A stretch of DNA of 64,000 bases, taken from the NCBI GenBank assembly GCA_963835215.1, contig CAWIES010000004.1, positions 371,121-435,120 on the forward strand. The letters run 5' to 3'. Positions 1 to 64,000 of the stretch are shown in pieces (positions within the stretch are counted from its first letter, which is position 1; each line of letters starts with the position of its first letter). The notes under the pieces are model-generated. The model ran no database searches. It was not told where the DNA came from and worked only from the letters and a program-made list of their open reading frames with translations. The position numbers and the translations under genes were made by a program. Source of the stretch: an uncultured Alphaproteobacteria bacterium. GTDB lineage: Bacteria > Pseudomonadota > Alphaproteobacteria > Rhizobiales > Beijerinckiaceae.

Positions 1-1782
1 CTACTGATCGTTGGCGTCGGCGCGCTCGGCTATCTGGCGGTGGTGCGTGGCGGACACGCGCTCGACGACGTCGCGCAATTCAAGACGGCCGAGGCGCTCG
101 AGCAGCGGGTCGAAAAGCGCGTCATTGAGGCGCGCATGCACTTCTGGATCGCCATCAAATCCAACGACGAGAAACACTGGGGAAAATCCGGCGAAGGCTT
201 CTCGGTCGCCACCGAGTGGCTCGGCGAGCTGTTGGACAACACCTCCAATCCAGGCCGCGCCGACGAAGTGCGCAAGATGACCGATCTCGTCGCCAAGTAC
301 CGTAAATTGGTCAATGCGCTTCACTACACGATGCAGGCGAGTCCCTTGACCGCCGACCAGATGGCGGGCGGCGAGAAGCAAGCGATCGCGCTCGAAGAGG
401 CGATGACCACGCTGGGCGCTGAATTGACGCAGCAGTTCCACGAGGCGGCCGAGACCCGCTTTGCTGAGGCGACCGATGAGTCGACCCTGGCGCAGCGGGC
501 GATTCTCGGCGTCGGCCTCGTCGGCCTTTTGTTCGGCGCGGTGATGGCGCTCCTCTTCACCCGCAGCATCAGCCGGCCGATCATCGAGTTGACCCGCACG
601 ATGCGCGAACTCGCGACCGGAGACCTGACGGTCGAACCTGCTCACGCCACGGAGCGCACCGAAATCGGCGAGATGGCGCGCGCGGTGCTCGTGTTTCGCG
701 ACGCGGCGGTCGAGAACGCCCGCCTCGAAGCCGAAGCCCAGCGCCAGCGCGAGCTGGCCGCGCAAGCGCAAACCGACAGCCAGCGCGCCCAGCGCGAGGC
801 GATCGACCATGAGCGGGAAATCGTCGCCGATTCGGTCGGCTCCGGTCTGTCGCGCCTGGCGGCCAAGGATCTGCGCTATCGCATGTCTTCGGACATTCCA
901 GAGGCCTATCGCAAGCTGCAGTCCGACTTCAACGCCGCGATCAATCAGCTCGAGACGGCGATGTCGACCGTCGCCCAGCGCGGCGGCGCAATTCGCATTG
1001 GCTCGGGCGAGATCGCCTCGGCGACCGACGATCTGTCGCGCCGCACCGAGCAGCAGGCGGCGAGCCTCGAAGAGGCCGCCGCAACGCTCGGCGAGGCGAC
1101 GGCGATGGTGCGTCGCACCGCCGAAAGCACCGCGCACGCTCGCGGCGTGGCGGAGGGCGCCCAGCGCGACGCGGAGCAGAGCGGCGCGGTCATTCGCCGC
1201 GCGGTCGCCGCGATGGGGGCGATCGAGAAGTCGTCCCAGCAGGTCGGCCAAATCATCGGCGTGATCGACGAGATCGCCTTCCAGACCAATTTGCTGGCGC
1301 TCAACGCTGGCGTCGAGGCGGCCCGCGCCGGCGACGCCGGCCGGGGGTTCGCGGTGGTGGCCTCGGAAGTGCGCGCGCTGGCGCAGCGCTCGGCGGAGGC
1401 GGCTAAGGAAATCAAGGCGCTCATCTCGACTTCGACCGAGCAGGTGAGCCAGGGCGTCGCGCTGGTCGCCGAAACCGGCGGCTCGCTCGAACGGATTGTC
1501 GGCAAGGTGACCGAGATCAACGAGATCGTCTGCCAGATCGCCGAAGGCGCCAAGGAACAGGCGATGGCGATCGAAACGGTCAACGGCGCGATCAGCGATA
1601 TGGATCGGGCGACGCAGCAGAACGCCGCAATGGCTCAGCAATCGACCGCCGCCAGCCACGCGCTGTCGGAAGAGGCGCAAAAGCTCGCGGCGTTGATCGA
1701 GGAATTCGAGATCGCGGCCATCGCAGTTGGGTCGCCGCCGCGCCGCGTCGTCACGGCGCCCTCGCAGCGCAGGGCGGGGTAG
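1..1782 (+). CDS. Methyl-accepting chemotaxis protein (5' end outside window)
   Basis: Frame is open from base 1 ([17 protein letters not shown]1). Second TM, HAMP segment and MCP signalling signature [47 protein letters not shown]. Confidence 0.95.
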
Positions 1783-1801
1783 GGCGAACGCGTCCCGCGT
1801 T

Positions 1802-2569
1802 TCACCCTTCGATTGGCGCCAGACAGACGAGCTTAGCCTCCGGGTGCGAGGCGACGATCAGCGTCGTCTGGTGGAACCGGCGGGCGGGCGAGCGAAAGCG
1901 CCGCTCGCCACCCTCACGGCCAAGCACCCCCTGTTCGCGCCACAGGCGCGCAAAGACTGGCGAAGCTTCGGTCAGTTCGTCGACCAAGGCGGCGAGCGCG
2001 GGATCGCGCAGGCGGCGGCTGAAGTCGGCGCGAAACTCGGCGACGACGCGGCGCGCGCGATCGCTCCAGTCGACGATCAGCTTGGGCGCTAGCGGCGAGC
2101 GGAAGATGAAGCGCAGCAGATTGCGGTCATGCTTGCCGTCGAGCCAGCCGACGAACAGCGCCGCCGCGGCTTTGTTCCAGGCGCGCGCCGTCCACTGGCC
2201 GTCGAGCAGATAGGCGGGGATCGTCATCGCGCCGGGCAGGGCGAGGATTTCGGCCGCCAGCGCGTCTTCGGCGAGCGCGGGGGCGGAGGGATCGCGCTTG
2301 TCCGCCAGTTCGAAGAGATAGGCGCGCTCGGCCGGCGCGAGCTTTAGCGCCTCGGCGAGGCGCGCCAGCAGGCGCGGCGAAGCGGAAACCTCGCGGCCCT
2401 GTTCGAGCCAGGCGATCCAGGTCAGGCTGGCGCCGCAAGCCTCCGCGACCTCTTCGCGGCGAAGACCCGGCGTGCGGCGCCGACCGCTCGCGCCGGGTGG
2501 CGGCGCAAGGCGTTCGCGATGGGCGCGCAGGAAAGCGCCGAGGGCGCGGCGGGCGGCGGGCGTAGGCAT
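1802..2569 (-). CDS. XRE/MmyB-family HTH transcriptional regulator
   Basis: LGAFLRAHRERL...RRRTPGLRREEVA...WLEQGR and the MmyB-like C-terminal AWNKAA...NLLRFIF. ATG at 2569 chosen. Confidence 0.9.
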   Translation of the reverse strand: MPTPAARRALGAFLRAHRERLAPPPGASGRRRTPGLRREEVAEACGASLTWIAWLEQGREVSASPRLLARLAEALKLAPAERAYLFELADKRDPSAPALAEDALAAEILALPGAMTIPAYLLDGQWTARAWNKAAAALFVGWLDGKHDRNLLRFIFRSPLAPKLIVDWSDRARRVVAEFRADFSRRLRDPALAALVDELTEASPVFARLWREQGVLGREGGERRFRSPARRFHQTTLIVASHPEAKLVCLAPIEG

Positions 2570-2667
2570 GGCGTCTCTTATACCAGGATATTGTTCACTC
2601 TTGTAATAGGGTAAGGGCTTCGCCATCCTGAGTTGCGTTCGCTCACTATCAATGGAGCCAGCCTTCG

Positions 2668-3462
2668 ATGTCGCCGCGATCCCAGGAAAAGTCCGCGCAA
2701 GAGCGGCCGGTCCATGAGGCGCTGGTCGCCGATCAGTTCGATCCGCGCGCCGAGGCCTACCTCAAGAGCGCGGTCCACTCGCGCGGCGCCGACCTCGAAG
2801 ACTTCGCCCGCCTGATCGGCAAGCGCCCGAGCGCGCGGGCGCTCGATCTGGGCTGCGGGGGCGGCCATGTCGCCTTTCTGCTGGCCGGGCAGGTCGGCGA
2901 AGTCGCCGCGGTCGATCTCTCCGCGACGATGACGGCGACCGTTTCAGCCGAAGCGAAGCGGCGCGGTCTCGCCAACCTCGACGTGCGCCAGGCCCCGGTC
3001 GAGGCGCTGCCGTGGGGCGACGCCACGTTCGACATCGTGGCGAGCCGCTACAGCGCCCATCATTGGCGCGAAGTTCCCTTGGGCCTCGCGGAGGCGCGGC
3101 GCGTGCTGAAGCCCGGCGGCCTTGCCGTATTCATGGACGTCTTCGCGCCCGCCGACCCGCTGCTCGACACCTGGCTGCAGGGCTTGGAGTTGCTGCGCGA
3201 TCCCTCGCATCTGCGCGATTATTCGCTGGCCGAGTGGAGCGCGATGCTGGTCGCCGCCGGCTTCAAGTCGCCCGAGGCGTCGACCTATCGCCTGCACCTC
3301 GATTTTGCCCAATGGATCGCGCGGATGGACACGCCGGCGCCATTGGTCACGGCGATCCGCGCTTTGCAGGGGAAGGCCGCCAGCGATGTTGGGCGCCATT
3401 TCGCCATCGAGGCCGACGGCAGCTTCACCGTCGACACGATGCTGATGAGCGCGGCAGGCTGA
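2668..3462 (+). CDS. Class I SAM-dependent methyltransferase
   Basis: LDLGCGGGH motif I; SRYSAHHW; RVLKPGG. Confidence 0.9.
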   Translation: MSPRSQEKSAQERPVHEALVADQFDPRAEAYLKSAVHSRGADLEDFARLIGKRPSARALDLGCGGGHVAFLLAGQVGEVAAVDLSATMTATVSAEAKRRGLANLDVRQAPVEALPWGDATFDIVASRYSAHHWREVPLGLAEARRVLKPGGLAVFMDVFAPADPLLDTWLQGLELLRDPSHLRDYSLAEWSAMLVAAGFKSPEASTYRLHLDFAQWIARMDTPAPLVTAIRALQGKAASDVGRHFAIEADGSFTVDTMLMSAAG

Positions 3463-3472
3463 GCCGGCAGTC

Positions 3473-4843
3473 TTAGGCGGCGTCGGCGGCGACGCGGTTG
3501 CGCCCTTCGGCCTTCGCGCGATAGAGGGCGCGGTCGGCGCGGCGATAGAGCGCGCTGGCGTCGTCGTCGAGCGCCCGCTCGGCGACGCCGATCGACACGG
3601 TGACCGGAATCGCCTGCGCCGTGGAGTCGATCACGAACGGCTCTTCCTTGATCGCCAGACGGGCCCGCTCGGCGATGCGCGTGGCGGCGGCGACGTCGAC
3701 GCCAGGCATGACGATGACGAATTCCTCGCCCCCGAGCCGGCACAGAAGATCGCCGCCGCGGATGATGCCGCGCAGGCGATCGGCGAAGGTCTTGAGAACC
3801 TCGTCGCCGCAATGGTGGCCGTAGCTGTCGTTGACCTGCTTGAAATGGTCGATGTCGAGAATCATCAAGGTGAGCGGCGTGCGACGCACCCGCGCATTGT
3901 CGAGCATCGTCGTGAGATGATTCTCCAGGAAACGGCGATTGTTGAGGCCGGTTAGCGGATCGAACAGCGCAAGCTCGATCGACTGCTGCACTTTCTCGCG
4001 CAACGAATCGGCGTAGCGTTTCTGCCGCAACTGCGTGCGCACGCGCGCCAGCAGCTCGTTGCGATCGACCGGGCGGGTCAGATAGTCGTTGACCCCGAGT
4101 TCCAGGCCGCGCAGCACACGCGGACGGTCTTCGAGATCGGCGATGGCGAGGATCGGCAGGTTGCGGGTGCGCTCGAGCGAGCGGATCTGGCTGCAGAGGC
4201 GCAGTCCGTCGTAGCCGGCGAGGCCGAGGCTGATCACGATCAGATCGATGTTGTCTTCAGCCGCCTTGAACAGCGCCTCGTGTGCGTCAAGCTCGATGTG
4301 GACGGTGTGATGGGACGAGAGCGCCTGCGCCAGACGTTCGGCGGAGCTCGCGCGGTCGTCGACGATCAGAATGCGCCCGCGCCGCCCGTCGTCGGCGCTC
4401 GGCGAGGCGAACGGCGGGATCATGCCCAGCGCGACGGTGGTGTTGGCGCGATTGCGCAGCTCATCGACCACCACTTTGAGACGGGTAAGCGAACGAACGC
4501 GCGCGGTCAGCGCCATCTCGTCGATCGGCTTGGTGAGAAAGTCGTCGGCGCCGGCTTCGAGACCGCGCACCCGGTCAGCGGGCTGATCGAGCGAGGTGAC
4601 GAGCACGATCGGCAGATGGGCGGTGGCGATCTGCCCCTTCAGCCGGCGGCAGACCTCGAAGCCGTCCATGCCCGGCATCATCACGTCGAGCAGCACGATG
4701 TCGCATTTGCCGCTCTCGCAGAGAGCAATCGCCTCGGCGCCGCTGGTTGCGGTCAGCACTTCGAAATACTCGGCCGTCAGGCGCGCCTCAAGCAGCTTCA
4801 GATTGGGCAAGATGTCGTCGACGACGAGAACGCGGGCGGTCAT
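3473..4843 (-). CDS. pleD: PleD response regulator / diguanylate cyclase
   Basis: Two receiver domains plus GGDEF domain (RLGGEEF); directly downstream of divK. Confidence 0.97.
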   Translation of the reverse strand: MTARVLVVDDILPNLKLLEARLTAEYFEVLTATSGAEAIALCESGKCDIVLLDVMMPGMDGFEVCRRLKGQIATAHLPIVLVTSLDQPADRVRGLEAGADDFLTKPIDEMALTARVRSLTRLKVVVDELRNRANTTVALGMIPPFASPSADDGRRGRILIVDDRASSAERLAQALSSHHTVHIELDAHEALFKAAEDNIDLIVISLGLAGYDGLRLCSQIRSLERTRNLPILAIADLEDRPRVLRGLELGVNDYLTRPVDRNELLARVRTQLRQKRYADSLREKVQQSIELALFDPLTGLNNRRFLENHLTTMLDNARVRRTPLTLMILDIDHFKQVNDSYGHHCGDEVLKTFADRLRGIIRGGDLLCRLGGEEFVIVMPGVDVAAATRIAERARLAIKEEPFVIDSTAQAIPVTVSIGVAERALDDDASALYRRADRALYRAKAEGRNRVAADAA

Positions 4844-4847
4844 CGGC

Positions 4848-5219
4848 TCACTTGGCTCCGAGGAATTGGTCGATCGTGTCGAAGAACTTGGCGACCGAGA
4901 TCGGCTTCGACAGATAGGCTTCGCATCCGCCTTGGCGGATCTTCTCCTCGTCGCCCTTCATCGCGAAGGCGGTGACCGCGATCACCGGAATCGAGCGCAG
5001 CTCTTCGTCGTCCTTCAGCCATTGCGTGACTTCGAGGCCGGAGACTTCGGGAAGCTGGATGTCCATCAGGATCAGGTCGGGGCGGTGGCGGCGGGCGAGT
5101 TCGACCGCCTCGACGCCGCTGCGCGTTTGCACGATCTTGCAGCCCCGCGTTTCGACGAGGTCGTTGAAGAGCTTCATGTTGAGCTCGTTGTCCTCTACGA
5201 TCAGCACAGTCTTGACCAT
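4848..5219 (-). CDS. divK: Single-domain response regulator DivK
   Basis: [19 protein letters not shown]...[14 protein letters not shown]...[15 protein letters not shown]; divK-pleD order. Confidence 0.96.
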
Positions 5220-5317
5220 GACGAGTGTCCGCGAGCGGCAAAGCGGCGGCTCGAATTTCACATTGGGGCTCGGCGAGTATATTAGGCGGCAGACCTTGAC
5301 GAAAGGAAAACCGGATC

Positions 5318-5623
5318 GTGCGCCAGAGGGTTAACGGCGAGCTTTCCACAGCCAAGGCGCGCGGCGAAGCGCTGGCGATCGAGGCGCTCGGCTTCCTTGC
5401 CGACGATCCCGAGCGCCTCTCGCGTTTCCTGGCCCTGTCGGGCCTCGGGCCGGGCAATTTGCGTCAGGCGGCGGCCGAACCGACCTTTCTGCTCGCCGTG
5501 CTCGACCATCTGGCCGCCGACGAGCGGCTGCTGGTCGCCTTCGCCGGGGCGCAGAGAATCGACCCCGCCGCGATTGTCGCCGCCCGCGACGCGCTCGCCG
5601 GTCGGCCGGCGGAATTCTCGTAA
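5318..5623 (+). CDS. DUF3572-family protein
   Basis: [21 protein letters not shown]...[13 protein letters not shown]; usual position between divK and dinB. Confidence 0.8.
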
Positions 5624-6927
5624 GTGAAGCCCTCTCAGGCAAGCGGCGCGCCGGCGCGCTTCTGCCGCGACTGCCTCGAGGCATGCGATGAGGCGGGGAC
5701 ACGTTGCGCGCGCTGCGGCTCGCCGCGCCTGATCGCCGACGCCGGCCCAGAACTGACGATCGCCCATGTCGATTGCGACGCGTTCTATGCGGCGGTCGAA
5801 AAGCGCGACCGGCCCGAACTTGCCGATCAGCCGCTGATCGTTGGCGGCGGGGGACGGCGCGGCGTCGTCTCGACCTGCTGCTATCTCGCGCGCACTTATG
5901 GCGTGCGCTCGGCGATGCCGACCGGTCAGGCGCTGAAGCTGTGCCCGGCGGCGATCGTCCTGCCGCCCGACATGGCCAAATATGCCCGCGTCAGCCGCGC
6001 GATCCGCGAACGCATGGGTCGCCTGACGCCCTTGGTCGAGCCGCTGTCGATCGACGAGGCCTTCCTCGATCTGACCGGCTGCGAAGGCGCCAACGGCGCG
6101 CGGCGCGGCGCTGACGCTCGCGCGCTTTGCCCGCGAGGTCGAACGCGAGCTTGGCGTCACCGTCTCGATCGGCCTCAGTTACTGCAAGTTTCTCGCGAAG
6201 CTTGCCTCCGATCTCGACAAGCCGCGCGGCTTCTCGATCATCACACGCGCGGGCGCGCGCGCGCAGCTGGCGCCGATGAGCGTCGGGCGATTGTGGGGCG
6301 TCGGCAAGGTCGCCGAGGCGCGGCTCGTGACGGCTCGGCATGCGCACCATTGGCGATCTGCAAAAGCTCGACGAGCAGGGCGCCGTGGCGAAGCTCGGCG
6401 AGGAGGGCCGCCGCCTTTGGCGCCTGGCGAATGGCGTCGACAATCGGCGCGTGTCGCCCGAGCGCGAGACCAAAAGCATTTCGAGCGAGACGACATTCGA
6501 GACCGACGTCGCCGATCTTGCCGAACTGACGCGCGTGGTGCTCGTCCAGTGCGAGCGGGTGGCGGCGCGGCTTGGCAAGGCGGGGCTCTCGGCGCGGGCG
6601 CTGACGCTCAAGCTGCGCACGCCCGACTTTCGCCTGCACACGCGCTCGCGCTCAGGCTTCGATGCGACGCAGATGGCGCTGCGCCTTTTCGCCACCGCGC
6701 GCGCCTTGTTGGAGGCGGAGCCAGCGGGGCAGGCCTATCGCCTGATTGGCGTTGGAGCGGGCGATCTTGCGCCGGCGGGCGAAGCGGACGCCGCCAATCT
6801 CATCGAGGGCGACCGCAGTCGCGAGAAGGCGCGCGAAGCGGCGATCACAACTTTACGCGATCGCTTCGGCGCGGCCGCCGTCCAGCGCGGCCTCGCGTAT
6901 CGGCCGGGCGGCACGCGAGCGCGGTAG
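5624..6927 (+). CDS. dinB: DNA polymerase IV (at least 2 apparent frameshifts, probably sequence errors)
   Basis: N-terminal CRDC/CARC Zn motif, [26 protein letters not shown] and KSISSETTF, spread over ORFs 5624-6529, 6276-7007 and 6340-6927. Confidence 0.92.
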
Positions 6928-6934
6928 GGCTGCG

Positions 6935-7766
6935 TTACTTCGCGCAAACCGGCGTCGGCATCAGGTCTAGCCGCTTGAGCTTGGCGGAGAGCGCGAACGT
7001 GCCGTAGTCGAGCTTCAGCGTGCCCGAGACGCCGTTTTCGTAGAGATCGAAGCTGAGAATGTATTCGGGCGGCGCCTCGCGGTCGTTCTCGTCGAAATAG
7101 GAGACGGTGACCGGCCAGCGGCGGATATTGCCGAGCGTGCTGGCGAAGTCGGCGTCGGGGGTCGGCGTCGTCGCCTCCTTGCCGATGACGGTCAAGGTCT
7201 GGAACACCTTCTTGCCGGTGTCGGAGCCGTCATAGACGCGCGCCTCCATCGGCCCGCCGCCCTCTTTGGCGCGCGCGATGATGCGCTCGATGTGTTCGGT
7301 CGGAAACAGGATGTCCTTGCCGATGTCCATCGTCGAGGCCGCCGGCTTGCTCAGCGCAACCGTGGTGTCGCCGCTGTCGGCGCGGCTCGCCGAGCCGGCG
7401 ATCGGCGCCGCGTCGCCACCCTCCAGCGTCGAGTTCGATCTGGAAGCGCATCCGCTTGGCCTCGCCATCCTCGAAGGTGACGGCGTGAATGTCCGAAGAG
7501 ACCGGATCGCCTTCGCTACGCTGCAACTGCGTGAACTGGCGGAAGTTCGAATCGTAGCCCTCGCAGCGCGAGCCCGAGAATTCATAGGCAATCAGGCCGC
7601 TCGCCGAGACCGGCGCCTGCGAGCCCCCGTGCGGCGCGCCATAGTCGTCGATCATCGTGATCTCGTAGGCGGCCCGGTGCGGCGCGAGCGGCATCACGAC
7701 ATCGGCGCGCGCGGCGACCACGCTCGCCGCTAGAGCTGCCGCCGAGACGAGGATGCGACCCATCAT
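6935..7766 (-). CDS. eipB: Cell envelope integrity protein EipB (DUF1849), frameshift near 7430
   Basis: Signal peptide, [50 protein letters not shown], terminal Cys. Confidence 0.85.
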
Positions 7767-7856
7767 GAGAGACTCTCCGGCCGGCCCGAGATCATTTCAT
7801 GAGCGCCGACGTCTCGTTGTCACCAAGCTTTCCGGCGGATTCGTGGCCAAGACAGC

Positions 7857-8549
7857 TCACGGCTCGTCGGCTTCGCCGATCGGTCCCCAGACCTGTTCGA
7901 GCGCACGTCGGCGCTTCGAGCGGCTCTTCGTCGGGGCGCAGGCTCGCGTCATCGTCCGGCTGGGGCACGCCGAAGCCCGGCGGCAGTTTGCCGTCGAACA
8001 GGCCCGCGCCTTGCAATTCGTCGAGGCCGGGCAGGTCGCCGATCGCATCGAGGCCGAAATGGACTGAGGAATTCCAGGCTCGTGCCATAGGTGATCGGCC
8101 GGCCCGGCGATTTGCGGCGCCCGCGCATGCGCACCCAGCCCGCCTCCATCAGCACGTCGAGCGCGCCTTTGGAGACGGCGACGCCGCGGATTTCCTCGAT
8201 GTCGGCGCGCGTCACCGGCTGGTGATAGGCGATGATCGCCAGCGTCTCGATCGCCGCGCGCGACAGTTTGCGCTTGTCCTGCGTCTTCGCGCGCCAGCAG
8301 CCAGGCAAGATCGGGCGCGGTGCGAAACGTCCAGCGCCCCGCGACGCGCACCAGGTTGACGCCGCGCTCGCTATAGACGCGCTGCAATTCGGCCATCACC
8401 GCGGCGACGTCGGCGCCTTCCGGCAGGCGTGCGGCGATCGTCGCCTCATCGAGCGGCTCGGCGGCGGCGAACACCAGCGCCTCGGCGATGCGCAGGTCCT
8501 CCGGGGCGAAACGCGGCGGCGCGTCGGTCGTCAAACAATTTGGCGACAT
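7857..8549 (-). CDS. scpB: SMC-Scp complex subunit ScpB (several apparent indels)
   Basis: EALVFAAAEPL, RKLSRAAIETLAIIAYHQPVTRADIEEIRGV, GRPITYGT and HFGLDAIGDLPGLDEL across three frames. Confidence 0.9.
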   Translation of the reverse strand: MSPNCLTTDAPPRFAPEDLRIAEALVFAAAEPLDEATIAARLPEGADVAAVMAELQRVYSERGVNLVRVAGRWTFRTAPDLAWLLAREDAGQAQTVARGDRDAGDHRLSPAGDARRHRGNPRRRRLQRRARRADGGGLGAHARAPQIAGPADHLWHEPGIPQSISASMRSATCPASTNCKARACSTANCRRASACPSRTMTRACAPTKSRSKRRRALEQVWGPIGEADEP

Positions 8550-8555
8550 TTCCCA

Positions 8556-9376
8556 TCATTGGCGTCTCAGCTCGATTGCGCTTGCGGCGTCGGCGAGCCG
8601 GGCGCGCGCCACAGATCGGCGCGAAGGCCGCGTCTTGCCGGAGTTCGATCTTTCCTTCGCGCACCAGTTCGAGCGAGGCGGAAAAGGACGATGCGCGCGC
8701 CGTGCGGCGCAACTTCGGATCGACGCAATAGTCGATCAGCCAGAATCGAGATCGGTCCAGTCCGACGTCCCGCCGAGCAGCCGCGTCAGCGCTTCGCGCG
8801 CCTCCGCCAGCGACCAGACCGCGCGCGGCTGCATGCGCACCCGGGCGCGCGCGTGCTTCTGGCTCTGGCGCGCGTAGGCCGACAGGAGATCATAGAGCGT
8901 CGCCTCGAACACCGGCGTGCTGGCGACTTGCGACCGCCTCGGGCTCGCCGCGGGCAAAAATGTCACGCCCGAGGCGCGGCCGGTTGATCAGCGCAGCGCC
9001 GGCGCGCCGGATCTGCCTCCAGCCGGCGCAGGCGCTGCGCGAGCGCGTCGGCAAGCTCCGCCGCGTCCCCGCTCTTCCGGCCTTCGGCGGCGCGGGCAGC
9101 AGCAGGCGCGATTTCAGATAGGCGAGCCAGGCGGCCATCACCAGATAATCGGCGGCGAGCTTCCAGCCGCAGCTTACGGGCCGCCTCGACGAAGGCGAGA
9201 TATTGCTCGGCGAGCGCAAGGACGGAAATGCGCGCCAGATCGACCTTCTGGCGGCGCGCGAGCTCAAGCAGCAGGTCGAGCGGCCCCTCGAACCCGTCGA
9301 GATCGACGGTGAAGGCAGGCTCGCCCTCGGCGCGCTCGACTTGGAAATCGTCTGCAAATGCGCCGACGCCGGCCAC
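8556..9376 (-). CDS. scpA: Segregation/condensation protein ScpA (several apparent indels; ends approximate)
   Basis: FEGPLDLLLELARRQKVDL, LAADYLVMAAWLAYLKSRLLLP, ASSFSASLELVREG. Confidence 0.9.
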
Positions 9377-9554
9377 GAATCACCTCAACACGGCAGCAAG
9401 CGACATTGGCCCGCGCCGGAGGGGATCGCAAGGTTGAGGCGCCACTGCGTCCACAGGGCGCGTCCTCCCCAGTTAAGCTTAAGAGGCCGAGTTTAACCAA
9501 GGTTATTTAGGTAAATAATTGGTTTATCAGGCGGAAAGCATCCGAACGATTGAT

Positions 9555-9722
9555 TTTGGGGGGCGTCGGCGTACCGTCATTGGCGCAGGGCATGGTCGCC
9601 CAAAAGAGATACCCCGCGGGGTGCTCGGGTCCGCCGCATCTCCCGGGTCCGTGGGGTCGGCCGGCTCGGAAGCAGCAAGGAGTGGCCTCCTCAATCGCTG
9701 CTTCCGGCCGGCCTCCTTATTT
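9555..9722 (+). ncRNA. Candidate structured intergenic sRNA (boundaries approximate)
   Basis: Gap between scpA and lexA has no convincing CDS. 3' hairpin GGCCGG..GGAAGCAGC / GCTGCTTCC..CCGGCC with a CCTCCTC loop, followed by TTATTTT. Confidence 0.45.
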
Positions 9723-9744
9723 TCCCAACAGCATCTTTCGTCGC

Positions 9745-9835
9745 CCGTCATTGCGAGCGGAGCGAAGCAATCCAGAAGGTGAAAGGGTGGCGCTCTCTAG
9801 CCCCTGGATCGCTTCGCTACGGCTCGCGATGACGG
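9745..9835. repeat. CGTC-type REP-like inverted repeat pair (family B)
   Basis: CCGTCATTGCGAGCGGAGCGAAGCAATCCAG ... CTGGATCGCTTCGCTACGGCTCGCGATGACGG. A degenerate right arm recurs near 52413-52444. Confidence 0.8.
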
Positions 9836-9912
9836 CCGCCCGCCCGCGGCCCAAAAGTGGCGCGGGCCTCCGCGCCCGCGCGGCCACGGAGGGCCGCGCC
9901 ACTCCCCGTCGT

Positions 9913-10612
9913 TCAGTAGCGGCGCAGCAGACTGATCATGCGGCCCTGGATGCGCACCCGGTCGGGGCCGAAGATGCGGGTCTCGTAGGCGGGATTGGCG
10001 GCCTCCAGCGCGACCGAAGCGCCGCGTTTGCGCAGGCGCTTGAGCGTCGCCTCTTCCTCGTCGATCAGCGCCACGACGATGTCGCCGGTCTCGGCGGTGT
10101 CCTGCTTGCGAATGATGATCGTGTCGTTCTCGAAGATGCCGGCGTCGACCATCGAGTCGCCGCGCACTTCGAGCGCGAAATGCTCGCCCGGCCCGAGAAA
10201 ATCCGGCGGCATCGCGATCGTGTCGGTGCGGGTCTGGATCGCTTCGATCGGCGTGCCCGCCGCGATGCGGCCCATCATCGGGATCATCGCGATCGGCGGC
10301 AGCGCCTCGGCGCCGGCTGCGCGGCCTGACCCGGCCGAGATTGCCGGCAATGACGCTCGGCGAGAATTTCTGCGCGCGCGGCGCGCCAACCGTCGCCGAT
10401 TCGGGCAGGCGCAGCACCTCGATGGCGCGGGCGCGATTGGCGAGGCGGCGAATGAAGCCGCGCTCCTCCAGCGCCATGATCAGACGATGGATGCCCGACT
10501 TCGAGCGCAGATCGAGCGCGTCCTTCATTTCGTCGAAAGAGGGCGGAACCCCGTCGTTCTGCAGGCGCTCGTGAATGAAGCGCAGCAGCTCGCTTTGCTT
10601 TCGTGTCAGCAT
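9913..10612 (-). CDS. lexA: SOS repressor LexA (apparent frameshift near 10320)
   Basis: [10 protein letters not shown]...[23 protein letters not shown]; cleavage site GRIAAG; VRGDSM; EATLKR. Confidence 0.96.
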
Positions 10613-10685
10613 ATCAGGCTCCCAACCGCCCAGCGCGAATCAACGGCTCGCTCACGGGCGAAGCGGAGAATCGCGGGCTAGGCGT

Positions 10686-10727
10686 AAACAAATCACGAAC
10701 AGATGCGTATCTGTTCGCGCTGTGTTC
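10686..10727. promoter_or_regulatory. Tandem alphaproteobacterial LexA (SOS) boxes
   Basis: GTTC-gcgctgt-GTTC at 10713-10727 and AAAC-aaatcac-GAAC at 10686-10700, upstream of lexA. The inner halves also form the palindrome GAACAGAT-N4-ATCTGTTC. Confidence 0.85.
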
Positions 10728-10790
10728 CGCAAGGGGGAGGCCGAACATATCCCCTTGCGACATGTACGGGGAATCGTGCTACAAAAAGGC

Positions 10791-11916
10791 ATGGAGATCA
10801 TCCCGCGCATCGCACACTGGCGACGCGTCGCCGGCAGGGCGTGGCGTTTTCTCTACGCTGCGCCGATGGCGGCTCTCAGCGCGTTCGTTTTTGTGCGGGA
10901 CGAATTTCTGTCGCCGGAGCGCGCCGCAAGTCTCAAACTTCCTGCGCTATTTTCGGACTATCTGCCCGGCTGGCTGTTGAACATGCCCTGGTATGGCTGG
11001 GCTCTCGCTTCGCTCGTAGTCGTGATTTTTGTTGTGCTCGAAGGATCGTACCGCGCTTATCGAGAAGGACTCGGCCAACCGAGGGGTGCCTTCTGCGCCT
11101 GCTGAAGTGGCCGATATGGCGGTCCAAGACGTGTTTTTTTACAAGGACGCCGACGTTTTGGAAAACGCTACATTCGCCACCGTTGGGCAAGAAATTCTAG
11201 ACGCATTATCTCTTGGCAAATTGAAAGGATATGGGCGACAGGCGAGCATTTTAAATCGCGGTTATGTAGGGCATCCCAACTTAGCCCCGATAGATCAATC
11301 CTATTGGCGGACCGCCGCCTTCACTTATGAGTATTTTGGCGACGGCGATCGTACACACGACTTTCATGTCGAGACGAGACCGCCGGCAAACGGGGCTGCA
11401 TATAGGGACGTCCGCTTCGACGGCGCTGCGGTCAAAGCCCTCTGGCCCAAGTCTACGGCATCCCCACAGATATTCGCCATGAAGGCGGCTTATCTAATCC
11501 TGACCCAGAGCGAGTGGGCCAGAAGCCTAGCTATCAGGCCTGATTCTATGGTCGCAGGATGGTACGAGGATATGGTCTCCAAGAAGGAAGCAATCAAAAG
11601 GAGATTGCTCAAAGCCCTTGAGAGGGACCTTCACGACAATCTGAGAGCTGGCCGTGTCGCGGCGTGGGGACGCGTCGACCGGCATTCCCCCTTAGCGCCA
11701 ATTGCCGCAGAAGAGTGGAGCGATATCAAACTGTCCATGGAAGAAGTTGATTTCAAAAACCTCAGCACCGGGTTTTGCATCAATTTCACGGTGCCGGCGG
11801 CGTACAGAAAAACAGTGTACCAAGACGTGAAATTTTCAAAGGAGACTGTCTTTAAGCAGTATCCTCTCCTGCCAGAGCCTTTCGGGATTGATGATGGCGA
11901 TCAAAAAATTACCTGA
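10791..11916 (+). CDS. Hypothetical membrane-anchored passenger protein with an internally duplicated domain; probably one gene with a 1-nt indel near 11055
   Basis: ORF 10791-11105 has two hydrophobic segments and overlaps ORF 11029-11916. Removing one base gives ...VLEGSYR-LIEKDSANRG.... Confidence 0.65.
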
Positions 11917-12097
11917 CGATCCGCACCCGGAAGCCGAAGAGAGATTTCGTCGCCTCCTGCGTTCGATGGTCAGCGCGCCGCCACCTGAGCCGGACGCGAA
12001 AACGCAATCAGAAGAATCTCAAACATCAAATGCGGAGAACGGCGAAGATTGTGGCGATATTCAAACTCCGCCAGATACTTCGGAAGATGCTTCTTAG
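11888..12097 (+). CDS. Small hypothetical protein inside the IS (69 aa)
   Basis: Starts within the 3' end of the passenger; EAEERFRRLLRSMVSAPP helix; its 3' part is antisense to the transposase. Confidence 0.35.
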   Translation: MMMAIKKLPDDPHPEAEERFRRLLRSMVSAPPPEPDAKTQSEESQTSNAENGEDCGDIQTPPDTSEDAS

Positions 12098-12869
12098 AGA
12101 CGTGAATGTAAGTGCCGTTGACGCCGCGCTTTAGCATCGCCCAGAACGACTCAATCGTGTTCGTGTGAGCGTCGCCGCGAACGTACTCGTAGGCGGAATG
12201 GTTCACGCTCTCATGGCCGAAGCCGAGAATGTCGAGCCCGCGATAGACGGTCGCGTCATCTGTCATAACGCGCGAGCCTTCGACAACCCAACGCTTCACC
12301 TGCGGCAAGATTTGATTGGTGTGGCGCCCCGCGATCTGGCGCGTGACGAGATCGCCGTCACGCTCGACCATGCCGAGTACGACCGCTTTGTCATCATGTC
12401 CTGCGCGATCATGTCCGCCGAGAAAGGCTTCGTCGATTTCAACGACCGGGGCCTTTTGGCCCGCTCCGCCTAAAGGGCGGTCACCATCGACCCTGCCCAT
12501 GTGCTCGCGGATTTTGTGGCACATGCGCCAAGCAGTCTTATAGGTCACGCCGATCTGGCGCTGAACCTCTTTCGCGGCCACGCCGTTGCGGGACGACGTG
12601 AAGAGGAACATCACAAAAAACCAATCGGTCAGCCGCGTCCGCGTGTTTTCAAAGGGCGTGTCGGCGGTCGGATAGACCTGATAGCCGCAATGCTCGCACT
12701 CAAAGCAGCGGCGGAGCTTGACACGGTAGAACCGCCCCTCCGCTTGGCAATTCGAGCAAACGAGGCGCTGGCCGTAGCGCACCCGCATCAAGTGATCGAG
12801 GCAAACGTCCTCGTTCGGGAAGCGAGCCTGAAACTGTTTGAGGGTCGTGATCTTCGGTGATTTGCTCAT
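11970..12869 (-). CDS. IS1595-family (ISXO2-like DDE) transposase with N-terminal Zn ribbon
   Basis: CSNC..CEHC, GVTYKTAWRM, VEIDEAFLGG, VMTDD, VNHS..EYVRGDAHTNTIESFW, KHLPKYLAEFEYRHN. Confidence 0.95.
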   Translation of the reverse strand: MSKSPKITTLKQFQARFPNEDVCLDHLMRVRYGQRLVCSNCQAEGRFYRVKLRRCFECEHCGYQVYPTADTPFENTRTRLTDWFFVMFLFTSSRNGVAAKEVQRQIGVTYKTAWRMCHKIREHMGRVDGDRPLGGAGQKAPVVEIDEAFLGGHDRAGHDDKAVVLGMVERDGDLVTRQIAGRHTNQILPQVKRWVVEGSRVMTDDATVYRGLDILGFGHESVNHSAYEYVRGDAHTNTIESFWAMLKRGVNGTYIHVSKKHLPKYLAEFEYRHNLRRSPHLMFEILLIAFSRPAQVAAR

Positions 12870-12929
12870 GCCGATTTTATATCAGGTTTCGACGTACATG
12901 TCTAGAGGGGATAAGGCCGGGGGCGGCTC

Positions 12930-13350
12930 GACCCTCTGTCGAGCGCGGTCGTTCGGCTCGTTTTTTCCGTGCGAACGCGACCACCATCGCCGAGTTTGAG
13001 CCCGTCATTCCGCCGCATGTCACGCGCGAGGCGCAGATCATGACCGACCAAGTCGCTTGGTATCCCGAAATTGGCACCGAGTTCACCACCACGACAGCGT
13101 GAACCACGCCAGGGACGCATATACGCGTCACGAAGACGGCACGCTCGTTACAATCAACGCCGGCGAGGGCTTCTATTTTATCATTAGGCGCGGCATGAAG
13201 GGCGTCTAGCAACAGTGCAGGCAAAAGCGCTTGCATCGCTATCTGGGCGAGTACGATTTCCGCTACTCGAACCGCTCAAAATTCGGCGTTGAAAACGCTG
13301 AGCGCACGTTCAAGGATTGCTGCTGGCATCACGGGAAGGCGATTGGCGCA
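12930..13350 (+). pseudogene. Decayed C-terminal half of a second IS1595-family transposase
   Basis: Reads VERGRSARFF...EAQIMTDQ...VNHARDAY...INAGEGFYFIIRRGMKGV*QQC...LHRYLGEYDFRYSNR, with a frameshift and an in-frame TAG. Confidence 0.8.
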
Positions 13351-13466
13351 TCGGCCATTTGGTTCGCGCGTGTCCCTCTAACGCGTGTTCCTCTAAATGG
13401 AAGGCTTCAGCGCCCCGAGATAAGCGGCGACCATGTTTGGCCCGAACATCACAGGGAGTATTTGAA

Positions 13467-13742
13467 ATGAAAGCCACTGCGTGGGTCTCACTCCTTACCG
13501 TCGCGTCCGTAACGAACGTTTTTGCCGCCGAGACCGTCATCAAAGGACCAAGCGGCGTAAGCATCATTTGTTCCCAATTTTCGAGGCAGCCGGACGGAAA
13601 CTGGAAATCAAGTCAGGATGCGACGTTGAGTTATCCTGACAAACCGGGCTCATTCGGTAATAACAGTTTCGGGTCACATGGAATTTCCGTCGGCGGCGTT
13701 GATATTGCCGTCTTTCTTGATGAGAAATGCGGCAAGATCTGA
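13467..13742 (+). CDS. Small secreted hypothetical protein (91 aa, two Cys)
   Basis: GGGAG SD; signal peptide MKATAWVSLLTVASVTNVFA; C..F....DGNW and LDEKC. Confidence 0.65.
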   Translation: MKATAWVSLLTVASVTNVFAAETVIKGPSGVSIICSQFSRQPDGNWKSSQDATLSYPDKPGSFGNNSFGSHGISVGGVDIAVFLDEKCGKI

Positions 13743-13980
13743 TTACTCAAACTACGACGCGTTCGCCCATACTTCTGCGCCTTCCTCCGTGACCATTGCG
13801 GTTCCAAGAGTCTTCGCGCCGCGATCGACGCGAAGGGTGCAGAAATGTTCTGCGGTGGTCGTGGAAGAGCCTGCTGACAACAGGAGGGAAAACCCCGTGC
13901 GCACGGCAATAGCAAGCAAGGATTTCGTCAGTTTTCTCCAATAAAAGCCCGCTCCACTTAGCGGCCTTTTTGTTCTCGGG

Positions 13981-14508
13981 TTAAGCCGCTCTCGGCGATG
14001 CACCGCGATCCTCGCCAGCGCCGCCTGGTTTCCTGTGACTCGGACTGGCGACGGCTCGCATCTTCGTTCCATCCAGCGCCACCATGCGCCCGCCGATAAG
14101 CCCCTGTTCGCGACAGAACTGGACGAAGGCCGCGCTCGCGGCGACGATCGCCTCCGGATTGTCGTGCCGGAACGCGGCAATGATGCGATAGTCAGGTGCC
14201 AGTCGGCGCATCAACCACAGCGCTTCCAGGTCGCGGACACACGCCTTCTCCAGATGCCGCGATGATCGGACTTGGTTGAGATAGCCCTATATATAGAGGC
14301 GGAGCATCTCGCCAGGTTGGAAGCTTGGCCTACCAGTCGCCGCAGCCACGACCCCGTTGAAACCCAGTTCGGCTATGTCGAGGCTGGCGACGAATGCGTC
14401 GATAGCGCGAACGAGCGCGTCAAGCGCGACGTAGTCGTCAACACACGCCGGCAGCAGGCTGATCTGATCTCGGCAATCGCCATCGATGAGACTCACAGGC
14501 CGCCCCAT
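13981..14508 (-). pseudogene. Truncated IS1182-family transposase (N-terminal part, internal stop)
   Basis: RDQISLLP..VDDYV...VRAIDAFV..LD...TGRP.F.P..ML.LYI*GYLNQVRSSR.LE...LAPDYR.IA.FR..N...VALDGTKMRA. Confidence 0.85.
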
Positions 14509-14587
14509 TTCTTTCCGTGCGTGGATTCTATGCTGATTTGCGCTATCGTCCCAAGTTCTTGGGGCGTCTCCGGGGCATTGCCGTCAG

Positions 14588-15469
14588 CTATTCCAGCATC
14601 GCCGGCTTCAAGAACTCTTCGCACCATTGGCGGAATGTCGTCGGCATACGATCGCTCACGCCAACTTCGGCCATGTTGTCCACGCCTTCATTCTTGGCCC
14701 TGTACATGTCCACAAAACCCTGCGCGATGGATTCGCTCGCGCCGCGTTTGAGGAACTGCTCCTTCAACTGTTCAAACGAAATTTGCTGATAGCGGACCTC
14801 GCGGCCAAGCACCTCGGATATGATCGCGGCCATGTCGTTGAAGGACAGGTCGTCGGGCCCTAGCAGCGCGATCTCCTGCTGACCGGACCAGTTGCCGCCG
14901 CTGAGAAGCTTGGCGGCGACGGCGCCGATATCGCGCGTCGCCGTGAGGGGCAGCTTGCGATCCGGATCGATGGGGCCAGAAAACATCCCTCTTTCCTTGA
15001 TCGGCGCCACGTAGCGGATCGCGTTGTCCATGAACGACGGCATGGCGAGGCCTCGGAAATCCGCGCCCGTGCTCATCAAAAGATCGTCCGTGTGGATTGA
15101 CAGAGTCAGCAGCCCGGCGGCCTCTTGCCAGGGTGTGTTCCGGCCGAGCCCAGTTACGCTGACCACGCGCTTGACGTGATGGCGACGGATCGCCTCGGTG
15201 GCCGGCCGGGTGAAGCCGATATAGGCCTCCCCGGCGTCCTTGGTCATATCGGGAGGCACGAGCCAGAACAGGCTGTCAGCTCCTTCCAGCGCAGCGTCAA
15301 TCACGGCGGCGTCGCCATGGGAGCCTTCGACGACGTCGACGGAGCGCCGGATATCTTGGGGAAGCTTGGTGGCGTCCCGGACGATCACGCGGACGGGCGC
15401 CCCGGCCGCGATCAGGCCGTGGACGACATGCTGGCCAATCTGGCCGGTGGGGGTGGTGACAACGATCAT
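14588..15469 (-). CDS. NmrA-like NAD(P)H-binding protein
   Basis: MIVVTTPTGQIG Rossmann start; ATRDIGAVAA; GPDDLSF. Confidence 0.85.
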   Translation of the reverse strand: MIVVTTPTGQIGQHVVHGLIAAGAPVRVIVRDATKLPQDIRRSVDVVEGSHGDAAVIDAALEGADSLFWLVPPDMTKDAGEAYIGFTRPATEAIRRHHVKRVVSVTGLGRNTPWQEAAGLLTLSIHTDDLLMSTGADFRGLAMPSFMDNAIRYVAPIKERGMFSGPIDPDRKLPLTATRDIGAVAAKLLSGGNWSGQQEIALLGPDDLSFNDMAAIISEVLGREVRYQQISFEQLKEQFLKRGASESIAQGFVDMYRAKNEGVDNMAEVGVSDRMPTTFRQWCEEFLKPAMLE

Positions 15470-15524
15470 GGCGATCTCCTATTGCGATACGCCCTGCGAA
15501 TTCGCGGGGCGGCGCCGGCTTTCC

Positions 15525-16466
15525 TCAGCGCGGTAGGTAGACGATCCGCCGCCCTTCGGCCGTCCAAGTGGCCGTAACCTGGGCGAGCGGGACCGTGCGG
15601 TAATCGAGCGCCAGTTCGGCTTTGGCGGCGGCTTGAAAAACACCGTCTATGGCGGCGACGAGCCGGGGCAGGCCGACACTCCCAAGGCCGCTCCCCTTGA
15701 TTTCGATCGAAGAGGAGCGAAGCACCGCCGCGGGCAGCGCGAGCTCGGCGTCGCCGGCGGCGCCGATCTGAACGAAGCGGATCGGAACGCCGTCAGGCGC
15801 CGCTTTCGCGCCCGCGACGAAGATCGACCGCGCGCTTGTCCCCCAGAGATAGTCGAGCACGACGGTGACGCCATCGGCGAAGTGCTGGCGCAGGGCGGCT
15901 TCGATGTCTTCCTCGTCCTGGCGTAGCGGCACTACCGCGTCCGCGCCGACGGTGTGAAGCACCGCCTCGTTGCGGCCTGTTGCGATCACCCGACCCGCGC
16001 CGAGATATCGCGCGATTTTGACCGCCAACCTGCCGGCGGCGCCCGTTGCGCCGTTGATGAGAACGGTTTCACCGGCGCTCAGCTTGGCGCGTTCGGTCAG
16101 CGCCGCCCAGGACGACATGCCTGGATTGGCGAGGGCGGCGGCCATCGCGTCGTCGAGATGGTCGGGCAGCGGCAGCCAATGTCCATTGGCGACGACCGTG
16201 CGTTGGGCCATAGCGCCGAACGGCGCGCGGGGCAGCAGGAAGTAGACCCGCGTCCCGTCTTCCAGACGGCCGACCCCGTCAACGCCGGCGACGGACGGAA
16301 ACCCGCCCGCAGCACTGTAGTGCCCGCCGGCCGCGCGGCCACGGGCGAGTTGGCTCAGCGCGGATGCCGTCACCTGCACGACGACCTCGCCCGGCTGCGC
16401 GACCGGCTCGGCGAAATCGCCGTAGACCGGCAAGCGCCCTGGTTGCTCGACGATGGCGGCTTTCAT
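15525..16466 (-). CDS. MDR-family (quinone oxidoreductase-like) dehydrogenase
   Basis: MKAAIV, GVDGVG, VLINGATGAAG, VVLDYLWG. Confidence 0.88.
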   Translation of the reverse strand: MKAAIVEQPGRLPVYGDFAEPVAQPGEVVVQVTASALSQLARGRAAGGHYSAAGGFPSVAGVDGVGRLEDGTRVYFLLPRAPFGAMAQRTVVANGHWLPLPDHLDDAMAAALANPGMSSWAALTERAKLSAGETVLINGATGAAGRLAVKIARYLGAGRVIATGRNEAVLHTVGADAVVPLRQDEEDIEAALRQHFADGVTVVLDYLWGTSARSIFVAGAKAAPDGVPIRFVQIGAAGDAELALPAAVLRSSSIEIKGSGLGSVGLPRLVAAIDGVFQAAAKAELALDYRTVPLAQVTATWTAEGRRIVYLPR

Positions 16467-16493
16467 GAACAATGGTCTTCCGATCTGGCAAAA

Positions 16494-16557
16494 GTCCGTG
16501 TATGTTACACAGACTAAAGCAAGCCCGCTTCGGGGTCAATGTCCGTGTATAATGCAC
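16494..16557. promoter_or_regulatory. Two candidate MarR operators
   Basis: GTCCGTGTATGTTACAC (16494-16510) and GTCCGTGTATAATGCAC (16541-16557), each containing a GTGTA-N3-TRCAC dyad. Confidence 0.6.
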
Positions 16558-17009
16558 CGAGCAGTAAGCTGCTCACACAACTCCACGATGCCGTCCTCGA
16601 CGTTGTCGGCTTCATCAACCGGCCCGATCGGGACGAAGTGCTGATGCGGGCGGCGCAGATAAAGCTCGACCGGGCCTTATTCCCGCTCCTGGTGCTGACG
16701 GAGCGGATTGGGCCGATCAGTGTCGTCGAACTCGCCGGCCGAGTGGGCCGCGACCACAGCACGGTCAGCCGTCAAGTCGCCAAGCTCGTGCAACTCGGCC
16801 TCGTCAAGCGACAGCCGAGCCCGACAGACCGCCGCCAACGCGAACTGCGCCCGACGGAATCGGGCCACACGATGGCGCGACAGATCGACGAAGCCCGTGA
16901 GCGGCTTGCCCGTGCTGCGCTGTCCGGCTGGTCCGAGCGCGAAATTACCGATCTCGCGCGATCGCTTCGCCGCTACGCCGATGCGCTGGCAGCGCCAGTA
17001 GACTCCTGA
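16539..17009 (+). CDS. MarR-family regulator
   Basis: ELAGRVGRDHSTVSRQVAKL..LGLV.R...DRR; divergent from the oxidoreductases. Confidence 0.9.
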   Translation: MSVYNAPSSKLLTQLHDAVLDVVGFINRPDRDEVLMRAAQIKLDRALFPLLVLTERIGPISVVELAGRVGRDHSTVSRQVAKLVQLGLVKRQPSPTDRRQRELRPTESGHTMARQIDEARERLARAALSGWSEREITDLARSLRRYADALAAPVDS

Positions 17010-17119
17010 GGGAAGCGGGCAAGACCCTTCAAGAACGACTAGGCGATGCCCTGACAGGTAAGCGGCGCCCCCCGTTTTGATGAGTTTTCGCACAGCCTGG
17101 GGGTCAGCGCGCGAACGCC

Positions 17120-17674
17120 CTACGGACTCTTCGCCCGGCAATCGGCGGCGAGGCGCCAGTCGCGCGGATCAGCGGCGAAGGCGAGGGCGAAGGCGCGCTG
17201 GGCGGCGAGGGGGCCGGAAAGATCGTCGGCGAAGCGCGAATGCTTGAGCGTCGCGCCGAACGTGGCGGCGAGCGGCGCGGCCTTGGTCAGCGCGGCGGGG
17301 GCGGGGTCATAGAGACGGAATGAAGCGCCGGGGCCGGGCGCGGCGAGATAGAGGTCTTCGCCCGCATCCTCTTCGTGGGCGAGCGCGACGAGATAGCGCC
17401 CGTCGTTGAGGCGATGCAGCGTCGCCGGTTCGCCGCGCGAATTATCGGGAAAGAGCAAAACATATTGGCTGCGCCGGTCGCGCCTTAAATGCACGAGCCG
17501 GGCGGCGCCGATCCGCGCCGCGCCGTTGGCGTCGAAGCTGCGGCACGAATAATCGCCCGGCGGCGCGGCGATGTCGTCGCCGCCATCGAGCGCGAAGGGC
17601 TCGCTCTGGGTTGACAGGCAGCCGGCGAGCCCGAGGACTGCGACCAGGGCGGCGAGGGCGCGGAGCATCATCAT
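17120..17674 (-). CDS. Hypothetical lipoprotein
   Basis: Lipobox LAGC after a hydrophobic stretch. Confidence 0.7.
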   Translation of the reverse strand: MMMLRALAALVAVLGLAGCLSTQSEPFALDGGDDIAAPPGDYSCRSFDANGAARIGAARLVHLRRDRRSQYVLLFPDNSRGEPATLHRLNDGRYLVALAHEEDAGEDLYLAAPGPGASFRLYDPAPAALTKAAPLAATFGATLKHSRFADDLSGPLAAQRAFALAFAADPRDWRLAADCRAKSP

Positions 17675-17802
17675 GGCTCATGCCTTACGGGCCGGGACCG
17701 CGCCCATCCTTCATTTATAGCCGATCCGATGGCCCGCCTCGCGAACCTTCCGCCGCGTGACGGCGGAGACGCGCTGACAACGGTGGCGTGGCGCCGCGCC
17801 GC

Positions 17803-18207
17803 CTAGCGGCCGGGAAAGTGCTCGACGTGGGTTTCGGCGGTGCGCCCGATGTAGAGCGCGCGGCGGCCGGAGAACGACACGACGTAACCGGCGCACCCGG
17901 CCGAGACCGCCTTTTCGCAAAAGCCCCGGTAGGTGTAGCCCGGGACCAGTTGCTGCGCTTCGCGGATCGCGGCCTGCATGAGCGTGGCGTCGAACGACGC
18001 GGCGATCGGCGCCTCGGCGCGGTGGGCCGGCAGTTCGACGCTCTCTCCGTCGGGCAGGTAGTAGGTCGCGCTCGCCCGCCGGAAGTCGATCGCATAGCTT
18101 TCGAATCCCGCTTTCATCAGCGTTGCGACGATTTGGGGAAAGGTCATGGCGCCGCTCTCGGCGGCCTCGAGGCAGGTTCGGGCGACGGTCTTCTGCTGAT
18201 CGTCCAT
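17803..18207 (-). CDS. DUF1398-family protein
   Basis: TFPQIV..L...GFESYAIDF...YY...AI...Q...Y..FC...AGCAGYVV...RALYIGR...HVEHFP. Confidence 0.75.
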   Translation of the reverse strand: MDDQQKTVARTCLEAAESGAMTFPQIVATLMKAGFESYAIDFRRASATYYLPDGESVELPAHRAEAPIAASFDATLMQAAIREAQQLVPGYTYRGFCEKAVSAGCAGYVVSFSGRRALYIGRTAETHVEHFPGR

Positions 18208-18240
18208 TGCGAATTCTCCGTGATGAGATTCCAATCGCGT

Positions 18241-18699
18241 TCATGCGATCGGGATTGCGGTCATGCGGCCGCGCTCGGCGAGGCTCTTTAAGAGACGCTC
18301 CAGCGTTTGCCGCTCCTGTGCGCTGAGGCCGTCGAAGAATTCGGCGTCGTTGCGGTCGGCGAGCGCTGCGAGATGGGGGACAAGGTCGCCGCCGCGCTTC
18401 GTCAGCGCCAGCGTCTGGGCGCGGCCGTCCTTCGCGCTCGCCTCGCGCGTGACCAATGACTTGGCGATCAAACGGTCGGCGAGCTTGGTGATCGCGCCCC
18501 GCGTCATGCCCATCTCGTCGGCGAGCCGGCTCGGGGGCGTCGGCGCCTTGGCGTAGAGGGCGCGCATCAGGCTCCATTCGGCGACCGTCACCTGCTTGCC
18601 CGCCAGCTTGGCCGCGAAGGCATGGGAGACGTGGTTGGAGACCATGCGCAGCCAGAAGCCGAGATGGGTGGTGAGATCGGATACGGAGGATGGCGACAT
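18241..18699 (-). CDS. MarR-family regulator
   Basis: HLGFWLRMVSNHVS...LADEMGMTRGAITKLADRL...DGR...LT.RG. Confidence 0.9.
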   Translation of the reverse strand: MSPSSVSDLTTHLGFWLRMVSNHVSHAFAAKLAGKQVTVAEWSLMRALYAKAPTPPSRLADEMGMTRGAITKLADRLIAKSLVTREASAKDGRAQTLALTKRGGDLVPHLAALADRNDAEFFDGLSAQERQTLERLLKSLAERGRMTAIPIA

Positions 18700-18713
18700 A
18701 GCGGCCTCATTGA

Positions 18714-18751
18714 TTGACTAGGAAACTACATCAATATGATTTCCTAGTCAA
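18714..18751. promoter_or_regulatory. Candidate MarR operator (perfect 12-bp inverted repeat)
   Basis: TTGACTAGGAAA-N14-TTTCCTAGTCAA, beginning 15 bp upstream of the marR start codon. Confidence 0.65.
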
Positions 18752-18872
18752 CCACTCATCGCCGCGATGGGAACCGGCCGTCGCTGGAGGGAAGAAAAGC
18801 GCCGTGCAGGCCGTTGAATATAAACAATCCCGCGCAACAACAGCGCCCTCGCGCCACGGCCGTCGCCGGCGC

Positions 18873-19694
18873 TCACGCCTCGCGCAACGTCACCCGCAGC
18901 GGCACGTGGTCCGAGGCCTTTTCGCGCCCGCGCATCTCCTTGTCGATGGCGACGCTCGCCAGCCGGTCGGCGGCCTGCGGCGAGAGCAGCACGTGATCGA
19001 TGCGGATGCCGTTGTTGCGCTGCCAGCCGCCCGCTTGATAGTCCCAGAACGTGTAGAGGCCGGCGTCGTCGCTGACGGCGCGCAGCGCGTCGGTGAAGCC
19101 GAGCGCCATCAGCTCGCGGAACTTGGCGCGGGTCTCAGGCAAATAGAGCGCGTCCTGCGTCCATTGCTCGGGATGGGCGGCGTCGCGCGGCTCGGGGATG
19201 ACATTGAAATCGCCCGCCAGCGCCAACGGCTCTTCAAGCTTCAACAGCCCGCGCGCATGACGGATCAGCCGCTCCATGAAGGCGAGTTTGTAATCGTATT
19301 TCTCGCCCGGCGCCGGATTGCCGTTGGGCAGATAGATGCAGGCGAGCCGCAGCGCGCCGCGCTCCATCGGAATGACCGCCTCGATGTAGCGCGATTGCTC
19401 GTCGCTGGAATCGCCCGGCAGCCCGCGCTCGACCTCGAAGGGCCGCTTGGCGAGAATGGCGACGCCGTTAAAACCCTTCTGTCCGTGGGTCGCGACGTTG
19501 TAGCCAAGGTCCTCGATCTCGGCGCGCGGGAAGGCCTCGTCGACGCATTTGATCTCCTGCAGGCACAGCGCCTCGGGGCTCTGCTGCTTGAGATAGTCGA
19601 TGAGATGCGGCAAGCGCTGGCGCACCGAATTGACGTTCCAGGTGGCGATGATCAGGACGCGGGCTCCAGGATTTGGACTCCGAAGTTCGCTCAT
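18873..19694 (-). CDS. xth: Exodeoxyribonuclease III
   Basis: IATWNVNS, LQEIK, GFNGVAI, YLPNG, GDFN, GIRIDH, SDHVP. Confidence 0.95.
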   Translation of the reverse strand: MSELRSPNPGARVLIIATWNVNSVRQRLPHLIDYLKQQSPEALCLQEIKCVDEAFPRAEIEDLGYNVATHGQKGFNGVAILAKRPFEVERGLPGDSSDEQSRYIEAVIPMERGALRLACIYLPNGNPAPGEKYDYKLAFMERLIRHARGLLKLEEPLALAGDFNVIPEPRDAAHPEQWTQDALYLPETRAKFRELMALGFTDALRAVSDDAGLYTFWDYQAGGWQRNNGIRIDHVLLSPQAADRLASVAIDKEMRGREKASDHVPLRVTLREA

Positions 19695-19696
19695 GC

Positions 19697-20600
19697 CTAG
19701 CGGGTCCGATAGACTTTCTCAATGTCGCCCTGGTGGGCCCAGCGGCGGTGCGCCCACATCCATTGCTCGGGCGTCTCGCGGACGAATTCCTCGAAGCGCG
19801 CCTGCAGCGCCGCGGTCGCCGCCAGCACGTCGGCGTCGCGGTCCTCGCTGACCGGGACCACGACCGGTTCGATGTTCATGACGAAATGCACGCCGCCGAC
19901 GCGCTTGACGCGCACGGCGTAGAGCGGAAGTCCGGCGACCCGCGCGAGGAAAGCGGGGAAGGGGTTGGACTGGGCAGGGTGGCCGAAGAAGGGAACGTCG
20001 ACGCCGCGGCCCTCGCGCAAGTCGGCGACGAAGCAGGTGCAGCCCCCGGCGCGCGCCAGCCTGAGCAACGTGCGCGAGGTCGCCGCCGACTTGTCGAACA
20101 GTCCACCGGGAAAAATCGCGCGGCGCTTCTCGTAGGTCCAGCGGTCGACCAACGGATTGGTGAGGGCCTGATAGACGCCAGCGAGCGACAGCTGGTAGCG
20201 CAGGCCCGCCTGCGCGGCGAGCTCCCAGTTGCCCAAGTGCAGCGTGCAGACGACGAACGGTCCGCTCTTGACGATCGCCGCGAACTTGTCGGGCTGCTCG
20301 ATCGTGACGCGCTCTTGCGCGAAGATTTGCGGCAGATGGAAGAACTCGGCGAAGGTGCGCCCGAGATTGTCCCACATGGCGATCGAGGATGCGCTCGCGC
20401 TCGGCGAAGCTCATGTCGGGAAACGCCATCGCCAGGCCTTCGTGCGCGCGCTGCTGGCGCGCAAGCCACGGCGCGATCAGCCGCCAGATCAGGCCCGAGG
20501 CGGCGGAGGCAAAATCGAGCGGCAGCGCGCCGCCGATTCCCGCGACAAGGCGGAACAGGACGTATTCAATGCGGATGCGCACTCGCGCGAAAAGACCCAT
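19697..20600 (-). CDS. Lipid A late (lauroyl-type) acyltransferase, frameshift near 20380
   Basis: HLGNWE, NPLVD, VPFFG, PEQWMWAHRRW. Confidence 0.88.
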
Positions 20601-20761
20601 GGGTCCAGCGTTCCCCTTGGCCCATGGCAGGGCCGGGCGGCTATCGCGCGCGTGCGGGCGGCGCCGTCAAGAGCGGCCCAACCGACAATTGGCCTTGTGG
20701 TCCGCTCGGCGCGGCGTGATAATTCCTGCCAAACAGCCATGCGTTAAGGGGAGAAGCGACC

Positions 20762-22125
20762 ATGGGCGAGCGCGTCAAATACGAGATGGGCGAAGAGCGG
20801 ATTCCCCGCGTTTGGTACAACATCGCCGCCGATTTGCCTCCCGCGCCCCCCGTGCTTCATCCCGGCACCGGCAAGCCGATCGGCCCCGCCGATCTCGCGC
20901 CGCTGTTTCCGATGGCGCTGATCGGCCAGGAAGTCTCGACCGAGCGCGAGATCGAGATCCCAGATCCGGTGCGCGAGATCTACCGCATGTGGCGCCCTAC
21001 GCCGCTCTACCGTGCGCGCCGACTGGAAAAGCAGCTCGGCACGACCGCGCGCATTTTCTACAAATACGAGGGCGTCAGCCCGGCCGGCAGCCACAAGCCC
21101 AACACCGCCGTCGCGCAGGCGTTCTACAACAAGCAGGAAGGCGTCAAGAAGCTCTCGACCGAGACCGGGGCAGGGCAGTGGGGCTCCTCGCTCGCCTTCG
21201 CCGGCGCGCTGTTCGGCCTCGAGGTCAAAGTCTACATGGTCAGGGTCTCCTACGATCAGAAGCCCTATCGGCGGGCGCTGATGGAGACCTACGGCGCCAC
21301 CTGCGTCGCCAGCCCGAGCAACGAGACCGCGTCGGGGCGCGCGATCCTTGCGAGCTCGCCCAATTCCCCGGGCAGCCTCGGCATCGCCATTTCCGAAGCG
21401 GTCGAGGTTGCCGCTCAGAGCGACGACACCAAATATTCGCTCGGCAGCGTGCTCAACCACGTGCTCTTGCATCAGACGGTGATCGGTCAGGAAGCGATCG
21501 AGCAGATGGAGGCGGCGGGCGCCTATCCCGACATCGTCATCGGCTGCGCCGGCGGCGGCATCGAATTTCGCCGGCATCGCCTTCCCGTTTCTCGGCAAGA
21601 AGCTGCGCGAGAAGCGCAACGTGCGCATCATCGCGGTCGAGCCTGCGGCCTGCCCGACGATGACGCGCGGGCGCTACGCCTTCGATTTCGGCGACACCGG
21701 CCATCTGACGCCGCTGGTCAAGATGCACACGCTCGGCTCCGCCTTCATCCCGCCCGGCTTCCACGCAGGCGGCCTGCGCTATCACGGCATGTCGCCGCTG
21801 GTCAGCCACTGCCTGAACCTCGGCCTGATCGAGGCGCGCGCCTATCACCAGAATCCGTGTTTCGAGGCGGGCGTGCATGTTCGCCCGCACCGAGGGCATC
21901 GTGCCGGCGCCGGAATCGAACCACGCGGTGCGCGCGGCGATCGACGAGGCGCTAAAGGCGCGCGAAGAGGGCACGTCGCCGACGATCCTCTTCAACCTAT
22001 CCGGTCACGGCCATTTCGACATGCAGGCCTACACCGATTATTTCGCCGGCAAGCTCGTCGATCAGGACTACGACCCGGCGGCGCTGCAAGCCTCGCTCGC
22101 CCAATTGCCGACGGCGGCGGAGTAG
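20762..22125 (+). CDS. TrpB2-type (TrpB-like) PLP-dependent enzyme, two apparent indels
   Basis: [60 protein letters not shown]. Confidence 0.92.
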
Positions 22126-22301
22126 CAGTTTTCGGCGCGGCGGCAAGCCGCGCCGGCCAAGCCCTGGCTGGAGAAAACCGTGCACGAGCAGGGCGTTCGG
22201 GGCAGGCAGGCATGGTCTGAGGGCATGTGCGTTTGCCTCGCGGCGCGCCCATGCTATCAAGCCGCGCCGCGGCGAACCGCCGCCCCTTGCCAGAGGCCCG
22301 A

Positions 22302-22958
22302 ATGTCGCCTTTTAGCCGCCGCGCTTTTCTCGCCGTCTCGATGATCGCGCTCGCCCTGCCGGCCCTCGCGGAGGACGACGCCAAGAGCGATTCCAAGAGC
22401 GACGCCCCGAGCGACGCTAAGAACACGCTGATCCTGACCACCAAGCACGGCAAGGTCGTCATTCATCTCAGGCCCGATCTCGCGCCCAAGCACGTCGCGC
22501 AGATCAAGACGCTGGTGAAGCGCAAGTTCTACGACGGGCTCACCTTCCATCGGGTCATTCCCGGCTTCATGGCGCAGACCGGCGACCCGAAGGGCGACGG
22601 CTCGGGCGGGTCCGACCTCCCCAACATTCCGGCCGAATTCAGCGACGCGCATTTCAAGCGCGGCGCCGTCGGCATGGCGCGCTCGCAAGACCCCGACTCG
22701 GCCAATTCGCAGTTCTTCATTTGCCTCGGCGACGCTGAATTTCTCGATGGCAAATACACCGCCTTCGGCGACGTCGTCTCGGGCATGGACGTCGTCGACC
22801 AGATCAAGGCCGGCACGCAGGACAACAACGGCGCGGTCGACAACCCCGACAAGATCGTAACCTTGCGTCTGGCCGGCGGCGACAAGGCCAAGCCGAAGCC
22901 GAAGGCGACCGATGCGCCCGCCGCCGATCCAGCCGCCCCGCCGACCGGCCAAGACTGA
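22302..22958 (+). CDS. Exported cyclophilin-type peptidyl-prolyl isomerase
   Basis: SRRAFL signal peptide; FHRVIPGFMAQTGDP; SANSQFFI. Confidence 0.92.
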   Translation: MSPFSRRAFLAVSMIALALPALAEDDAKSDSKSDAPSDAKNTLILTTKHGKVVIHLRPDLAPKHVAQIKTLVKRKFYDGLTFHRVIPGFMAQTGDPKGDGSGGSDLPNIPAEFSDAHFKRGAVGMARSQDPDSANSQFFICLGDAEFLDGKYTAFGDVVSGMDVVDQIKAGTQDNNGAVDNPDKIVTLRLAGGDKAKPKPKATDAPAADPAAPPTGQD

Positions 22959-23002
22959 ACGGCCAAGACTGAACCGCGAAGACTGAGCCGCGAAGACTGA
23001 CC
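22947..23002 (+). repeat. 14-bp tandem repeat, 4 copies
   Basis: GGCCAAGACTGAAC x2, CGCGAAGACTGAGC, CGCGAAGACTGACC. Confidence 0.85.
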
Positions 23003-23055
23003 GCCTTACATTCGAGAGCGACGGTCCTTAACTCTAAGCGCAAAGGAGCGCGATT

Positions 23056-23511
23056 TTGAGCAATTCTGAAAACACTCTCACACTCGAGACCAGCAAAGGC
23101 CCGGTGGTGATCGAGATGCTTCCCGATCTTGCGCCCGGCCATGTCGCGCACATCAAGAAGCTGGTCGGCGAAGGCTTCTACGACGGGCTGGTCTTTCACC
23201 GCGTCATCGACGGCTTCATGGCGCAGACCGGCTGTCCCAAAGGCACCGGCACGGGCGGGTCGAAGTATCCCGACCTGAAGGCCGAGTTCAACGACATGCC
23301 CCACGTGCGCGGCACGGTGTCGATGGCGCGGGCGCAGAGCCCGAATTCCGCGAATTCGCAGTTCTTCATCTGCTTCGACGACGCGAGCTTCCTCGACCAC
23401 AAATATACGGCGTGGGGCAAGGTCGTCTCGGGCATGGAGAACGTCGACAAGATCAAGCGCGGCGAGCCAGTGCGCGATCCCGACAAGATCGTCAAAGCGA
23501 CGCTGGGCTGA
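23056..23511 (+). CDS. Cytoplasmic cyclophilin-type peptidyl-prolyl isomerase
   Basis: FHRVIDGFMAQTGCP; SANSQFFICF. Confidence 0.93.
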   Translation: MSNSENTLTLETSKGPVVIEMLPDLAPGHVAHIKKLVGEGFYDGLVFHRVIDGFMAQTGCPKGTGTGGSKYPDLKAEFNDMPHVRGTVSMARAQSPNSANSQFFICFDDASFLDHKYTAWGKVVSGMENVDKIKRGEPVRDPDKIVKATLG

Positions 23512-23517
23512 ACAAAT

Positions 23518-23611
23518 CCCCTCTCCCGCGGAGCGGGAGAGGGCCAGGGTGAGGGCGGGAGATCCCTCATCCGGCCGCTTCGGGCCACCTTCTCCCGCAA
23601 AGCGGGAGAAG
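23518..23611. repeat. REP-like double-hairpin element (family C)
   Basis: CCCTCTCCCGC-GGA-GCGGGAGAGGG...CCCTCATCCGGCC...CCTTCTCCCGC-AAA-GCGGGAGAAG. Confidence 0.8.
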
Positions 23612-23618
23612 AGATTCT

Positions 23619-24705
23619 TTGCGCGTCGATCTCTTCGATTTCGATCTGCCTCCAGAGCGCATCGCGCTGACGCCCGCTTCGCCGCGCGATGCGGCGCGGT
23701 TGCTGGTCGTCGCGCCGGAGGGGGCGCTCGAGGACGCGCATATCTTCGATCTGCCGCGCTTCATCCGGCCTGGCGACGCGGTGGTCGTCAACGACACGCG
23801 CGTCATCGCCGCGCGGCTCGATGGGATACGCATGCGCGGCGAGGCTGTCGCCGCGATCGAGGCGACGCTGATCAAGCGCCTCGACGCCAGCCGCTGGCGG
23901 GCGCTGGTGCGCCCGGCCAAGAAGCTCAAGGTCGGCGAGCGCATTCGCTTTGGCGAGACGCGCGAAAGCTCGGCCTGCCTGCTGGGCGCGCTCGACGCGG
24001 AGGTCGAGGCCAAAGGCGAGGCGGGCGAGGTGACGCTGGCCTTCGCCTTCTCCGGCGCCGCGCTCGATGAAGCGATCGAGCGCATCGGCGCGCCGCCGCT
24101 GCCCCCTTATATCGCCGCCCGCCGGGCGATTTCAACCGCCGATCGCGCGGACTACCAGACGATGTTCGCGCGCGAGGAGGGCGCGGTCGCCGCGCCGACC
24201 GCGGGCCTGCATTTCACCCCCGAACTGCGCGCGCGGGTCGAGGCGGCGGGCGCGCGGCTGTTCTCGCTGACGCTGCATGTCGGCGCCGGCACGTTCCTGC
24301 CGGTGAAGAGCGACGACACCGCGAGCCACGAGATGCATGCCGAATGGGGCCGGCTCGACGCTGCGACCGCCGAGGCGCTCAACGCAGACGCGCACGCGCG
24401 GCGGGCGCATCGTCGCGGTCGGCACCACGTCGGCGCGCCTGCTTGAAAGCGCCGCCGGCGAAGACGGCCAGCTTCGCGCCTTCGAGGGCGAGACGGCGAT
24501 CTTCATCACGCCGGGCTATCGTTTTCGCGCCGTCGACGTGCTGCTGACCAATTTCCATCTGCCGCGCTCGACGCTGTTCATGCTGGTCACCGCCTTCAGC
24601 GGCCTTGAGACGATGCGGGCCGCCTATGCGCATGCGATCGCCGCCGGCTATCGTTTCTATTCCTATGGCGACGCCTGCCTGCTCTTTTCGCCGGGGCGCC
24701 GATGA
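23619..24705 (+). CDS. queA: S-adenosylmethionine:tRNA ribosyltransferase-isomerase (frameshift near 24390)
   Basis: [50 protein letters not shown]. Confidence 0.95.
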
Positions 24706-25855
24706 GCGACGCATTTTCCTTCTCCCTCCACGCGAGCGACGGCGCGGCGCGCACCGGCGTCATCGCGACGCCGCGCGGGACGATCCGCACGCCGGCCTTC
24801 ATGCCGGTCGGCACCGCGGCGACGGTCAAGGCGATGTATCCGGGCGAAGTGCGCGCGCTCGGCGCCGACGTCGTGCTCGCCAACACCTATCATCTGATGC
24901 TGGCGCCAGGCGCCGAGCGGATCGCCAGGCTCGGCGGCCTGCACAAGTTCATGAACTGGCCGCACCCGATCCTCACCGATTCCGGCGGCTTCCAGGTGAT
25001 GAGCCTCGCCAAGCTGCGCAAGCTCGACGAGCGCGGCGTCGTCTTCCAGTCGCATATCGACGGCTCGCGCCACGAACTGACGCCCGAGCGCGCGATGGAG
25101 ATCCAGCGCCTGCTCGGCTCCGACATCCAGATGCAGCTCGACGAATGCGTGCGCCTGCCCTGCCCGTACGAGGAAGCCGAGCGCGCGATGCGGCTGTCGC
25201 TGCGCTGGGCGGAGCGCTCGCAAGCGCGGCGTTCGGCGCGCAGCCGGGCCGCGCGATCTTCGGCATCGTTCAGGGCGGCGACGAGCCGGACGCTGCGCAG
25301 CGAGAGCGCGCGCGAGCTCGTCGCGCATGGATTTCGACGGCTACGCGATCGGCGGCCTGGCGGTCGGCGAGCCGCAGGCGGTGATGCTCGAGATGATCGA
25401 GACGGTCGAGCCCGATCTGCCGGCGGACAAGCCGCGCTATCTGATGGGCGTCGGCACGCCCGACGATCTGCTGCAGGCCCTGTCGCGCGGCGTCGACATG
25501 TTCGATTGCGTGATGCCGACGCGCGCCGGCCGGCACGGCATGGTCTTCACGCGGCGCGGCCGCATGAATCTGCGCAACGCGCGCTTCGCCGACGATCCGC
25601 GCCCGATCGACGAGGCTTCATCCGCGCCCGCCGGCGCGCGACTTTTCGCGCGCCTACTGGCGCCATCTCGTCAAGTCGGGCGAAATCCTCGCCATGATGG
25701 CGCTGACGGCGGTCAATCTCGCCTATTATCAGGACCTGATGGCCGGAGCGCGCGCGCGCGATCGCCGAGCGGCGGCTCGGCGACTACATTGCCGAAGTCA
25801 AGGCGGGTTGGGACGAGGGCGAAAAGACAGGCGCCGAAAAACAGGCGGCGACTAA
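24702..25855 (+). CDS. tgt: tRNA-guanine transglycosylase (several apparent indels; 3' end approximate)
   Basis: [46 protein letters not shown]. Confidence 0.95.
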
Positions 25856-25857
25856 CG

Positions 25858-25891
25858 AAAAAGCAAGGCGGGGAGTTTCCCACGCCTTGCT
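25858..25891 (-). terminator. Intrinsic terminator for a minus-strand transcript
   Basis: Stem AGCAAGGCG/CGCCTTGCT at 25862-25891, followed by a T-run on the minus strand. Confidence 0.6.
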
Positions 25892-26045
25892 CCTCTCACT
25901 CTGTCCCTGAATTGCGAGCCTGATCTCTTGCGTTCTGTCGCCGCTTATGCGGCGCGCGCTTTGTCAACCGGTTAAGCTCCCCGTCCTCCCACAGACTCGG
26001 CACTTCCGTCGCCACTGATCAGGGCGGCGGCCTCCTTTTCACGAG
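25858..26045 (-). ncRNA. Candidate sRNA or small-ORF transcript between tgt and eno
   Basis: Minus-strand AAGGAGG at the 5' end, short ORFs and a 3' terminator, opposite in orientation to both neighbours. Confidence 0.45.
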
Positions 26046-26202
26046 GGGGAATTGTTAGTAGGAAAATCCTGGCCACTGTCACCATCCCTGGGCTGGCCTG
26101 CAAATACAAATTTTTGCTTGCCGAGAATCGGTCATTCGGCCTGTTCTAGCGACAAATCGTTCCGGGGCCGGTCCGACAATTGCTCGTCAGCGTCGGCGAT
26201 AA

Positions 26203-27581
<1,379 letters not shown>

Positions 27582-27646
27582 AGACTTCGCGAGACGCGGC
27601 GGCGGCAACCGGAAATTAACCGCGCCGCCGCCATGCTCGCTCCATC

Positions 27647-27973
27647 ATGGCCGTCAGAACGCGCGCCCGCGCGATCCTCATTCCGATCCTCTTCTATCTC
27701 GTGCTGGGCGCGGCGAGCGCCTGGCTGGTCTGGGGCGCCTCGCAAGGCGATCGCGGCCTTGCGGCCAAGGCGAACGACGATGTCGAAGCGGCCGCGCTTA
27801 GGGTCGAACTCGCTTCGATCCAGGGCGAGCACGAGCGCTGGCGCCGGCGCGTCGAAGCAATGCGCTCCGAGGCGGTCGACCGCGACCTGCTCGACGAAGA
27901 AGCCCGCGCGACGCTCGACCGCGTCGGCAAGGACGACGTCGTGATCTTCACCAACCCCGTCAAGGCGAACTGA
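27647..27973 (+). CDS. ftsB: Septum formation initiator FtsB/DivIC
   Basis: One TM, coiled coil, DLLDEEAR; downstream of eno. Confidence 0.82.
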   Translation: MAVRTRARAILIPILFYLVLGAASAWLVWGASQGDRGLAAKANDDVEAAALRVELASIQGEHERWRRRVEAMRSEAVDRDLLDEEARATLDRVGKDDVVIFTNPVKAN

Positions 27974-28006
27974 GCCTGGCGTTCTTCGCGTCAAGCGCGA
28001 GATTGA

Positions 28007-28826
28007 CTAAGGCGCCGCCGCGTCGACCAGGATCGCGCGCAGCGGCGCGCGGCCCGCGTCGAGCGCACGCTCGCGCAAGGCCGTCTCGACCAGCGGGACG
28101 AGTGTGAGCGGATCGGTTCCGCGCGCCCGGATCTGGTCGGCCAGCGGGCTGCCGAGCACGAAACCGGCGGCGAAGGCGCTAAGATCGTCAACCGGAGCGA
28201 GGCGATTGACGACATCGATGCGAACGTCGCGAAAACCGGCCTCGTTCAGCGCGGCGACGATCACATCGATTTTCGCGTAACCGAAAGGGATCTGGAAGAA
28301 GGGCGGCGGATCGATCTTGAAGGTCTCGGCGACAACCTCGGCGACGACGCGCGGGCAGGGGTTGAACGCCAGAGTGTCGAAGACCGTGAAGAGATAGCGG
28401 CCGCCGGGCGCCAGGACGCGGCGGACTTCGCGATAGGATTTGGGCTTGTCGGGAAAGAACATGACTCCGAACTGGCAGAGCGCGATATCGAACGCATGGT
28501 CGGGAAAGGGCAAAGCGCAGGCGTCGGCGGCGCGAAACTCGATCTGCTCGCCGGAGATGGAATTTCGCCTTGGCGAGCTCCATCATCGGCGCGTTGAGGT
28601 CGGTCGCAACGATGGTTGCGCCCTTGGGCAAATGATCGCGCAAGAGGCGGGTCACAACGCCCGTACCCGCCGCGGTTTCGAGCGCGCGTTTGGGGCCGTA
28701 GGAAGCCGCTCGGCGCGCAATCTGGTCGGCAAATCCGGCGAACATCACCGGAACCAGACCGCGATCGTAATTCTCGGGAATGCTGTTGCCCGCGAAAGCG
28801 GTGAAATCGTCCTTGCCAGGGCTCAT
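28007..28826 (-). CDS. Class I SAM-dependent methyltransferase (frameshift near 28560)
   Basis: LETAAGTG, DLNAPM, CQFGVMFFPD, RVLAPGG. Confidence 0.85.
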
Positions 28827-28996
28827 CGTCGCCTCGCTCGATTTTTTCGCCACGGCGAGGGTCGCCCTCGAAAGTTTTAGCGGAAACTGCCGAGTACGGC
28901 GCTCTTGGCCACGTGGACCTTGGCGCCGGGGGCGAATCATCGCAAGGCGAGGCAACGGGTGTCGCGCGGCGCATGGCGCTTGCGCGGGCGCTCTCC

Positions 28997-29483
28997 TCAG
29001 CCCTCGGCCAGCCCCTCCTCACGCCCTTCGATGCGCAGCTCGCTCTTGACCGAATTGGCGATGTAGCAGGCGTCGTGGGCCTTGTGATGAAGGGCGTCGA
29101 TATCGGCGCGGCGCGGGCGCTTGTCGCCGGAAAAGACGATGCGCGGCTTCAGGGTCACGCGCGTCATCGACACGCGCCCGGCCGGGTCGGCGGCCATGAT
29201 CCCCTCGGCGTCGTCATCGTAACGCTCGACAACGAAGCCAGCCCGCTTGGCGAAATCGAGGAAGAACAGCATGTGGCAACTCGCCAGCGAGGCGACCAGG
29301 GCCTCCTCGGGATCGACGCCGGCGGGATCGGAGAACGGGACCCGCACGACATGAGGCGAGGACGAAGCCGGCACCACCGCCCCGCCGTCGAACGCCCATT
29401 GATGCGCCCGGCTGTAGCGCCCATCGAGGAAGCGCTCGGACGGCCGACGGCGACCAGCGGACGGCGGCGGTGTAGGTGGACAT
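28997..29483 (-). CDS. OsmC/Ohr-family protein (frameshift near N-terminus)
   Basis: YSRAHQWAFDGG, DPEEALVASLASCHMLFFL, AHDACYIANSV. Confidence 0.88.
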
Positions 29484-29564
29484 CGACAAGGCTCCTGCGC
29501 CGGGGGCGGCAATGTGGCGGGCGGCCCCAGCCAAGTCCAGACGGGAGGACGGGCACACCATTCC

Positions 29565-29693
29565 CCGTCATGGCCGGGCTTGACCCGGCCATCCAGGCTG
29601 CGCCGGCCGATCGGCCAGCGCCCTGGCCCCGCCGAGCATGCATAATCCCGGCTCATTCATGCTGGATGGCCGGGTCAAGCCCGGCCATGACGG
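29565..29693. repeat. CGTC-type REP-like inverted repeat pair (family A)
   Basis: Perfect 31-bp arms CCGTCATGGCCGGGCTTGACCCGGCCATCCA at 29565-29595 and its reverse complement at 29663-29693. Confidence 0.9.
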
Positions 29694-29830
29694 CGAGTGG
29701 GCGGCATGGGGGAACCGAGAGCGGAAGGCCCCCGTCGAGGGTTGCCGCTTGCCTTATTCCTTCCCCCCCGCGCGCCCTTCGTGCTAATCCGCCCGCGCGT
29801 GAGTCCTCCCCATAAGCGCAGGTCCGCCCC

Positions 29831-31132
29831 ATGCAGAACACCGCCGCCCTGAACCCGATCCGCTCCAACTCGTTCTTTTCCGCTTCGCTCGCCGACGCCG
29901 ATCCGGAGATCGCACGGGTGGTGGAGCTGGAGCTTGGCCGCCAGCGCGACGAGATCGAGTTGATTGCGTCCGAAAACATCGTCTCCAAGGCGGTGCTGGA
30001 GGCGCAGGGCTCGGTGCTGACCAACAAATACGCCGAAGGCTATCCGGGGCGGCGCTATTACGGCGGTTGCCAGTTTGTCGATATCGCCGAGACGCTGGCG
30101 ATCGAGCGCGCCTGCAAGCTGTTCGGTTGCCGCTTCGCCAACGTCCAGCCCAATTCCGGCAGCCAGGCTAATCAGGGGGTGTTCCTGGCGCTGATGCAGC
30201 CGGGCGACACGTTCATGGGGCTCGATCTCGCCGCCGGCGGGCATCTCACCCACGGCTCGCCGGTCAACATGTCGGGGCGCTGGTTCAAGCCGGTCGCTTA
30301 CGGCGTCGACCGCGAGACCCACCGCATCGACATGGACGCGCTCGCCAAACTCGCGCGCGAACATAAGCCGAAGATGATCATCGCCGGCGGCTCGGCCTAT
30401 GCGCGCCATTGGGATTTTGAGCGCTTCCGCGCCATCTGCGACGAGGTCGGGGCTTATTTCGTCGTCGACATCGCCCATTTCGCCGGCTTGGTGGCGGGCG
30501 GGGCGCATCCCTCGCCCTTCCCCCACGCCCATGTCGTGACCACCACCACCCACAAGACGCTGCGCGGGCCCCGCGGCGGCATGATCCTCACCAACGAGGA
30601 GGATCTCGCCAAGAAGATCAATTCGGCGATCTTTCCCGGCCTGCAGGGCGGCCCGCTGATGCATGTCATCGCCGCCAAGGCGGTGTCGTTCCATGAGGCG
30701 CTGCGGCCCGAGTTCAAGACCTACGCCCACGCCGTCGTCGCCAACGCCAAGGCGATGGCCCAGCCGATCCTGACGGGGGGCTACAAGCTTGTCAGCGGGG
30801 GCACCGACAACCATTTGATGCTGGTCGATCTGACCCCCAAGGGCCTGACCGGGAAGGCGGCGGAAGCGGCGCTCGGGCGCGCCCACATCACCTGCAACAA
30901 GAACGGCATCCCGTTCGACCCGCAGAAGCCGGCGATCACCTCGGGCATTCGCCTGGGCTCGCCCGCGGCGACCTCGCGCGGCTTCGGCGTCGCCGAATTC
31001 CGCAAGGTCGGCGAGCTGATCGTCGAGGCGCTCGACGGGTTGGCGGCGGGCGGCGAATCGGGCAATGCTGGCGTGGAAGCCAAGGTGCGCGAGAGCGTTG
31101 CCGAGCTGACGCGGCGGTTTCCGATCTACTGA
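29831..31132 (+). CDS. glyA: Serine hydroxymethyltransferase
   Basis: [36 protein letters not shown]. Confidence 0.98.
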
Positions 31133-31144
31133 GGGGCGCGGCCT

Positions 31145-31240
31145 CCCCTCACCCCAGCCCTCTCCCGCAGGCGGGAGAGGGGGTCGCTTTCCCTTCTCCC
31201 GCAAAGCGGGAGAAGGTGGCCCGAAGGGCCGGATGAGGGC
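31145..31240. repeat. REP-like double-hairpin element (family C)
   Basis: CCCCCTCACCCCAGCCCTCTCCCGC-AG-GCGGGAGAGGG...CCTTCTCCCGC-AAA-GCGGGAGAAGGTGGCCCGAAGGGCCGGATGAGGG. Confidence 0.8.
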
Positions 31241-31263
31241 CCTAGGCAAAGGAATGCTTTCTC

Positions 31264-31770
31264 ATGCGATGCCCCTATTGCGGCGGGCTCGACACTCAGG
31301 TGAAGGACTCGCGGCCAACCGAGGATGCGTCCTCGATCCGGCGTCGGCGCATCTGCCCCGATTGCGGCGGGCGCTTCACGACCTTTGAGCGCGTGCAATT
31401 GCGCGAGCTGATGGTGGTCAAGCGCAACGGCCGACGCGTGCCCTTCGATCGCGACAAGTTGCAGCATTCGCTCGAAGTGGCGCTGCGTAAGCGCGCCGTC
31501 GCGCCCGAGCGGGTCGAGCGGATGATCAACGGCATCGTGCGTCAGCTCGAGAGCCAGGGCGACGCCGACATTCCGACCGAGCGGATCGGCGAATTGGTGA
31601 TGGAGGGGCTGAAGGGTCTCGACGACATCGCTTACGTCCGCTTCGCCTCGGTCTATCGCAATTTCCGCGAGGCGCGCGACTTCAACGCCATCGTCGGCGA
31701 GTTGGAGAGCGAGCCGGAAGCGGGCCCCGCCGACGAGGCGCCGCGCCGCCCACGCGCGCCGGCGCGATGA
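31264..31770 (+). CDS. nrdR: Transcriptional repressor NrdR
   Basis: MRCPYC...VKDSR...[10 protein letters not shown]...RFTTFE; ATP cone; AYVRFASVY. Confidence 0.97.
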
Positions 31771-32897
31771 TCGAGACGGTCACGCAAACGGAAACTCGCC
31801 CGGACGATCAACGCTGGATGGACGCGGCGCTGCGGTTTGGCCGCCGCGGCCTCGGCCTCACCGCGCCCAACCCTAGCGTCGCCGCCCTGATCGTGCGCGA
31901 GGGCGTTCTCGTCGGGCGCGGCGTCACTCAGCCTGGCGGCCGCCCACACGCCGAACAAGTTGCGCTTGCGGAAGCCGGCGAGGCGGCGCGCGGCGCAACG
32001 ATCTACGTCACGCTCGAGCCCTGTTCGCATCATGGCAAGACGCCGCCTTGCGCCGAGGCGATTGTCGCGGCGGGCGTGGCGCGCGTCGTCGCCGCGCTCG
32101 AAGACCCCGATCCGCGCGTCGCCGGGCGCGGCTTCGCGATGCTGCGCGCAGCGGGGATCGCAGTCGAGGTCGGGGTCGGGGCCGAGCAGGCGCGGCGCGA
32201 TCACCGCGGCCACATTCTGCGCGTCACCGCCCAGAGGCCAATGGTGACGCTGAAGCTGGCGCGGACCGCCGATGGCTACGCGGCCGGCGACGACCACGAT
32301 CCGCGCCTCGCCATCACCGGCGAAGCGGCCAATCTTGCTGTGCAGGTGATGCGCTCGCTGCACGAAGCGATCATGGTCGGCATTGGCACCGCGCGCGAGG
32401 ACGATCCGCTGCTGACCGTCCGCTTGCCGGGCGTGAATGCGCGCCCGCTGCGCGTTGTGCTCGACGCTCGGCTCGAACTGCCGCTCGCTTCGCGGCTCGT
32501 CTCGACAGCGCGCGAGTTTCCGACGCTGATCGTGGCGACGCAGGCCGCGCCGCCGGAGCGCGAGGCGGCGCTTACCGCCGCCGGCGCCGAAATTGCGCGG
32601 GTCGCTGCGGTCGCCTCCGGCGGAATTGATCTTGGCGCGGCGCTGCGGCTGCTCGCCGCGCGGGGCGTGACCCGCGTTTTCAGCGAGGGTGGCCCGCGCG
32701 TCGCCGCGCGGCTGGTGGCGGCCGGGCTCGCGGACGAAGTGACGCTGTTCACGGCGTTGAAGCCGCTCGGGCGGCCGGGCCGCCCCGCGCTCGACGCGGC
32801 GACGCAAGGGGCGCTCGCCGATCCGGCGCGCTATCGCGAAAAGGATGGCGCAGCCTATGGCGACGACCGCCTGCGGCGCTGGGAGCGGGTGGGGTAG
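31767..32897 (+). CDS. ribD: Riboflavin biosynthesis deaminase/reductase RibD
   Basis: [33 protein letters not shown]. Confidence 0.95.
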
Positions 32898-32909
32898 AGG
32901 GAGACAAGC

Positions 32910-33528
32910 GTGTTCACCGGAATTGTCAGCGACGTCGGCGAGGTGCTCGACATCAAGCCAATCGGCGAATTGCGGCGCCTCACCGTCGGCTGCGCCTACG
33001 ACCCCGCTTCGATTGCGCTGGGCGCTTCGATCGCCGTCGCCGGCGTCTGCCTGACGGCCGTCTCGGCGGAGCGTACGAACAGCGGCGCGCGCGTCGCCTT
33101 CGACGTCGGCGCCGAGACGCTTGGCGGTGACGACGCTCGGTGGCTGGAAGGCCGGCGACAAGATCAATCTCGAACGTTCGCTGAAAGTCGGCGACGAGCT
33201 CGGCGGCCACATGGTCAGCGGCCATGTCGATGGCGTCGCCGAGATCGTCGAGCGGCGCGACTTCGACGGCATGACCCATCTGACCCTCCGCGTCCCGGCG
33301 CCGCTCGCCAAGTTCATCGCGGTCAAGGGGTCGGTGGCGCTCGATGGGACTTCGCTCACCGTCAACGCCGTCGGCGGCGACACGTTTGAGGTGCTGCTGA
33401 TCCCGCACACGCTGGCGGTGACGACCTGGGGCGCGCGCAAAGTCGGTGAGGGCGTCAACATCGAAGTCGATGTGATGGCCCGCTACGCCGCGCGGCTGAT
33501 CGAGGCCGCGAGCCCCCTCTCCCCGTGA
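32910..33528 (+). CDS. ribE: Riboflavin synthase (frameshift near 33125)
   Basis: MFTGIV, GVCLT, NLERSL, GGHMVSGHVDG, KGSVALDGTSLTVN. Confidence 0.93.
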
Positions 33529-33541
33529 ACGGGGAGAAGGG
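33513..33541. repeat. Single family-C hairpin between convergent genes (possible terminator)
   Basis: CCCCCTCTCCCCGT-GA-ACGGGGAGAAGGG. Confidence 0.55.
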
Positions 33542-33551
33542 ACGGCGGCTG

Positions 33552-34751
33552 CTAACGCCCGAGCGTCGAGGCGAGGCCCTGGCGCATCGCGAGGCGGCGT
33601 AACGGGCCGACGCCGGCGAGCGCGGCGAGGCCAAGGCCGCGCAGGGCGTCGATCGGCGGGAGGTGAGCGAGCAGCGCGCGGTTGAGGCCGTCGACCGCGG
33701 CGGTGCGCAAGGCGACGTCGGAGCGGCGGCTTTCAGCGTAGCGCTTGAGCGTCGCCGCATCGCCGATGTCGTCCGCCGCTTCGGCGGCCGTGATCAGGCC
33801 CTCGACATCGCGCAGGCCAAGATTGAGCCCCTGCGCGCCGATTGGGGGAAAGGCGTGCGCCGCATCGCCGATCAGCGCCAGCCGGGTCGCGACGAGGCTG
33901 CGGGCGCTTTGGCGCCCCATCGGGAACACGCCGCGCGCGCCTCCGATTGTCATGGCGCCGAGCAACGCGCGCCCCTGGCGTTCGATCTCGCGCGCCAGCG
34001 CCGTGTCGTCGAGCGCCGCGCGCCGCGCCGCCTCGGCTTCGTTCATCACCCAGACGAGGCTCGAGCGATGCCGCGCGCCAGCTTCAGGCGGCAACGGCAC
34101 CAGCGTGAACGGACCCTGGCGGGTGTGGAACTCGCTTGAAGCGTCCTCGTGCGAGCGCGTGTGTCGCAGAATGACGGTCAACGCGCTCTGGGGATAGCGA
34201 TGGAGGATCGCTTCGATGCCGGCGGCGCGGCGCGAGGGCGAATTGCGCCCGTCGGCGCCGACGACCAGGCGAGCGGTGAGCGCACGCCCGTCCTCGAGCC
34301 GCAACGTGGCGCCATCGGGGGTGAAATCGAAGGCGACGACCTTGCCGGCGATGCGGATTAGCCTGTCCGCGTCCATCGCCGCCGCTTCGAGCGCCTCGGC
34401 GAGACCGGCGTTCTCCATGTTCCAGCCGAAGGCGTCGCGGCCGATTTCATGCGCATGAAACGTGACTGGGCGCGGGGCGAACAGCGAGCCGGTGTCGTCG
34501 ATGATGCGCAACGTGCGCAGCGGCGCCGCGCGGCTCGCGAACTCGGGCCAGACGCCCAGTCGTTCAAGGAGGTCGATCGAGGGCCCGAGCAGCGCGACGG
34601 TGCGCCCTTGGCCGAGCCGCTCGACTTCGCCGCAGGAAATCACGCGGAAGCCGGCGCGGGCCAGGCCAATCGCCGCCGCCAGCCCGGCGAGCCCGGCGCC
34701 GACGACGAAAACGTCGCAATTCGCGCTCGGTTCGGACTGTCGGGGGGCCAT
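33552..34751 (-). CDS. UbiH/UbiF-family FAD-dependent hydroxylase
   Basis: VVGAGLAGL, VGADGRNS, GDAAHAFPPIGAQGLNLGLRD. Confidence 0.9.
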   Translation of the reverse strand: MAPRQSEPSANCDVFVVGAGLAGLAAAIGLARAGFRVISCGEVERLGQGRTVALLGPSIDLLERLGVWPEFASRAAPLRTLRIIDDTGSLFAPRPVTFHAHEIGRDAFGWNMENAGLAEALEAAAMDADRLIRIAGKVVAFDFTPDGATLRLEDGRALTARLVVGADGRNSPSRRAAGIEAILHRYPQSALTVILRHTRSHEDASSEFHTRQGPFTLVPLPPEAGARHRSSLVWVMNEAEAARRAALDDTALAREIERQGRALLGAMTIGGARGVFPMGRQSARSLVATRLALIGDAAHAFPPIGAQGLNLGLRDVEGLITAAEAADDIGDAATLKRYAESRRSDVALRTAAVDGLNRALLAHLPPIDALRGLGLAALAGVGPLRRLAMRQGLASTLGR

Positions 34752-34805
34752 TGCCCTATCCTGACACGCGTGCTTTCTGACTGTCCAGCCGAGCGCGGGC
34801 AAACG

Positions 34806-35552
34806 GTGGGGCGTTTGGGACAAGACCACATCACGAGCGGGCGCAAAGCCCCGCCGGGTCGCCGCGTGGCGGGGTTCTCGGTCCATCTTTTCACCGCTTC
34901 GGGCGCCGCCGTCGCGCTACTCGCGCTCGCGGCGGCGATCGAGCGCAACTTCCCGCTCTGCTTCGCCTGGCTGGGGCTCGCGCTGTTCATCGACGGGATC
35001 GACGGCACGCTCGCCCGCTTTGCCCGCGTCGGCGAGACCGCGGCGACGATCGACGGCGCAACGCTCGATCTGGTGGTCGATTTTCTCACCTATGTCCTGA
35101 CGCCGGTGGTGGCGCTGTGGCGCTCCGAGCTGATGCCTCCGGCGGTCGCGCTCGCGCTCGGCGTCGTCGTCGTCATCGCCTCGGCGCTGTATTTCGCGGG
35201 CACGCGGATGAAGACGCCCGACCATTGGTTCCGCGGCTTTCCCGCGCTGTGGAACGCCTTCGCGTTCTACCTCTTCGTCTTCAAGCCGCCGTGGCCGGTC
35301 TGCGCGGCGCTGACGCTGGTTGCGACGGCGGCGATGTTCGCGCCGGTCGTCTTCGTCCACCCGCTGCGGGTCAGGCAATTGCGCGCCTTGACGATCGTCG
35401 CGACGATCGCCTGGTTCGCGCTCGCGGCAATCGCGATTTTTCAGGGGCTCGAGCCGGCGCTGTGGGTGAAGATTGGCCTCGCCGTGATCGCCCTCTATGT
35501 CCTCGCGCTCCCGCTCGCGCGCCGCGCGCCCTGGGTGGATTCGCAGGGTTGA
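34806..35552 (+). CDS. pcs: Phosphatidylcholine synthase
   Basis: VHLFTASG, DGIDGTLAR, LDLVVDFLTYV, FRGFPALWN, FVHPLRV. Confidence 0.9.
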   Translation: MGRLGQDHITSGRKAPPGRRVAGFSVHLFTASGAAVALLALAAAIERNFPLCFAWLGLALFIDGIDGTLARFARVGETAATIDGATLDLVVDFLTYVLTPVVALWRSELMPPAVALALGVVVVIASALYFAGTRMKTPDHWFRGFPALWNAFAFYLFVFKPPWPVCAALTLVATAAMFAPVVFVHPLRVRQLRALTIVATIAWFALAAIAIFQGLEPALWVKIGLAVIALYVLALPLARRAPWVDSQG

Positions 35553-35646
35553 CGCTTCGGCGCCGCGCGGCGCCGCTGGCGGCTTGCCGCCGCGCGGCGA
35601 AACACGCTATAGCCGCCCCGTCGCTGCGTTTTGGCGCAAGCGGCAT

Positions 35647-35720
35647 GGCCTCGTGGCGGAGTGGCTACGCAGAGGACTGCAAATCCTTGCACCCCGGTTC
35701 GATTCCGGGCGAGGCCTCCA
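35647..35720 (+). tRNA. tRNA-Cys (GCA)
   Basis: Acceptor stem GGCCTCG/CGAGGCC, anticodon arm GAGGA-CTGCAAA-TCCTT, T-loop GGTTCGATTCC, encoded CCA; 74 nt. Confidence 0.97.
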
Positions 35721-35780
35721 TTTTCGGTTTCGGCGCCGGCAGGGGGCGCTTGGGCGAATAGCGCGAGCGGGGCGAGGGGA

Positions 35781-36440
35781 ATGGAATCCAACTCTTTGGC
35801 GGCGCAGCGCCTGCACATGGTCAACGGTCAGCTTCGTACGGCTGATGTCAACGATCTTGACCTACTGGCGGCGTTTCTTGAGGTTCCGCGCGAGGCTTTC
35901 GTCGCGCCCCAACAGGCGCAATTCGCCTATCGCGACGGCGATCAACCCTCGCTCGGATCGGACGTGCGGCGCTTGCTCGCGCCGGTCGTATTGGCGCGGC
36001 TGTTGCAAGCGGCCCTGGTCAAGCCGGGCGACCGGGCGCTCGATGTCGGCGGCGGCGCCGGTTACGGCGCGGCGATTCTCGCCCACCTCGGCGCCAAGGT
36101 CACCGCGCTCGAATCCGACCCCGGCGCGGCGGCCGCCGCGCGCAAATGTCTGACCAATAGCCCGGAGATCGAAGTCCTCGAGGGCGATCTCGCAGACGGC
36201 GCCAAGGGCAGGGGGCCGTTCGACGTCATCGTTATCGAGGGCGCCTTTGAGACCGCGCCCGAGGCGCTTCTGGACGAACTCGCTGAAAACGGGCGGCTGG
36301 TGGGGATCGAGGCCGATTCGCGCGCCCAGTCGGCGGTGCTGATCGAGCGCCGGGGCGGCGGCTCGAGCCGCCGCGTGCTGTTCGAGACCCGGGCGGCGAC
36401 GCTTGAAGTGTTCCGCCGGACTCCCAATTTCGCATTTTAG
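35781..36440 (+). CDS. pcm: Protein-L-isoaspartate O-methyltransferase family protein
   Basis: RLHMVNGQLRT, VPREAFV, LDVGGGAGYGAAIL, GPFDVI; pcm-tolC-popZ order. Confidence 0.88.
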   Translation: MESNSLAAQRLHMVNGQLRTADVNDLDLLAAFLEVPREAFVAPQQAQFAYRDGDQPSLGSDVRRLLAPVVLARLLQAALVKPGDRALDVGGGAGYGAAILAHLGAKVTALESDPGAAAAARKCLTNSPEIEVLEGDLADGAKGRGPFDVIVIEGAFETAPEALLDELAENGRLVGIEADSRAQSAVLIERRGGGSSRRVLFETRAATLEVFRRTPNFAF

Positions 36441-36720
36441 TCGCGGCAATGTGATTGCATCGGCGCCGGGTGGTCTTGCAATTGTCCCCCTCGTCTACGG
36501 GTGTCGCATGGATGTGACAGTCGACTGTTTTCTGGGGAGACTTTGCGGCGAATCTGCGCCTGGGAGTAGCCGGCGGCCTTGTTTCCCTTGTAAGCTTGCT
36601 TACGATTAATGCGTTGATTCCGCGCGTCGGGTTGGCGTGTGCGGCCCAGGCGGCGTGAGCCGCTCGCTCATTCTACGGGCTGGGTCGGCGTCGCGGCGGG
36701 GACGCGCCCTAGAGGCTGCA

Positions 36721-38139
36721 ATGGATCGTTTTGTGATTTTGGGTGTTTCGCGGACTTCGAGTGCGGCGCGCGGTTGGCGACAAAGCGTCGCGATCGTGGC
36801 GCTGTGCGCTGGCCTATTTGCGACTGGCGCAAGCGCCGAGACGATCGGCGGCGCGCTGACCAAGGCCTACGCCAACAACCCCGACATCAACCAGCAACGC
36901 GCCGCAGTGCGCGTCTCGGACGAAAATATTCCCAAGGCCAACGCCGCCAATCTGCCCAACATCTCGGCCGAGGCGGACGCGGGCCGTGAGGACTTCGAGC
37001 CGACTGGCATTCCCGCGACGGACGCCACGGTTACCTCGCCGCGCGGCTACGGCGTGACCGTCACGCAGAATGTTTGGAACGGCAACCGCAACGACAACAC
37101 GATTCGTCAAGCCGAATCGGGCGTGTTCGGCGCGCGCGAGCAATTGCGCAACACCGAACAGAACGTGCTGCTCAGCGCCGTCACCTATTACATGGACGTG
37201 ATGCGCGACAGCGCAATCCTTGAGCTCGACCGCAACAACGTCGAGGTGCTGCAAGAGCAGCTTCGTCAGACGCAGGATCGCTTCAACGTCGGCGAGGTGA
37301 CGCGCACCGACGTTGCGCAGGCGGAGGCGAGCTTGGCGGGCGCGCGCGCGACCGCGCTCGGCGCGCAGTCGCAGTTGCAGGCTTCGCTCGCCAATTATCG
37401 TAAGGCAATCGGCGACGACCCGCGCAGCCTCTCGCCGGTTTCCCCGATTGTGCGCGAATTGCCCAAGACCCTGCCGGAGGCGATCGGCGTTTCGCAGGTC
37501 GAGCATCCGGCGATCGTCGCCATGCTGCATGGGATCGACGCTGCGGCCCTGCAGGTGAAGATCGCCGAGGGCGCGCTCGCTCCAACCATCGGCCTCACCG
37601 GGCAGGTGCAGAAGCGTTACGACTACCAGGCGATTCCAGGCAGCCAAGTCTACGTCGCCTCGATCGTCGGGCAGATTTCGGTGCCAATCTACGACGGCGG
37701 CCTCAGCTTCGCTTCGACCCGCCAGGCCAAGGAGCAGCTCGGCCAGACGGAGTTGCAGACTGACTTACAGCGCGACACCGTGCGCGCAGCGGTGGTCGCC
37801 GCCTGGGGCGCCAATCAGAATTCCGGCGGCGTGCTGCGCGCCGCTCGCGCCGAGGTGCAGGCGGCGGAGGTCGCGCTTGCGGGCGTGCGCGAAGAGGCCA
37901 AAGTCGGCCAGCGCACGACGCTCGACGTCCTCAACGCACAGCAGGCGCTGCTCAATGCGCGCGTCCAGCTCGTCACCGCCCAACACGACAGCGTGGTCAA
38001 TTCCTACAGCCTGCTCTCGGCGGTCGGACGTTTGTCGATCCGCACGCTCGGCATCGCGACCGCCGAATACGACCCGAGGGTTCACTTCGACCAGGTGAAG
38101 AACAAGCTGTGGGGCGTGCGCACGCCGGACGGCAAGTGA
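36721..38139 (+). CDS. tolC: TolC-family outer membrane protein
   Basis: ALTKAYANNP, RFNVGEVTRTDVAQAEA, EAKVGQRTTLDVLNAQQ. Confidence 0.93.
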   Translation: MDRFVILGVSRTSSAARGWRQSVAIVALCAGLFATGASAETIGGALTKAYANNPDINQQRAAVRVSDENIPKANAANLPNISAEADAGREDFEPTGIPATDATVTSPRGYGVTVTQNVWNGNRNDNTIRQAESGVFGAREQLRNTEQNVLLSAVTYYMDVMRDSAILELDRNNVEVLQEQLRQTQDRFNVGEVTRTDVAQAEASLAGARATALGAQSQLQASLANYRKAIGDDPRSLSPVSPIVRELPKTLPEAIGVSQVEHPAIVAMLHGIDAAALQVKIAEGALAPTIGLTGQVQKRYDYQAIPGSQVYVASIVGQISVPIYDGGLSFASTRQAKEQLGQTELQTDLQRDTVRAAVVAAWGANQNSGGVLRAARAEVQAAEVALAGVREEAKVGQRTTLDVLNAQQALLNARVQLVTAQHDSVVNSYSLLSAVGRLSIRTLGIATAEYDPRVHFDQVKNKLWGVRTPDGK

Positions 38140-38318
38140 GGCGCCTAAGTGACGCGCTCACGCGAGGCGCTGGCGCGTGAGCACAAGATTCTCGACCTGA
38201 CCTAACGCCTCGGTCTTGCGTCGGCGACTTAAGTCGTTCACCTTTGCTTCACACAAGGCGTTCGCTTCGCCGGTTCGGCGAAACGAGAAGCGCGCTCATC
38301 GGCGCGGAGGCGGCGACA

Positions 38319-38855
38319 ATGAACTCACCCAATCTCACCCCGGGCGAGCGCGACCTGGAAGCGTTGCGTCGCGCGCAGCGCGCCCACGAGCCCTCGATGG
38401 AGGAAATCCTCGCCTCGATCCGCTCGATCATCGCCGACGATCGCGAGCCCCCGGTCAAGCCAGCCCCCGCGCCGAGCGGCCCGCAGATCGTCTATTCCAA
38501 GGACGAGTTCGCCGCGCGCGTCGCCGAGCTGCCGCCGGCCGAGCCACCGATGCCCAAAGTCGTGTGGAGCGCGCCGCCGCCCGAAGCGATTGCGCCCCCG
38601 CCGAGCCGACCGGCGCCACAGGCCCCCGAGCCGGAGAGCGGCGCGCTGCTGTCCCCCCAAGCCGACGAGGCGGTCACGGCCGCCTTCGAGCAGCTGTCGG
38701 CCGGTCTGGCGCTTCAAAGCGCCGAGCTCGCCGAAAACATGACGCGCGAGATCCTGCGCCCGATGCTCAAAGCGTGGCTCGACGAGAACCTGCCGAGCCT
38801 GGTCGAGCGTCTGGTGCGCGCCGAAATCCAACGCGTCGCCCGCGGCGTCCGCTAA
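38319..38855 (+). CDS. popZ: Polar organizing protein PopZ (DUF2497)
   Basis: EPSMEEILASIRSII, Pro-rich linker, LRPMLKAWLDENLPSLVERLVRAEI. Confidence 0.92.
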   Translation: MNSPNLTPGERDLEALRRAQRAHEPSMEEILASIRSIIADDREPPVKPAPAPSGPQIVYSKDEFAARVAELPPAEPPMPKVVWSAPPPEAIAPPPSRPAPQAPEPESGALLSPQADEAVTAAFEQLSAGLALQSAELAENMTREILRPMLKAWLDENLPSLVERLVRAEIQRVARGVR

Positions 38856-39090
38856 ACGCTTCACCCTCTGTCCTTCACGTCGGCGAGGCTTCCCCAGTCT
38901 TCATGCTGGGGGGCGGCGGCCATCTCGCATTGACATTCGTCTGCGCGCTGGCATTAAGCGGGCGCCGCCGGCCCTTCCCTTGGAGGGGACGGCGTTTTTC
39001 GCGCTGGCCTGCCGGCGCGCCCTCGTTTTTTAACCCGCCGGGAGCGCCCTTCGCGCCGCGCTCGGCGAGAGCCGCACCGGGCCGCGCCAG

Positions 39091-41970
39091 ATGATGGAAA
39101 AATCGTTCCAAGCCGCCGAAGTCGAACCGCGCGTCGCCGAGCGCTGGGAGGCGGCGGGCGCCTTTCGGGCTGGGCGGGCGGAGCGGAGCGAGGCCGAACC
39201 GTTTTGCGTGGTGATCCCCCCGCCCAATGTCACCGGCAACCTGCACATGGGCCACGCGCTCAACAACACGTTGCAGGACATCTTGTGTCGCTATCAGCGC
39301 ATGAAGGGCCGCGACGTGCTGTGGCAGCCGGGCACCGACCATGCGGGCATCGCCACACAGATGGTGGTCGAGCGCCAGCTTGCCGAGCGCAAGCAGGCCG
39401 ACCGGCGCACGCTCGGGCGCGACGCGTTCCTAGCGCGCGTGTGGGAATGGAAGGCCGAGTCTGGCGGCGCCATCGTCCAGCAGCTCCGCCGGCTCGGAGC
39501 CTCCTGCGACTGGAGCCGCGAACGCTTCACCCTCGACGAGGGCCTGTCGCGGGCGGTCGCCAAGGTTTTCGTCCAGCTCCATCGTGACGGGCTGATCTAC
39601 AAGGCTAAGCGGCTGGTCAATTGGGACCCGAAGTTCCAGACGGCCATTTCCGATCTCGAAGTCGTTCAGGTCGAGTGCAAGGGCGCATTCAAATGGGCGC
39701 GCGGCGACGCCGCGCCATTCGACGAGGCGGCCTTAGCGAAGGCGCTCGCGCGCAACCCGGGCGGCCATCTCTATTATTTCGACTATCCGGTCGTCGATGC
39801 GCAGGGCGAGGAGACCGGCGAGGTCGTCACCGTGGCGACCACCAGGCCCGAGACGATGCTGGGCGACAGCGCGGTCGCCGTCCATCCCGACGATCCGCGC
39901 TTTAGCGCGCTCGTCGGCGCCAATGTGCGCTTGCCGCTGGTCGGGCGGTTGATGCGGATCGTTGCCGATAGCTATTCCGATCCTGAGAAGGGGACGGGCG
40001 CGGTCAAAATCACGCCTGCCCACGACTTCAACGACTTTGAAGTCGGCAAGCGCCACGAAGCTGAAGGGGCGAGGGCGATCAACATCCTCGACGCCGAGGC
40101 GCGCGTCTGGCTGAAGGGCAATCTCGACTTCTTCGATGGGCTCGAGGCGGCCGATCACGAGCTCTCGCAGCTCGTCGCCGCGCTTGATGGCGCCGATCGC
40201 TTTGTCGCCCGCGCGCGCATCGTCGGCATGATGGCGACGCTGGGGCGGCTCGCCAAGATCGAGCCGCACGCCCACACCGCGCCGCATGGCGACCGTTCCA
40301 ATGCGGTCATCGAGCCGTGGTTGACCGACCAGTGGTACGTCGACGCCAAGACGCTCGCCCAGCCCGCGCTCGCGGCGGTGCGCGACGGGCGCACGCAGTT
40401 CACGCCGAAGAATTGGGAGAAGACCTATTACGACTGGCTGGAGAACATCCAGCCGTGGTGCGTGTCGCGCCAACTCTGGTGGGGCCACCAGATTCCGGCG
40501 TGGTACGCGCCCTGGGGCTCGGTCTATGTCGAAGAGAGCGAGGAGGCGGCCTTTGCGGTTGCGCTCGCCGATGGCGTCGAGCGCGGCGCGCTGAGCGAAG
40601 CGGAAGCAACCGCGCTCACCGCCGATCCGGAGCGGCTGCGCGCGTTGATCCCGCGCGATCCCGACGTGCTCGACACCTGGTTCTCCTCGGCGCTGTGGCC
40701 GTTCTCGACGCTCGGCTGGCCCGAGGATACGCCGGAACTCGCGCGCTTCTACCCGACCAGCGCGCTCGTCACCGGCTTCGACATCATCTTCTTCTGGGTG
40801 GCCCGGATGATGATGATGGGCCTGCACTTCCGCGGCGAAGTCCCGTTCCGCGACGTTTACATCCACGCTCTCGTGCGCGACGAGAAGGGCGCGAAAATGT
40901 CGAAGTCGAAGGGCAACGTCATCGACCCGCTCGCGCTGATCGACCGTTTCGGCGCCGATGCGCTGCGCTTCACGCTGGCGGCGATGGCCGCGCAAGGACG
41001 CGACATCAAGCTGTCGGAGGGCCGGGTCGAGGGCTACCGCAATTTCGCGACCAAACTCTGGAACGCTTCGCGCTTTGCCGAGATGAACGGCTGCACGCGG
41101 GTCGCCGGCTACGATCCCAAGGACGCGCGCGAGCCGCTCAACCGTTGGATCCTCGCCGAAGCCGCCAGGGCGGTCGCCGAGACCAGCGCGGCGATCGAAT
41201 CCTACCGCTTCAATGACGCCGCCAACGCCGCCTATCGCTTCGTCTGGAGCGTCTTCTGCGATTGGTGCCTCGAGCTCGCCAAGCCGGTGCTGCAAGGGGA
41301 GGGGGATTCGCCAGCCAAGCGCGAGACCCAGGCGACGATCGCCCATGTTCTCGACGACGTCATCGCGCTGCTGCACCCGTTCATGCCCTTCATCACCGAG
41401 GAGCTGTGGGCGATCAAGGGCGAGGTCGGTCCGCCGCGCGCGGACGTGCTGGCGCTCGGACCCTGGCCGAGCTCCGAGTTGGCCATCGACCCTGTGGCCG
41501 AGGCGGAGATCGGCTGGGTGGTCGAGCTCGTCTCGGAGATCCGCTCGGTGCGCTCCGAGATGGGCGTTCCCGCCGCCGCCCAGCCCAAACTGACGCTGGT
41601 CCAGTCGTCGCCCAGCCAGGCGGACGTCGCGCGCCGCTGGGCCGAGACGATCAAGCGCCTCGCCCGGGTCGGCGAGGTCGACTTCGCCGACGCGCCGCCC
41701 GCGGGCTCGTTGCAGCTCGTCGTGCGCGGAGCGCTGGTCGCGATCCCGGTCGCCGGCATCCTCGACATCGAGGCCGAGCGGGCGCGGCTGGGCAAGGAGA
41801 TCGCCGCCGAGGAAGGGGAGGTCGCCAAGGTCGACGCCAAGCTCGCCAACGCCGATTTCGTCGCGAGAGCTCCCGAGGAGGTCGTCGCCGAGCATCAGGA
41901 GCGGCGCGAAGCCTCTCTGGCCCGCATCGCTAAGATGAGCGCGGCGCGCGAGCGCCTGCAGCGCCTGTAA
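39091..41970 (+). CDS. valS: Valine--tRNA ligase
   Basis: PPPNVTGNLHMGH, KMSKS, DVLDTWFSS, C-terminal coiled coil. Confidence 0.98.
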   Translation: MMEKSFQAAEVEPRVAERWEAAGAFRAGRAERSEAEPFCVVIPPPNVTGNLHMGHALNNTLQDILCRYQRMKGRDVLWQPGTDHAGIATQMVVERQLAERKQADRRTLGRDAFLARVWEWKAESGGAIVQQLRRLGASCDWSRERFTLDEGLSRAVAKVFVQLHRDGLIYKAKRLVNWDPKFQTAISDLEVVQVECKGAFKWARGDAAPFDEAALAKALARNPGGHLYYFDYPVVDAQGEETGEVVTVATTRPETMLGDSAVAVHPDDPRFSALVGANVRLPLVGRLMRIVADSYSDPEKGTGAVKITPAHDFNDFEVGKRHEAEGARAINILDAEARVWLKGNLDFFDGLEAADHELSQLVAALDGADRFVARARIVGMMATLGRLAKIEPHAHTAPHGDRSNAVIEPWLTDQWYVDAKTLAQPALAAVRDGRTQFTPKNWEKTYYDWLENIQPWCVSRQLWWGHQIPAWYAPWGSVYVEESEEAAFAVALADGVERGALSEAEATALTADPERLRALIPRDPDVLDTWFSSALWPFSTLGWPEDTPELARFYPTSALVTGFDIIFFWVARMMMMGLHFRGEVPFRDVYIHALVRDEKGAKMSKSKGNVIDPLALIDRFGADALRFTLAAMAAQGRDIKLSEGRVEGYRNFATKLWNASRFAEMNGCTRVAGYDPKDAREPLNRWILAEAARAVAETSAAIESYRFNDAANAAYRFVWSVFCDWCLELAKPVLQGEGDSPAKRETQATIAHVLDDVIALLHPFMPFITEELWAIKGEVGPPRADVLALGPWPSSELAIDPVAEAEIGWVVELVSEIRSVRSEMGVPAAAQPKLTLVQSSPSQADVARRWAETIKRLARVGEVDFADAPPAGSLQLVVRGALVAIPVAGILDIEAERARLGKEIAAEEGEVAKVDAKLANADFVARAPEEVVAEHQERREASLARIAKMSAARERLQRL

Positions 41971-42190
41971 AAGCGGGCCCGGCGGGACTGGTTAAGGGCG
42001 ATCGTTGCAATTGGGCAACAGCCCGCGGGCAAAGCGATTCCGCCGGGATTTCAGCGTTCCCACGCCCAGATTGCGCCATAAACCCCGCGCTATTTGCCAG
42101 TCTAAAGCAAGCGGAAGCCGATGCCGCAGTGGCGGCGAACTCAACGGGCGCCGTGCGGGCGGTCAGTTGACGGGCGAGGTTGGAAGCAGA

Positions 42191-43225
42191 ATGCGCGTGT
42201 GGTCGTCGTCCCTGATGCGATCCGCCCCGATAGGTTTCGGCGCCGCTTGCCAGCGATTCTTCGCCATTCTGGCCCTGACGATCGGCGCCCTCGGCTGCCA
42301 GAGTGTGGCAGCCTTGGCGCTGGACGGCGGCAAGCCCAGCAACGGTCAGCCCAAGATTGCGGTCCAGTCCTTTTCCAGCGTCGAGCAGGCGCTCAAGGCC
42401 GGCGTCCAGGATCTCAATGCCGGCGACGCGCAATCCTCCGTCCAGGCGCTCACCTACGCCGCCGACGGCGGTCAGCCGCTCGCGCAGTGGAAGCTCGGGC
42501 GCATGTACGCGCGCGGCGAGGGCGTGCCGCGCGACGACGCCAAGGCCTATGTCTATTTCGAGCGCCTGGTCGAGAGCTACAACGAGGACGATCCCGACCG
42601 GCCCGACATCGCCGCTATATCCAACGCCTTCGTGGCGGTAGGCGTCTACTGCCTCAACGGCATCGCCAATAGCGAAATTAAGGCCGACCCGGAGCGCGCG
42701 CTGGAGATGTTCCAGTACGCCGCGACCAATTTCGGCGACTCGGACGCGCAGTACAATCTCGCGCGCATGTACATGGACGGCGCCGCCGGGCTGGAGCGCA
42801 ACAACATGCGCGCGGCGCAATGGCTGGCGCTCGCGGCCGACAAGGGCCACCACCCGGCTCAGGCGCTGCTAGGCCATCTGCTGTTTCTCGGCGAAGGCGT
42901 GCCGCGCCAGCGGGCGCGGGGCCTGATGTGGCTGACGCTTGCCAAGACCGCCGCTCAAGGGCCGAAGGACGAATGGATTCGCGACCTTTACACCAAGGAT
43001 TGGGCGACGGCTGGCGATGACGATCGCGAAGTCGCCGCCGCCTACATCAGCGCGCACGGCAAGGACGGACTGGCGCCGCCCGCCGCGGTCACGGCGGACG
43101 CGAAGCCCCATGGCGGTTTCATCGCCGGCTTCGCCGCGCTGCCGGGCATGGTGCGCTCGTTCACCGCCGCGCCGCCGCCGAATTTTGACCCGCCGCCTGA
43201 TGGCGACGCGCCGCCCGGTCAATAA
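42191..43225 (+). CDS. Sel1-repeat periplasmic protein, ExoR-like
   Basis: AQWKLGRMYARGEGVPRDD, YAATNFGDSDAQYNLARMY. Confidence 0.8.
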   Translation: MRVWSSSLMRSAPIGFGAACQRFFAILALTIGALGCQSVAALALDGGKPSNGQPKIAVQSFSSVEQALKAGVQDLNAGDAQSSVQALTYAADGGQPLAQWKLGRMYARGEGVPRDDAKAYVYFERLVESYNEDDPDRPDIAAISNAFVAVGVYCLNGIANSEIKADPERALEMFQYAATNFGDSDAQYNLARMYMDGAAGLERNNMRAAQWLALAADKGHHPAQALLGHLLFLGEGVPRQRARGLMWLTLAKTAAQGPKDEWIRDLYTKDWATAGDDDREVAAAYISAHGKDGLAPPAAVTADAKPHGGFIAGFAALPGMVRSFTAAPPPNFDPPPDGDAPPGQ

Positions 43226-43480
43226 CCGCGACACTCGCGCAGGGCGCTGGGCGCGGATCGCGCGCTCGCTGTTGGCTGCCTCGTAAGGCGCTCCCAGACA
43301 CCAACCATAGTGCACGGCGAAGTCGCGGCTCCAGCGCGCGTTGAAGCCGTGAAGCAGCCCGGGATCGACATGTTGACGTCGACCCGGCGCACCGCGTCGT
43401 GCCGGTATTCGGCCCGGAAGTTCGCGGCGCGGATTTCAGATCAACGAGCCCATAAGGCAGATGGGCCAACCGCCTGCGTC
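43220..43480 (-). pseudogene. Decayed small Cys-containing protein gene
   Basis: Across frames: AEYRHDAVRRVDVNMSIPGC / GFNARWSRDFAVHYGWCLGAPYEAANSERAIR / LRECRGY*. Confidence 0.45.
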
Positions 43481-43526
43481 GACAGGGCGTGGGCCGGCAA
43501 AGCGGCGACCCAAATGATTGAATGCC

Positions 43527-43898
43527 TTAAAGCCCGAACGCATGATTGTATGCGACGGCCGAGCACAAAAGGCTCAGCGCCAACATGATCGCGCCGCCGA
43601 GAAACCATCGCAGCGTCAATCGATACTCAAATTCATCGTCGTCCTCTGGCTGTAGCGACCGCCACAGAGCGAACAATTCAAGCGCGACCGCCAGGCCCAA
43701 CAGGGCGGAAGCCGCCAGCGAAGCCGCTCGCCATGGACCCGGGAGCTCGAAGTTCCAAAATCGGAGAAACAGCAGCGAGAAACCCAAGAAGACCGTTATC
43801 GCCGTCACGATCGCCTGTCGATAGCCTGCGGGCAGCGAAACACGCACCCGCGCCGCTTGCGCGAGAGATGCCCGCTCGCTCTCCGCATTGTCGCTCAT
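43527..43898 (-). CDS. Hypothetical membrane protein (about 3 TM)
   Basis: GGAGG SD, ATG, three hydrophobic segments. Confidence 0.7.
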   Translation of the reverse strand: MSDNAESERASLAQAARVRVSLPAGYRQAIVTAITVFLGFSLLFLRFWNFELPGPWRAASLAASALLGLAVALELFALWRSLQPEDDDEFEYRLTLRWFLGGAIMLALSLLCSAVAYNHAFGL

Positions 43899-43949
43899 GA
43901 GAAACCTCCACCGAGTCCTTTAGCGACGTTTCTTTCGAGGCCGAAGCCG

Positions 43950-44256
43950 TCTCACCCGGTTTCTGGTCGATAACGGCGTACGACAACGCCACTAGTATAC
44001 GATCCCCAATACGATTCGCCGATACGCGCTCGGAGGAGACAGCGAATTGGGGCGCCACCCGGATGGGTCGTTCGCGATATACGTTCAGCGCGACGATCCC
44101 GGCCCGGAGCGGCGATCAAACTGGCTGCCAGTCTCCTCGGCGCCCTTCTACCTCATCCTCCGAGTCTATGCGCCTGCGCCTGTCGTCGCCGAAGGGCTGA
44201 AGAATCCGGGGTCGTTTCAAGGGCCGCCGGCAATTACGCCCGTCGGACGCATTTGA
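43950..44256 (+). pseudogene. C-terminal fragment of a DUF1214-domain protein
   Basis: PGFWSITAYD / PNTIRRYALG...DGSFAIYVQ...PGPERRSNWLP...FYLILRVYAP; no N-terminal part present. Confidence 0.65.
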
Positions 44257-44270
44257 AAGGGGAAAAGCCT

Positions 44271-44771
44271 ATGTCTGAAGCGCCTCAACGCCGCTACGGC
44301 GTGGCCGACCACGAGGAAATCGCCGAACTGGACGGCAGGCAAATCTTGCAAGCCATGATCGACGGCAAGCTGCCGACCCCGCCGATGGCCAAGACTCTCG
44401 CCTTCGATCTCGTTGAAGTCGGCGAGGGATTTGCGGCCTTCGAGGGCAGGCCTGACGAGACGTTCTTGAACCCGATGGGAGTGGTCCACGGCGGCTGGGC
44501 CCTGACGCTCGTAGACAGCGCGGCCGGTTGCGCGGCGATGACGTTGTTGCCCGTCGGGGCCGGCTATACGACGATCGAAACCAAGGTGAACTTTTCGCGT
44601 CCCATCCTCGCAGACACAGGCAAGGTGCGCGCCGAATCTCGCATCGTCTCGCGTGGCGCTCGAATACTTTCAGCCGAAGCTAGAGTTGTCGATGCAACCG
44701 GCCGTGTACTCGCGCATGGAACCTCCACCTTGATGGTGCTCGGAGAAGGACGCGCCGCGCGTCGGAGCTAG
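44271..44771 (+). CDS. PaaI-family thioesterase
   Basis: NPMGVVHGG...LVDSAAGCA; TIETKVNF. Confidence 0.9.
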
Positions 44772-45562
44772 ACGCCGGTCAGCAGCGATCGGGTCGCAGC
44801 CTCGACGTCCTTTTCGCGCATCAGCGCCTCGCCGACCAGGAAGGCGTCGATGCCGATGGCGGAGAGCTGCTGGCAATCGGCGTGGCGCGAAATTCCGCTC
44901 TCGGCGACGACGATACGATCGGCGGGGATCAGCGGCTTTAGCCGCTCGCACACGGTGAGCGAAGTCTCGAACGTGTGGAGATCGCGGTTGTTGACGCCAA
45001 TCAGCCGCCCTTCGAGCGCCAGCGCGCGAGTCAGTTCGCCCTCGTTGTGGACTTCGATCAGCACGTCGAGGCCAAGGTCGTGCGCGCTCTTGTTGAGCGC
45101 GCGCGCGGTTTCATCGTCGACCCCCGCCATGATGATCAGAATGCAATCGGCGCCCCAGGCGCGCGCTTCGAGCACCTGATAGGGGTCGTAGAGAAAATCC
45201 TTGCGCAGGATCGGCAGCGCCGACGTGGCGCGCGCCTGCACCAGGTGTTGCGGATCGCCCTTGAACGAGGGCGCGTCGGTGAGCACCGACAGGCAAGCGG
45301 CGCCGCCGGCCTGATAGTGGCGGGCAAGGCCCGCCGGCTCGAAGTCCTCGCGGATCAGCCCCTTCGAAGGGCTCGCCTTCTTGATCTCGGCGACAAGTCC
45401 AAACCGCCCGGCCTCGATCGAGCGCTCGAGCGCTTTGATGAAGCCGCGTGGCGGCGACTGGTCGCGGATCTCGCGCTCGAGCGTTGCGCGCGGCACGCGC
45501 ACTTTCGCCTCGGCGACTTCGCGCCGCTTGTAGGCTTCAATCTTTTGCAGGATGTCGGTCAT
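44768..45562 (-). CDS. trpC: Indole-3-glycerol phosphate synthase
   Basis: [33 protein letters not shown]. Confidence 0.97.
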
Positions 45563-45574
45563 GCCTTGGCTCGA

Positions 45575-46588
45575 TCACCCATTGGAGACTGCGATCAAAC
45601 GGTCGAGAACGCGTTTCGTTGCGCCGGAGGCGAGCGCCTTGTCCGCCATGCTGACGCCCTCGGCAAGTTCGCGCGCCTTGCCGGCGACAACCAGGCCGCC
45701 CGCGGCGTTGAGCAGCGCGATGTCGCGATAGGCGCTGTGCGCCCCCTCGATCACGCCCCTGAGCGCCGCCGCGTTGTGGGCGGCGTCGCCCCCCTTGAGC
45801 GCGGCAAGATCGACGCGCGCCAGCCCGACCTCTTCCGGCGTCACTTCGAAAGCGCGGATCGCGCCGTCCTTCAGTTCGACGATCTTGGTGACGCCGGTGG
45901 TCGACATTTCATCGAGACCGTCGGCGCCATGGGTGATCCAAACTCGCTCCGAGCCGAGGTTGCGCAGCACCTCGGCCATTGGCGTCAGCCAGGCGGCGGA
46001 AAAGACGCCGATCAATTGGCGCTTGACGCCGGCGGGATTGGACAGCGGCCCGAGCAGATTGAAGATCGTGCGGGTGCCGAGCTCGCCGCGGGTTGGCCCG
46101 ACGTGACGCATCGCCGCGTGGTGGGTCGGCGCCATCATGAAGCCGATCCCCGCTTCGCGGATGCAGCGCTCGACCATCTCGGGCGCGACGCCGACTTTGA
46201 CCCCGAGAGCTGCGAGCGTGTCGGCCGTGCCCGACTTGGAGGACGCGGCGCGATTGCCGTGCTTGGCGACTGGCACGCCGCAGGCCGTGACGATTAGCGC
46301 GGCGAGCGTCGAGACATTGTAGGAGCCCGAGCCGTCGCCGCCGGTGCCGACGATGTCGACTGCATCCGCCGGCGCGGCGACGCGCAGCATCTTGGCGCGC
46401 ATCGCTGAGACGGCGCCGGTGATCTCCTCAACCGTCTCGCCGCGCACGCGCAGCGCCATCAGGAAGCCGCCGAGCTGCGCGGGCGTTACCTCGCCCGAGA
46501 GGATTACGTCGAACGCGTCGGCCGCCTCGGCGCGCGACAATTGCGAGCCCGCAGCGACCTTGGCGATCAGCGGCTTGAAGGATTCCAT
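45575..46588 (-). CDS. trpD: Anthranilate phosphoribosyltransferase
   Basis: [34 protein letters not shown]. Confidence 0.97.
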
Positions 46589-46609
46589 ACCTCGGGTCCC
46601 GCTCCTCTT

Positions 46610-47206
46610 TCAGTAGTGCGCGCGCTGCCCGAAGGCGCGCGCGAGATCGAGGAAATTGCCCAGCATGGCGTGACCGTGCTCGCTGGCGATGCTCTCGGGA
46701 TGGAACTGTACGCCGTAAACCGGCAGCTCGCGATGGGCGACCGCCATGATCAGCCCGTCGTCGCTCTCTGCGCTGACTTCGAGCGCCTCGGGCGCGCTGT
46801 CGCGCGCGATCGTCAGCGAGTGATAGCGCGTCGCCTGGAACGGTCCGTTGAGGCCGCGGAACAGGCCGCGCGCGTTGTGGGCGATGCGCGAGAGCTTGCC
46901 GTGCATCGGCGTCGGCGCGCGCACGATCGTCCCGCCGAACGCCTGGCCGATCGCCTGGTGTCCGAGGCAGACGCCGAGGATCGGCGTCGAGGCGCTCGCC
47001 GCGCGCACGAGATCGAGGCAGACGCCCGCTTCGTTGGGCGTGCACGGACCGGGCGAGAGCACGATGGCGTCTGGCTTGGCGGCGACAATCTCCTCGACGC
47101 TGCGCTCGTCGTTGCGCCACACCGACACGTCCCCGCCAAGCTCGCCCAGATAGTGGACGAGGTTGAAGGTGAAACTATCGTAGTTGTCGATCAGGGTGAC
47201 GCGCAT
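46610..47206 (-). CDS. trpG: Anthranilate synthase component II
   Basis: IDNYDSFTFN, SPGPCTP, GVCLGHQ, RYHSL, GVQFHPES. Confidence 0.96.
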   Translation of the reverse strand: MRVTLIDNYDSFTFNLVHYLGELGGDVSVWRNDERSVEEIVAAKPDAIVLSPGPCTPNEAGVCLDLVRAASASTPILGVCLGHQAIGQAFGGTIVRAPTPMHGKLSRIAHNARGLFRGLNGPFQATRYHSLTIARDSAPEALEVSAESDDGLIMAVAHRELPVYGVQFHPESIASEHGHAMLGNFLDLARAFGQRAHY

Positions 47207-47332
47207 CGGCCTTCGGGCTCCGCTAGGCCACGTCTATTCCATTGCGGCCCGGGCCGCGTCAAGTTGCGGAGACGGGCGAATACGGCCGGGCGAATTGTGG
47301 AAGGACGCCCGGGCGTTGGGCGCCCCGAGCCC

Positions 47333-48127
47333 TCACAGCTTTGCCGCCGGCCCTTCGCCGATTGCGCCGACGTGGGCGAGGTCGCCAGCGAGCGCGCGGG
47401 CGAAGCAGGCGTAGCCCTCGTCGCCCATGTGGAAGCCGTCCGGCGCCAGCGCGTCGCTCAGCGTCGCGGCCGATTTGGCCGCCCAGGCCCGCATCATCGC
47501 GAAGCGCGAAAAGACCGGCGTGTGTTCGGCCGCGCCGACCTCCGCGATGATGGCGGCAAACTGTTCGTAGCGCGCAAGATCCTTGATGCCGAAATAGAAC
47601 TGCGGATCGACCAGCACGATCGGCACGCCACGCGCTTTGGCGGCGGCAATCCCGGCGGTCAGATTGGCGCGGAAGGCGTCCGGCGCGACCCCGGCGACCG
47701 CGTCATTGGTGCCGACCTGCCAGACGACGAGATCGGGCGGATTTGCCGTGAGCGCGGCGAGGAGCCGTGCGCGCGTCGCTTCAACCATCTCGCCGCCGAC
47801 CCCGGCGTTGACCACCGCGGCGTCGATTTTCCATTGCGAAGCGAGATCGGAAGCAAGCTGGGCCGGATAGGCGGCGCTCGGCGAGGAAGCGCCGACGCCG
47901 AGCGTCGAAGAGGAGCCGATCGCCAAAATGCGCAAGCGGCGACCGCCGCTGGGAGACTCAGCGAGCGGCGTTTGGGCGCCGTTCTCGGCAAAAGCGCTGG
48001 GCGTGGCGGCCGGGCAGACGATCGGGCCGCCCGCTCTGGCGGCTACTGCGCCAAGGCCGATTGCGACGACCGCCGCGAAAGCAAGCGCGTAGCGGCGGGC
48101 GCGTCGCCACGAAGCGAAATTTTCCAT
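47333..48127 (-). CDS. Secreted SGNH/GDSL-family hydrolase
   Basis: AIGSSST, NAGVGGE, WQVGTND, DGFHM. Confidence 0.85.
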   Translation of the reverse strand: MENFASWRRARRYALAFAAVVAIGLGAVAARAGGPIVCPAATPSAFAENGAQTPLAESPSGGRRLRILAIGSSSTLGVGASSPSAAYPAQLASDLASQWKIDAAVVNAGVGGEMVEATRARLLAALTANPPDLVVWQVGTNDAVAGVAPDAFRANLTAGIAAAKARGVPIVLVDPQFYFGIKDLARYEQFAAIIAEVGAAEHTPVFSRFAMMRAWAAKSAATLSDALAPDGFHMGDEGYACFARALAGDLAHVGAIGEGPAAKL

Positions 48128-49233
48128 TCCAACCAACTCGCCAGCGCGAATAAGGCCCCAATGCTGGCGAGTGTGTAGCCGAATTCGAGCCCGCGCGCCA
48201 AGGGTTCGTCGAGCCCGGCGCCGAGTGTAGCCGCGCCGGCCTGGCCAAGCGCGCTGAGCAGCGAACTTGCGGCGAAGATCGGCAGGCACTGGCGACCGAG
48301 TTTTTGCACCGCGTGGCCCGCCGGTGCGCGCGCCACAGCGCCGAAAAACCTTGTCGTCGCCAGGAGATAGGCGATGGCGAGAAAATTGGTGAGCCGCGCC
48401 AGGCCGAGGTTCTGCTTGCCGATGTCGAGCGCGGCGAAGGCGGCGTCCCGCAGCCCGGGGACGAGCGACAGGCCGTCGGTCACGACGAACGTGCCCCCCG
48501 CCGCCAGAGCGAGCGCGAGCGCCTGAACGATCGGCGAAGCCTCGGGTGCGCGATCGCGCCAGCGAACCCCCGCTAGCACGCCGAGGGTGAAGACGAGCTG
48601 CCAGGCGAGCGGATTGAAGAACCAGCCGCCCGGCTCGGGCCAGTTGGGCAGGTCGAATCCGGTCAATCTGACCAGCACATAGGCGCCGAGCGACGCCGCC
48701 AGCGCCGCCGCCGAACTGAACCGCGCCAGCGCCAGGATTGCCGGCGTCAGCGCCATCAGCACCACATAAAGCGGCAGGATGTTGAAATAGCCGAGCTGAT
48801 GGCTGAGCAGCGCGACGCCGAGCCCGCCGCGCAGCGGCTCTTGAAACACGACCGCGCGCCCATGCGGCGCGATCAGCGCGTCCGCATCGCCGGCGAGCCA
48901 ATAGGCGCCGCCGAAGATTGCAAGCGCGCAAAATGTCAGCAGGAGGTGCAGGCCGTAGAGCCTCACCGCCTTCTTGAGGCACGCGCCCGCGACGGGCGCG
49001 AGCCCGTCGGCGAGAACGCGCCGGTAATAGACCAGCCCAATCGACAGGCCGGAGAGGAAAACGAAGGCCTCCGCGCTGTCGGCGAGTGCGAAATTGCGCG
49101 GGGTGACCTTTTCGAGGATGTTGCCCGGCACATGGTCGATCATCATCGCGATGAGGACCAGTCCCCGACCAAAATCGACGCTCTGGTTGCGCGACGGATG
49201 GGCCATGACCACACCAATCAAGAACTGCGCCAC
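48043..49233 (-). CDS. OpgC-domain membrane acyltransferase
   Basis: DFGRGL...IDH, DSAEAFVFLSG, FNILPLY, WFFNPLAWQLVF. Confidence 0.85.
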   Translation of the reverse strand: MAQFLIGVVMAHPSRNQSVDFGRGLVLIAMMIDHVPGNILEKVTPRNFALADSAEAFVFLSGLSIGLVYYRRVLADGLAPVAGACLKKAVRLYGLHLLLTFCALAIFGGAYWLAGDADALIAPHGRAVVFQEPLRGGLGVALLSHQLGYFNILPLYVVLMALTPAILALARFSSAAALAASLGAYVLVRLTGFDLPNWPEPGGWFFNPLAWQLVFTLGVLAGVRWRDRAPEASPIVQALALALAAGGTFVVTDGLSLVPGLRDAAFAALDIGKQNLGLARLTNFLAIAYLLATTRFFGAVARAPAGHAVQKLGRQCLPIFAASSLLSALGQAGAATLGAGLDEPLARGLEFGYTLASIGALFALASWLEWKISLRGDAPAATRLLSRRSSQSALAQ

Positions 49234-49322
49234 CCGATGACATTTTGCCGCAGGCGCGCCGCGTCGACAACGCGCGCGGACGCGATCTCACGCAGGTGTG
49301 ACGCTGGGGAGCATTGGCGCGA

Positions 49323-51332
49323 TCACAGTGTTGCGATCAGCGCCTTCAGCGCTTCGACGTTGTCCACCGGCAAGCTGCAGATCTGGCCGCGGCACAGCAT
49401 TGCGGCGGGCGCATTGGGCAGCGGCGCCCGGTCGCCGGGCGGCCCCTCGGGCCACAGCGACGGGTCGAAGCGCAGCGTGACGATCGCCGAATCGGCGCTC
49501 GTCAGCGCAACGTCAGCGAGCGCGCTCGCGCCCGCGTCGTCAAGCCGCCCTTCGATGAAGACCGCGCCGCCACGGTGCAGGAGATCGATCGCCGCGAGCA
49601 GCAGCGGCGCTTGCGCGACGGCTGCGCCTTCATCAGCGTGAACGCGCGCAAGGCTCATGGCGGCTTCGGCCCAGTGCGCTTCGCCCGTGACGTGATGGAG
49701 CTTGGCGAAGACCTCGGCGAGCAGAGATGCGCCCGACGGGCTAGCGCCGTCGTGCGGCGGGCGCACACGGACGATCAGCTCGTCGGCGCTCTCGCGCGCG
49801 GTCATGAAAACACCGCCCTCGCCATCGCCGAACCGACCCTCAGCCTCGTTCGCCCAATCGAGCGCGAGCTCGAAGTAGCGCGGCGCGCCCGTCGCTTCGA
49901 ACAAAGCGAGCGCAGCGCGCGCCATCGCTGCGTAATCGTCGAGCATGCCGGAGGCGCCAGCGCGCCCGTCGCGCCAAGCGTGCAACAGGGCGCCGTGCGC
50001 GTCGCGCAAGTTGGTCTCGACATAGGCGAAAGCGGCCTCAGCCGCGGCGAGATAGTCGGGCGCGTCGAAGACGGCGGCGCCGCGCGCGAGTGCGGCGATG
50101 ATCAGCCCATTCCAGTCGGCGAGGATCTTGTCGTCGCGCCCCGGCCGCGGGCGTTTCTCGCGGGCGGCCAAAAGGCGGGCGCGCGCGGCGACGAGACGCG
50201 CTTCATCCGCCGGCGCGCCAAGCGGCGTTAGCCGACGCAATACGTTGCGCCCCTCCCAATTGCCGTTAACGGTCACATCGTAAGCGGCGGCGAAGGCGGG
50301 CGCGTCTTCGCCTAGCAGCGCGGCGATCTCCTCGGCGCTCCAGACATAGAAGCGTCCTTCCTCGCCCTCGGAATCCGCGTCGAGCGAGGCGGCGAAGGCC
50401 TCGCCGACCTTCATCTCGCGCATCAGCCAATCGAACGTTTCGCGCGTCCGCGCGGCATAAATTTCTGTCGGCGTCTCAGCGTGGCACAGCGCGAGCAGTT
50501 CGAGGATTTGTGCGTTGTCGTAGAGCATCTTCTCAAAGTGAGGCACGAGCCAGACCGCGTCGGTCGAATAGCGGGCGAAGCCGCCCCCGAGATGATCGTA
50601 GATGCCGCCCGCGCACAGCCCGTCGAGCAGCCCGCGCACGGCGGCGCGACAGGCCGGGTCGCCGCGACGGAAGAATTCGCTCCACAGGAAGCGGAAGATC
50701 GGCGCGTTGGGAAATTTTGGCGCGCCGCGCAAGCCGCCGGCGCGCTCATCAACGAGGCGCAGCAGGCTGTCGGCGGCTTGCGTCAGATCGCCGGGCGACA
50801 GATCGGGACTCGCCTGCGGCGCGGCGAGCTCGGCAAGATGGGCGACCAGCGCCGCGCCGCGCTGTTCAAGCGTCGCGCGCCGCTCGCGCCACGCGACGTC
50901 GACCGCGCGCAGCACTTGCGCGAAGGAGGGCCGGCCCCAGCGCGGCTCCGGCGGCCAATAGGTGCCGCCGTGAAACGGCGCGCCGTCGGGGCTAAGAAAC
51001 ATCGTCATCGGCCAGCCGCCTTGCTCGCCCATCGCGTGCAGCGCCGCCATGTAGAGCGCGTCGACGTCGGGGCGCTCTTCGCGATCGACCTTCACGTTGA
51101 CATAGAGCGCGTTCATCAACGCCGCAATTTCTGGGTCCTCGAAGGATTCATGCGCCATGACATGGCACCAGTGGCAGGCGGCGTAGCCGACCGACAGCAG
51201 GATCGGACAGTCGCGGCGCTTGGCCTCGGCGAGCGCATCCGGCCCCCATTGGCGCCAATGTACGGGGTTATGCGCGTGCTGCAGCAGATAGGGCGAGGTG
51301 GCGTCGGCGAGCTGGTTGCCGTCCAGCGACAT
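49323..51332 (-). CDS. Thioredoxin-domain protein, YyaL/DUF255 family
   Basis: [43 protein letters not shown]. Confidence 0.92.
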
Positions 51333-51359
51333 GACGTTTCTCCTGAACTGGCGGCGCCG

Positions 51360-52356
51360 TCATCCAGCCAACGCGTGCTTCAGCATCGTCTTGAAAGCGA
51401 CGCTGTCGAAGGTCCAACAGATGTCGGCTTTCGTTTCGCCCTCAAGCGCATGACCCTCAAGCGCTTGGCCCTCAAGCGCTTGGCGCCAGACCTGGCGGTT
51501 GTTGTCGTCGGCGGCGACGTTGAGCCGGTCGACCACAGTCATGCCGCGCGTCAGCTCGCTCGCGCATTCGATCTCGACCAGATGACGGCTCCAACTCGTG
51601 CCGATGGTGCGATCGAGCGCCACCGCCATCGCGGTCGGATCGGCGAGCGACAGGCCGACCTCGCCGGTCTGTGTTTGATAGGCGGCTTTGGCGCGCGTGT
51701 TGCACTCGATGGCGAAGCGCGCCTTGGCTGTGCCAAATGCGAGAATGTCGGCGATCTCGGCTTCGCTCAGCACCGAGGCGTCGCGCGAGACGTGCCAGCC
51801 GACCATTTCGATGTTTAGGCCTGAGCGGAAGACGATGCCGCGCCGCTTCGGGATCGACCCAGATGTTGTATTCGGCCGCCGGCGTGACGTTGCCTTCGCA
51901 ACACGGCGCGCCGCCCATGACGACGCAGCGATCAATTTTGGCGGCAAGCGTCGGATCGCGGGCGAGCGCCAGCGCCACATTGGTCAGCGGCCCGAGGGTC
52001 ACCAGCGTCAGGCCGGGGTGTTCGCCCGCGAGGCGCAGAATCGCCTCGACCGCGTGTTCGCGCTCAGGCTTGCCGCGCGGGGCCGGATAGCCGCGATCGG
52101 AAAGGCCATCCTTGCCGTGAAACCAATGCGCGTGCTCGTGCAGGCGCAGCAGCGGCGCGGCGGCGCCGGCAAAGACGGGAACCTCGACGCCGGCGATCTC
52201 AGCGGTGAACAGCGCGTTGCGCGTCGCTTGCTCGAGCCCGACATTGCCCGCAACGATGGTGAGCCCGAGCACGCTGACGTCGGGCGCGGCGAGCGCCATC
52301 AGAATGGCGACCGCGTCGTCGGAAGCAGTGTCGGTGTCGATGAGGAACTGGCGCAT
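51360..52356 (-). CDS. Nucleoside hydrolase (frameshift near 51840)
   Basis: IDTDTASDDA, HGKDGL, LGPLTNVA, GNVTPAAEYNIWVDPEAA, TRGMTVVD. Confidence 0.9.
51439..51483 (-). repeat. In-frame 15-bp tandem repeat x3 (QALEG-QALEG-HALEG)
   Basis: CCCTCAAGCGC at 51439, 51454 and 51469. Confidence 0.85.
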
Positions 52357-52472
52357 GATCGGGCAGGGGCTTGGCGAGAGGGAGGGGCGCCCCTGACTAG
52401 CACGTCTTGGCGCTGGATGGCTTCGCTGCGCTCGCCGTGATGGCGTTTGCTCGGCGCCGTAGGCTCGGACGC

Positions 52473-52585
52473 CCGTCATGACCGGGCTTGACCCGGTCAT
52501 CCGGGCGCAGGCGCCGCGTCGGAACAATAGAGCCCAACGCCCCGAGACGCGGGATGGATGGCCGGGTCGAGCCCGGCCATGACGG
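52473..52585. repeat. CGTC-type REP-like inverted repeat pair (family A)
   Basis: CCGTCATGACCGGGCTTGACCCGGTCATCC ... GGATGGCCGGGTCGAGCCCGGCCATGACGG. Confidence 0.85.
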
Positions 52586-52603
52586 CGAGGGGTGTGGAAC
52601 CGC

Positions 52604-53791
52604 CTAGCCCGCCGCGTTCAACCGCGCAAAGCCGCGCGTCAGATCGTCCCTGAGGTCATCGAGGTCTTCGAGGCCGACCGAGAAGCGCAGCGCGGGGCCA
52701 CCCGGCGCCCAGCGGGTCGCGGTGCGGATGCGCGCGCAGTCGAAGGGAATGACCAGGCTCTCGAAGCCGCCCCAGGAATAACCGATGCCGAACAATTCGA
52801 GCCCGTCGAGCATCGCCGCGATGGCGCGTTCGGCGACCGGCTTGAGCACGACGCTGAACAGGCCCGAGGCGCCGGTGAAGTCGCGCTTCCACAACGCGTG
52901 GTCGGGGTGGTCGGGCAGGGCGGGATGGAGCACGCGCAACACCTCGGCGCGCTCGCGCAGCCACTCGGCGAGCGCGAGGCTCTGGCGCTCGGCCTCGCGT
53001 AGTCGAAGCTCCATCGTGCGCAATCCGCGCAGCGCGAGAAACGCGTCCTCCGGGCCAGGGGGAATGGCGAATTCGTCATGGGTGCGGCTCAGCCGCTGCA
53101 GCCATTCCGCGTTGGCCGATATCAGGCCGAGCAGTAGGTCGGCATGACCGGAGAGATATTTCGTGCCCGCTTCGATCGCGAGATCGACGCCGTGTGCGTG
53201 CGGCGCGAAGTTGAGCGGCGTCGCCCAAGTGTTGTCGGCGATGACGCAGGCGCCGTGCGTATGCGCGACCGCCGCGATCGCCGAAACATCCTGGACTTCG
53301 AGCGACAGCGAGCCGGGCGATTCGAGGAACGCCGCCTTGGTGTTGGGGCGAAACAGCGCCGCGATCTCGGCGCCGAGGCGGGGATCGTAATAGGTCGTTT
53401 CGACGCCCATGCGCTTCAGTGTGCCGTCGCAAAAGGTGCGCGTCGGTCCGTAAGTGGAATCGGTCATCAGGAGATGGTCGCCGGCGCCCAGCGCACTCAT
53501 CAGCGCGATCGCGATCGCCGCCATGCCGGTTGGAACGAGCACAGTCCCGGCCGCGCCGGCGATCGCGGTCCAGGCTTCGCACAGCGCGTCGGTGGTCGGC
53601 GTGCCGTGGGTGCCATAGGTGTAGCGCTGCTTGCGGCTCGTGAGCGTCGCGACGTCGGGAAACAGCACGGTCGAGCCGCGAAACGGCGGCAGGCTGATGA
53701 AGCCCTGCGAAGTCTCGTGGTCGCGGCCAAGGTGAACGAGGCGCGAGCGAGTGCGCAGACGGGCCTTGCTTTCGGAGCTGAGGTTTTTCAT
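52604..53791 (-). CDS. metC: Cystathionine beta-lyase
   Basis: YGTHGTPT, ESPGS, DNTWATP, TKYLSGHAD, GIGYSWGGFESL. Confidence 0.94.
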   Translation of the reverse strand: MKNLSSESKARLRTRSRLVHLGRDHETSQGFISLPPFRGSTVLFPDVATLTSRKQRYTYGTHGTPTTDALCEAWTAIAGAAGTVLVPTGMAAIAIALMSALGAGDHLLMTDSTYGPTRTFCDGTLKRMGVETTYYDPRLGAEIAALFRPNTKAAFLESPGSLSLEVQDVSAIAAVAHTHGACVIADNTWATPLNFAPHAHGVDLAIEAGTKYLSGHADLLLGLISANAEWLQRLSRTHDEFAIPPGPEDAFLALRGLRTMELRLREAERQSLALAEWLRERAEVLRVLHPALPDHPDHALWKRDFTGASGLFSVVLKPVAERAIAAMLDGLELFGIGYSWGGFESLVIPFDCARIRTATRWAPGGPALRFSVGLEDLDDLRDDLTRGFARLNAAG

Positions 53792-53858
53792 CGGCTGGAT
53801 CGCGCAAATTTGCCGGGCGCGGCGCGGCGGGGAAGGGGCCTTGGCTGGCGCGCGAGCG

Positions 53859-55310
53859 TCACTTGCCGGTCGGCAACGGCTCGCCGTTGATCGTGACGCC
53901 AGCCTCGTCGATGTCGATCTTCCACACCAGCCGTCCGTCAGGCCCGGTCTTCGCCAGGCCCTTGATAAACGTCACGCCGAGGATCGCCATCTGAGCGTCC
54001 GGCTCGTCCTTGGCGATGTCTTGCAGCAGCTCGAGAGTTTTGTCGAGACTGTCGGCGCTGACAGTGAAATGGCCGCTCGGCGCGCCGTTGGTGGTTGAAG
54101 CTTCACCCGCGAAGGCGAGATCGAGCGCCGGCATGGTCAGGCGCCCCGGCGCCAGCGTCAGCTTGGGGTCGCCCGCGAGCAACGCCGCGTCGATCCTGTC
54201 CTGCGTCTCGGGCGTCAGTTCGCCGCCCCCGGCGAGCCCCGGGTCTTGCAGGGCGAGTTGAGCGGCCTGATCGACCCCCCGCCCGGAAAATTGCAGATCG
54301 AGGCTGAGCGAGATCGGCGTCAGGCGCGCCGACCAGGCCGGTGCGTTCGCGGACTCGAAGGCGAGGCTGTCGAAAGCGACGCCGAATTCCGCGCTCGCCA
54401 GCGGCGTCAATCCGCTGAGGCCGAGCTTCTCGGCCAGCGACTTGATCGTCGCCCGCCCGACCGGCGTCTCGACGCTGAAGTCGTGGAGGTCGGCGTCGAG
54501 CTTGAAATCGTTCCACAGCGGCAGCGCCGCGCCGAGCTTGGCGTTCAACCCGTCGGAGGGCTCTTTGTCGTCGTTGTGCGCGACGACGTATTTCCACAAA
54601 TCGCCTATCTCGCGCGCGCGCAGGCCCGAGAGGGTGATCGCGCCGCCGACTGCGCCGATCGAATAGGCGACCGTCGCCGGCTGGCTGTCGCCGGACGCCG
54701 GCTTGATGACCACGGTTTGGCCGAGGCTCTTGATCGACTGAACGTAGGCGACGTCGACGCCCGCCCCCGCCGCCGAGGACTTGGCGCGCATTTCGCCCAC
54801 CAGGCCGGATTGCGCCATCTCGATCTCGGTCGCCTGCGTCGCCTCGGACTCGTTGAACTTGCCGACGATCGCATCGACGCCGAGGCGCGAGCGCAGGAAA
54901 TCGGACTCGGCTGGGTCGTAGACGCCGTCGAGTTGAAATCCGTGAAAATCGAGCGACCCGCTGAAGTGGTCCGCCCCGCTCGGTCCTTCGAGCGCAACGC
55001 TCGGGAGGTTCTGCGCTTCGAGGCGCCATGGGCCATCGCCGGCCGGCGTCAGCCGATAGGTGAAAGGCTGCATCTTGAGCGCGCCGGCGTCAGCGCCGAG
55101 CAGCGCCATCGCCTTTTCAAGATCCCAGGCGACGACATAGCCATCGCCGTCCGGCGTCACCGAGACCACGCCCTTGTCGATCACGGCGCGGGTGAAATAG
55201 TCGGCGTAGGACCGGGCCAATTGCGCCGCGCCGTCGCTGGTGGCGGCGGCGGCTGCTGGCGCGGCGGCGACCAAGAGAACGATGGCTGGGCAAAGCGAAC
55301 GAGCGCGCAT
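53859..55310 (-). CDS. Hypothetical secreted protein (483 aa)
   Basis: Signal peptide; long uninterrupted ORF; no motif recognised. Confidence 0.75.
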   Translation of the reverse strand: MRARSLCPAIVLLVAAAPAAAAATSDGAAQLARSYADYFTRAVIDKGVVSVTPDGDGYVVAWDLEKAMALLGADAGALKMQPFTYRLTPAGDGPWRLEAQNLPSVALEGPSGADHFSGSLDFHGFQLDGVYDPAESDFLRSRLGVDAIVGKFNESEATQATEIEMAQSGLVGEMRAKSSAAGAGVDVAYVQSIKSLGQTVVIKPASGDSQPATVAYSIGAVGGAITLSGLRAREIGDLWKYVVAHNDDKEPSDGLNAKLGAALPLWNDFKLDADLHDFSVETPVGRATIKSLAEKLGLSGLTPLASAEFGVAFDSLAFESANAPAWSARLTPISLSLDLQFSGRGVDQAAQLALQDPGLAGGGELTPETQDRIDAALLAGDPKLTLAPGRLTMPALDLAFAGEASTTNGAPSGHFTVSADSLDKTLELLQDIAKDEPDAQMAILGVTFIKGLAKTGPDGRLVWKIDIDEAGVTINGEPLPTGK

Positions 55311-55497
55311 GGGGGCGGCCTGGCGGAGGAGAACGGGGATCGGCCGAGCCTAGCAGCATTCGCCGCCGCCGCGAAGCCGGGCGATTGGCGCAAGGGGGAA
55401 CGCGAAAGAGCCGACGATTGACTCGCGCCCGCCTTCGCCGCGATGCTTTCTCGAGGAGGCGCGTCTCGTCGCGCCCAATCTTGGCCGGAGGCTTGCC

Positions 55498-56505
55498 ATG
55501 CGGATATCCGCGCCGTTTCTTTTCGCCGCCGCCCTCACGGCCGCCGGCGCCGCGCAAGCGGGGACGCTCGAGGATGTGAAGGCTCGCGGCGTCTTGATCT
55601 GCGGCGCCAACCCGAGCCTTGCCGGCTTCGGCCAGCCCGACAGTCAAGGCGTCTACAAGGGCTTCGACGTCGATGCCTGCCGCGCCATCGCCGCCGCGAT
55701 CCTCAACGATCCCGAGAAGGTCAAATTCCTGCCGATCAACGCCAAGGATCGGCCGACGATCCTCGCCTCCGGCCAGATCGACGTGCTGATCCGCAACACG
55801 ACCTGGACGCTGTCGCGCCAGACCGGCGGCATGATCTTCACCGGCGTCAATTACTACGATGGCCAAGGCTTCATGGTGCACAAGAAGCTCGGCGTCGATT
55901 CGGCGCTCAAGCTCGACGGCGCCTCGATCTGCGTGCAGCAGGGCACGACCACCGAGCTCAATGTCGCGGACTTCTTCCGCGCTCACAATCTCAAGTTCGA
56001 GCCGGTGGTGTTCTCAACCGACGACGAGACGGTGAAGGCCTATGACTCCGGCCGCTGCGACGCCTACACGACCGACGCGTCCGGCCTCTACGCCGAGCGT
56101 CTCAAGCTGACTGCGCCCGACGACAATGTCGTGTTGCCGGAGATCATCTCCAAGGAGCCGCTCGGACCCTCGGTGCGTCCCGGCGACGTGCATTGGTTCG
56201 AGATCGTGCAATGGAGCCTTTACGCGATGCTGACCGCCGAGGAGCTCGGCGTGACGCAGGCCAATGTCGACACGATGCTGAAATCGGACAATCCGTCGAT
56301 CCGACGACTGCTCGGCGTCGAGGGCGATTTCGGGACCGGGCTCGGCCTGACCAATGATTGGGCCTATCGCATCATCAAGGCGGTCGGCAATTACGGCGAG
56401 AGCTTCGAGCGCAACCTCGGCATGGGGTCGCCGATCAAGATCCCGCGCGGCCTCAACGCGCTGTGGACCAACGGCGGACTGCAATACGCGCCGCCGATCA
56501 GGTGA
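55498..56505 (+). CDS. aapJ: General L-amino acid ABC transporter substrate-binding protein
   Basis: GFDVDACRAIAAA, RNTTWT, YYDGQGF, ISKEPLGP, VGNYGE, GLQYAPPIR. Confidence 0.9.
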   Translation: MRISAPFLFAAALTAAGAAQAGTLEDVKARGVLICGANPSLAGFGQPDSQGVYKGFDVDACRAIAAAILNDPEKVKFLPINAKDRPTILASGQIDVLIRNTTWTLSRQTGGMIFTGVNYYDGQGFMVHKKLGVDSALKLDGASICVQQGTTTELNVADFFRAHNLKFEPVVFSTDDETVKAYDSGRCDAYTTDASGLYAERLKLTAPDDNVVLPEIISKEPLGPSVRPGDVHWFEIVQWSLYAMLTAEELGVTQANVDTMLKSDNPSIRRLLGVEGDFGTGLGLTNDWAYRIIKAVGNYGESFERNLGMGSPIKIPRGLNALWTNGGLQYAPPIR

Positions 56506-56528
56506 GCGAGCGCCTTTCGCGCGCTGGA

Positions 56529-57170
56529 TCAAGTCGGCGCCGCTGTGACCGCGGACGCCGCCGAGGCGGCGGCGATTTGAAGGTTCGCCTGATAGCGCTG
56601 CACGATCACGCGGGCCATGTTCAGGCAGAATTTCGAGTCCTGCAGGCAGAGTTGCTCTAGCTCTGCGTAGCTGATCTGCCAGGCGCGAACGTCCGTCCGG
56701 CAGATCGCGGAAGCAGTGCGGACATGCCCCGCGGTCAGCAAGCCGATCTCGCCCAGAAGTCCGCCCGCGCCGACCGTCGCGTTGTATTCATGAATGTGAA
56801 CCTCGCCCGCGCCGATGAGAAACGCTTCGTCGCCGACTTCGCCCTTGCGAAACAGCACGTGGCCGGCGGGAAAGTCGGCCCGATGCATGAAGGGTCGTAG
56901 CCATTCGTAGTGGGACGAGGAGCGGATAGCCGAGGCGCCGGAGTCGGCGATCAGGCGGCGCAATTCCTTGAGCCGCCAAAGGTTCAGCGGCAGCAGCGCG
57001 ATGCTGACCGCCATGCTTGGATAGGCGTGGCTCAAATATCCGTAGGCGAAGCCGAACAGGCAGGCGAACACGGCGGCAATGCGCAGTGGAATCATTGTCT
57101 TTTCCTGAAAGGCGTAGACTTCCAGGATCGAGGCGATCCAGCCGGTGGTTTCGGTCAGGTAAAAATACAC
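56529..57170 (-). CDS. Membrane protein with C-terminal cyclic-nucleotide-binding domain (paralog 1)
   Basis: N-terminal TM helices (KTMIPLR...LPLNLWRL); LFRKGE, GEIGLL...RTASA. Confidence 0.85.
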   Translation of the reverse strand: MYFYLTETTGWIASILEVYAFQEKTMIPLRIAAVFACLFGFAYGYLSHAYPSMAVSIALLPLNLWRLKELRRLIADSGASAIRSSSHYEWLRPFMHRADFPAGHVLFRKGEVGDEAFLIGAGEVHIHEYNATVGAGGLLGEIGLLTAGHVRTASAICRTDVRAWQISYAELEQLCLQDSKFCLNMARVIVQRYQANLQIAAASAASAVTAAPT

Positions 57171-57339
57171 GGCGCTCTCCCCCTCGTGCCCCTCGTCCCG
57201 CCCGACGCGAGGCGTCGGCCCGCGAGCCTCGCCCCGATCCGGCGCGCTGCTTGCGGCGAGGGGGATGCGCGAGATCCGAAGCTACACCGAGGTCCGGGCG
57301 AAAGTCTTCTCTCGCCTCGGCGCTGCACGTGGCGCGACT

Positions 57340-57987
57340 TTAGGCCGATTGCGCCGCCGGCGTTTCGATCTCGCGGCGCGCGTGGCGCAGATTGTGCTCG
57401 TAGCGGCGCACGATCATGGTCGCCAGATGCAGGCAGAACTGCGGGTTCTGCAGGCAAAGCTCCTTGAGCTCATGATAGCTGGCGCGCCAGGCGCGCACCG
57501 GCGTGCGGCAGACCGCCGTTGCGCTGCGCAGGTTATCGGTCGCCAGCAGACCGATTTCGCCCAGCAGGTCGCCGGGCCGCACGGTCGCGTCATACTCGGG
57601 AATATGGACTTCACCCGAGCCGATCAGGAACGCCTCGGCGCCGACCTCGCCCTTGCGGAACAGGACGTGGCCGGCGGGCAGTTCGATCCGATGCATGAAT
57701 GGCTTCAGCCAGTCGTAGCCGCTCGGCCGCGACGGGTCGATCTGCGTCATCGTGTCGGAATCGCGGATGAGGCGACGCATCTCCACCAGGCGCCAGAAAT
57801 TCAGCGCGAGCATGATCGCGTTGACGACGGTGGTCGTCTGCGCGCCGCGCAAAGCGCCATAAGCGAGGCCGAAGGCGCATCCGCAAGTCGCCGCGATCCG
57901 TAGCGGGATCATCGTCTTGGCGCGAAACGCGTAGATGCCGAAGCCGCCCGCCACGTAACCGAGTATTTCGTCGATACCGATGCTCAC
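57340..57987 (-). CDS. Membrane protein with C-terminal cyclic-nucleotide-binding domain (paralog 2)
   Basis: GTG start at 57987; KTMIPLR, LFRKGE, GEIGLL...RSATA. Confidence 0.85.
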   Translation of the reverse strand: MSIGIDEILGYVAGGFGIYAFRAKTMIPLRIAATCGCAFGLAYGALRGAQTTTVVNAIMLALNFWRLVEMRRLIRDSDTMTQIDPSRPSGYDWLKPFMHRIELPAGHVLFRKGEVGAEAFLIGSGEVHIPEYDATVRPGDLLGEIGLLATDNLRSATAVCRTPVRAWRASYHELKELCLQNPQFCLHLATMIVRRYEHNLRHARREIETPAAQSA

Positions 57988-58028
57988 GAGGTCCCCCGAA
58001 TTCCCCGCCACGTCCCCACTTCGCCCAG

Positions 58029-59040
58029 TTACTCGGGCTTCTGCAGCTTCAACCCCGCGATCAGCGCTTGGTTGAATTCCTCCGGCGCCTGGATCTGCGG
58101 CGCGTGGCCATAGTTCGCAAACTCCACCAGCCGCGCCTTGGGGATCGCCTTCGCCGCGGCCTTGCCGAGAGCCGGGTAATCGCCGAGGCGCGCCCGCACT
58201 TCGGGCGGCGCGAGCGCCTTGCCGATGGCGGTGTTGTCCTTGTCGCCGATCATCAGCAAAACGGGCTGCGTTATGTCGCCGAATTTGTAGACCACAGGTT
58301 GCGTGAAGATCATGTCGTCGATGCGCGCTGCATTGTCGGCGACGACGTCCCTGCCGGGGCCGTTGTACAGGCCCGCGAGCATGTCGACCCAGCGCTGATA
58401 CGCGGGCGCCCAACTGCCGGCGTAATAGGTCGCCTGCTCGTAGGCGCGTAGCGAATCGGCGGAGGTCTTGAGCTCCTGCGCGCGCCAGGCGTCGATGCTC
58501 TGCCAGGGAACGCCCTCGGCCTGCCAATCCTCGAGCCCGATCGGATCGACCAGCGCGAGCTGGCTCACGTCGCGTGGAAACGTCAGCGCCCAGTGGATCG
58601 CCAGCATGCCGCCGGTGGAATGGCCAATCAGGATCGAGCGTTCGATCCCGAGCGACTTTAGCAGCGCGCGCGTGTTCGCGGCGAGTTGCGCGAACGTGTA
58701 TTGATAGCCTTGCGGCTTGCTCGACTTGCAAAAGCCGATCTGGTCCGGCGCGATGACCCGGTAGCCGGCCTCGACCAGCGCCTTGATCGTCGCCTCCCAG
58801 GTCGCGGCGCAGAAGTTCTTGCCGTGAAGCAGCACGGCGGTCTCGCCGTTCGGCGCCTCGGGCTTCACGTCGATATAGGCCATGTCGAGCGTCTGGCCCT
58901 GGGACGAGAACGCGAAATGCGCGACCGGGTAGGGGTAGTCGAAATCCTTGCAACTCCGGTCCGTAGGCGGGGGTTTGCGCCTTAGCGCCGCAGGCCGCGA
59001 GTGCGAGCGTCGCGCAGACGAAAAGGCCGAGGATTTTCAT
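58029..59040 (-). CDS. Secreted alpha/beta hydrolase (frameshift near 58945)
   Basis: Signal peptide plus YGPELQGF(DYPY); LLHGKNF, GHSTGG nucleophile elbow, GHAPQ. Confidence 0.88.
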
Positions 59041-59115
59041 GACCGGAGAATCCGTCCCGTCTTCATGCGCGTGTCAATTTCGCCCACGCCGCGAACCGCT
59101 CCAGCGGCGATATCG

Positions 59116-60504
59116 TCATATCTCAGGTTCATCGCGCAAGGTCAGAAATGCGACCAGCGCCGCGAGTCCCGAGAACGCGGCGCAAATTAGTGTGAGCCGT
59201 GAAAAGCCGGCGAGCGCGGCCTCGCGCGAACCGCCGACCAGCACGTCGCCCGCGACAACGCCAAGCGAAGCAACCGCGATCAGGCCGGCGACGCGCGCGA
59301 CCGCGTTGTTGATCGCGGAAACGACCCCGGTCTGGCCCTCCGGCGCGCCGTTCATGACCGCGGTCGAAAGCGGCGCCACTGTGAGCCCCATGCCGAAACC
59401 CATCAGCAGCATCGCCGGGATGATCGCGCTCCAATAGCCGCCATTGGCGACCGCCGGGCCGAAAACGAGGAAGCTCGCGCCCGTGATCGCCGGCCCGACC
59501 GAGAGAGGTCCGCGCACGCCGAAGCGATCCGCGATCGCGCCGCCCAAACGCGACAGGATCGCCATCATCGCGGTGAGCGCGAGGAAGGTCGAGCCCGCCT
59601 CCGCCGCGCTCCAGCCGTCGGCGTTGATCAGGGTCGAGGGTAAGAAGAAAACCATACCCGCCAGCGCGAAGTAGAGAAAGAACGTGAGCGCGTTCACGCC
59701 GGCGATCTGCCGGCGCGCGAACAGGCGCAGCGGCGCCATGGGGGCCGGCGCGAACGCTTCCCATGCGAGAAGCAGCCCAAACAACGCGGCGCCGGCGATC
59801 ACGATCGCGATCGGATAAGACGGCGCGGCGCCGAACTCGCCGAGCCAGGTCAGTCCAAACGTCACCGCGCCGAGACTGACGACGGCGAGCAGGGCGCCGG
59901 GCCAGTCCATCGCGCGGGCCTCACGCTTGGGCAGCTCGTCGACGCCGCGGCTGAGAACGAGGATCGCCATCGCCGCAAGCGGCAGGTTGATCAGGAAAAT
60001 CGTTTGCCACGGCGCGTGGTCGATCAGCCAACCGCCGAGCAGCGGTCCGAGCGCCGCCGCCACGCTGGTCGAGGCGGCCCAGGCGCCGATTGCACGGCCG
60101 CGTTGGGGCGCAGGGAAATGCGCGCTGAGAAGGGCGAGACTGCCCGGCGCCAGCAACGCCGCGGCGAGGCCTTGGAGCGCCCGGGCGCCAATCAGGGTCA
60201 GGACACCGCTAGAGAGCGCGCAGGCGAGCGAGGCCGCAGCGAAACAGGCGACGCCGACGCCGTACACCCGCCGCAGCCCGTAGCGATCGCCCGCCGCGCC
60301 GCCCAGCAGCAGGAAGGCGGAGAGGGTCAAGGTGTAGCCGTTGGACACCCATTGCATTTGCCCGAGCGATGCGTCGAGCGCGACGCGCATGCGCGGGATG
60401 GCGACTGTGACGATCGTTCCGTCGGTGAACGCCATGGAGGAGCCCAGGATCGTCGCGACGAGGATGCGGAGTTGCGACCGGGTCACCGAACTGCCCTGAG
60501 CCAA
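59116..60504 (-). CDS. MFS transporter (DHA2-like)
   Basis: LLLGGAAGDRYG, RALQG, GPLLGG, IFLINLP, DWPGA. Confidence 0.9.
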   Translation of the reverse strand: MAQGSSVTRSQLRILVATILGSSMAFTDGTIVTVAIPRMRVALDASLGQMQWVSNGYTLTLSAFLLLGGAAGDRYGLRRVYGVGVACFAAASLACALSSGVLTLIGARALQGLAAALLAPGSLALLSAHFPAPQRGRAIGAWAASTSVAAALGPLLGGWLIDHAPWQTIFLINLPLAAMAILVLSRGVDELPKREARAMDWPGALLAVVSLGAVTFGLTWLGEFGAAPSYPIAIVIAGAALFGLLLAWEAFAPAPMAPLRLFARRQIAGVNALTFFLYFALAGMVFFLPSTLINADGWSAAEAGSTFLALTAMMAILSRLGGAIADRFGVRGPLSVGPAITGASFLVFGPAVANGGYWSAIIPAMLLMGFGMGLTVAPLSTAVMNGAPEGQTGVVSAINNAVARVAGLIAVASLGVVAGDVLVGGSREAALAGFSRLTLICAAFSGLAALVAFLTLRDEPEI

Positions 60505-60519
60505 TGGGAAACGGCGCCG

Positions 60520-62046
60520 CTACTGTCCCCGTTTCGCCCGCGTCGCGAACCGCACAGCCTCTTCGGCCGCGCGGAACAGCGCCTGCGCCTTGTTGACGCA
60601 TTCGCGGTGCTCGTAGGCGGGATCGGAGTCATAGACGATGCCGGCGCCGGCCTGGACGTGCATCTGACCGTCTTTGACCACCGAGGCGCGCAACACGATG
60701 CAAGTGTCCATCTCGCCCCCGGCGCCGAAATAACCGATGCAGCCGGCGTAGATGCCGCGCTTGTCTTTTTCCAGTTCGTCGATGATCTCCATCGCGCGCA
60801 CTTTTGGGGCGCCCGAGACGGTGCCGGCGGGAAAGCCCGCAGCGAGCGCCGCCACCACGTCGACATCGTCGCGCAGCTCGCCCTCGACATTCGAGACGAT
60901 GTGCATGACGTGGCTGTAACGCTCGACGAAGAAGCTGTCGGTGACCTTGACCGTGCCGATCTTGGCGACGCGGCCGACATCGTTGCGGCCAAGATCGAGC
61001 AGCATCAGATGCTCGGCCCGCTCCTTGGGATCGACCAGCAGTTCGGCTGCGAGCGCCTCATCTTCCTCGACCGTCTTGCCGCGCCAACGGGTGCCGGCGA
61101 TCGGCCTGATGCAGACCTTGCCGGCGCGCACCTTGACCAGAATCTCTGGGCTCGAGACGACGACTTGGAAGCCGCCGAAATCGAGGAAGCAGAGATAGGG
61201 CGATGGATTGACGCGCCTGAGCGCGCGATAAAGCGAGAAGGCGGGCAGGTCGAAGCGACTGACGAAGCGCTGCGAGAGCACGATCTGGAATGCGTCGCCC
61301 GCGGCGATGTAGTCCTTCGCCCTGGCGACCATCGCCATGAATTCGGCTTCACTGGTGTTGGAGACAGCGGGGCTCGCCAGCAGCGTCGGATCGACCGGCG
61401 GCGGCTTGTGATCGAGCGGGGCTTCGAGCGCCGCGACGATCGCCTCGAGCCGGCCTTGCGCGCTCTCATAGGCGGCGCGGGCGGCGACGCCGGCGGCCGG
61501 GCGCACGGGCGTCACGACAATCATTTCGTCGCGCGCCGAATCGAACACTACCATCGCCGTTGGCCGGATCAGCAGCGCTTCGGGCACGCCGATCGGGTCG
61601 GGCTTGGCCGGCGCGAGGCGCTCCATACGCCGCACCATGTCGTAGCCGAGATAGCCGAATACGCCCGCCGACATCGGCGGCAAGCCGGGCGGCAGATCGA
61701 TGCGCGATTCGGCGAGCAGGGCTCGCAGCGCCTCAAGCGGCTTTCCGGGGCAGGGAACGAAAGTGTCGAGATCGGTGAGCGCGCGCCGATTGATCTCGGC
61801 GCCCTCGCCGCTCGAGCGCCAGATGACGTCGGGATCGAGGCCGATCATCGAATAGCGGCCGCGTTGCGCGCCGCCCTCGACCAACTCGAGCAGGAACATA
61901 TTGCCGGCGCGCTTGGCCGCGAGCTTGAGATAAGCGGAGACCGGCGTCTCGAGATCTGCGACTAGGGTGGCGACGATCACGCTCGCCCGCCCGGCCGCGT
62001 AGCGGCGGGCGAAGTCTTCATAGTCGGTCGGGAGCATCATCGTCAT
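60520..62046 (-). CDS. trpE: Anthranilate synthase component I
   Basis: DLETPVSAY, NPSPY, SSPEIL, RPIAGT, EHLMLLDLGRND, PAGTVSGAPK. Confidence 0.96.
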   Translation of the reverse strand: MTMMLPTDYEDFARRYAAGRASVIVATLVADLETPVSAYLKLAAKRAGNMFLLELVEGGAQRGRYSMIGLDPDVIWRSSGEGAEINRRALTDLDTFVPCPGKPLEALRALLAESRIDLPPGLPPMSAGVFGYLGYDMVRRMERLAPAKPDPIGVPEALLIRPTAMVVFDSARDEMIVVTPVRPAAGVAARAAYESAQGRLEAIVAALEAPLDHKPPPVDPTLLASPAVSNTSEAEFMAMVARAKDYIAAGDAFQIVLSQRFVSRFDLPAFSLYRALRRVNPSPYLCFLDFGGFQVVVSSPEILVKVRAGKVCIRPIAGTRWRGKTVEEDEALAAELLVDPKERAEHLMLLDLGRNDVGRVAKIGTVKVTDSFFVERYSHVMHIVSNVEGELRDDVDVVAALAAGFPAGTVSGAPKVRAMEIIDELEKDKRGIYAGCIGYFGAGGEMDTCIVLRASVVKDGQMHVQAGAGIVYDSDPAYEHRECVNKAQALFRAAEEAVRFATRAKRGQ

Positions 62047-62057
62047 CGCCGGCGGCC

Positions 62058-63947
62058 TCAGCTTCCTTCGGCCGCCTGCAGCACGTCCTGGTGGATCTTC
62101 ACGCCGAGCTCACGCTCGAGCGCGTCGAGGTATTGGTCGACCAGGCTCGATTGCAGACCTTCGCCGAGTTGTGTGGCGAGCGCCTTGACCGTGGGATCGT
62201 CGAACCGCGTCGGCGGCGTCGCGTCGGCGGTGATCTTGAAGACGACCCGCCCCTCCGGCGTTCCGGCCGAGCCGGCGCCGCCCGCGGGCAGGTCAAAGAC
62301 GGCGCTGACGACGCTCGGCGCAAGCGCCGTCGTGCCGTCCCGGTGGATGTCGGTCGCGGACTTCGCCTCCAACCCCGCGCCCTCGGCGAGGCTGACCAGC
62401 GTCGCGCCGGCGTCGATTTGTTTGACCATGTCGGCGGCCTTGGCGGCGAGCGCCTTGCTCGTGGCGTCGGCGCGCCATTGCGTCTCGACCTTGTCCTTGA
62501 CGTCGTCAAAGGAAAGCGCGCGCGCGGGATCGACTTTCAAAATGTCGAACCACAGCCAGCCGCGATCCTTGGTCTGCAACGGCGCGTCGTCGACGCCGAC
62601 GTCGGACGCGTAGACGGAGGAGAGGAGGTCTTTCGCGTCGGGCAGATCGACCGCGGCTCCGGCGGAATCCTTGCCTTCGGCGTCGATCGCAGGAATCGAG
62701 CGCGTCTCCAGGCCGAGGGATTTGGCCGCCTCGGCGAGCGACTTGCCCGAGACGCGGGCGTCTTCGATCTTGTCGTGCAACGTCTGCACCTGATTGCCGA
62801 TCCGGTCGGCGGCGATCTCTTTCTTCAACTGATCTTTGACCTCGTCGAAGCTCTTGACCCCGCCTGGCGTGATGCTGACGACGCGCACGATCGCCGGTCC
62901 GAATTGACCTTTGACGACCTCGCTGACCCCGCCCTCAGGCAGCGCGAAGGCGGCGTCGGCGATCGCGGGATCGTAGGCCCCAGCCTTGGTCGTCTCGCCG
63001 AGGTCGGTGTCGGTCGGGGTCAGATTGCGCGCTTTGACGATGTCGTCGAATGAAGCGCCCGCCTTGATCTTGGCCGCTGCGTCGTCGGCGGCGGCTTGGT
63101 CGGGAAAGACGATCTGCTGCAGCTTGCGCTTTTCGAGTGTCACGAAGCGGGCGTCGCGCACTTTGTCGTAGTCGGCCTTGGCGTCCTCGTCCGACACGTC
63201 GCCGGGCTTGGCGAGCGCGGCCGGGTCGACGAGCAGGATGTCGATCGCGCGGTATTCGGGCGCGCGGTACTCGTCCTTGCGGTCCTCGAAAAAGGCCTTG
63301 AGCGCGTCGCTCGTCGGGGCGGGGATATCGCCAGCGGCGGAGGGCGGCAGCACGAGGTAATCAATGGCGCGGGTCTGCGCCTGGACGCGGGCGAGGAAGT
63401 CGACCAGCGGCTTGGGCGCCGTCAGACCAAGGGTCAGCGCGAGGCCAATCTGCTGGCGCAGATAAGTTTTGCTCTGTTCGGCGAAGAAGCCGCGCTCGGA
63501 AAGGCCGGAATCGCGCAGGGCCTGATCGAAGCGGTTGCGGTCGAATTGACCGGAGGCGTCCTGCAAATTGGGGTCGGCGCGCACCGCCGCCACGATGGCG
63601 TCGTCGGAAATCGCCAGGCCGAGCGAATGGGCCCGCTGGTCGAGCGCCGCGTCGGAGATCAGGCTGCGCAACACCTGCTGGTCAAAGCCGAGCGCCCGGG
63701 CCTGCGCGCTGGTAAGGCTGGTGTGGCTGCGGCTCTGGAAGCGAAAGAGCATGGTCTGCATTTCGTTCTGGAACTGCTGGGCGGTGACCACCTCGCCGCC
63801 GACGTCGGCGAGCTTGTCCGAGACGAAGCCGCGGAACATGTCGCCGATGCCCCAGATCGCAAAGCTGGCGATCATCAGGCCGAACAGCAGCGTCATGATG
63901 GCGCGGCCGACCAGGCCCTTCGAAAGTCTGCGCATCCCGTCGAGCAT
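62058..63947 (-). CDS. ppiD: PpiD/SurA-like periplasmic folding chaperone
   Basis: N-terminal TM with SFAIWGI, SurA-N region, parvulin-like GASFDD..DLG; upstream of trpE. Confidence 0.85.
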   Translation of the reverse strand: MLDGMRRLSKGLVGRAIMTLLFGLMIASFAIWGIGDMFRGFVSDKLADVGGEVVTAQQFQNEMQTMLFRFQSRSHTSLTSAQARALGFDQQVLRSLISDAALDQRAHSLGLAISDDAIVAAVRADPNLQDASGQFDRNRFDQALRDSGLSERGFFAEQSKTYLRQQIGLALTLGLTAPKPLVDFLARVQAQTRAIDYLVLPPSAAGDIPAPTSDALKAFFEDRKDEYRAPEYRAIDILLVDPAALAKPGDVSDEDAKADYDKVRDARFVTLEKRKLQQIVFPDQAAADDAAAKIKAGASFDDIVKARNLTPTDTDLGETTKAGAYDPAIADAAFALPEGGVSEVVKGQFGPAIVRVVSITPGGVKSFDEVKDQLKKEIAADRIGNQVQTLHDKIEDARVSGKSLAEAAKSLGLETRSIPAIDAEGKDSAGAAVDLPDAKDLLSSVYASDVGVDDAPLQTKDRGWLWFDILKVDPARALSFDDVKDKVETQWRADATSKALAAKAADMVKQIDAGATLVSLAEGAGLEAKSATDIHRDGTTALAPSVVSAVFDLPAGGAGSAGTPEGRVVFKITADATPPTRFDDPTVKALATQLGEGLQSSLVDQYLDALERELGVKIHQDVLQAAEGS

Positions 63948-64000
63948 GGACGAATGGATTCCCTGACGTTTGAACGCGCTTTCTCAGCCTAGGGGCGAAA

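Follow-up and report, generated by a model that had tools for sequence, protein, structure and literature searches.

An ISNwi1-like transporter insertion sequence with mirrored promoter-like ends and a slot for varying cargo beside an alphaproteobacterial lexA gene

The stretch of DNA analysed here (the window) comprises 64,000 nucleotides from an uncultured member of the Beijerinckiaceae (Alphaproteobacteria). It contains an insertion sequence (IS) bounded by inverted repeats (IRs) and a target duplication, within which lie a cargo gene, a small ORF (orfC) and, on the opposite strand, a transposase gene (Table 1). The gene beside the adjoining LexA box is lexA itself, encoding LexA_DNA_bind and Peptidase_S24 domains; as assembled, it too has an apparent frameshift, at 10308-10334.

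Table 1. Features of the element and its flanks (window coordinates)
Feature	Position	Strand	Remarks
Host LexA box GTTC-N7-GTTC, lexA promoter	10713..10727	.	6 nt from duplication; landmark outside the IS
Left copy of 8-bp target duplication, GGGGAGGC	10734..10741	.	7/8 match to right copy
Whole IS1595-family transporter IS	10742..12919	+ (cargo strand)	2178 bp; IRs and flanking duplication
Distal (cargo-side) IR	10742..10793	+	6-nt tip, TATCCCC core, -35-like and -10-like boxes, cargo ATG
-35-like GCGACA, distal IR	10757-10762	+
Extended -10-like TGcTACAAA, distal IR	10777-10785	+	N5 to ATG
Cargo ATG	10791-10793	+
Cargo gene	10791..11916	+	~370-aa membrane protein, two-TM; frameshifted as assembled
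Cargo N-terminal module (orfA)	10791-11105	+	Two hydrophobic segments
Cargo C-terminal domain (orfB)	11116-11916	+	+1 frame; ORF open from 11029, ATG 11116, stop 11916
orfC	11891..12097	+	Small conserved ORF, core motif DDPxxRFxxLLxxM
Transposase	11970..12869	-	IS1595-family DDE, 299 aa, N-terminal zinc ribbon
Transposase-side IR	12867..12919	-	TAGACA, N17, TGaTATAAA, N6, ATG
Transposase ATG	12869-12867	-
TGaTATAAA, transposase-side IR	12884-12876	-	TATAAA at 12881-12876, N6 to ATG
TAGACA, transposase-side IR	12904-12899	-	N17 to TATAAA
Right copy of 8-bp target duplication, GGGGCGGC	12920..12927	.	7/8 match to left copy

The transposase matched PF12762 (2.6e-37, profile positions 5-153 of 153), PF12760 (1.3e-10) and, over the full profile, NF033547 (1.1e-56; 192 bits, the cut-off being 75). 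Its ISXO2-like DDE domain and zinc ribbon, together with IRs of 46-47 nt and the 8-bp duplication, are those of the IS1595 family, and the cargo gene and orfC lie within the duplications in this copy as well as in some 55 relatives inserted at a wide range of sites, as expected of a transporter IS (tIS). This confirms 10742-12919 as a complete IS1595-family transporter IS. The initial annotation had recognised such an element at 10743-12918, with a flanking 10-bp repeat identical at 8 positions; the family and the presence of a flanking repeat hold, but the element extends 6 nt beyond TATCCCC to its actual ends, and the duplication is of 8 bp.

More precisely, the element is an ISNwi1-like member of the passenger-carrying kind, with a backbone consisting of the transposase-side IR, transposase, orfC and distal IR. 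The ISNwi1 subgroup of ISfinder is marked by the catalytic signature DDEK, accompanied near the C-terminus by an E and an R spaced four residues apart, and by ends of the form GGnnATTAT. The transposase translation contains NTIESFWAMLK (an E, with a K seven residues on) and EFEYR (its E and R at the four-residue spacing), which fits this signature. Many relatives fit this form of the ends (GGGAATTATCCCC, GGCATATATCCCC); the tips in the window are CGAACATAT and CGGCCTTAT. The transposase has roughly 7,400 relatives. A search of a plasmid collection matched only distant IS1595 transposases, and the element occurs once in its own genome. Since the copy in the window is the only one, its target duplication is imperfect and its cargo gene is frameshifted, it may be inactive.

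The initial annotation treated the passenger ORF as part of a complete element; as assembled, the passenger is not intact. A frameshift near 11070-11085 divides a single gene into orfA and orfB: two homologues, P0124 and P0125, span both in fused form, and the tblastn alignment changes frame. That annotation had also passed over orfC as a conserved third ORF, the N-terminal transmembrane (TM) type of the cargo and the LexA-box target. Neither orfA nor orfB had a match in Pfam, NCBIfam or PADLOC, an ESM Atlas search of the cargo returned only unnamed clusters, and the C-terminal domain as modelled by AF2 (pLDDT 74) had no Foldseek/PDB fold match at E<=0.001. A winged-helix-like match of the same domain (best VIA Z 3.4) consisted of scattered pieces and was not trusted.

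orfC encodes an unannotated product of about 60 residues that is conserved in the relatives. Its start overlaps the 3' end of the cargo gene, and its last 128 nt are antisense to the 3' end of the transposase gene. At least 41 of the 55 elements have the motif. Substitutions were concentrated in third codon positions (117, vs 72 and 54 at the other two), and 73 of 161 changed codons were synonymous, which is the signature of a coding sequence. All 182 members of the orfC family are named 'hypothetical' and lack a Pfam assignment.

The two ends of the element resemble each other well beyond their terminal core. Read inward as far as the start codon, the sequence is TATCCCCTTGCGACATGTACGGGGAATCGTGCTACAAAAAGGC-ATG at the left end (10748-10793) and TATCCCCTCTAGACATGTACGTCGAAACCTGATATAAAATCGGC-ATG at the right end (12913-12867, minus strand). 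A repeat search returned 46-nt arms with 74% complementarity, and our alignment of the 47-nt IRs gave 18 matches in the 21 core columns and 18 in the 26 beyond, i.e., the same 36 of 47 as counted in the initial annotation. The subterminal part alone (offsets 22-47) scored above every one of 20,000 shuffles; of 18,280 25-mers from the window, a single one was not outscored. The symmetry beyond the 21-bp core is non-random. Both ends contain xxGACA-N17-TGnTAnAAA, followed 5-6 nt on by an ATG, which at one end begins the transposase and at the other the cargo. The TAGACA-N17-TATAAA-N6-ATG and TG-c-TACAAA-N5-ATG arrangements described earlier were verified in the sequence.

A strict sigma-70 consensus scan of 10600-13000 returned no promoter sites, because neither TATAAA nor TACAAA ends in the T of the consensus. 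Examined by eye, TAGACA-N17-TATAAA and GCGACA-N17-TACAAA, each with TGn before the -10-like box, fit the extended -10 type, and we regard them as candidate promoters. The -10-like boxes end 5-6 nt ahead of the ATG, with no Shine-Dalgarno sequence at a usable distance; this spacing suggests that the mRNAs from both ends may be leaderless. For several relatives, the start predicted from the -10 hexamer that fits best (TACAAT at offsets 33-38) falls 1-2 nt beyond the A of the ATG, so that 'leaderless' may be approximate only, and G-rich runs just upstream of some cargo ATGs could be very short leaders.

The same layout recurs in the comparison sample of 55 relatives, whose counts are phylogenetically non-independent. 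In 32 elements, TGTGnnATAcAAT precedes a transposase ATG at offset 43-45, and in 18 of the 51 elements scored for this feature, TGTGGTAT precedes a cargo ATG at offset 43-46, 11 of the 18 sitting exactly at offset 45. These 18 cargo ORFs, which share the transposase-like offset, come from about 12 lineages. The remaining cargo starts, about two thirds, scatter over offsets 15-159, and their distal ends have no ATG at 43-46; the ATG is therefore a property of the cargo rather than a requirement of the repeat. In more distant relatives (e.g., L110), a canonical TTGACG-N17-TATATT lies at matching IR offsets and is followed by a Shine-Dalgarno leader, which anchors the reading of the boxes as promoters. 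As far as sequence goes, two of the checks proposed with the initial annotation thus came out in its favour: homologues keep the extended symmetry, and different passenger ORFs begin at an equal offset.

These distributions also bear on whether the long symmetry is simply a 47-bp transposase-binding site required at both ends, with the boxes and the distal ATG as by-products and the cargo silent or using signals of its own. Distal ends keep their subterminal boxes even where the cargo ORF starts 57-117 nt in, as expected of a binding site, and the negative strict scan points the same way. Yet an ATG occurs at 43-46 only where a long cargo ORF begins there, the exact offset recurs across many lineages, there is no space for another promoter between the IR and such an ATG, and the canonical boxes of the distant relatives occupy matching positions. 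We consider a binding site alone unlikely, although binding-site and promoter roles are not mutually exclusive.

What lies behind the distal end varies greatly. In blastn comparisons between close elements, alignment extends from IS position 1 to 42-50, just past the distal -10-like box, and picks up again some 7 nt ahead of orfC, from where it runs to the end; between the window and G017, backbone homology stops at ~10796. The cargos of the 55 elements form 37 similarity clusters. At a transposase identity of 90% or more, cargo was common to 3 of 9 pairs (cargo can thus be unrelated even at this identity); the figures were 5 of 28 pairs at 75-90% and none of 94 at 65-75%. Three Methylocystis species have the element at one lexA site with three different cargos, and the duplications co-vary (ACATATGG, ACATTTGG and ACATATGA), which indicates independent insertions. 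Methylocystis rosea SV97 (NZ_KB889963.1, locus L032) is a cultured carrier, although its transposase ORF looks truncated. Searches of nine relatives' cargos, alongside orfA and orfB, against Pfam, NCBIfam and PADLOC gave a single match, an N6/N4 DNA methylase in L036; a two-gene cassette is common to L026 and L047. At the level of sequence, these comparisons demonstrate cargo replacement with sharp junctions. One candidate for a cargo-less relative, L061, with GGGGATA 215 nt beyond the transposase, was rejected, the motif occurring by chance inside a cargo ORF.

Most cargos are of one broad type, i.e., N-terminal TM proteins with loosely similar first dozen residues, and for this reason part of the diversity may reflect divergence or domain shuffling in one old accessory gene rather than foreign capture. 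In its full form, this alternative holds that nothing was captured, and that the lineage has had its membrane-protein gene as an accessory since ancestral times, the gene evolving extremely fast with domain shuffling. Some similarity clusters do span distant transposase lineages (e.g., G017 with L043), and N- and C-terminal modules recombine (P0121-P0123 vs P0124-P0125). Against this, backbones with 83-92% nucleotide identity carry cargos without detectable similarity in DNA or protein, the breaks in homology are abrupt, and the slot holds clearly different genes, including the methylase and the two-gene cassette; we think the full form improbable.

The initial annotation had also asked whether the passenger might lie outside the element. 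That the IS proper is the transposase alone, the left repeat being a chance or relic IR, is effectively refuted already. In favour of this reading, attempts to align an exact empty site across both flanks failed, since every genus relative has different DNA upstream of lexA. Against it, the 8-bp duplication encloses the whole 2178-bp unit with its cargo, conservation of the lexA-side flank ends at the duplication, and most relatives (about 35 of ~55), at 1.6-2.7 kb, have perfect 8-bp duplications in identical register that always enclose the cargo.

We therefore favour, with a probability of about 0.7, the reading of the element as an ISNwi1-like tIS with mirrored promoter-like and start sites in both IRs, and varying cargo slotted between the distal IR and orfC. 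The earlier proposal that the transposase-distal end is a built-in expression slot, here for exchangeable cargo, is well supported as a prediction by the offsets, layout, cargo replacement and duplications. Each IR holds, in mirror image, a -35-like hexamer in the terminal core and an extended -10-like box at offsets 30-38, followed by a start codon at 43-46, and each end would most likely fire inward. The transposase-side end would yield a leaderless or near-leaderless transposase mRNA, and the distal end a cargo-orfC operon mRNA running convergently into the 3' end of the transposase gene, where it would be antisense and might exert an antisense effect. Because the boxes lie inside repeats that are presumably bound by transposase, its binding would be expected to co-regulate both ends.

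The position next to a LexA box is not peculiar to this copy. Scoring the alphaproteobacterial SOS operator pattern (GTTC-N7-GTTC or GAAC-N7-GAAC), we found that 13 relatives as well as the copy in the window adjoin an exact box at fixed spacing. Among 107 flanks, there were 13 exact boxes and 6 with one mismatch, 12-17 nt from the IS tip (12-16 nt for the exact ones), against a background of ~0.0004 per position. The genes beside these insertions include lexA, recA and uvrD, and IS-free copies of the lexA-promoter box occur in genus relatives (L014 and others). These flanks demonstrate an association, and the lineage appears to have used LexA-box targets repeatedly. We found no publication on IS targeting of LexA boxes in the accessible literature, which is thin. 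A single ancestral event for the lexA insertions in the window and G017 was ruled out by their opposite orientations and differing duplications. Attraction of the IS to the lexA -35 region by its likeness to the IR core (CCCCTTGCG) was unsupported, since boxes at recA, uvrD and others lack this likeness.

Taken further, the element might be a single-slot delivery device, with an IR-embedded, probably transposase-controlled leaderless promoter, cargo swapped at two fixed junctions, and homing to LexA operators, perhaps through recognition of LexA-bound DNA. We put this forward tentatively, and at rather less than even odds. If true, a large hypervariable pool of membrane proteins would be tied to alphaproteobacterial SOS control regions.

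Passenger-carrying ISs blur the boundary between IS and transposon, and the expression and exchange of their cargo have hardly been studied. The comparative data outline a defined architecture, i.e., mirrored promoter-like and start sites, a two-junction slot, a predicted slot-closing micro-protein and an overlap in which the transposase gene is met by convergent reading. Provided that the promoters are genuine, the element would represent a small and portable platform for expression, and a model of a transposase co-regulating itself and its cargo. Insertion at a fixed distance from LexA boxes makes target choice testable, and raises the question of mutual influence between the SOS response and the element. 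The cargos themselves form an unexplored pool of orphan membrane proteins, dozens in number and unrelated to one another.

Transporter elements of the ISNwi1 type in the IS1595 family were described by Siguier, Gagnevin & Chandler (2009, Res Microbiol 160:232; cited in PMC3129680). The element shares with them an ISXO2-like DDE transposase with an N-terminal zinc ribbon, an 8-bp duplication, TAT-containing IR tips, a length of ~1.7-2.7 kb and non-transposition passenger genes between the IRs. The accessible tIS literature, which is thin, gave no account of a distal IR mirroring the transposase promoter and start as a fixed-offset cargo start, nor of a small conserved slot-closing ORF or sharp cargo junctions, and a literature search on IR-embedded dual promoters found nothing relevant. 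Siguier et al. are said to relate the IS1 family to IS1595, and work attributed to Machida & Machida (1989) and Zerbib et al. (1990) reportedly placed a promoter in IRL of IS1, with InsA binding the ends. In both IS1 and the present element, the transposase promoter (here predicted) is embedded in a terminal repeat, so that end-binding proteins can regulate expression; unlike the present element, IS1 has no cargo, and its other end is not described as a second inward expression site.

As a functional analogy only, the integron attI/Pc platform likewise places a fixed promoter (again, here predicted) at a recombination boundary that receives interchangeable promoter-less genes, and many integrons are also linked to LexA through LexA boxes in their integrase promoters (PMC8876359). 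Unlike an integron, the element has no integrase, attC sites or cassette array, but one slot inside a DDE transposon. Elements of the IS1202 subgroup adjoin XerCD sites (bioRxiv 10.1101/2022.12.17.520857) and thus offer a second case of an IS lineage found repeatedly at a fixed distance from the site of a host DNA-binding protein, although there the transposase is of another family and the host site is that of XerCD, rather than LexA.

Our reading of positions 10500-13200, together with a listing of ORFs, confirmed the sequence strings and coordinates recorded for both ends in the initial annotation, and with them its overall observation of a complete element with mirrored ends. A repeat search returned inverted arms of 46 nt each (10741-10786 and 12875-12920; 74% complementary). 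With counting begun at the T of TATCCCC, the ends agree at the 36/47 positions originally reported: 18/21 core positions and 18/26 subterminal ones. The subterminal part of the inverted repeat (IR) alone scored above 20,000/20,000 shuffles, and above all but 1 of the 18,280 25-mers of the window. The element, which occurs once in its own genome (3.7 Mb, 4 contigs), shows the defining features of the IS1595 family and of transporter ISs that were tested; the transporter IS concept is that of Siguier, Gagnevin & Chandler (2009), as cited in PMC3129680.

The boundaries were set by comparison with G017, a relative from the same genus. Its element (locus L003, a record identical to L022) is 1965 bp long; the transposase region has 76% DNA identity to that of the window, the 47-nt IR is built alike, and the 8-bp duplication, GAGATTCC, is perfect and begins 6 nt outside TATCCCC. 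When this register was applied to 55 relatives drawn from genome contigs, metagenome contigs and an order-wide genome search, most had perfect 8-bp duplications. In the window it yields GGGGAGGC and GGGGCGGC, which are 7/8 identical, and it encloses the passenger genes, which thus lie inside the mobile unit, where they had been placed originally. Among genus relatives, conservation on the lexA side ends exactly at the duplication; no alignment with any of them supplied a two-sided empty site, the DNA upstream of lexA being different in each. What we take to be the signature of the ISNwi1 subgroup (DDEK + E/R; tips GGnnATTAT) agrees with the transposase and with the tips of many relatives, and only loosely with the window's own tips. 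Just past the right end, at 13090-13275 (+), lie the degraded remains of the C-terminal part of another IS1595-family transposase (34% identical), with an internal stop; the sequence upstream of lexA has the look of a landing pad for ISs.

Features of the element and its target site, in window coordinates
Feature	Position	Strand	Remarks
LexA box, spacer and left target duplication	10713-10741		comparable arrangement at L022-L024, L026, L028, L032, L044, L060, L066, L103, L105, L112, L121, L102
IS	10742-12919	cargo +	boundaries from G017 duplication register
orfA	10791-11105	+	two hydrophobic segments seen by eye in the translation
orfB	11116-11916	+	without family match
orfC	11891-12097	+	overlaps cargo gene end; 128 nt antisense into transposase 3' end
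Transposase	11970-12869	-	299 aa; IS1595 family; PF12762, PF12760, NF033547 (full profile)

The interior carries three plus-strand reading frames, oriented towards the transposase. Homologues of orfB contain 333-375 aa; an orfA-like module opens P0124 and P0125, and tblastn of these homologues on the element revealed a change of frame between about 11070 and 11085. The cargo is thus a single gene, of about 370 aa, that a frameshift has broken. The adjoining lexA (9913-10612, minus strand) also occupies two frames, with LexA_DNA_bind in 10330-10612 and Peptidase_S24 in 9916-10389; the frame breaks near 10308-10334, through either decay to a pseudogene or an assembly indel. Because lexA is likewise split, an assembly indel is as probable a cause of the cargo frameshift as real decay. 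The cargo ORF of G017 (L003, 458-1375) is out of frame with the IR-embedded ATG (at 469) over its first ~35 codons, possibly through another indel; this MAG comes from the same project. An AF2 model of the C-terminal domain of the window's cargo (pLDDT 74) had no convincing structural neighbor.

The third frame, orfC, is a backbone gene of the element. Nearly every relative has an ORF of 50-70 aa in the same place, with the core motif DDPxxRFDxLLxAM (preceded in distant members by MSRGKxLSLEEARK..RFCKEHP) and usually overlapping the cargo stop by 1-20 nt. Translational linkage to the cargo, and partial antisense overlap with the transposase gene, hold for the family at large without exception. 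Within the conserved core, substitutions among related elements favor the third codon position (117, versus 72 and 54), and 73/161 changed codons are synonymous, so that orfC shows the behavior of a protein-coding gene. With a profile search, 182 relatives were found, all unnamed, nearly all on contigs of 0.5-3 kb, and none with a Pfam domain.

A defined cargo slot between the distal (cargo-side) IR and orfC very probably exists (probability about 0.85). Between close elements, blastn alignments cover only IS positions 1 to 42-50, i.e., from the distal IR to just past the -10 box, and restart about 7 nt before orfC to run to the far end. Backbone identity in such pairs is 91% (L030/L035), 92% (L024/L026), 89% (L024/L032), 87% (L023/L042) and 77% (window/G017). 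L054 and L055, the metagenomic relatives nearest to the window (protein identities of the transposase 90% and 84%), lose similarity to it at the orfC start. The cargo proteins of 55 elements form 37 similarity clusters; cargos were similar in 3/9 pairs with at least 90% transposase identity, in 5/28 at 75-90% and in 0/94 at 65-75%, and some cargo types span distant transposase lineages (e.g., L026 with L047, and G017 with L043). On the evidence here, the cargo is exchangeable. A rival explanation is that part of its diversity may come from shuffling inside an old family of accessory genes, as a transmembrane segment opens most cargos; the slot of one element (L036) holds an N6/N4 DNA methylase.

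The initial annotation had proposed that the distal end is a built-in expression slot, and we aligned the ends of all elements, comparing the offsets (from the T of TATCCCC) of the transposase ATG and the cargo ORF start. In 32 elements the transposase ATG lies at offset 43-45, immediately after a box with the consensus TGTGnnATAcAAT. More distant elements (e.g., L110) have TTGACG (offsets 8-13), N17, TATATT (31-36), a Shine-Dalgarno leader, and an ATG at 52-63. These, with the aligned transposase ends, argue that across the whole clade the IR core holds a predicted -35 and the subterminal box a predicted -10 element; the start codon would have shifted up to the predicted transcription start in the branch to which the window belongs. 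Different passenger ORFs do begin at one offset: the cargo ATG is at 43-46 in 18/51 (exactly 45 in 11), downstream of TGTGGTAT, these 18 coming from roughly a dozen lineages and not being independent, while the remaining starts are spread over 15-159, several of those with longer leaders having a Shine-Dalgarno sequence. The extended symmetry thus recurs at 32 transposase ends and 18/51 cargo ends. Among the aligned elements, no distal end whose cargo begins further in has an ATG at 43-46, so this ATG is tied to the cargo rather than to the repeat. A strict scan found no sigma-70 promoter in 10600-13000, since neither TATAAA nor TACAAA ends in T, and in some relatives the best hexamer puts the predicted start 1-2 nt beyond the A of ATG. 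The boxes may also, or solely, be transposase-binding sites. The expression-slot interpretation, with its predicted promoters, is likely and is supported by the comparative sequence evidence.

The elements of the window and G017 both adjoin the lexA promoter, at positions no more than 1 nt apart, in opposite orientations and with different duplications. Using tblastn with LexA, an element was located directly upstream of lexA in L023, L024, L026, L032 (Methylocystis rosea SV97), L044 and L105. When all 107 flanks were scanned (background about 0.0004 per position), exact GTTC-N7-GTTC or GAAC-N7-GAAC boxes were present in 13, ending 12-16 nt from the IS tip in the order box, 4-8-nt spacer, 8-bp duplication, IS; another 6 boxes, with one mismatch, ended 14-17 nt from the tip. 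The end facing the box is most often the cargo end (about 14 versus 5). Away from lexA, boxes occur upstream of recA (L121), uvrD (L102) and a few other genes. In a gammaproteobacterial MAG (L049, 6277-6360) a lexA homologue lies 82 nt downstream of the element; its CTGT-N8-ACAG box is of the E. coli type, and 17 nt separate the box from the duplication, compared with 4-8 nt in alphaproteobacteria. In three Methylocystis species the element occupies one and the same lexA position, each time with another cargo; the duplications match within each genome and differ between species, a pattern that points to independent insertions. In L042 the IS1595 element and the LexA box of lexA were later separated by the insertion of a second element of about 2.4 kb (at about 6420-8840), which has IRs GGCGATTATGCACTTGACTTAGC and a short duplication of its own (CACCCCTT-like). 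Members of a sphingomonad sub-branch (L038-L041, L046, L048, L067, L071, L072) are inserted in the loops of perfect palindromes (e.g., ACCCTGAAC-CAA-GTTCAGGGT, where the loop is the duplication), and look as if they prefer REP- or hairpin-type targets instead of LexA boxes.

A literature search for LexA-box siting of IS1595 passenger elements, or for promoters in both IRs or a cargo slot, found no paper. Relative to the IS1595 family and transporter ISs, the mirrored expression layout, the two-junction cargo slot, the conserved micro-ORF and the LexA-box homing appear to be new. For targeting of LexA boxes, the nearest published parallel is an IS1202 subgroup whose members abut XerCD sites.

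What the first reader, a model, noticed from the sequence alone, without database searches (positions are those of the whole stretch)
10791..11916. IS passenger: membrane anchor plus two tandem copies of an unrecognised domain
Repeat 1 is EILDALSLGKLKGYGR...LAPIDQSYW...YRDVRFDGAAVKALWP and repeat 2 is DLHDNLRAGRVAAWGR...LAPIAAEEW...YQDVKFSKETVFKQYP. The shared pattern is L.D.L..G.h..[YW]GR-x-LAPI....W-x-Y.DV.F....V...[WY]P. If the 1-nt indel near 11055 is an error, this is a protein of about 375 aa with two N-terminal TM segments. The DNA is visibly more AT-rich than the host genes. The helix-G-strand-GR part loosely recalls excisionase/MerR-like winged-helix folds (speculative). A TM effector joined to repeated sensor domains on mobile DNA is an architecture seen in abortive-infection defence genes, so this is a candidate new defence or stress module.
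Basis: partly seen in the sequence, partly recalled or inferred. Interest (0 to 1): 0.72.

Follow-up and report, generated by a model that had tools for sequence, protein, structure and literature searches.

The report
Transposon-borne membrane protein, likely phage defence
A small transposon parked next to the lexA gene carries a membrane-anchored protein with two copies of an undescribed domain; relatives join the same domain to known cell-killing enzymes, so it is probably a new one-gene anti-phage suicide switch, though this is untested.

Summary
Window 10791-11916 encodes one ~374-aa protein read in two frames. The break lies at 11074-11097, probably the G-run at 11083-11086, not near 11055. 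It is most likely an assembly indel, because lexA and scpB just upstream are split the same way.

The gene and an IS1595 transposase are bracketed by 46-nt inverted repeats (10741-10786 and 12875-12920), so it is cargo of a "transporter IS". Its GC3 is 0.57-0.66, against 0.87 for lexA.

A full HMMER scan found 362 relative clusters. Of 125 with a full N-terminus, 110 have membrane helices before the domain. Others carry HNH, PNP-type, TIR or SEFIR effectors of known defence systems instead. No neighbouring gene is conserved.

Best reading (about 50%): a stand-alone effector-plus-sensor abortive-infection protein. Enrichment in defence islands could not be tested.

The parts
10741..10786 (.). 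Left terminal inverted repeat of the IS1595-family transporter IS
   Evidence: It matches the reverse complement of 12875-12920 at 34/46 positions. Its inner end lies 5 nt before the passenger ATG. The outer ~30 nt are missing in the metagenomic relatives L001/L002.
10791..11085 (+). Passenger gene, first reading frame: N-terminal membrane part (TM1 about 10839-10895, TM2 about 10983-11039) and start of the linker. An alternative GTG start lies at 10776.
   Evidence: It is homologous to the N-terminus of P0005, which continues in frame into the domain part.
11074..11097 (+). Interval that must contain the one-base frame break (GGGG run at 11083-11086)
   Evidence: Frames compared with P0005. 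lexA and scpB nearby are split in the same way, and genome completeness is 86% in only 4 contigs.
11104..11466 (+). Domain copy 1 (P0001 residues 26-146)
   Evidence: Alignment A5 of 107 relatives. AlphaFold pLDDT 92.8, pTM 0.85. HMM match E 2.2e-34.
11464..11898 (+). Linker helices and domain copy 2 (P0001 residues 146-290). The stop codon is at 11914-11916.
   Evidence: Alignment A6. hhalign against copy 1 gives probability 98.1%. The two-domain model has pLDDT 91.3.
11970..12869 (-). IS1595-family transposase (299 aa)
   Evidence: Pfam DDE_Tnp_IS1595 at 2.6e-37 and Zn_ribbon_IS1595 at 1.3e-10. NCBIfam transpos_IS1595 at 1.1e-56.
12875..12920 (.). Right terminal inverted repeat of the IS
   Evidence: Its inner end lies 6 nt before the transposase ATG.
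10713..10727 (+). GTTC-N7-GTTC repeat upstream of lexA, 14 nt outside the IS end (context, not part of the element)
   Evidence: It is conserved in L001/L002. That this is the alphaproteobacterial LexA operator type rests on my own knowledge, not on a test here.

Best explanation
Shown: window 10741-12920 is one cargo-carrying IS1595-family insertion sequence of foreign base composition, inserted 14 bp from the lexA operator repeat. Its cargo is a single gene of about 374 codons. The apparent frameshift is most likely an assembly indel. The protein has a two-helix N-terminal membrane hairpin. Positive charges on both sides of the hairpin suggest that the rest of the protein is cytoplasmic. That rest consists of two homologous copies of a ~120-residue alpha/beta domain that no library describes. 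Inferred: the protein is a stand-alone abortive-infection-type defence protein. The tandem domain would act as the sensing or regulatory module that holds the N-terminal effector inactive until a phage-derived cue is met. The membrane hairpin would then assemble and damage the membrane, stopping the infected cell. In sister proteins the same sensor would instead release an HNH nuclease, a PNP-type nucleosidase, a TIR domain or a SEFIR domain. The cue and the activation step are unknown.
For: One gene with an artefactual break: homologues are in a single frame, and lexA and scpB are split likewise. IS cargo: inverted repeats plus an IS1595 transposase, with low GC3. Real domain family: 362 representative clusters at E<=1e-3 and 128 at E<=1e-10, and confident AlphaFold models. 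The two repeats are homologous. Architecture: 110 of 125 representatives with a full N-terminus have at least one predicted membrane helix before the domain. Effector swaps, including in close two-repeat relatives at ~50% identity: P0007 has PNP_UDP_1 (9e-23; PADLOC CBASS 'PN-superfamily' effector 1.3e-13). P0008, P0023 and P0006 have an HNH domain matching CBASS/SAVED-HNH/Shedu effector models (down to 1e-30). P0033 has bSEFIR (4e-29). P0022 has TIR_2 (2.6e-12; ThsB-like). It stands alone: no neighbouring gene is shared among seven loci. It is patchy and rare, like accessory genes: 1 of 200 other genomes of the family and 1 of 400 other genomes of the class. Some copies lie beside an integrase or on an IS (this window).
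Against: No phenotype is available, and no defence-island enrichment could be measured, because most relatives sit on contigs of 1-4 kb. One full-context copy (L012) lies between ordinary BatA/DUF4159 and methyltransferase genes. The window protein itself matches no PADLOC model. The window copy is out of frame as assembled, and the copy in the relative is cut by an IS5-type insertion, so this locus may be decaying. The enzymatic fusions are a small minority: 5 of the 122 scanned representatives, plus P0006. The membrane-anchored majority could in principle do something else.
Confidence: 0.5

Rival explanations
1. Conflict module that is not aimed at phages. It would be an addiction or stabilisation toxin that benefits the IS or another mobile element, or an effector of inter-bacterial or plasmid conflict, with the tandem domain acting as its regulator.
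For: It is carried inside an IS. HNH, TIR, PNP and membrane effectors also occur in toxin-antitoxin and other conflict systems (own knowledge). An integrase lies next to the L008 copy.
Against: No antitoxin-like partner gene is conserved beside it. Only the window copy, among the loci read, sits in an IS1595 unit. The effector domains match defence-effector models best.
Confidence: 0.17
2. Dead cargo. The frameshift is real and this copy is a decaying pseudogene with no present function, whatever the family does elsewhere.
For: The gene is in two frames as assembled. The orthologous copy next to lexA in the relatives has lost the outer IS end and is truncated by an IS5-type element. More IS debris lies to the right.
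Against: Conserved housekeeping genes lexA and scpB show the same single frame breaks within 3 kb. The genome scores 86% complete in only 4 contigs, as expected of an indel-rich assembly. Apart from the one break, both frames are open and conserved to the end.
Confidence: 0.15
3. Membrane-tethered nucleic-acid-binding or transposition accessory protein. The two domains would be MerR/excisionase/TniQ-like winged helices that bind DNA, for example to regulate or target the IS.
Confidence: 0.08
4. Programmed +1 ribosomal frameshift that produces a short membrane peptide and a full-length fusion.
For: The two overlapping frames both stay open for about 75 nt.
Against: All homologues are in one frame. 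Neighbouring housekeeping genes are broken in the same way. No conserved slippery site was seen.
Confidence: 0.02

Closest known systems
Signal-activated effector proteins of CBASS, Thoeris and related systems (N-terminal membrane, HNH, PNP-type or TIR effector plus a C-terminal sensor such as SAVED)
   Same: It shares the modular logic: one sensor module combined with interchangeable N-terminal killing modules. The HNH, PNP-type and TIR parts of relatives match these effector models directly.
   Different: The C-terminal domain matches no SAVED or other PADLOC, Pfam or PDB model. No cyclase or other partner gene is conserved beside it. It would have to sense its cue on its own.
Single-gene defence proteins such as bSEFIR (PADLOC PDLC03957) and the candidate PDC-M68A
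   Same: It is stand-alone. P0033 shares the SEFIR domain (4e-29). P0006, P0008 and P0023 share the HNH part of PDC-M68A (down to 1e-30).
   Different: Only the effector part of those models matches (profile positions 87-198 of 412 and 6-118 of 253). The domain studied here lies outside them, and the window protein itself has no match.
Transporter IS (tIS): IS1595-family insertion sequences with passenger genes (Siguier, Gagnevin and Chandler 2009, as cited in PMC3129680)
   Same: It has an IS1595 DDE transposase with a zinc ribbon, terminal inverted repeats and a non-transposition passenger gene inside the repeats.
   Different: The passenger belongs to an undescribed family. No 8-bp target duplication is visible (flanks GGGGGAGG and GGGCGGCT). 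The subgroup could not be assigned without ISfinder.
MerR / excisionase (Xis) / TniQ C-terminal winged-helix domains
   Different: Only half of the domain is covered. It has an extra three-stranded sheet and a helix. It is acidic rather than basic. There is no sequence similarity.

Membership tests
IS1595-family transporter IS | DDE transposase of the IS1595 type with an N-terminal zinc ribbon | tested here: met
   PF12762 at 2.6e-37, PF12760 at 1.3e-10, NF033547 at 1.1e-56.
IS1595-family transporter IS | Terminal inverted repeats enclosing the transposase and the passenger | tested here: met
   34/46 matches between 10741-10786 and 12875-12920. This is by far the longest inverted repeat in the 4-kb region.
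IS1595-family transporter IS | 8-bp direct target duplication (expected length is from my own knowledge) | tested here: not met
   The flanks GGGGGAGG and GGGCGGCT do not match. The right flank is other IS debris, so a later rearrangement is possible.
Known anti-phage defence families (PADLOC-DB 2.0) | Match of the window protein to a defence HMM | tested here: not met
   No hit at E<=1 for either part. Only the N-terminal effector domains of relatives match.
CBASS-type effector | SAVED or another nucleotide-sensor domain, with an adjacent cyclase gene | tested here: not met
   No SAVED match in the domain region. No gene is shared among the neighbourhoods of seven loci.
Stand-alone effector-sensor abortive-infection proteins (functional class) | The same C-terminal module combined with different toxic N-terminal modules across homologues | tested here: met
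   Membrane hairpin in 110 of 125. HNH in 3, PNP-type in 1, TIR in 1 and SEFIR in 1.
Stand-alone effector-sensor abortive-infection proteins (functional class) | Enrichment next to other defence genes or on mobile elements | tested here: inconclusive
   Most contigs are 1-4 kb. One copy lies by an integrase, one is on an IS (this window) and one sits among ordinary genes.
Stand-alone effector-sensor abortive-infection proteins (functional class) | Protection against phage with death or arrest of the infected cell | not testable with these tools
   This needs expression and phage challenge.
MerR / excisionase winged helix | Significant fold match over the domain | tested here: inconclusive
MerR / excisionase winged helix | Basic DNA-binding surface | tested here: inconclusive
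   Only net charge was computed: median -3 and pI 5.6 over 107 copies. Surface charge was not mapped.

The most novel reading that the evidence does not exclude
The ~120-residue domain defines a previously unrecognised family of one-gene anti-phage systems with an apparently new fold. The same sensor would drive five different killing modules: membrane hairpin, HNH, PNP-type, TIR and SEFIR. Here the system travels as cargo of a minimal insertion sequence, so an IS alone can spread immunity. Because it is parked 14 bp from the LexA operator, its expression may also be tied to the SOS response.
Probability: 0.4. Interest if true: 0.75.

Novelty: new variant of a known kind. Interest (0 to 1): 0.6.

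Why it matters
If the family protects against phages, it adds a new sensor domain to the catalogue of bacterial immunity. No profile library used here describes this domain, and no solved structure resembles it. Its natural effector swaps give ready-made controls for working out how one sensor activates unrelated killing modules. It would also show that a plain insertion sequence of about 2.2 kb can ferry a complete immune gene. The practical lesson for annotation is that the gene is invisible to gene callers in this assembly, because an indel splits it.

Tried and rejected
- **Profile libraries.** Pfam, NCBIfam, PADLOC and PHROGs on the window protein and on 122 relatives gave no family for the domain.
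- **PDB by sequence profile.** Nothing below E 0.14.
- **Foldseek.** Searches against PDB and viral BFVD, with both the two-domain and the single-domain model, gave nothing (best E 0.14-1.1).
- **Self-association.** A self-association prediction of the soluble part (2 copies) returned 'no answer'. It is not used as evidence either way.
- **Plasmids.** tblastn against plasmid records found no match.
- **Context survey.** The scans of genome and metagenome collections with close-relative patterns gave only three loci (L012, L015, L016). Exact-protein look-ups mostly returned contigs of 1-4 kb or no DNA. A second word-based search with the profile added almost nothing.
- **Other copies of the IS.** None was found in this genome.
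- **Link to IS1595 in relatives.** No IS1595 transposase lies near the relatives whose DNA was read. One relative's weak Zn_ribbon_IS1595 hit (1.4e-4) was not followed up.
- **Promoter scan.** The sigma-70 consensus scan found no promoter in 10600-13000, so the promoter-in-the-repeat idea stays untested.
- **Programmed frameshift.** Rejected, because all homologues are in one frame and neighbouring genes are broken too.

Full report
**What is in the sequence.** Between lexA (9913-10612, minus strand) and an NmrA-like gene (14588-15469) lies a stretch with 52-61% GC in a 67% GC window. Its left 2.2 kb has three parts: an ORF in two frames (10791-11105 and 11029-11916, plus strand), a 299-aa IS1595-family transposase on the minus strand (11970-12869), and inverted repeats. 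The transposase matches Pfam DDE_Tnp_IS1595 at 2.6e-37, Zn_ribbon_IS1595 at 1.3e-10 and NCBIfam transpos_IS1595 at 1.1e-56. The 46-nt inverted repeats lie at 10741-10786 and 12875-12920 and match at 34 of 46 positions. Each repeat ends 5-6 nt before a start codon, one for the passenger and one for the transposase. The unit is therefore a cargo-carrying "transporter IS", a class first described for the IS1595 family (Siguier et al. 2009, as cited in PMC3129680). It is the only copy in this genome. No 8-bp target duplication is visible. The DNA to its right is further IS debris, including a fragment of a second IS1595-type transposase at about 13090-13275.

**One gene, and the break is probably an error.** Frame A encodes the membrane part and frame B the rest. 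The metagenomic relative P0005 carries a similar N-terminus fused in frame to the start of the domain part. P0004 (375 aa), P0009 (361 aa) and many others are single-frame proteins with the same layout. Comparing the frames places the break between 11074 and 11097. lexA is split into two frames relative to the intact LexA of a relative. scpB is split into two frames, each covering half of the Pfam model. The genome scores only 86% complete although it is in 4 contigs. An indel-rich assembly is therefore the likeliest cause, but a real pseudogene is not excluded.

**The protein.**
- Residues 65-83 form a strong hydrophobic helix and residues 17-35 a weaker one. Arginine-rich segments before the first helix and after the second suggest a hairpin with both ends in the cytoplasm (inference).
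- The soluble part folds with high confidence: pLDDT 91.3 and pTM 0.79 with 82 aligned sequences.
- It folds into two copies of one domain with the order strand, helix, helix, beta-hairpin, short helix, three strands, helix. The first copy alone gives pLDDT 92.8.
- The copies are homologous: BLASTP E 2e-5, the repeat-1 profile hits repeat 2 at 6.5e-7, and hhalign gives 98.1% probability, E 1.1e-13.
- The conserved motif includes an aspartate in helix 2, Trp/Tyr-Gly-Arg at the start of the hairpin, an invariant Trp, and Tyr-x-Asp ... Trp-Pro near the end.

**No known family or fold.**
- Pfam, NCBIfam, PADLOC and PHROGs give nothing for the domain, in the window protein or in 122 relatives.
- A profile search of PDB sequences gives nothing.
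- Foldseek against PDB and BFVD gives nothing, with best E of 0.14-1.1.
- The top rows are nonetheless coherent. They are the TniQ C-terminal domain, MerR-type regulators (CvkR, GlnR, TnrA, SoxR, BmrR), excisionases (Pukovnik Xis, GIsul2 Xis), BldC and XPA, each aligned over about 55 residues.
- The copies are mostly acidic (median net charge -3, pI 5.6). That argues against general DNA binding.

**The family.** A full HMMER search of 1.84 billion representatives found 362 clusters at E<=1e-3 and 128 at E<=1e-10. Among the 150 best, 125 have at least 40 residues before the domain, and 110 of those have at least one predicted membrane helix there. The exceptions are informative:

| Protein | N-terminal module | Match | Domain copies |
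|---|---|---|---|
| P0007 | PNP_UDP_1 | 9e-23; PADLOC CBASS "PN-superfamily" effector 1.3e-13 | both repeats, ~50% identical to ours |
| P0008 | HNH | CBASS / SAVED-HNH / Shedu effector models, down to 1e-30 | both repeats |
| P0023 | HNH | same models | one copy |
| P0006 | HNH | same models | one copy (from a genome of the same genus) |
| P0033 | SEFIR | bSEFIR 4e-29 | one copy |
| P0022 | TIR | TIR_2 2.6e-12; ThsB-like | one copy |

No neighbouring gene is shared among seven loci. The family is rare in isolate and MAG genomes: one other genome of 200 in the family and one other of 400 in the class.

**Interpretation.** One C-terminal module combined with interchangeable toxic N-terminal modules, with no conserved partner gene and a patchy distribution, is the signature of stand-alone effector-sensor immune proteins. 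I therefore read the window gene as the membrane-effector form of such a protein. The tandem domain would be the sensing or auto-inhibitory part, and the hairpin would be the killing part.
- Shown: the architecture, the homology, the effector swaps and the IS carriage.
- Inferred: the defence role, the direction of signalling, oligomerisation and the trigger.
- Against: there are no context statistics, because most relatives are on contigs of 1-4 kb. One copy lies among ordinary genes (L012). The locus shows signs of decay.

**The neighbour lexA.** The left IS end lies 14 nt from a GTTC-N7-GTTC repeat (10713-10727). From my own knowledge this is the alphaproteobacterial LexA operator type. Metagenomic relatives (L001, L002, L015) carry a diverged copy of the same gene at the same place beside lexA. 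In those copies the outer ~30 nt of the left repeat are deleted and the gene is cut by an IS5-type element. The insertion is therefore old or site-preferring, and it has been immobilised and inactivated in that lineage. Whether LexA controls the passenger is untested.

**Verdict.** This is a new variant of a known kind of system: an effector-sensor defence protein carried as IS cargo, built on an undescribed domain.

Noticed in passing
window 9913-10612 (-): lexA is split into two reading frames between about 10285 and 10334, relative to the intact LexA of a metagenomic relative. There is no homopolymer at the junction. This is probably an assembly indel.
   Followed up: yes
window 7857-8549 (-) and 8736-9376 (-): scpB is split into two frames, each matching half of the Pfam ScpB model. 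The neighbouring scpA-like gene also appears to lie in several frames. This suggests that indel errors are common in this assembly, and gene calls in this genome should be treated with care.
   Followed up: partly
window 12921-14587: The rest of the low-GC islet is mobile-element debris. It holds a C-terminal fragment of a second IS1595-type transposase at about 13090-13275 (+), transposase-like fragments on the minus strand at 13752-14508 (no Pfam hit), and an unassigned 141-aa ORF at 13317-13742 with a hydrophobic N-terminus.
   Followed up: partly
L001:1073-1850 and L002 (metagenomic relatives): An IS5-type element (DUF4096 ORF, ends GGGTCCGGAC...) is inserted in the relative's copy of the passenger gene after the '...GHPNL' codons. 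The sequence beyond the insertion no longer resembles the gene. The outer ~30 nt of the left IS1595 repeat are also missing there.
   Followed up: partly
L005:191-862 (+), genome G117: A 223-aa ORF with no Pfam match lies just upstream of the HNH-type relative P0006. Its context (prophage or island) was not examined.
   Followed up: no
L006:5694-5885 and L007:604-795: A 63-aa ORF precedes the PNP-type relative P0007 in both contigs that carry it. It may be a small partner gene or only shared ancestry of the two contigs.
   Followed up: no
window 10694-10719: A perfect-looking palindrome (GAACAGAT.. ..ATCTGTTC) overlaps the GTTC-N7-GTTC repeat upstream of lexA. It was also picked up as terminator-like on the minus strand. 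It could be a second operator half-site arrangement.
   Followed up: no
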